NCBI GenBank assembly: GCA_043813875.1 | Contig: JBDRKP010000004.1 | Location: 1 to 24,572 of the forward strand | Reading direction: 5' to 3' | DNA from: an archaeon | Lineage (GTDB): Archaea > EX4484-52 > B79-G9 | Length of the DNA: 24,572 bases | Shown here: piece by piece, positions 1 through 24,572 of the stretch | Layout of the letters: every line of letters starts with the position of its first letter | Numbering within the stretch: position 1 is the first letter of the stretch | Notes under the pieces: generated by a model | What the model saw: only the letters and a program-made list of their open reading frames with translations | Told to the model about the DNA's origin: nothing | The model's database searches: none | Program-made: the position numbers and the translations under genes

Positions 1-819
1 CATCTTCTTGCGCTGAAGCTATTGCATAATGTCGACAGTTTCAGCTATGAGCAGGCGATTGATCTCAAGAAGGTCACTCTGAAAATGAATGCTTCACCTA
101 TGCTTCTTGGGTGTGTCGGGAGAAATTTCACGCTGAAGGAAAATCATGTGTATGAGAGATTCGATGTACCTACGATGAATCCCGAGACGTTCGAGAATAC
201 GCTCGATAACATCTGCCCTGTGTTCTATTCTAAAAAAGGAAAGACGGTCAGCCATATCTTATCTGATAAAATGAGGCAGATGAGGTCTTCTGGAAAGATG
301 AGCCTTGAGGATCTCAGCAGGGCCACGGGGGTTTCAAAGAAGACGCTTTTTATGGGTGAAAAGTACAGCAAGATGAGTACCGAGGTTGTGCTGAAGATCG
401 AGGAGTATTTTTCTGAGTCGATTACTGCGCCGATAGATGTGTTTTCATGGAGAACGCCGGCTGAGACTACGGAAAGAGAGAATGCAGGAGATACTGAAAG
501 GAAGGCGATGAATTATTTTTCAAAGACGGGGTTTGACTGCATATACCTAAAGACTGCGCCGATAAAAATTATAAATACTTTCGAAGATAAATTGATACTT
601 TCTACAATACTTACCGGACATAAGAATGACAGGCCTATCAATGACCTGAAAAACATGTCTGAGGTCTCTTTGAATGATAAGATGGTCATAAGGCTCAAGG
701 GCAATGAAAAAAATATCGATGGGGTTGCATCTGTCCGGCTGGATGAGCTGAAATCGGTTGATTCCTGCAAAGAGCTTTTTGAACTGATATATGAACGTGA
801 ATCCTGTGGCGATTGTTGA
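1..819 (+). CDS. Archaeal XRE/Cro-type HTH transcriptional regulator (COG1395-like), 5'-truncated by the window edge
   Basis: Frame is open from base 1 (HLLALKLLHNVDSFSYEQAIDLKK). Central HTH MRQMRSSGKMSLEDLSRATGVSKKTLFMGE...VVLKIEEYF. The LK.L.NVD and YER..VP motifs resemble this family. Confidence 0.75.
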   Translation, partial: HLLALKLLHNVDSFSYEQAIDLKKVTLKMNASPMLLGCVGRNFTLKENHVYERFDVPTMNPETFENTLDNICPVFYSKKGKTVSHILSDKMRQMRSSGKMSLEDLSRATGVSKKTLFMGEKYSKMSTEVVLKIEEYFSESITAPIDVFSWRTPAETTERENAGDTERKAMNYFSKTGFDCIYLKTAPIKIINTFEDKLILSTILTGHKNDRPINDLKNMSEVSLNDKMVIRLKGNEKNIDGVASVRLDELKSVDSCKELFELIYERESCGDC

Positions 820-1813
820 AGATAAGTTCCTGAAGGTTGAAAAATCGCAGAGTGAAGTACTGAAAGTCAGGTATTCGGTCATACACGGAAATGATGACGG
901 GCCAAAGGTGTTTGTTATCGCCGGAATACACGGGCATGAGCTTAATGGCGTCGAGGTCATAAGAAGGCTCAAGCCGTATCTTGAGAAGAGGAATATCAAT
1001 GGCATGGTCACGATTCTTCCTGTGGCTAATCCCGTGGGGTTCTCGACGAGGCAGAGAAATACGATTTATGATAACAAGGATCTTAACAGGTGCTTTCCCG
1101 GTAATCCGGAGGGGACTTTCACTCACAAGCTCGCTCATGAAATATTCAATGGAATTGTTGCGGGTTGCGATTGTGGTATCGATCTGCATACAGGGCCTGA
1201 GGGGCGGGTGCTTTTGCCGCATACGAGGATCAGGAAAACAAACAAGATCAATCAGGTGAAGGTGCTTTCGAAGGTTTTCGGGACGCTTATCGCCATGTCG
1301 CCTGACGGGGAGGATACGATGCTTACGTCGTGCGCTACGAGCCACGGCATACCTACTGTCGGGGTGGAGCTTGGAGAAGCATATAAGATCGACGAGTATT
1401 TTGTGAAGGCAGGATTTTTCGGTGTCGTGAATACGCTGAGATATCTTGAAGTGTTGAAGGGCAAGGCGAATGTGCTTGACCGGCAGTTCATACTTAACGA
1501 GAGGCATGATGTGAAGGCGCAGCATAGCGGGCTTTTTTATCCGAAGGTGAAGCTTGGGCAGGTCATCAAGAAGGGGGATCTTCTTGGAGAGTTGTATAAT
1601 ATCGAGAGCGATACGACTGAGAGCATATATGCGGAGAGGAAGGGGATTGTTCTTGCGCGGTTCAGCCAGAGTGTGGTGCTGCCGGATACGACTATCATGA
1701 GCATCCTCACGCTTGATGACTGCGCGCTCAATAATGTGGCGCTGAAGACGGGCAGGTATATCATAAATCATTACAAGAACCCGACGAATATATGGAGCAG
1801 TTTTGAGTATTGA
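791..1813 (+). CDS. Succinylglutamate desuccinylase/aspartoacylase family (M14-like) Zn hydrolase
   Basis: Motifs AGIHGHELNG, ILPVANPVGF, DLNRCFPG, IDLHTG and VELG, plus a C-terminal barrel-sandwich (KVKLGQVIKKGDLLG). Confidence 0.9.
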   Translation: MNVNPVAIVEDKFLKVEKSQSEVLKVRYSVIHGNDDGPKVFVIAGIHGHELNGVEVIRRLKPYLEKRNINGMVTILPVANPVGFSTRQRNTIYDNKDLNRCFPGNPEGTFTHKLAHEIFNGIVAGCDCGIDLHTGPEGRVLLPHTRIRKTNKINQVKVLSKVFGTLIAMSPDGEDTMLTSCATSHGIPTVGVELGEAYKIDEYFVKAGFFGVVNTLRYLEVLKGKANVLDRQFILNERHDVKAQHSGLFYPKVKLGQVIKKGDLLGELYNIESDTTESIYAERKGIVLARFSQSVVLPDTTIMSILTLDDCALNNVALKTGRYIINHYKNPTNIWSSFEY

Positions 1814-1863
1814 GAATAGAAAGTTTAATATATGATTTAAAACAAATAAAATGTGAGGATATT

Positions 1864-2982
1864 ATGTTTAAATTCACAACTGATAAAAAAGGTGCGGATG
1901 CTTTGAGCGTAGATAGCAAAACGCATGATGACAACACGCTTGTTTCTGAGGTCAGAGATATAAGGAAGGAACTTGATGAGCAGATCAAGGAGATGAAAGA
2001 ACTTAGCAGTGTGACTATTGCTGCAATCGGGAAAATCAGGAAACTGAATGCTGATGAAATCTGTACGCAACTTTTTAGTATTGATGAGCGGCTGAAGAAA
2101 CTTGACGAGCATGCAGCGTCTGTTGACAAGAAGCTGGCTGATCTTGAGAAGCATCCGAAAAGAGAGGAGCAGGCTATTGAATGCAGGCATGAAGGCCGCA
2201 AGACGGCGGAGAGTAAAGCAATTTCTTTAAGCCATTGTTCTGATTGCGGGAGTAAGCAGGATATTATCAAACTGCCAGAAAGCCCCCTGCCTGATGTTTT
2301 GCATCATAAGGCCACAGATTCTCTAGCGCATGTCATCGAGACTACGATGGATAAAGTTGATGCCAAAAAAAATGATGGTGTGTCTGAGACCCTCAGGAGT
2401 TATGAGAATAAGAACATAGCGAAGCCGGAAGAATCCGGGGATAATATTTTTACTAAACTGATCAGTAAAGTGATGCCGCCCCATAAAAAGGATTCTCTTT
2501 TTGCACAGCCGAAGATGGCTGACAGGGAGGACAAGGGTTTTGTGCATGAGACTATCATAAATGAATCCACGAAGAAGGATTTTGCAGTGCCGAAGGTCCC
2601 GGAGCAGGCAGCAAAGGTGATTGCTGAGAATAAACCCGTGAAGATTGAAGCGGCTGAACATCCTATCAAGGAAGAAAAGGACGTCATTGCCAAAAAAGCG
2701 GATGTGGATCTTTTAGGTGTTGATGAAGGCGAACTCAGGCCAAAGATGGATGAGATGCTGTCTCGAGCGAAGCAGATGCTTATCGAGAAGAGATATTCGG
2801 ATGCTACGGAGATTTATCTGAAATTGAGTGATGCTTATGAGAAGAATAAGGATAATCCGATGGTCCAGGAACTTAGAATGGAGATTGATGAATTGTATGA
2901 CAAGATCAGCTCTAGCCTGCTTTCCAATCTGATGGGGACTGATACTGGGAAGAAGATGTCTATTTTTGATCAGAATAGATAG
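1864..2982 (+). CDS. Hypothetical protein with N-terminal coiled coil and C-terminal TPR-like helical hairpin
   Basis: Long ORF. ATG 1864 follows GTGAGGA. Heptad-like IRKELDEQIKEMKEL/IDERLKKLDEH and C-terminal AKQMLIEKRYSDATEIYLKL. Confidence 0.75.
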   Translation: MFKFTTDKKGADALSVDSKTHDDNTLVSEVRDIRKELDEQIKEMKELSSVTIAAIGKIRKLNADEICTQLFSIDERLKKLDEHAASVDKKLADLEKHPKREEQAIECRHEGRKTAESKAISLSHCSDCGSKQDIIKLPESPLPDVLHHKATDSLAHVIETTMDKVDAKKNDGVSETLRSYENKNIAKPEESGDNIFTKLISKVMPPHKKDSLFAQPKMADREDKGFVHETIINESTKKDFAVPKVPEQAAKVIAENKPVKIEAAEHPIKEEKDVIAKKADVDLLGVDEGELRPKMDEMLSRAKQMLIEKRYSDATEIYLKLSDAYEKNKDNPMVQELRMEIDELYDKISSSLLSNLMGTDTGKKMSIFDQNR

Positions 2983-3040
2983 TTTTAAATATTGAGGAAA
3001 TAAATAGGATATCATATTGAATATATCGGTGCTATCGAAT

Positions 3041-3295
3041 ATGAATAATAACCACCATCATGTGCATCATGATATTGAAGAAAGTGAACTTCCTGAAGCG
3101 AGACTTGCTGTATTCTGGATTTTCGGGGCTGTCGCGATCATGGGCGGCGTGTGGATCACAAGGTATGTCGAATGGGTTCTTGGGACTACGGCGGCTTCTT
3201 TTTATGGAGCGCTTCTTGTCGCGTTCCTGCTTATCCTTTTTGGCGGGCTTGCGTGGATAGGGGTTGCTGTGAGTGTCGCTCATCATAAAGGATGA
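3041..3295 (+). CDS. Small membrane protein, two TM helices, His-rich N-terminus
   Basis: MNNNHHHVHHD followed by two hydrophobic segments (LAVFWIFGAVAIMGGVWI; FYGALLVAFLLILFGGLAWIGVAVSV). T-tract follows the stop. Confidence 0.75.
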   Translation: MNNNHHHVHHDIEESELPEARLAVFWIFGAVAIMGGVWITRYVEWVLGTTAASFYGALLVAFLLILFGGLAWIGVAVSVAHHKG

Positions 3296-3359
3296 GTTTT
3301 TTTTGGGAACTGTTTGTTCCAAAGAAAGATTTATATGTGTTTAAATCTTAAAATCAGAT

Positions 3360-3917
3360 ATGAATACGATTAAAATCTGTTTTTGCACATTATTATTCCT
3401 TGTTATGTTTTTTGGGAGCGTTAATGCGCTTATAGTTATCAATGAGGTTGAGTTGAATCCACCTAGCCAATATGATGATGATGAATGGATTGAGCTATAT
3501 AATACGGGCGATTATCCTGAAGATATTTCCGGATACACTTTAACGGATGGCGGAGGGATGGTGGATACGATACCTAGCGGAACGATAATAGGACCGGGAG
3601 AATTTTTTGTTTTTACAGAGGATATTAGTGGATTATCGCTAGATAATGCCGATGAGTCCATTACGCTGAATAATAGTTTCGGGCAAATCGAAGATGTCAC
3701 TCCAACACTTATCGATTCGGCGAATAATCTTAGCACATGGCAGCGCATCCCTGATGGTGATAACAACTGGCAGTTCCTTGAGGGGACAGCGGGCGCAAGC
3801 AATGGCGGTGACGGAGGAAATGGCGGAATACCGGAGTTCCCGGCGTTCATCGTGCCGGTTCTTTTGATGTTTGCAGGTGTTTCGGTTGCGAGAAGATATG
3901 GCGGATTATATAGTTGA
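3360..3917 (+). CDS. Secreted lamin-tail-domain protein with PEF-CTERM sorting signal
   Basis: Signal peptide; IVINEVELNP...EWIELYN...DISGYTL (LTD); WQRIPDG; C-terminal IPEFPAFIVPVLLMFAGVSVARR (PEF + TM + basic residues). Confidence 0.88.
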   Translation: MNTIKICFCTLLFLVMFFGSVNALIVINEVELNPPSQYDDDEWIELYNTGDYPEDISGYTLTDGGGMVDTIPSGTIIGPGEFFVFTEDISGLSLDNADESITLNNSFGQIEDVTPTLIDSANNLSTWQRIPDGDNNWQFLEGTAGASNGGDGGNGGIPEFPAFIVPVLLMFAGVSVARRYGGLYS

Positions 3918-3946
3918 AGACAGAACTTTTGGAACTAATGTCTTCA

Positions 3947-4012
3947 CCATATAGATTAACGTCTCTTGGTTTTTGGCTAAGTTTGTCCATTTAGTAACGA
4001 CGTTAACTATAG
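3947..4012. repeat. Structured repeat element, copy A (unrecognised)
   Basis: CCATATAGATTAACGTC-N-TTTGTCCATTTAGTAACGACGTTAACTATAG. About 53/67 positions identical to 5595-5661 by manual alignment. Terminal stem TATAG(A)TTAACGTC/GACGTTAACTATA. Confidence 0.8.
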
Positions 4013-4249
4013 CTAATCTTCGAATGCTTCAAGGGCTTTTAGTATCTGGTATTCTTTGTAGCCGTCTTCTTTGAGCATCTCGCGTACAATTGCTTTTACT
4101 TTTGTGGGGTTGGCGTCTATGCCGATATCTTTTAGGTGCGCTTCGAGGCCTTCCGGACCGTTCTCGCCCAGATAGGCGCGTGCGGCTTCTATGGCAATTC
4201 TATCAATCATCATATCTGTTTGATGATGAAGGTTTAACTTCCTATCCAT
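4013..4249 (-). CDS. Small helical hypothetical protein
   Basis: 78-aa ORF with natural-looking amphipathic composition (KVKAIVREMLKEDGYKEYQILKALEAFED). No family recognised. Confidence 0.6.
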   Translation of the reverse strand: MDRKLNLHHQTDMMIDRIAIEAARAYLGENGPEGLEAHLKDIGIDANPTKVKAIVREMLKEDGYKEYQILKALEAFED

Positions 4250-4668
4250 GTTTAGGTCAATCCTTTCGGCACGGCATCTATGGATCAGCCTTATTAATGC
4301 CGGTACGAAATCATGTTGTATGAGGTGGTTTTATGAGAAGAAATGCAAAGGGAAGAGGGAAACAAAGGACGATGCTTTTACAGTTCCCTAATATGACGGT
4401 GTGGTGGGTGGGGTCTTCCCGCCATCATTTTTAGAATCGGATTGATTAGGTCTTAATCTGAAACAGGATTGTATGCGATTACAGTATACGGATGCTTTCA
4501 CATTCATGAAATAAAGTCAATGCGAATATCATGATTCCGGAGGATTGCATATTCATCCGGGTCAGATGAATTGGTAAATCCCGGAGAATCTGTGTTTCCT
4601 GTGATGAGAAACCATATTGAGGGTTATCACCATAACATGTTTTATGTTTGTGAATAAAAGATCGGCTT

Positions 4669-5466
4669 TCATTCAAGGAAGGCGTCGAGTATGTCTCTTA
4701 TGTTCTCTGCCTCTATTATCTGTATGCCTGTCTCTTCTGAGAGGTTGATTATCGTGGCTTTTATTTCAGGCTGGCAGTATTCGTATGTGCCCCAGGTGTG
4801 GCAGAATTCCTCTTCTGTGTAGTTGATCTCTGTCGATGAGCCTACGGATACGTAGAATGCTTTTGCGCCGTTCTCTTTGGCTGAGATGGCTTTTTCTTTT
4901 ATCTTTCCGGCGGGGCCGATTGTGCCGTCATGGTTTATGGTGCCGGTTATCATCACGTCGTCTCTTATCTTTTTGTCTTCCAGAACTGCGATGGTGGCGA
5001 GGGTTATTGCTGCGCCTGCTGACGGGCCTTCGAGGACGGTTGCGTTTGCATAGAGGTCGTAGATGATGTCGTGGTCGCTTATGTCTATATTGGAGATATC
5101 TGATGCAACCAATGCGGCCATGCGGATTGAATTCAAGGTCTCTTCTTTGGATAAGACACGGTTGAGGTTTATCAGTATCTGACCGCTGCCAGGTACGACT
5201 GATACGTCAAGATTTGCAGATACGCCGGTCCCGTTGCGGTTCACGGCAGGAAGGCGGATTGATGCGCGCCGTTCATCGTGGATCACAAGAGGCGCTTTGC
5301 TGCATGTGTTTGATAAGGAGATTGTGGCCGGAGTTGATGTGTTTTTGTGTATCCCGACGGATATGCCGAATAAGAATGCAAGCATCACGAGCATCACTAC
5401 AGGAATCCAGTTCCTGGATGAGGTTGTTATTTTTTCCTGGTCATTTTTAGAAGTCATACTGTTCAT
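4669..5466 (-). CDS. Membrane-anchored Lon-like S16 serine protease (protease domain only, no ATPase)
   Basis: N-terminal TM helix; EGPSAGAAITLA (catalytic Ser); MITGTINHDGTIGPAGKIKEKAISA (catalytic Lys). Confidence 0.9.
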   Translation of the reverse strand: MNSMTSKNDQEKITTSSRNWIPVVMLVMLAFLFGISVGIHKNTSTPATISLSNTCSKAPLVIHDERRASIRLPAVNRNGTGVSANLDVSVVPGSGQILINLNRVLSKEETLNSIRMAALVASDISNIDISDHDIIYDLYANATVLEGPSAGAAITLATIAVLEDKKIRDDVMITGTINHDGTIGPAGKIKEKAISAKENGAKAFYVSVGSSTEINYTEEEFCHTWGTYEYCQPEIKATIINLSEETGIQIIEAENIRDILDAFLE

Positions 5467-5594
5467 TGGTATAGCCTGTTAATATATTTTTGCGAATCAT
5501 GATGAGGTTTGTTGTTATAGTAAACGCCATAACTTTTTCATGGCACTTACATGCCAAGCTTTTGAGACAAGCTCAAAATAGACAAATGGCGTTT

Positions 5595-5661
5595 CCATAT
5601 AGATTGATGTCTATCGGTTCATAGGTCATATTTGTCCATCTAGTAACGACATCAACTATAG
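5595..5661. repeat. Structured repeat element, copy B (unrecognised)
   Basis: CCATATAGATTGATGTC-N-TTTGTCCATCTAGTAACGACATCAACTATAG. Same stem as copy A with two compensatory pair changes. Directly abuts the SRP RNA 3' end. Confidence 0.8.
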
Positions 5662-5938
5662 TGGCAAAGCGCGCGCATAAGTGGGCAGACTTCCTGAATG
5701 CAGAATCCTTGTCTCTACCTCGGCACTGTGTCCTGAAAGCGCCCATGCGATGCTTTAGGGCTGCTCCGATCAAGGCCTGACCCGGTTCAACAAAGCATGA
5801 ACCTATCAGGGCAGTGAGTCATTGTTCAAGACAAAGCCAATACATCCAAAAAGCATTGCCGCCTTATGCGCTTTGGCCCCTGCATGTAGACGGTTTCAGG
5901 TAACAGGGCCCGCCTAGCGCCCCGGCCTAGCTTTGCCA
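5662..5938 (-). ncRNA. ffs: Signal recognition particle (7S) RNA
   Basis: Minus strand: helix 1 UGGCAAAGC/GCUUUGCCA closes the ends. Archaeal Alu domain UAGGCCGGGGCGCUAGGCGGGCCCUGUUACCUGAAACCGUCUACAUGCAGGGGCC. Helix-8 SRP54 motif GAACC-GGGUCAGGCC...GGAGCAGCCC. Length ~277 nt. Confidence 0.93.
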
Positions 5939-5958
5939 GTATTTCTTTGTGGAGTTAA

Positions 5959-5967
5959 TTTTATATG
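5959..5967 (-). promoter_or_regulatory. TATA box of the SRP RNA gene
   Basis: Minus-strand CATATAAAA centred ~25 nt upstream of the helix-1 5' end. Confidence 0.65.
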
Positions 5968-6017
5968 TGAATGAATCGCAGAAATATCGTTATACGATGA
6001 TGCGTGAAAAAGAAATA

Positions 6018-6299
6018 TCACATCGCTTTCGGGCCGACGAAGTAGCCGTCTTTCTTGTTTTTAGTGTTTTTGAGGGCGTCCTTCTGGCTGAGCGAGGGCT
6101 CGACAATGTCTTTTCTTGCGCGGTCCTTTATTTTTATCGGCTGGAATGCAGGCTCAATGCCTTCTACATCGACTTCGTCAAGAGTACTGAAAGCGTCAAG
6201 GATGTTTTTCAGGTCTTTAGTATATTGTTTTTTTTCTGATTCTGTGAGATTGATTTTTGCTGCCCTGATAACATCATCAATAGTATCTTTTTCTTTCAT
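6018..6299 (-). CDS. gatC: Asp/Glu-tRNA amidotransferase subunit C
   Basis: AKINLTESEKKQYTKDLKNILDAFSTLDEVDVEGIEP...R.D...SLSQKDALKN...DGYFVGPK. The real start is ATG 6299; the ORF-track extension to 6689 is non-protein-like. Confidence 0.92.
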   Translation of the reverse strand: MKEKDTIDDVIRAAKINLTESEKKQYTKDLKNILDAFSTLDEVDVEGIEPAFQPIKIKDRARKDIVEPSLSQKDALKNTKNKKDGYFVGPKAM

Positions 6300-6349
6300 A
6301 GTATAATTTATCAGGAAGTAATTTAATAAGTTTTTCAATTGAGGGATAA

Positions 6350-6546
6350 TTCCACCGGAAATACAGGTATAGCGCATATTTCCACTAGAAACAATGGTGT
6401 TACCTAGTACCTCCACTAGAAGTGAAGGTCGCCCGGAATAACTCCACCGGAAATGTAGGTTGTATCTCAATTTCACTGTGAATACATAAATATACATAAA
6501 CAATATAATGGGCGCGATTGTGTTTGATTTCCATCGGAACACGAGG
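6350..6546 (+). other. Array of mini-ORB-like boxes (candidate replication origin)
   Basis: TCCACCGGAAATACAGG (6351), TCCACTAGAAACAATGG (6381), TCCACTAGAAGTGAAGG (6412), TCCACCGGAAATGTAGG (6443), degenerate TTCACTGTGAA (6472) and TCCATCGGAACACGAGG (6530). They resemble the archaeal Orc1/Cdc6 box TCCA-N3-GAAA-N-GG and adjoin an AT-rich tract. Confidence 0.7.
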
Positions 6547-6647
6547 CATCTAAACTCACCTACAATAACATATACATAGAAAAATATATTTATTGTTGAC
6601 AAAAGGCTTATATACACTAGATTGATAAATAAAGAAATAGGTTTTCC

Positions 6648-6761
6648 AATACAATGTTTTGGGCAAAACACTGTATTAAAAAAAATCAATTCAATCTTAA
6701 ATTATTGGGCAATAATTTAAAATTGATCGGGCAAATAATTTAACTTTGGGCAAAGTTAAAT
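6648..6761. repeat. Three GGGC-centred palindromes in an AT-rich tract
   Basis: AATACAaTGTTTTG-GG-CAAAACAcTGTATT (6648-6677); TCAATcTTAAATTATTG-GG-CAATAATTTAAaATTGA (6691-6726); ATTTAACTTTG-GG-CAAAGTTAAAT (6738-6761). Confidence 0.85.
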
Positions 6762-6956
6762 CAGGTGTTAGAGCAATCAAGTAGATTTTGTCAGACATGT
6801 TGGATTAGTCTTCAGTATCTACTTCTAAAGATAATAATATCATAGGATCAATAAATATATTTCGCCATAGAGATATATATCATAAAAAATAGCTATCTCA
6901 AATATATAATTGATCCGAAAGTAAAATACATATGAAAATTCGGAGGGAGATAAGGA

Positions 6957-8054
6957 ATGGAATCAATAATACAGAGTGCAATATCAAGGCAGATAACAGG
7001 AGGAATAGGTACGCTGGGTGAAAAATCTTTGGATGATTTTGCTGATGCAAACGATGCAAAAATCATGGTTATCGGCGCAGGCGGAATGGGTTGTAATGCC
7101 CTCAACAGATTACATAATATCGGCATCAGAGGAGCAGAGACTATTGCGATCAACACAGACATGAAACATCTGAGGACCATACAGTCTGACAGGAAGATCC
7201 TTATCGGACAGGAACTCACAAAGGGACTCGGTGCAGGAGGATATTCAGCTACAGGCAGACAGGCTGCAGAAGAATCTATAAATGAGATCAGAGATGTCTT
7301 GCGTGGCGTTGACATGTTATTCTTAGTCGCAGGAATGGGTGGCGGTACTGGTACCGGAGCAGCACCTGTTGTCGCTGAGTGCGCAAGAGCACAGCATGCT
7401 ATCGTGATAGGCGTGGTCACAATGCCTTTCAAGATTGAAGGAGCAAGAATACACAAAGCAGAGGAAGGCCTTGCAAAATTAAGGCAGGTCTCGGATACAG
7501 TCATCGTCATCGAGAATGACAGGCTTGTCGAGATTGCAGGAAATATGCCGCTTCAGCAGGCGTTCTCTGTGGCTGACGAGATCATCGTAACAATGATCAA
7601 AGGCATTACTGAGACCATATCCATGCCATCTATCGTCAATCTTGACTATGCGGATGTGAAAGCTGTCATGAGCTCTGGCGGAGTTGCAATGATCGGTGTC
7701 GCTGAGTCGGCATCTGCGGCAAGGGCAAGGGAAGCGGTTGAACAGGCGATGTCAAACCCGCTATTAGATGTTGATTATAAAGGAGCTACAGGAGCGCTGG
7801 TGCATATAACCGGCGGGCCTGATTTGAGACTTGATGAGATTACAGAGATCGGTGATTTCGTCTCACGTCATCTCGATGCAGGAGCCCAGACCATCTGGGG
7901 AGCAAGAGTGGAAGATAGCATGAAAGGCAAGATACGCGTGATAACTATCATCACGGGCGTCAGATCGCAATACGTGCTTGGACCACAGCAACAGAAGAAC
8001 GGGGTGGAAGTGAAAAACATAGAACAAAGCCTTGGCATCGAGATAATCCGGTAA
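6957..8054 (+). CDS. ftsZ: Cell division GTPase FtsZ (FtsZ2-like)
   Basis: VIGAGGMGCNA, AINTD, tubulin signature AGMGGGTGTG and T7 loop NLDYADV. PLLDVDYKGATGALVHITGGPDL resembles the archaeal FtsZ2 clade. GGAGG lies upstream. Confidence 0.97.
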   Translation: MESIIQSAISRQITGGIGTLGEKSLDDFADANDAKIMVIGAGGMGCNALNRLHNIGIRGAETIAINTDMKHLRTIQSDRKILIGQELTKGLGAGGYSATGRQAAEESINEIRDVLRGVDMLFLVAGMGGGTGTGAAPVVAECARAQHAIVIGVVTMPFKIEGARIHKAEEGLAKLRQVSDTVIVIENDRLVEIAGNMPLQQAFSVADEIIVTMIKGITETISMPSIVNLDYADVKAVMSSGGVAMIGVAESASAARAREAVEQAMSNPLLDVDYKGATGALVHITGGPDLRLDEITEIGDFVSRHLDAGAQTIWGARVEDSMKGKIRVITIITGVRSQYVLGPQQQKNGVEVKNIEQSLGIEIIR

Positions 8055-8188
8055 GGGGATATCAGTAAGATAGATGAGGAATTAATGAAAAAGATAATGT
8101 TTGTTGTGAGAGGGTATAATTAGCCTGCCATTCCAACCTCACCTCAATGTGGGTCCATGATAATTCCTCCATGGGCCCAAACACCTCT

Positions 8189-8230
8189 ATGCGCCCCTTG
8201 CGGGCGCATTATTTCTTTGTTTTTGTTTTT
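8189..8230 (+). terminator. Hairpin plus T-tract downstream of ftsZ
   Basis: ATGCGCCC-CTTGC-GGGCGCAT followed by TATTTCTTTGTTTTTGTTTTT. Confidence 0.55.
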
Positions 8231-8357
8231 GATTTAGAGATTATTTTTCGCTTGAAATATCAATGTAATTCATAATCATCTGCTGCGTGTCTATACCCAT
8301 CATTCCCCGGCTTGTTCAAGGAGGTTCTCTTCATTGATGTAGAAGATCAGCAAAGTC

Positions 8358-8498
8358 ATGATTATGATCGATAACCCGGCGAAACCGACAGAGTTGCTTG
8401 CTGCGATAAGGATATATGAGATAAAATTTGCTAAAGAACTGAAAACGATTGAGGAACTGTGGGAGAATGCGGAAGACTTCAGGTCCTACCAATCATGA
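8358..8498 (+). pseudogene. Possible remnant of a TrmB-family regulator C-terminal domain
   Basis: Frame reads MIMIDNPAKPTELLAAIRIYEIKFAKELKTIEELWENAEDF, resembling the '...FAK.L...FEELW..A' end of TrmB-type effector domains. An in-frame stop lies just upstream. Confidence 0.3.
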
Positions 8499-11400
8499 AA
8501 TTTCTTTCTTTTGTAAGAGTATAGCAGAGATAAAAAGAAGGATGATGATTGATGCATGACCAAGACCGGGTGATTGCGTATTTATGCTCTCTTCTTCTGC
8601 ATATATGATGCTAAATCTTGTCGTGTTGTAGGTTCTCTGACCTGTTGTGGCCGATCGGGCATTCATTGTCAGAGAATAGGCACCGACCTTCCCTGCAAAA
8701 ACGGTGATTGGTATGCTGGTCTCAGAATGCGGCTTAACAGAGATCTTTTTTGTGGTATACGGATATTGCAGGTCGCCCGATGAACCGGGAATCTTAATAT
8801 CCAGCCAATTCTCTATATTGGGGGGAGAGCCTTCAAATTCAAGAGTAATCGTGTCAGGAATCGGGAGCGGATTCTTCACGTTCAGGAGAATGGTCTTTTC
8901 TTTCCCGAGCGGAACCACAAACTGAGTCTCAAATTCATTCTCGGGAGTCGTCACGATCAGGTCAAAGTCCGGTGATTCCGAATCAGCGCATATCGTGTAG
9001 CTCAGGCACGAGTTCCTGAAACATTCATCCGATGATATGCAATTGCAGCCGTCTGCCTTTTTTACTTCGAAACTGCCGTTCACGGAGGTGTTGTGATTGT
9101 GCGCCAGATCAACTGAATCGACGCTGTATATGTAGGTCTTTGCCTCGCATGCGGCTGTGAGGTCCATTGTGCAGTTTGTTTCTGGCGGGATTGCCCTGTG
9201 GTCCACGATGCAGGTGTAATGAGATGTGGATATGGTCGTCTTATCGCAGCCTGAACCGGTGGGACCGTCGTCGCATGTCACTTCGAATGTCTCGATACCG
9301 TCCGCGACAACGGGGTCAGGATAGTTGATGACTGTGACAATGGGTGGCGTCGTGTCGCCGTTTATCTCGATTGTCGTCATCCCATCGAGAGTGACGCTGA
9401 ACGATATTGTTCCTGCAGAGTCTGATGTATAAGTATCCAGGTAGGTCATGACGCCACCAGATGTCTGGAAGACGGCGTAAGCCATGTTGGGTATCAAGCC
9501 TCTGATTTCATAGGTCACATCCAGTACTGATGGGGTGCCGGTTTCGGTCCACTTCATGAGCATATCGTTCCAGGTCTCAATGGTGCGTTCGAGGCCTGCT
9601 GGCTGGGATGAGCGGGCCATGAGCCAGATGCTGCCTGAACTCTCGTTGTTGTAGTTGAACCATGATGTCGTGTCCCTGAACTGGATGTTAACGCCCATAG
9701 AAAAGCCGGCATCTGTGAAGTTGTTTGTCGCGCCTGCGCTACCGAGAGAGACATCATAGGATGTCCCGAGTATGGAACCGCCTGTAATGTTGTTATTGTA
9801 AGAACCGCTAAGATAGAGGCCGATGTTGTTCGATCCCTGACCGTCGAATATGTTGTCCTGCAATATGTTTGAATCAGAGTCCCGGATATATGTTGCCCGG
9901 CTGCCTGAGCCTGCGCCGGACGTCGTCCTGACGACGTTTGTGGACACGGTGTTGGTGTCTGATGAGCGCAGATAGATGCCGTGACCGTCGGCACCGGATG
10001 TCGTGACGTCATTGTAGGAGATAACGCTGTCGCCGGACGAATAGACGTATATGCCGTTACTGTTGGAGTTGCCTGTTGTCACGATATTGCCTGATATATT
10101 GCCTGAGCCGGACGTATAGAGATAGATGCCGTAGGCGTTCGTATTGGATGTCGCCACTGTGTTGTCTGATATGCCGGCATCATCAGAGGACATGTCAAGA
10201 TAGATGCCGTGGCTGACTGACCCGGCGGTCATGATGTCATTTCCCTTTATGAAGGAACCTGTCGTACTATCAAGATGTATACCATAAGCAGTGCTTCCGG
10301 ATGTGGTTATGCTATTGTAGGAAGCATCAGAGTTGGCTGAATCATCAAGATACACACCGTAGCCATAGAGTCCGTATGTGTCGATAATGTTGCTTAATAC
10401 GTATGAATTGCCTGAGGAAGAAAGGTAAATGCCGTAGCTATATGTATTTGATGCCGTGACTGTGTTGTCCTGTATCGTGTTTGAGGGGCATGATGAGAGA
10501 TATATGCCCTCTGTGCCATAGCCAGCGACTGTGATTGTGTTGCCTGTGATATCATTAAAATTGCTTGATGAATGGAGATAGATGCCTCTCACGTCTGACT
10601 GTGAACCTGCGTTGGTAGTAGAGCCGGATACGACGGAATTGTCGGTCCTTGCAAGTGTTATGCCGTCCTTGATGCCGTTGATGTTGTCGATAGTGATGCC
10701 ATCCGAGTCTGCCACGTAGAGCTGCCCGATGTCTGAAAGACCAGTTATGTCTGTCGCTCTCTGATAATAATAATGTATCGGCTTGCCCTGCTCGGTGTTA
10801 GAGGTGTCGATGTCGTGATTATAGTAAGAAGCAGTGGTTGTCGGATCGACGTATATGGCATAGGCACCATTTGCGCGGATAATATTATTTCTCAATGTCC
10901 ATCCTGTGACGTCGTCGAAATGGATACCGTAGCCCAGAGTGCCGCCGGTCGTGATTGTGTTGCCTAAGATATTACCGGAGCTGCTTCCTGAGTGGAGAAA
11001 GATGCCGCTGACGCCATATTGGGAACCGACATTAAAATTGTTGTTCGTTATGTCGACTCCCGGCGACATCGCGAGTGTTATCCCGTCTTTGATGCCGTTA
11101 ACGGCGTCTATGGTGATGCCCGGCGAGTCTGCCAGGTATAACTGACCGATGTCTGCAAGAGTGATTGTGGCTGGTGCAGGATTGTAAGTCGGATCATAAT
11201 AGTATATAGGCTTGCCCTGCTCAGTGTTAGATGTGTCGATGTCGTGCTGATAGTTAGAAGATGTTGTCGACGGTGCAACGTATATCGCATAAGCGTTTGC
11301 GGTGTTCAGAATATTGCTGGTCAGTATGGAGTTGCTTGATGATGAAAAGTAAACGCCGTGACTATTGCCGCCGGAGGTCGTTATCCTGTTGCCTGATAGA

Positions 11401-11969
11401 GGGTTTGAGCTGCTGGAACTGAGGTAAATACCGTAAGCTTGCCAGCCACCGGTTATGATAGTGTTGCCTGAAAGAGCGTTCAAGCTGCCGCCTGAGAGAT
11501 AGATACCATGTCCGTAGGGGTAAGTTGTCGTGATCTGGTTGTCTGAAACGGTGTTTGAATTGCCTGACGTGAGGTAAATGCCGTAGCCATAGTAATCTAT
11601 TGTCCTGATTATGTTGTTGCGTATCTCGCCGCTGGACAATGACGGGGCATAGATAGCGTAGGAGCTTGATATGCTTGAGTTCACCTGCTCAATGTCCATG
11701 TTGATTATATTTACGTTGCTCAGGCCGCTGCTCACCCTGACACCGTATCCTGTCCAGTATTTCGAATATCTTATCTTGTGGCCGGGGGCGCCGGTGAGTG
11801 TCACGCCGCTTACGGTGATCGTTACGCATGTGCCTGAAACGGTCGCTACCGCGTCAAAGGTGTAGGAGCCGGGAGCGCTTATCGTCCCGCAGCCGATCGC
11901 TGATGCGCTGCCTGCCAATATGAGAGACATAAGAACGAGTGATGCTGAAATGAGTATTATCTTATTCAT
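8493..11969 (-). CDS. Large cell-surface protein with right-handed parallel beta-helix (NosD/CASH-like) repeats, Cys-rich and Ig-like regions and a C-terminal anchor
   Basis: Signal peptide; many GIYL.SS..N...GN.ITT repeats; C-terminal QSPGLGHASIIILLFISAILLQKK (PGF-CTERM-like). Confidence 0.88.
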   Translation of the reverse strand: MNKIILISASLVLMSLILAGSASAIGCGTISAPGSYTFDAVATVSGTCVTITVSGVTLTGAPGHKIRYSKYWTGYGVRVSSGLSNVNIINMDIEQVNSSISSSYAIYAPSLSSGEIRNNIIRTIDYYGYGIYLTSGNSNTVSDNQITTTYPYGHGIYLSGGSLNALSGNTIITGGWQAYGIYLSSSSSNPLSGNRITTSGGNSHGVYFSSSSNSILTSNILNTANAYAIYVAPSTTSSNYQHDIDTSNTEQGKPIYYYDPTYNPAPATITLADIGQLYLADSPGITIDAVNGIKDGITLAMSPGVDITNNNFNVGSQYGVSGIFLHSGSSSGNILGNTITTGGTLGYGIHFDDVTGWTLRNNIIRANGAYAIYVDPTTTASYYNHDIDTSNTEQGKPIHYYYQRATDITGLSDIGQLYVADSDGITIDNINGIKDGITLARTDNSVVSGSTTNAGSQSDVRGIYLHSSSNFNDITGNTITVAGYGTEGIYLSSCPSNTIQDNTVTASNTYSYGIYLSSSGNSYVLSNIIDTYGLYGYGVYLDDSANSDASYNSITTSGSTAYGIHLDSTTGSFIKGNDIMTAGSVSHGIYLDMSSDDAGISDNTVATSNTNAYGIYLYTSGSGNISGNIVTTGNSNSNGIYVYSSGDSVISYNDVTTSGADGHGIYLRSSDTNTVSTNVVRTTSGAGSGSRATYIRDSDSNILQDNIFDGQGSNNIGLYLSGSYNNNITGGSILGTSYDVSLGSAGATNNFTDAGFSMGVNIQFRDTTSWFNYNNESSGSIWLMARSSQPAGLERTIETWNDMLMKWTETGTPSVLDVTYEIRGLIPNMAYAVFQTSGGVMTYLDTYTSDSAGTISFSVTLDGMTTIEINGDTTPPIVTVINYPDPVVADGIETFEVTCDDGPTGSGCDKTTISTSHYTCIVDHRAIPPETNCTMDLTAACEAKTYIYSVDSVDLAHNHNTSVNGSFEVKKADGCNCISSDECFRNSCLSYTICADSESPDFDLIVTTPENEFETQFVVPLGKEKTILLNVKNPLPIPDTITLEFEGSPPNIENWLDIKIPGSSGDLQYPYTTKKISVKPHSETSIPITVFAGKVGAYSLTMNARSATTGQRTYNTTRFSIIYAEEESINTQSPGLGHASIIILLFISAILLQKKEIS

Positions 11970-12128
11970 ATGATTTACCTTATACTTCTATTCATACTTC
12001 TATAAAATATGTATTATGTTGTTAATAAATGTAGCAGTCCGTGATTCATGGTCCTGCACAGATATCATACAAGATATTACTTATTCTGGATGCTGCCAGA
12101 CTATCATAATTTGTTTCCTTCCGAAAGA

Positions 12129-12152
12129 CGAAATGCATTTAAATGTATGTCG
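12129..12152 (+). promoter_or_regulatory. ModE-box-like palindrome overlapping the TATA box
   Basis: CG-A-AATGCA-TTTAAA-TGTATG-T-CG(AT) is a 24-bp dyad with the same geometry as the ModE consensus CG-N-TATATA-N6-TATATA-N-CG. It lies directly upstream of a ModE-like gene. Confidence 0.6.
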
Positions 12153-12166
12153 ATATTAAAATTATC

Positions 12167-12529
12167 ATGGCAGGCATTACAGACAAAAAAGATTTTGATT
12201 CTGCTCTCTTGGCTGAGATGAAACCAGGCTACAAGTTCTGGCTTCGGATAGGGCCAAAGCCGATAATGGGGGGTGGAAGGTACAAGGTCCTGAAGACGAT
12301 ATCGAGGACGCATTCTATCAAGGAGGCGGCGAAGCTTCTGAATATATCTTACAGGGCCTGCCAGAACTACATCAAGACGATGGAGGAGCGGCTCGAAAAG
12401 GAAGTGGTGCATACTGAAAGAGGAGGGCTCAACGGAGGAGGGAGCGCGGAGCTTACTCCTTTTGGAAAGGCGCTTGTCAGGAAGTTCGAGTCCATCAAGT
12501 TCAAGGTAGTGTGCGATGACAAGAGATAG
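12167..12529 (+). CDS. modE: ModE-family winged-helix regulator (DNA-binding domain only)
   Basis: KFWL...MGGGRYKVLKTISRTHSIKEAAKLLNISYRACQNYIKTMEE...TERGGLNGGGSAELTPFG. No TOBE domains. Start 12167 is preferred because the TATA box is ~24 nt upstream. Confidence 0.85.
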   Translation: MAGITDKKDFDSALLAEMKPGYKFWLRIGPKPIMGGGRYKVLKTISRTHSIKEAAKLLNISYRACQNYIKTMEERLEKEVVHTERGGLNGGGSAELTPFGKALVRKFESIKFKVVCDDKR

Positions 12530-13418
12530 GTTCGGAAGGGAGATCGATATCCTTAGGATATCTGTCACGCAGGATTGCAATATGAGATGCCCGTACTGCC
12601 ACAGGGAGGGCGAGTGCGGGGCAGGGAAGGAGATGTCAACTGACGACATTGTAAGGATCGCCAGGGCCTCTTCAAGACTCGGCATCAGGAGAGTGAAGAT
12701 CACTGGCGGCGAACCGCTTCTCAGAAGTGATATCATCGATATCGTAAGAGGCGTATCGAGCGTCCCCGGCATCGAGACTGTGTCGATGACGACTAACGGC
12801 ACGATGCTCGAGGGGATGGCGCGCGAGCTATCCGATGCAGGGCTAACAAGAATCAATATCGGATGCGATTCTTTTTCGTCGTCTGTCCTTGAGAAGACCG
12901 CGGACAGGATAAAGCCGGGCATCATGGCTGCAAAAGAGGCTGGGTTCGATGCGATCAAGCTGAACATGGTGGTGCTTGCCGGGGTGAATGACTCTGACAT
13001 CGATGACATGATGGAGTTCGCAAAAAAGACCGGCACAATCCTTCAGCTGATCGAGCTCATCAGGACAAAGCACAATGAGGAGTTCTTTACCAAGCATTTC
13101 TTTTCGCTTTCGGATATCGAGAAGAAACTCGCATCTGATTGTGACTCTTTCGAGAGGCGGCCTGTGCATGGCAGGAAGAGGTATGATGCCGGCGGCGCAT
13201 CTGTCGAGGTCGTGAGGCCGCATAATCACGAGTTCTGCGCGAACTGCAGGACGATCCGGGTGAGTTCCGAGGGCCGGATCAAGCCGTGCCTGATGAGGGA
13301 TGATAATCTGGTCGATGTCGATTTTTCGGATGATGATGATGAACTTCTCGCGCGGCTTGTTCTTGCCATAGACAGGAGGGAGCCGTTTGTGAAGAGCACT
13401 TTGGAGGCCATAACATGA
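12516..13418 (+). CDS. moaA: GTP 3',8-cyclase (radical SAM)
   Basis: DRFGR...LRISVTQDCNMRCPYCH; ITGGEPLLR; MTTNG; C-terminal FCANCRTIRVSSEGRIKPCL. Confidence 0.97.
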   Translation: MTRDRFGREIDILRISVTQDCNMRCPYCHREGECGAGKEMSTDDIVRIARASSRLGIRRVKITGGEPLLRSDIIDIVRGVSSVPGIETVSMTTNGTMLEGMARELSDAGLTRINIGCDSFSSSVLEKTADRIKPGIMAAKEAGFDAIKLNMVVLAGVNDSDIDDMMEFAKKTGTILQLIELIRTKHNEEFFTKHFFSLSDIEKKLASDCDSFERRPVHGRKRYDAGGASVEVVRPHNHEFCANCRTIRVSSEGRIKPCLMRDDNLVDVDFSDDDDELLARLVLAIDRREPFVKSTLEAIT

Positions 13419-13870
13419 AGGTGAACATGGTCGACGTGTCGGGGAAGAAGGATGTGCTCAGGACTGCTGTCGCGAGCGGGAGGATTTATCTTTCTATAGA
13501 GACGGTGAGGATGATAAAGTCGGGGGAGGTCAAGAAAGGGGATGTGTTCTCTGTGAGCGAGGTCGCGGCCATCAATGCGGTTAAGGATACGGCGCGGATG
13601 ATCCCGCTCTGCCACAATATACCGATCAACAAGGTCGATGTCGGGTTTGATGTCGGGGATGATCATATTTCTGCTACTGTCACTGTCGTGTCTTTCGGGA
13701 GGACCGGGGTCGAGATGGAGGCGCTTTGCGGGGTCTCGGTGTGTCTTTTGAATATCTGGGATATGGTGAAGTATCTTCTGAAGGATGATAAAGGAGAGTA
13801 TCCTCACACCAGGATCACTGATATCAGGGTTGTCGAGAAGACAAAAAAGGTGATTGATGATGTGCGATAA
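13415..13870 (+). CDS. moaC: Cyclic pyranopterin monophosphate synthase
   Basis: MVDVSGK; KKGDV; IPLCH; RTGVEMEAL; IWDMVK. ATGA overlap with moaA. Confidence 0.97.
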   Translation: MKVNMVDVSGKKDVLRTAVASGRIYLSIETVRMIKSGEVKKGDVFSVSEVAAINAVKDTARMIPLCHNIPINKVDVGFDVGDDHISATVTVVSFGRTGVEMEALCGVSVCLLNIWDMVKYLLKDDKGEYPHTRITDIRVVEKTKKVIDDVR

Positions 13871-14399
13871 TTGCGGCAAGCATGAGCCGGCGTCTACGAG
13901 AAGCCACAAGCAGGGGACGATGAAGCGCATCGGTTTCGGGATCATCACTGTGTCCAGCTCCAAGTTCAGGGGCGAGGGGACGGATGCGAGCGGGGATGTG
14001 ATGGCGGGGATTGTGGAGAATGAAGGGCATTCTGCCGCTAAAAGGGCTGTCGTGGATGATGATGCTATCATGATCAAGGAGAAGGTGCTTGAGTTCGTGT
14101 CATATGAAGATGTGGATGCGGTTGTCACGAGCGGAGGGACTGGGCTTGCGCCGCGTGATGTTACTATCGAGGCGTTGCGCGGTGTTTTTGATAAGGAGAT
14201 GACAGGGTTCAACCCAGTGTTCATGAAGCTTAGCCATGGAAGGATTGGGACTGCCTGCGTGCTTTCACGGGCTACAGCAGGAATTGTCCGGGGGAAGGCG
14301 GTGTTCTGTCTGCCGGGGTCGCCTGATGCGTGCAGGCTTGCGATGGAGGAGATCATCATACCTGAGGCAGGGCATATTCTCAAGCATGCAGGTGAATGA
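13857..14399 (+). CDS. moaB: Molybdopterin adenylyltransferase MoaB/Mog family
   Basis: IITVSS...D.SG; VVTSGGTGLAPRDVTIEA; LSRATAG; FCLPGSPDAC. AGGTGA RBS upstream. Confidence 0.95.
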   Translation: MMCDNCGKHEPASTRSHKQGTMKRIGFGIITVSSSKFRGEGTDASGDVMAGIVENEGHSAAKRAVVDDDAIMIKEKVLEFVSYEDVDAVVTSGGTGLAPRDVTIEALRGVFDKEMTGFNPVFMKLSHGRIGTACVLSRATAGIVRGKAVFCLPGSPDACRLAMEEIIIPEAGHILKHAGE

Positions 14400-15616
14400 T
14401 TGTGAATGATGTGAGGATGAAGGGTTTTAAGGAGAGGATGAGCTTCACTTATGCGCTTGATGCTTTATCTTCTCTTGTGGGGAGGACCGGACCAGAGGTC
14501 GTCGGGATCGATGATGCCTGCGGGAGGGCGCTTTTTGAGGATGTGCATGCTCCACGGGACGTGCCTTGTTTTGACAGGTCGGCGATGGACGGGTATGCTG
14601 TTGTTGATTCTGATACTTACGGGGCGAGCGGGTATGGCCCGGTTGCACTTGTCATTGCCGGGGAGACGCTTGCCGGCGGCAGGAGCATGAGCATGAAGAA
14701 GGGCGAGGCGGTGAGGATAATGACGGGCGCAAAGATGCCCCGTGGTGCCAATGCTGTGGTGATGGCGGAGCATGCGGAGGAGGAGGACGGGCGCGTGCTT
14801 GTGCAAAGGCCTGTGTCGGCGGGTGAGAATGTCTCTTTTGCGGGGGAGGATATCAAAAAGGGAAGTCTTGTGCTTACTTCTGGGAGGGTCTTGATGCCGC
14901 ATGATGCCGGTGTTCTTGCATCTCTTGGGCAATCTTTTGTGAAGGTGTACAGGAAGCCTGCTGTCGGGATAATCGTCACCGGGAATGAGTTTGCTGTGGT
15001 TGGCGGGGCTTGCGTCGACGGGAAGATTTTTGATGCAAACAGCCACATACTTTTGGGGCTTGTGCGGCAGAGCGGGGGAAGTGTTCTCCATTCTACGGTC
15101 GTTGCTGATGACCATGAGCTGATAAGGAAGGAGATTTTGACGTGTGATGCTGATATTGTGGTGGTGACGGGCGGGACTGCGTGCGGGAAGGAGGATCATG
15201 TGCCGCTTGTTGTTTCTGAAATCGGTGAACTTCTGGTGCATGGGGTGGCGATGAGGCCTGCGGGGCCGATGGGTGTCGGGCGAGTGGGAAAGAAGGCTGT
15301 TTTTCTTCTGCCTGGGAATCCGCTTGCGGTCTGTGTGGCGTTTGATTTTTTTGTGAAGAAGGCAATATATCTTATGATGGGGGTTGATTCCAGGCCGGTC
15401 ATGGTGCGGGGGGTGCTTACACGGAAGGTGGCGTCGGCTGCGGGGAGGACTGATATTTTCAGGGTCATGTATGATGAGGGGAAGGTGGAGCCGATCAGGG
15501 CTGGCGGCGGGGCTATACTGTCGTCGATGGTGAGGGCGAACGGGTATCTTGTGGTGCCTGAGAATATGGAGGGGTATGAGAAGGGTGAGTGTGTCGATGT
15601 GAGGCTGTTTTTATGA
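14396..15616 (+). CDS. moeA: Molybdopterin molybdo/tungstotransferase MoeA
   Basis: FDRSAMDGYAV; RIMTGAKMPRGANAVVMAE; TGNE; TGGT..G..D; LPGNP. Confidence 0.96.
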   Translation: MIVNDVRMKGFKERMSFTYALDALSSLVGRTGPEVVGIDDACGRALFEDVHAPRDVPCFDRSAMDGYAVVDSDTYGASGYGPVALVIAGETLAGGRSMSMKKGEAVRIMTGAKMPRGANAVVMAEHAEEEDGRVLVQRPVSAGENVSFAGEDIKKGSLVLTSGRVLMPHDAGVLASLGQSFVKVYRKPAVGIIVTGNEFAVVGGACVDGKIFDANSHILLGLVRQSGGSVLHSTVVADDHELIRKEILTCDADIVVVTGGTACGKEDHVPLVVSEIGELLVHGVAMRPAGPMGVGRVGKKAVFLLPGNPLAVCVAFDFFVKKAIYLMMGVDSRPVMVRGVLTRKVASAAGRTDIFRVMYDEGKVEPIRAGGGAILSSMVRANGYLVVPENMEGYEKGECVDVRLFL

Positions 15617-17571
15617 AGGTCAAGAAGATGATGAAGGTCAAGGAGTTCCATGATGTACTCCCGATTGATGAGGCGCGGAGGCGGTTTTATGAGAGGATCG
15701 ACTGCGGGGCGCTTCGCTCTGTGACGGTTGACCTGGATTGCGCGCCCGGGCGGGTACTGTCCTGTGATGTTTCTGCTGGTATCGATGTGCCGGGGTTCTC
15801 CCGGTCGAACAGGGACGGGTATGCTGTTGTCGCGAGGGATACATATGGCGCTGATGAGGAGAGGGCGGTTGCGCTTGAGGTGTCTTCTTCTGTGATCAGC
15901 GCGGGGGCTGATGCGGGTTTAGAGGTTGCTCTGGGGCAGGCGGCAAGGATCGCTACGGGGGCGCCGATGCCGAGGGGGGCTAATGCGGTGGTGATGTCGG
16001 AGTATTGCAATGAGGCGGATGGAAAGGTTGATGTTTCCAGGGCTGTTTATCCCGGTGAGAATGTGATGCATGCGGGGCAGGATATCATGCAGGGCGAGGT
16101 GGTGCTGAGGCGCGGGACGCGGATAGGCTTTCGGGAGACGGCTGTGCTTGCGGCGATCGGGGCGAAGGCTGTTGATGTGTATAAGAGGCCGAGGGTCGCG
16201 GTAATCTCTACGGGCAATGAGATTGTTGAGGCCGGAGGGAAGCTGCCTTTCGGGAAGATATATGATGTCAATTCGAGGATGATCGCTGATGCGTGCCGGG
16301 AGATCGGGGCTGATGCGGATGTTTTGGGGATAGCGAAGGATGATGAAGCAAAAGTCATGAAGCTCCTGAGGAAGGGGCTTATGTATGATGCTGTGATCAT
16401 CTCCGGGGGGACGTCTGCCGGACAGGGTGATGTGTCTTACAGGGTTATCGATAAGCTTGAGCCGGGGATTATCGTCCATGGGGTGGCGATGAAGCCGGGA
16501 AAGCCGGTGGTGCTTGCGGCCTCGGGCAAGAAGCCCATCTTTGTGCTGCCGGGGTTTCCTATGTCTTGTATCGTGACGTTCAATGTGTTTGCGAGACCTG
16601 TGCTGCTTGGCATGGCGGGCGCGGGGGATGCGACTCTTAACAGGATTCGGGCGAAGCTTGCCTTGAAGTATGTGTCGGATGGGGGGAAGCATGAGTTTGT
16701 GCTTTCTAATGTGGTGCTTTCGGGTGATGGGGGATATTATGCGTATCCGATCATGAAGGGGTCAGGGGCTGTGTCGGGGTTTTCGCTTGCTGACGGGTAT
16801 TTTGAGGTGGGGGCCGGCGTGGAGTATGCTGATTGCGGGGATGAGGTAGAGGTTGTGCTGCTATCTTTGAAGACCGGTGTTTCTGATCTTGTGTTTATCG
16901 GGAGCCAGTGCATGGGCGCGGATGCGGCGATCGGGATGTTTCCGGGGACTGTGAAGGTCATCAATGCCGGGTCTATGGGCGGGCTTCTTGCGTGCCGGCG
17001 GGGGGAGGCGGATGTGGCCGGGATGCATCTTATGCGTGACGGGGTTTATAATGTGCCGTTCATGGAGAAGGGACTTGTGCTTGTGCGGGGGTATCGGCGA
17101 AAGCAGGGGATCATGTATTGTTCTCTGCGACATAAGTCGATTGATGAGTTTCTTGATGATGATGAGCTATTGTTCATCAACAGGAACGGGGGATCGGGGA
17201 CGAGGATACTTACGGATATGTTGATTGATGAGTATGCGCGCAAGCGCGGGGTTGATGCTGATGCGGTGCGAGGGCGGATAAGAGGGTTTGACAATGAGGC
17301 GAAGTCGCATAATGCTGTGGCATGCGCGGTTGCTGCAGGGAAGGCGGATTGGGGGATAGGGATTTTGTCTTCGGCTAAGATGTACGGGCTGAAGTTCGTT
17401 GAATTGCGGGATGAGGAGTATGATTTCTGCGTGCCGATGAGCAAGTTTTCAAAGAAGGGAGTGCAGGAGTTCATATCTGTGCTCAAGTCTGATGCGTTCA
17501 AGAAGAGGATAGAGAAGATGGAGGGGTTTGTCGCGACGGAGGATATGGGGGAGGTTGTTTATCGAGGGTAG
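15613..17571 (+). CDS. moeA: MoeA fused to a C-terminal periplasmic-binding-protein-like (PBP) domain
   Basis: FSRSNRDGYAV, STGNE, SGGTSAG, KPGKP and LPGFP, then the PBP part GSMGGLLA...ADVAGMHL, FINRNGGSGTRIL, VAAGKADWGIG, EEYDF. ATG 15613 overlaps the upstream stop (ATGA). Confidence 0.95.
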   Translation: MKVKKMMKVKEFHDVLPIDEARRRFYERIDCGALRSVTVDLDCAPGRVLSCDVSAGIDVPGFSRSNRDGYAVVARDTYGADEERAVALEVSSSVISAGADAGLEVALGQAARIATGAPMPRGANAVVMSEYCNEADGKVDVSRAVYPGENVMHAGQDIMQGEVVLRRGTRIGFRETAVLAAIGAKAVDVYKRPRVAVISTGNEIVEAGGKLPFGKIYDVNSRMIADACREIGADADVLGIAKDDEAKVMKLLRKGLMYDAVIISGGTSAGQGDVSYRVIDKLEPGIIVHGVAMKPGKPVVLAASGKKPIFVLPGFPMSCIVTFNVFARPVLLGMAGAGDATLNRIRAKLALKYVSDGGKHEFVLSNVVLSGDGGYYAYPIMKGSGAVSGFSLADGYFEVGAGVEYADCGDEVEVVLLSLKTGVSDLVFIGSQCMGADAAIGMFPGTVKVINAGSMGGLLACRRGEADVAGMHLMRDGVYNVPFMEKGLVLVRGYRRKQGIMYCSLRHKSIDEFLDDDELLFINRNGGSGTRILTDMLIDEYARKRGVDADAVRGRIRGFDNEAKSHNAVACAVAAGKADWGIGILSSAKMYGLKFVELRDEEYDFCVPMSKFSKKGVQEFISVLKSDAFKKRIEKMEGFVATEDMGEVVYRG

Positions 17572-17673
17572 TCTTTTTGAATTACGGACTGACTGACGAG
17601 GAAGCAGACTTTTTATGCGCATGTAATGTTTGGTCTTAAAACTATCGACCTTAACTATAAAAGAAAGAGCCAG

Positions 17674-18612
17674 TTATTTCTTCTTGCCATTGCCGTTATC
17701 GTTGCCGCTGTTGCCATTTCCTGAATTGCAGCTTCCATTATCGCCGTTGTTGCCGTTGTTATCATTGCCGCCGGCGTTGCCGTTGTCGTCATCGCCGGAA
17801 TCGTCATTGTTGCCATTGCCGCCCTGATTGTTATCATTGTTGTCGTTGCCGCCAGCGTTGCCGTTGTCGTCATGGTCATTGTCATCATTCTTGCCATTGC
17901 CGCCAGCGTTGCTGTTGTCGTCATGGTCGTTGTCATCATTCTTGCCGTTGCCGCCGGCGTTGCCGTTGTCGTCATGGCCGTTGTCATCATTCTTGCCATT
18001 GCCGCCAGCGTTGCTGTTGTCGTCATGGCCGTCTTCGTCATCATCACTACCGCACTCTCCATTGCCGTGGGACTTGGGCAACACTTCCAGCGTGACCGTT
18101 TCTGATTCATCGCCGTTCACTATAAGCGTGATCTCATACGTCCCGTGGCAATGTTCCTTTATGAAGCCCTTGTTGGTCTCGATCCTCATCGTGTACCTGT
18201 ACCTGTGCTCATTGCCGTAACCGTAGCCGTAGCCGTATTCATATTCATGCTGATTTTGATTTCTGAACTTGATACCCTTGCATGCGTCTGACTTATCATC
18301 ATCGTCTTCTTCATCGTCTTCGTCTTCCTCATCGTCATCATTGCCTTTCACTTTCTTCATGTTGTCGCTGTTGCCCTTGAGCGCGAAATCGCATGTGTTG
18401 GATGATCCATCCTCGAAAGTGATGTTGACTAAAAGAGAACTTATTTCTTCGCCTTCAGGATCAATCGTCACGTCGAACTCGAACTTGTCGCCGAGATAAA
18501 CATTCCCTTCTGTCTCACCAATATCAAAAGTCGCTGCCTGTGTGGGGGATGCCATCACAAGTACAAGAAGTACAAACATTGTTATTATGATGCTTGTAAG
18601 GTCTGTTTTCAT
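17674..18612 (-). CDS. Secreted protein with an Ig-like YGYGYG domain, acidic run and Asn/Gly/Asp/His low-complexity tail
   Basis: Signal peptide (…SPTQA/A); DDDEEDEDDEEDDDD; YEYGYGYGYG; repeated HDDNxNAGGNGKNDDN. Confidence 0.8.
   Translation of the reverse strand: MKTDLTSIIITMFVLLVLVMASPTQAATFDIGETEGNVYLGDKFEFDVTIDPEGEEISSLLVNITFEDGSSNTCDFALKGNSDNMKKVKGNDDDEEDEDDEEDDDDKSDACKGIKFRNQNQHEYEYGYGYGYGNEHRYRYTMRIETNKGFIKEHCHGTYEITLIVNGDESETVTLEVLPKSHGNGECGSDDDEDGHDDNSNAGGNGKNDDNGHDDNGNAGGNGKNDDNDHDDNSNAGGNGKNDDNDHDDNGNAGGNDNNDNNQGGNGNNDDSGDDDNGNAGGNDNNGNNGDNGSCNSGNGNSGNDNGNGKKK
17840..18043. repeat. Intragenic 51-bp tandem repeat (~4 units)
   Basis: Units start at about 17840, 17891, 17942 and 17993 (TTGCCRTTGCCGCCRGCGTTGCYGTTGTCGTCATGG...). 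A further partial unit lies near 17759-17795. Confidence 0.9.
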
Positions 18613-18741
18613 AACACTTCATAATGCGATGGTAAACTTATAAATGTTTTTATGGAACAGTGACTAAAATGAGGTGTTTTTGCAGAGATTTCTGTGATCG
18701 GGGTGATGATTGATTCCCTTTTCTTCCAAAAACGAGAAGAA

Positions 18742-19203
18742 TCACCTGATCACAATATCCTGCTTCCTTGAGATATCTGTGCTGTATGGGACATCGAGAT
18801 TGGCCTTCACGAACCATCTTGTCTTTCTTCTTGTGCCGCTCACCATATCCATGACGCCGATGACGCCGCCCATCACATTATCCGGGGCTTTCTGGCCTTT
18901 CAGGGCATCTGGCGGGACTGTGATCTCGAAGTCATAAACTTTCTCTGTATATTCTTTCTCACTGTCAAGAGGCAGGGTTATGTCGCATAATCTTTCTGTG
19001 CTTTTTCTTGTGCCAGGGCTGCCTTGCGGGTTTTCTGTGCGCCTTGTCGTGATCTCTTCGCATATGAGGCTGACTTCAAGCTTTCTTGCCTTCACGGGCT
19101 TCTTCAGCCTGAGATGGACTGTGCCCTTTATGGTCTCACCGGGTGAGAACGTAGATTTTGGAAGAACCAGATCAATCTTCCCGCTAAGAAATCCAAACAG
19201 CAT
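18742..19203 (-). CDS. SpoOM/arrestin-N-like beta-sandwich protein
   Basis: GKIDLVLPKSTFSPGETIKGTVHL...VKARKLEVSL...YDFEITVP...WFVKANLDVPYSTD. Confidence 0.75.
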   Translation of the reverse strand: MLFGFLSGKIDLVLPKSTFSPGETIKGTVHLRLKKPVKARKLEVSLICEEITTRRTENPQGSPGTRKSTERLCDITLPLDSEKEYTEKVYDFEITVPPDALKGQKAPDNVMGGVIGVMDMVSGTRRKTRWFVKANLDVPYSTDISRKQDIVIR

Positions 19204-19271
19204 ATGATCACACTCCTAGAATTGTCTTATAAGATATTGGCATGAGAGAATATATATAGTAGTGATGCGGA

Positions 19272-20966
19272 TTAGGGGAGGATTACGGTCTGGTTGTCGC
19301 CGCCGATGTTGAAATATGCGTCTTTTGTCATGAAAGTGCCTGTGAAGTTGTATATGCCTGGAACCGATGACCTTGCGGTGTACGTATAGACCGCGTCTTT
19401 CACGTCAAGCTTGTGAAGCTTGCTTTTTACCACGACCCACCTGAGAGTCCTCCCATACGGATCATAGCTTGCTGTCCCTTTGTCCACGAGCACGATGCCT
19501 GGAGGAAGGTACTCTGTCATGAAATAGTATGGTGGCGCATTAGTATCGTCAATGTCGACTGTGATGTTGACCGTGAATACGACGCCTTCGCTGGCGCTTT
19601 CTGGCAGGTCGCGCATCACGCTTAACGACCCATAGGGCGATGGCTTTGGTGGCAGCGGACAGCCCTCGTCCACACTGTCTGTCTTTCCGTTGCAGTTGTT
19701 GTCCAAGCCGTCATTGCAGATCTCTTCTGGCGGAGACAGGCAATCGAAGCAGCCTTCAATCTCTTCACATGTATCATAGTTGATGCAGCTCTTCTTTACG
19801 CCTTCGTCTATCTCAGTGTCGCAGTCATCGTCAATGCCGTTGCAGACTTCTGTCGCGCCAGGGTGGACATGATAGTCTTTATCATTGCAGTCCTGAGGCA
19901 AGAACCAGTTGTCTTCGTCTTCGTCGATGGAGCCCGGCAACACGCCGCCTATGCAGTTCAGGTAGCTGTCGCCTTCAATCCTCTGCACTTCCTTTGCCTC
20001 CCTTATCGTGCCGAACAGGTATTGGCCGTCCTCAACTTCAGGGATGAGCCTGTATATCACTGATGTGTCCTCTACCTCTGTCTTGTGAAGCTTTGATTTT
20101 GCTATGAACCAGCTCAATATCCTTGTCTTATTGTTGAACTTGCCGCCATTGGCATCACTGACCGTGAAGCCTTCGGGGATGTACTCTTTCAGCATAAGGA
20201 ATGGAGGCTTCCTTGCCTCATTCACGTCTATATTTATGGTGACATTCAGTTCCTCGCTCACATTGCAGATCAGAGGAAGCACGCGCATCGAGTTGAACAT
20301 GCCTGTGCAATTCTTCTGGCCGCCTTCGGGGTTGCACAGAGTCTCGAGATGTTTCTTCAGAAGAGTCATCGTCTTCTGCTGCGAATAATAGATGTAGCTA
20401 TCTCCCCCATTCTCTGCATGCAGCGACATCCTTATCTTGTAGATGCCGCCAAGAGTGTAGATGTTGTTGTTGCTGTATTTCAGCGTATCCCATGTGATAT
20501 TGTAGCTAAGCTCAGCAGGAAGGCCGCTATCTCCAAAGCCGTAGCCGTAGCCGAAAGTCGGTGCAAGACCGGTAAGGTTATCGATAGCAAACATATAATC
20601 GCTATAATTCATATCAGTCAATAGGGTATTTGTGATGTTAAGTGACTTGCATTTAAAGATAGCAGCAGATTCGGGCAGAATGGTGCCGTTCGGATAGAAA
20701 AAGCAAGTGACTGTGTCAGCCATCCATGGGCCGTCAATCTCAAGATCAAGCCTTTTGACAGGCAGATTCTCATCCGGCCCTAAATCAACATCAAGAGTGA
20801 AGCTGACCTTGTCGCCGCTGAATGCTGTAGGAGGCAGATTCTTTATTATCAGAAACATAGCATCTGCGGGTCCGGCAGCCACGAGTATCGCAACAACAAA
20901 TACAGAAATAATAATACTAACAAACATATTACTGCCTGAACCTGAGCGTAAACGCAAGAGATTCAT
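19272..20966 (-). CDS. Secreted multidomain protein: YGYG domain, two Ig-like (DUF11-like) domains and MopE-related Cys/Asp metal-binding repeats
   Basis: Signal peptide (start may be 20927); FGYGYGFG; DCND...VHPGATEVCNGIDDDCDTEIDEG and EICNDGLDNNCNGKTD; duplicated E.[IL]P.G...W...KSKLHK..V.D...Y domain. Confidence 0.82.
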   Translation of the reverse strand: MNLLRLRSGSGSNMFVSIIISVFVVAILVAAGPADAMFLIIKNLPPTAFSGDKVSFTLDVDLGPDENLPVKRLDLEIDGPWMADTVTCFFYPNGTILPESAAIFKCKSLNITNTLLTDMNYSDYMFAIDNLTGLAPTFGYGYGFGDSGLPAELSYNITWDTLKYSNNNIYTLGGIYKIRMSLHAENGGDSYIYYSQQKTMTLLKKHLETLCNPEGGQKNCTGMFNSMRVLPLICNVSEELNVTINIDVNEARKPPFLMLKEYIPEGFTVSDANGGKFNNKTRILSWFIAKSKLHKTEVEDTSVIYRLIPEVEDGQYLFGTIREAKEVQRIEGDSYLNCIGGVLPGSIDEDEDNWFLPQDCNDKDYHVHPGATEVCNGIDDDCDTEIDEGVKKSCINYDTCEEIEGCFDCLSPPEEICNDGLDNNCNGKTDSVDEGCPLPPKPSPYGSLSVMRDLPESASEGVVFTVNITVDIDDTNAPPYYFMTEYLPPGIVLVDKGTASYDPYGRTLRWVVVKSKLHKLDVKDAVYTYTARSSVPGIYNFTGTFMTKDAYFNIGGDNQTVILP

Positions 20967-21283
20967 TGTCGCACCGGAAGAATTTTAACTGACCCCATAA
21001 CCTATCCCCATACCTAACCCTATACTCCGATATACACATTTTATCTTTATTCTTCAAACTTTATAAATGGGTATTGTTCCAAGAAAACGATGTGCTACGA
21101 TACATAAAAATATGCCGGTATGCTCCAAACAGATGTTCTTTTAAGTAGTGACAAGCAGTCTGTGAAACGGTCTGTTTATGAGTAATGCAACCAGATAGTA
21201 ACAAAGTTTAAAAAGATATATGATGATATCATGAATCACTACCGAACAATTAGTTCAACATGTATCTTATACGATGTGGTAAC

Positions 21284-22465
21284 ATGAAAAAAACATCCAT
21301 GCCTGTTTCAATGCCGGGACTTCTTAGCCTTATTGCAATCATGACAATCGCGCTTTTTGCAGCGAACGGATACTCAACGCAGTCAACACTTTCATTGAAT
21401 GTCAATACTCTAAACGACTCAATATACACAACAATAAATATCAACGGCCAGCTGATTGTTGACAGCGTACCGAAACAAGGAGCAAGAATCGGCGTGACTG
21501 TAGACAATAAAGACGGAAATCACATATATGCAGATGAGCTGACGACAAACACGACAGGACATTATACGACATATTTCAAGCTGGAAAATACGGCAACCGG
21601 GAGATATACAGTCTTTGCATCTTCATCGAGCACACAGGCAGAAAGCATAATCTCTACGCAATCCTTCACGGTCGGCGAATGCAGCGAAGACTGGCAATAC
21701 AGCAACTGGTCTGTCTGCGGCGCAAACTCGCTACAGACGCGCACATCCACTGACCTGAACAACTGCGGCACGACAGAAAACAGGTCTGCTTTGAGCAGGT
21801 CGTGTGAGCCTGCATGCTCAGCACTCGGCGGAGAGATATGCTCTGTCACCCAGAGATGCGACGGGTCATACATCGATGCGCCTGATACTGACAGGTGCTG
21901 CGACGGGACATGCACATCAGCAACCACCAGCACGACCACAGCAACAAACAATAATAACCAGAACACTCAACCGCCTGCAACTGAAAATACTGATGATGGG
22001 GCTGATAATGATGAGACTGGAGCGGACACAGACGCCAATCAAGCGCCAGCAGATAATGTTGCCGATAATGATGATACCCTTGACGACGCGCCCGTAAGCA
22101 TGACGCTCAATGGGACCAAAAGCGAGACAGATGATTCCGAAAAGATAACAGATCAGACGCCTACAGGCAGATTCTTATCTCTTGTATCAAACAACAGATG
22201 GGCCATCATAGATATAATCCTTTTAGTTATGATTGTCTTCATAGGCAAAAAGATGATGCTTAAAAAAGAAATGGCAGCGCCACAGAAGTACAGCTTCAAG
22301 CCGAAAGCAGGCAAACCAGGATTAATAAAGTCTTTGCTGAACCTTTCAAGCATCGTCCCTTCACTGGAGTTCGGGTACAAGCGTGGCGATAATGATACGG
22401 ATACTGGCTACGGAAAAATGCGGCCTGTCAGGAAACTAAGAGTCGTCCTGGAGAATGATGAGTAA
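21284..22465 (+). CDS. Membrane-anchored surface protein: Ig-like domain, TSP1-like Cys module, Thr/Asp-rich stalk, TM
   Basis: Signal peptide; CSEDWQYSNWSVC...QTRTSTDLNNCGT; CC motif; PTGRF preceding the TM WAIIDIILLVMIVFIGKK. Confidence 0.8.
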   Translation: MKKTSMPVSMPGLLSLIAIMTIALFAANGYSTQSTLSLNVNTLNDSIYTTININGQLIVDSVPKQGARIGVTVDNKDGNHIYADELTTNTTGHYTTYFKLENTATGRYTVFASSSSTQAESIISTQSFTVGECSEDWQYSNWSVCGANSLQTRTSTDLNNCGTTENRSALSRSCEPACSALGGEICSVTQRCDGSYIDAPDTDRCCDGTCTSATTSTTTATNNNNQNTQPPATENTDDGADNDETGADTDANQAPADNVADNDDTLDDAPVSMTLNGTKSETDDSEKITDQTPTGRFLSLVSNNRWAIIDIILLVMIVFIGKKMMLKKEMAAPQKYSFKPKAGKPGLIKSLLNLSSIVPSLEFGYKRGDNDTDTGYGKMRPVRKLRVVLENDE

Positions 22466-22479
22466 AATACATAAAGGTA

Positions 22480-23076
22480 ATGGTGAATATAATGAGTCTT
22501 AAAAAAATGAGTATAATCCTTGCGATAATGCTTGCGGCATTTTTCGTGCCAGCTGCATTCGCTGCGAGCGATATCGCGATAACAAGGACAGCCAGCAGTC
22601 AAGTCAATGCAGGCGAGACGCTTGAGGTCCAGCTGAATGTGGATGTGGATGAGCAAAACAAGCCGACGACATACATAATCACTGAGATTGTCCCGGAAGG
22701 TTTTGAAGTCGTTGACACCGATGCAAGGGCGACTGATGAAAAACAGATGAAGTGGGTCGCTATCGAGGGCCTTTTCGGCGGGAAGGTAGAGGATACGACT
22801 TACGTGTATCATCTTAGGGCGCCTATGGCTCCCGGAGACTATGAGTTCAACGGCAGCGTGATGCTAAAGGACCAGACAAAAGAAGCGATACAGGGAGCCT
22901 CAATAATCAAAGTTGCGGCAGAAGCAGAAGGAAATGATGTGACTGTAAAAGCCACTTCAGAAAATAGCTATATGGGATACCTGCCTTATGCTGTCGCCCT
23001 TATCGTCATAATTGCCGCGATCGCATTCTATCCGAAAAAGAAGATACAAAAAAAAGCAAAAGATGAGAAAAAATGA
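22480..23076 (+). CDS. Membrane-anchored single Ig-like-domain surface protein
   Basis: Signal peptide; ITEIVPEGFEVV...W...Y...PGDYEFNG; C-terminal TM followed by a Lys-rich tail. Confidence 0.8.
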   Translation: MVNIMSLKKMSIILAIMLAAFFVPAAFAASDIAITRTASSQVNAGETLEVQLNVDVDEQNKPTTYIITEIVPEGFEVVDTDARATDEKQMKWVAIEGLFGGKVEDTTYVYHLRAPMAPGDYEFNGSVMLKDQTKEAIQGASIIKVAAEAEGNDVTVKATSENSYMGYLPYAVALIVIIAAIAFYPKKKIQKKAKDEKK

Positions 23077-24017
23077 AAAAGAGCATTTTCGCCCTGATAA
23101 GTGTAGTGCTTATGGTTTATTTATCGCTCAGCATGTCTTATGCGGCGACGGTCACGAGCGCTACGCGAACTGTTCCTGAGTTCGTCGATCCGGACACTGA
23201 ATTTGATGTGACTGTCAATGTCGAGGCGGGCGAGGGATCTTTAAGCTATATACTTTATGAAAGGGTCGATGATGGATTGACGCTTGTGAGCTCCAACCCG
23301 CAATATTTCGCGTTCAATGAAGAGAACAGAAAAATCATGTGGGTCATAATGGATGAGAAGACCATCACATACAGATTGCGAAGCTCTGTACCGGGGACTT
23401 ATGTGTTCAACGGGAACGTGATTGCCGGAAATGATACATTGAGTGTCGAAGGAGATATATCTGTCAAGGTGAGAGATAACTGCACTGAGAACTGGACGTG
23501 CGGATACTGGTCCGAATGCCTTGACGGCGAACAGACCAGAGAATGCCAGGACGAGAATCAATGCCTGTTTCCTGTGAGCATACCACCGATGGCGGAAGAA
23601 TGCAGCGAAGAGGTGCCTCCCCCGGAGGATGAAGAGGCTGTCACTCCACCTGCAAATACAGGAGGCAGTAGTTCCGGTGGTGGCGGAACTGTAACTATAA
23701 TCACAAATATCACAACAGATGATGATGAGCAAAACCAGACTGTCAACAATACTGAAAATGACGAGTCTCCGGGCAATGTTACTGCGCCCGGCGAGGTGAA
23801 AGAGAATAAAACGGATCCTGAAAAGATAACCGGTCTCGTCACTTCGGGCGACAGCAACAAGTCCGGAGGACAAGGGAGCGCAGTCACGGAAATCCCTGGT
23901 GACAGCACGAAGAGCGAAGACAAGCCTGCTGAGTCCAGTAAAATGCCGCTTCTTACGAAGGCCCTCATCTCAATCATGATAGTGGCAGTAATAATAGCAG
24001 CTATAAGATCCAGATAA
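23073..24017 (+). CDS. Membrane-anchored surface protein: Ig-like domain, TSP1-like Cys module, acidic stalk, TM
   Basis: Signal peptide; PGTYVFNG; CTENWTCGYWSEC...QTRECQDENQC; GGSSSGGGG; C-terminal TM. Confidence 0.8.
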   Translation: MKKSIFALISVVLMVYLSLSMSYAATVTSATRTVPEFVDPDTEFDVTVNVEAGEGSLSYILYERVDDGLTLVSSNPQYFAFNEENRKIMWVIMDEKTITYRLRSSVPGTYVFNGNVIAGNDTLSVEGDISVKVRDNCTENWTCGYWSECLDGEQTRECQDENQCLFPVSIPPMAEECSEEVPPPEDEEAVTPPANTGGSSSGGGGTVTIITNITTDDDEQNQTVNNTENDESPGNVTAPGEVKENKTDPEKITGLVTSGDSNKSGGQGSAVTEIPGDSTKSEDKPAESSKMPLLTKALISIMIVAVIIAAIRSR

Positions 24018-24099
24018 ATAATTGACTATAAAAAAGCAAAGTATTATATTATAGTTAATATTAATATAGTGATATATTAAAATGCTAAATGGTATTGCC

Positions 24100-24572
24100 A
24101 TGTACAGAAAAACAGCTGCTATCGGAATTATCATTACGCTTGTCCTCATCATATCATCCGCTTATTCACAGGCAGTCCAGACATATACTCTTGACCATTT
24201 CTATGATGATGGTATTGACAACATCATCCATTTCCCGCTTGGTGGAGGCTCTGATATCTCTACAAAGATCAGGCTGCCAAGAAATTCTGCTGTTGTCGAT
24301 TCAAGGATCGATATCGAAGGGCTGCCTCTCGCTACCGAGATCGACAGTTCTATCGATGCCATCCTTGTGACGGATGTATCCGGAAGCATGGGGGTTGAAA
24401 ACAAGCTCACGGAAGCGAAAAATTCGAGTGTGCTGTTCATTGATATGGCGATATATGACGGAACACTGAATAACATCGGGCTTGTGAGCTATAGCAATTA
24501 TGTGAAGTCTCTTAGTCTCACAAAGGATAAGACTGCGCTCAAGAATGAGCTGAACTCGTATGTCGCACTCGG
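24100..24572 (+). CDS. Secreted von Willebrand factor A domain protein, 3'-truncated (absent from the ORF track)
   Basis: Manual translation: MYRKTAAIGIIITLVLIISSAYSQ...IDAILVTDVSGSMGVENKLTEAKNSSVLFID...IGLVSYS, containing the MIDAS DxSxS motif. Open to the window end; alternative start 24082. Confidence 0.88.
   Translation, partial: MYRKTAAIGIIITLVLIISSAYSQAVQTYTLDHFYDDGIDNIIHFPLGGGSDISTKIRLPRNSAVVDSRIDIEGLPLATEIDSSIDAILVTDVSGSMGVENKLTEAKNSSVLFIDMAIYDGTLNNIGLVSYSNYVKSLSLTKDKTALKNELNSYVAL

Follow-up and report, generated by a model that had tools for sequence, protein, structure and literature searches.

Hairpins beside two archaeal gene ends are probably parts of a MITE-type mobile element family

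The Correia or NEMIS elements of Neisseria are bacterial MITEs of about 100-150 bp that occur in long and short variants, have inverted-repeat ends and use TA as their insertion site; dozens or more intergenic copies lie close to genes, form hairpins and carry no transposase of their own. Short non-coding hairpin repeats are also found among the palindrome-associated elements of the IS200/IS605 type and the REP/BIME sequences with RAYT, in which stems covary and a motif lies by the hairpin foot. The ends of IS200/IS605 elements are not known to be related as inverted repeats, and the targets of the family are 4-5 nt long. In archaea, the SM families of Sulfolobus were reportedly described by Redder, She and Garrett in 2001. 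PMC3718332 presents SMN1, SM3A and the other Sulfolobus MITEs of the SM families as short archaeal elements without an ORF, with inverted-repeat ends and short flanking direct repeats, for which the transposase is supplied in trans and cognate insertion sequences are known (ISC1733 and ISC1058). According to a large prokaryote census, 18,091 MITEs are recorded in 8,220 archaeal genomes and they are densest in small-genome (DPANN) archaea (PMC11602168), so MITEs are to be expected in DPANN lineages.

Here, we analysed a window (the whole stretch of DNA under study, 24,572 nucleotides) from an archaeon of the lineage EX4484-52; B79-G9. A preliminary description of this DNA had reported a twin structured element of ~66 nt, with copies at 3947-4012 and 5595-5661 that were ~79% identical. 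This likeness was confirmed (79%, and 76% over 80 nt in a second alignment), as were the two fully compensatory pairs of the stem (alignment columns 55/103 and 57/101) and the conserved loop motif, which is TTTG in all 37 aligned copies. The single bulged base said to be kept is missing in 10/37 of them (column 52). Nor do the copies form a pair, since an nhmmer search of the window's own 1.64-Mb genome converged on 48 cores, and the ~66-nt unit proved to be only the right-end hairpin of larger elements, which begin at 3909 and 5516.

Copy A of the full element is a short form of 103 bp at 3909..4011 on the plus strand, with terminal TA at 3909-3910 and 4010-4011; its boundaries were set from the family alignment, and the covariance model match spans 3906-4013 (E 3.6e-20). 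Its left-end foldback hairpin lies at 3915..3946 (+; arms 3915-3923 and 3938-3946) and its right-end foldback hairpin, the copy A reported before, at 3950..4011 (+; arms 3950-3954 plus 3956-3963 pairing with 3999-4011). Copy B is 145 bp long including the terminal TA pairs and occupies 5516..5660 (+; covariance model match 5513-5662), with a left-end hairpin at 5522..5594 (+; arms 5522-5530 and 5586-5594) and a right-end hairpin, the former copy B, at 5598..5660 (+; arms 5598-5602 plus 5604-5611 pairing with 5648-5660). The loop of its left-end hairpin holds a 41-nt module of two hairpins (5538..5578, +), and contigs from metagenome runs contain family copies that are without exactly this module, joining 5537 to 5579. 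Other copies of the element were found in four metagenome runs, as short contigs that cover small shares of the stretch; their likeness to copy B stops exactly at 5516 and 5660, indicating that the element has sharp ends.

Across the family the element has the layout TA-TAGT...ACTA-TA and is 101-474 bp long, or 93-474 bp from TA to TA over the 43 copies measured, which is too short for a transposase gene. The short form comprises the two end hairpins alone, and longer forms add small hairpins to the left loop and to the stretch that separates the ends. TATAG is conserved 5′ of both hairpins and CTATA follows the second, the right end reading AACTATA in 47/48 copies. Over about 35-40 nt the two ends form imperfect inverted repeats, and each end also folds into its own hairpin. 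When the left 40 nt are compared with the right 40 nt in reverse complement, a mean of 22/40 positions match, typically 24-28, compared with 14.3 in shuffles (n=43). Two adjacent copies have one TA in common. The first inner-module motif occurs 12 times inside family elements and not once outside them. The inner modules may or may not be independent mobile elements: they are mostly confined to the family, and a few simple hairpins stand alone.

The element resembles Correia/NEMIS in size, in its long and short variants, in its inverted-repeat ends and TA site, and in its intergenic, hairpin-forming copies that lack a transposase. However, the two are unrelated in sequence, the Correia host is a bacterium, and the element described here has a covarying foldback hairpin at each end and long forms that are chains of small hairpins. 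With the Sulfolobus MITEs it has in common an archaeal host, short length, the absence of an ORF, inverted-repeat ends, flanking direct repeats and a presumed reliance on a transposase acting in trans, but host lineage and sequence differ and no cognate insertion sequence was found here. Covarying hairpins and a short conserved motif beside the hairpin foot recall IS200/IS605-derived and REP/BIME sequences; unlike these, the ends are inverted repeats with TA on both sides, and no Y1 or TnpB gene in the genomes searched carries them. We conclude that this is a new family of a known kind, a MITE, although it may already be catalogued, unnamed, among the supplementary sequence lists of PMC11602168.

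A covariance model was built from 37 short copies. Applied to the window's own genome, it returned 79 matches (E <= 0.01), which lie on many contigs and include diverged subfamilies of the same build; a plain DNA search of this genome had 33 matches. Left ends are paired with a right end 36-409 nt downstream in 35/36 cases, and the one exception lies at a contig end. At E <= 1e-10 the model matched 18/42 genomes of the order, comprising 8/8 in the genus and 5/26 outside the family. A pattern scan of named MAGs located 74 loci, of which 65 belong to records with the title Candidatus Nanohalarchaeota archaeon. Transfer to other phyla was considered for contigs in MAGs with unexpected titles and rejected, as the proteins flanking the element there match the window's genome (73-85% under a Methanosarcinales title, about 100% under a Bacteroidota title). 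Copy A had no match in phage and plasmid collections. An old insertion shared with relatives was considered for the copy in the ATP synthase operon, whose two flanking genes match different contigs in relatives. Copy A shares 99% identity with a copy that occupies a different locus in the related genome G004, whereas congeners retain only about 70% identity in the flanking genes. More generally, species with about 70% gene identity have copies that are 92-99% alike, a disparity in sequence which points to recent spread and not to old conserved sites.

Sites without the element were found at both loci. In run X6, a 300-nt metagenome contig joins 5508 to 5659, so that copy B is absent; this allele is also missing 7 bases beyond the left side of the element. 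Copy B is likewise absent beside the SRP RNA gene in the congeners G005 and G007. Copy A is absent at the corresponding locus of G007 and from that of G001, a congener in which the site is an uninterrupted TTATAG with TAG serving as a stop codon. In addition, one copy is nested within another family member with TA on each side, while intact copies of that host member have a single TA at this position. A single TA is thus seen at the target in the G001 empty site, in the X6 joint and in the intact copies of the nested copy's host, and the TA on both sides of the element is equally compatible with duplication of TA and with terminal TA borne by the element.

An SRP RNA gene lies at 5663..5937 on the minus strand (Rfam RF01857, 132.7 bits against a gathering score of 96.5), and copy B, which sits between it and the next gene, has its last base at 5660, 2 nt past the 3′ end of the SRP RNA gene. 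The SRP RNA was the sole Rfam match in the window at gathering scores, and at E <= 5 there were two chance-level hits, neither on the hairpins; the Rfam comparison advised earlier thus assigns the hairpins to no known family. Neither tRNA nor tmRNA genes were detected in the window. Copy A occupies the entire spacer between two convergent genes. The first, at 3360..3917 (+), encodes a Lamin Tail Domain protein (PF00932, E 2.1e-15) whose last codons and TGA stop (3915-3917) are inside the element; its G001 orthologue ends with TAG at the uninterrupted site. The second is a 78-codon ORF at 4013..4249 (-), for which no Pfam family was found and whose stop codon (4013-4015) is 1 nt from the element; in G001 a homologous frame converges on the uninterrupted site. 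Both window copies do abut gene 3′ ends at a distance of 1-2 nt, as had been reported, but in the genome this is a tendency only: 36/94 element ends face gene 3′ ends and 58/94 face gene 5′ ends. Judged by crude gene calls (longest ORFs, >= 80 codons) that cover 87% of the genome, 47/48 copies lie outside genes, with flanking genes in tandem in one sense (17) or the other (10), divergent (15) or convergent (4).

Both stems are almost completely paired. In the left-end stem (helix 1) 98.8% of cells are paired and 6/9 pairs change on both sides; in the right-end stem (helix 3) the values are 94.8% and 7/13. Fully compensatory changes maintain the stems in every subfamily while the stem sequences themselves differ. 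The pairs are Watson-Crick in 328/333 cells of the left stem and 455/481 of the right, and wobble-type mismatches are limited to 2 G-T and 10 A-C cells, the latter corresponding to G-U on the minus strand; in the right hairpin, 17/26 mismatched cells are not wobbles on either strand. Compared with shuffles, folding of the two strands gave z scores of -3.5 and -3.5 for copy A and of -5.3 and -6.2 for copy B, with 0/200 shuffles as good in either case, and folding energy revealed no strand preference among the 48 copies (27 versus 19). A preference for the minus strand had been suspected in some inner modules and was not upheld for the whole element. Near-pure Watson-Crick stems and equal folding on both strands fit a DNA palindrome better than an RNA. 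The loop had also been thought to pair outside its stem. This helix exists (85.6% paired), but its partner is the loop of the other hairpin double-sided changes affect only 2/7 pairs and come from one sequence, and one of its pairs is open in 21/37 copies. A loop-loop pseudoknot was accordingly rejected: the pairing is conserved, hardly covaries and is more readily understood as one aspect of the inverted-repeat likeness between the ends.

We searched for a partner transposase in the available genomes, which are incomplete MAGs where repeated insertion sequences are often unassembled, so that a negative result here does not show absence. Six IS630-type and four Y1-type loci were recovered from the genus and order, none of them with an element end nearby. 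The IS630-type copy in the window's genome (contig C62) lacks clear inverted repeats, and the likeness of its ends to the element amounts to only 5-9 matched bases; a copy in G005 has 36-nt inverted repeats that are unlike the element ends. IS630-type genes occur in 3/8 genus genomes and the element in 8/8, while G018 has 6 IS630-type matches and no element. At 14 left-end loci of relatives no left-right pair encloses a gene, the right end being 140-480 nt away. At one locus, L147, neither a right end nor an obvious gene was seen in the next 700 nt.

These results bear unequally on the possible explanations. The preliminary description had offered a new RNA motif that forms or protects transcript 3′ ends (a ribozyme, nuclease site, terminator or exonuclease block) or else a hairpin-bearing mobile element, and the latter was essentially right. 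An RNA would account for the covarying stems, for the excess of A-C over G-T cells, which places G-U pairs only on the minus strand, and for the position of both window copies just after a minus-strand gene end; moreover, 21/83 element ends lie at -15 to +12 nt from the stop codon of a frame open for >= 70 codons. However, most ends face gene 5′ ends, all four gene arrangements occur with copies in either orientation, wobbles are few and favour neither strand, most right-hairpin mismatches are not wobbles at all, and Rfam offers no match even at E <= 5. Both copies are also missing from relatives with intact SRP RNA and flanking genes, and the near identity of copies between species with much more diverged genes is not that of old sites. 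An RNA signal at gene ends is therefore highly improbable. The preliminary description had itself set down in advance that random placement relative to gene ends would speak for a decayed duplication or a MITE; the many copies, placed without a tie to gene ends, indicate a MITE-type repeat.

Two further proposals accept mobility. The element could be folded single-stranded DNA moved by an HUH/Y1-type enzyme, IS200/IS605-derived or REP/RAYT-like, that would recognise the hairpins by shape and cut at TA-TAG by the hairpin foot. The preservation of both hairpins by compensatory changes across subfamilies with differing stems fits such a route, as do TATAG before both hairpins and CTATA after the second, and Y1_Tnp is present as one gene fragment in the window's genome and at three more loci in G003 and G005. 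We nevertheless regard it as unlikely, because the ends are inverted repeats, TA is the sole constant flank and neither wobble pairs nor folding energy favour one strand; in addition, Y1_Tnp occurs in only 3/8 genus genomes, none of the four loci has an element match at E <= 1, and TnpB-type genes have no match in the window's genome. Alternatively, the host may have given some copies of a mobile DNA a secondary use. Read in plus orientation, the left loop and the A-type right loop contain T5 runs that could act as putative terminators of archaeal transcription, and the TATA-like ends could serve as promoter pieces for the gene beyond the right end. Conserved T-runs in the left loop, the placement of copy A in a convergent-gene spacer and of copy B after the SRP RNA gene, and the right end facing a gene start in 32/47 cases and a gene end in 15/47 agree with this proposal, but the bias is modest, derives from crude gene calls and could equally arise if AT-rich promoter regions were preferred targets, and the distances from right end to next start codon are scattered (-13 to 1094 nt). 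Host use of this kind seems quite unlikely.

Taken together, we estimate a probability of about 85% that both hairpins are parts of copies of a non-autonomous, MITE-type mobile DNA element, an ordinary repeat and not a new gene-end RNA signal. According to this model, the element would move as DNA with an enzyme encoded elsewhere and would insert at TA, leaving TA on each side. Insertions at the extreme ends of genes would be tolerated because TAA and TAG contain TA and because the element ends, read inwards, carry stops, which would explain the contact of both window copies with gene ends. The hairpins may persist because the machinery of transposition requires ends that are palindromic or folded, or, alternatively, because template switching in replication copies changes from arm to arm. 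That the enzyme is an IS630/Tc1-type transposase is a guess whose sole basis is the TA target, and a DDE transposase that reads sequence leaves fully covarying stems with drifting sequences unexplained. A more speculative version, to which we give a slim chance, is that an enzyme outside both transposase families found recognises the shape of the element as folded DNA, which would make the element a new hairpin-end transposition system of small-genome archaea; such a system would land on TA, often the TA of a stop codon, and gather small hairpin modules as cargo.

The family matters for how these genomes are read. Strong covariation in a repeat is not proof of a functional RNA, as the palindromic ends of mobile DNA yield the same signal. 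About 60 copies break assemblies, many matches in relatives lying at contig ends, and copies alter the final codons of genes and invite misannotation as RNA genes or regulatory motifs. As a lineage marker, the element reveals wrongly binned contigs, such as those in the MAGs titled Methanosarcinales and Bacteroidota (flanking proteins 73-100% identical). Its enzyme, if found, would add a transposition system for archaea with very few recorded insertion sequences.

The window contains two stretches (3947-4012 and 5595-5661) that are 79% identical and have closing stems in which two pairs are changed in a fully compensatory way, as reported in the preliminary description, which took them for a twin ~66-nt structured element. 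They belong instead to a large family: a DNA search of the archaeon's own genome (1.64 Mb in 90 contigs, 91.5% complete, 43.8% G+C) with the first stretch's element (copy A) as query returned 33 matches, and an iterated nhmmer profile of the 65-nt core settled at 48 copies. Reading the flanks showed that the 66-nt hairpin is not a complete unit, the core being only the right-hand hairpin of a longer element. This element starts with TATAGT and runs through a first hairpin, a conserved CCATATAG and the core hairpin to an ACTATA end. Copy A (3909-4011) and copy B (5516-5660) are both full elements, the latter with a 41-nt module (5538-5578) inside its first loop. The short form (~103-106 bp) comprises 26 copies, while 22 copies carry extra small hairpins in the first-hairpin loop and/or between both ends, giving lengths of up to 474 bp; a module motif test found these inner modules to be mostly confined to the family. 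A core lies 36-409 nt downstream of 35 of 36 left ends, and the single left end lacking one is 159 nt from a contig end.

A covariance-model search, proposed in the preliminary description and performed with a model trained on 37 short copies, found further homologues: 79 matches in the own genome at E ≤ 0.01, with copies A and B the only ones in the window. The additional matches are diverged subfamilies in which the stem sequences differ and the build is the same. The longest copy (G000:C13:19320-19794, G000 being the own genome; 474 bp) contains twice a ~25-nt G+C-rich palindromic motif that is absent from all other copies and could represent another small repeat within it. At G000:C14:23703-23930, the left end of a copy is cut off directly after an ORF end, apparently because a subsequent insertion or rearrangement removed the left terminus. 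In two copies from named MAGs (L092:460-567 and L116:447-554), the right-hand hairpin loop is broken after its T-run by another hairpin-forming sequence; as these copies show, the element is a target for other small repeats. In the own genome, a 146-bp member is flanked by one gene matching ATP-synt_F and another matching vATP-synt_AC39.

Copy A shares 99% identity with a copy at another locus of the congener G004 and 92-96% with many others; between those genomes, the genes on either side of copy A share only ~70%. At the corresponding locus in a second congener (G001), two convergent genes lie tail to tail across an uninterrupted TTATAG, the TAG being the stop codon with which a Lamin Tail Domain gene ends. 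The window has the element inserted inside this TA and bounded by TA on both sides. Here the insertion moved that gene's stop: ORF 3360-3917 is two codons longer and reads into the element (3909-3917) as far as a TGA. The element is also absent from this locus in the congener G007. At the locus of copy B, the SRP RNA genes of G007 and of another congener, G005, have no adjoining element, and the congener G002 has an oppositely oriented copy ~170 nt away. In a marine-sediment metagenome run (X6), a 300-nt contig joins 5508 directly to 5659; its right junction is exact (TA followed by the SRP flank), and 7 more bases are missing on the left. For other copies in four metagenome runs, likeness to the window ends exactly at 5516 and 5660. 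On contig C42 another family member carries a nested copy in its core loop, with TA on both sides at a point where that member's intact copies have one TA, and on C53 one TA is common to two adjacent copies. The sites without the element in G001, G005, G007 and X6, together with the 99%-identical copy at another locus, support a hairpin-bearing mobile element, a reading that the preliminary description had listed beside an RNA motif for 3′-end formation or protection.

Across a 37-copy alignment, the first hairpin is paired in 98.8% of cells with 6/9 pairs changed on both sides, and the core hairpin in 94.8% with 7/13; the observed pairing or covariation of the whole structure was reached by 0/500 shuffles (the copies are related, so this figure is not a probability), and slid controls pair 31-41% only. 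Template switching during replication can make the arms of a DNA palindrome alike, and therefore covariation in the element need not mean selection. RNA under one-strand selection is expected to use wobble pairs; in the two stems 328/333 and 455/481 cells are Watson-Crick, and the wobble-type cells are 2 G-T and 10 A-C. RNA energies are better for the minus strand in 27 and for the plus strand in 19 of the 48 copies, and DNA energies give the same two hairpins on both strands of copies A and B (z -3.5 to -6.2). Near-pure Watson-Crick stems that fold on both strands have the look of a DNA palindrome. A pairing of the core loop outside its stem had also been suggested as a possible pseudoknot. 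The outside partner lies inside the loop of the first hairpin, and this helix does pair in 85.6% of cells; it scarcely covaries, with 2/7 pairs changed on both sides, both from one sequence, and one pair unpaired in 21/37. Because the left 40 nt resemble the reverse complement of the right 40 nt (mean 22/40 matches, typically 24-28, against 14.3 in shuffles; n=43), the loop-loop match is best understood as belonging to terminal inverted repeats that are imperfect.

Placement was assessed against crude gene calls (longest ORFs of 80 codons or more, covering 87% of the genome), outside which lie 47/48 copies. On these calls, 21 left ends face a gene 3′ end and 26 a 5′ end; for right ends, among 47 copies with a right neighbour, the respective counts are 15 and 32, and two element ends have no neighbour. 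A gene-start bias is thus present on the right end only. The claim that each copy abuts a gene 3′ end holds in so far as there is a tendency to lie near stops (21/83 ends within -15 to +12 nt of a stop that closes an open frame of at least 70 codons), but it is not general, since gene 3′ ends are faced by 36/94 element ends. Ends would come to lie near stops because the target is TA, which TAA and TAG contain, because spacers are very short, and because the element's inward-reading ends hold stop codons that would also contribute; this accounts for the placement without any RNA function. With no strand preference, that minority of ends at gene 3′ ends and stems almost free of wobble, the RNA reading is not supported; the earlier observation is real but partial.

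An Rfam scan, also proposed earlier, matched archaeal SRP RNA (5663-5937, minus strand) as the sole RNA gene in the window and left the hairpins unmatched; no tRNAs were found there. In G007 a T5 run directly follows the SRP RNA 3′ end, and in the window the element follows it (5509-5662), with the first T4 run on that strand ~88 nt further. In this genome the hairpin may therefore form a 3′ trailer on the precursor of SRP RNA. An ORF lying downstream of both the SRP RNA gene and copy B (4669-5466, minus strand) encodes an N-terminal hydrophobic stretch and the C-terminal proteolytic domain of a Lon protease (PF05362, E 2.1e-12).

Targeting of TA is characteristic of the IS630/Tc1 group, which is therefore our first guess for the moving enzyme. 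The own genome has one IS630-type gene (DDE_3; G000:C62:11873-12990, also L135:956-2070), in which two overlapping frames meet at an A-run, a probable programmed frameshift; its surroundings showed no clear inverted repeats. It also has one Y1_Tnp fragment (G000:C84:3171-3335; L134), cut by the contig end, after which stands a G+C-rich hairpin that does not resemble the element, and no TnpB-type match. Within the genus, IS630-type genes and Y1_Tnp each occur in 3/8 genomes and the element in 8/8; a further genome, G018, has 6 IS630-type matches and lacks the element. Ten transposase loci gave no match to the element at E ≤ 1, and such inverted repeats as these loci have do not resemble its ends. 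No gene-bearing copy was found among 14 left-end loci of relatives. Given the shape-conserving hairpins, the element may instead be moved as single-stranded DNA (HUH route) or by an enzyme of unknown type.

At E ≤ 1e-10 the covariance model matches 18/42 genomes of the order, all incomplete MAGs of 0.5-2.2 Mb; by rank, the element occurs in 8/8 genomes of the genus, 6/8 others in the family and 5/26 outside it. Scanning named genomes with a pattern yielded 74 loci, of which 65 lie in MAGs titled Candidatus Nanohalarchaeota archaeon. Four loci in a MAG titled Methanosarcinales and one titled Bacteroidota have flanking proteins 73-85% and ~100% identical, respectively, to those of the window's genome. 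We take these loci as binning or labelling effects and not as transfer between phyla; the contigs (L066, L082, L099, L107, L078) are probably wrongly binned. Phage and plasmid collections gave no match.

A census counted 18,091 MITEs across 8,220 archaeal genomes and found them most densely packed in those of DPANN (PMC11602168), a second paper describes very low insertion-sequence content in Nanohalarchaeota (PMC13343696), and a third covers Sulfolobus MITEs and their cognate insertion sequences (PMC3718332). A search of article texts found no description of the family. The element is apparently a new, unnamed family of a well-known kind, the MITE.
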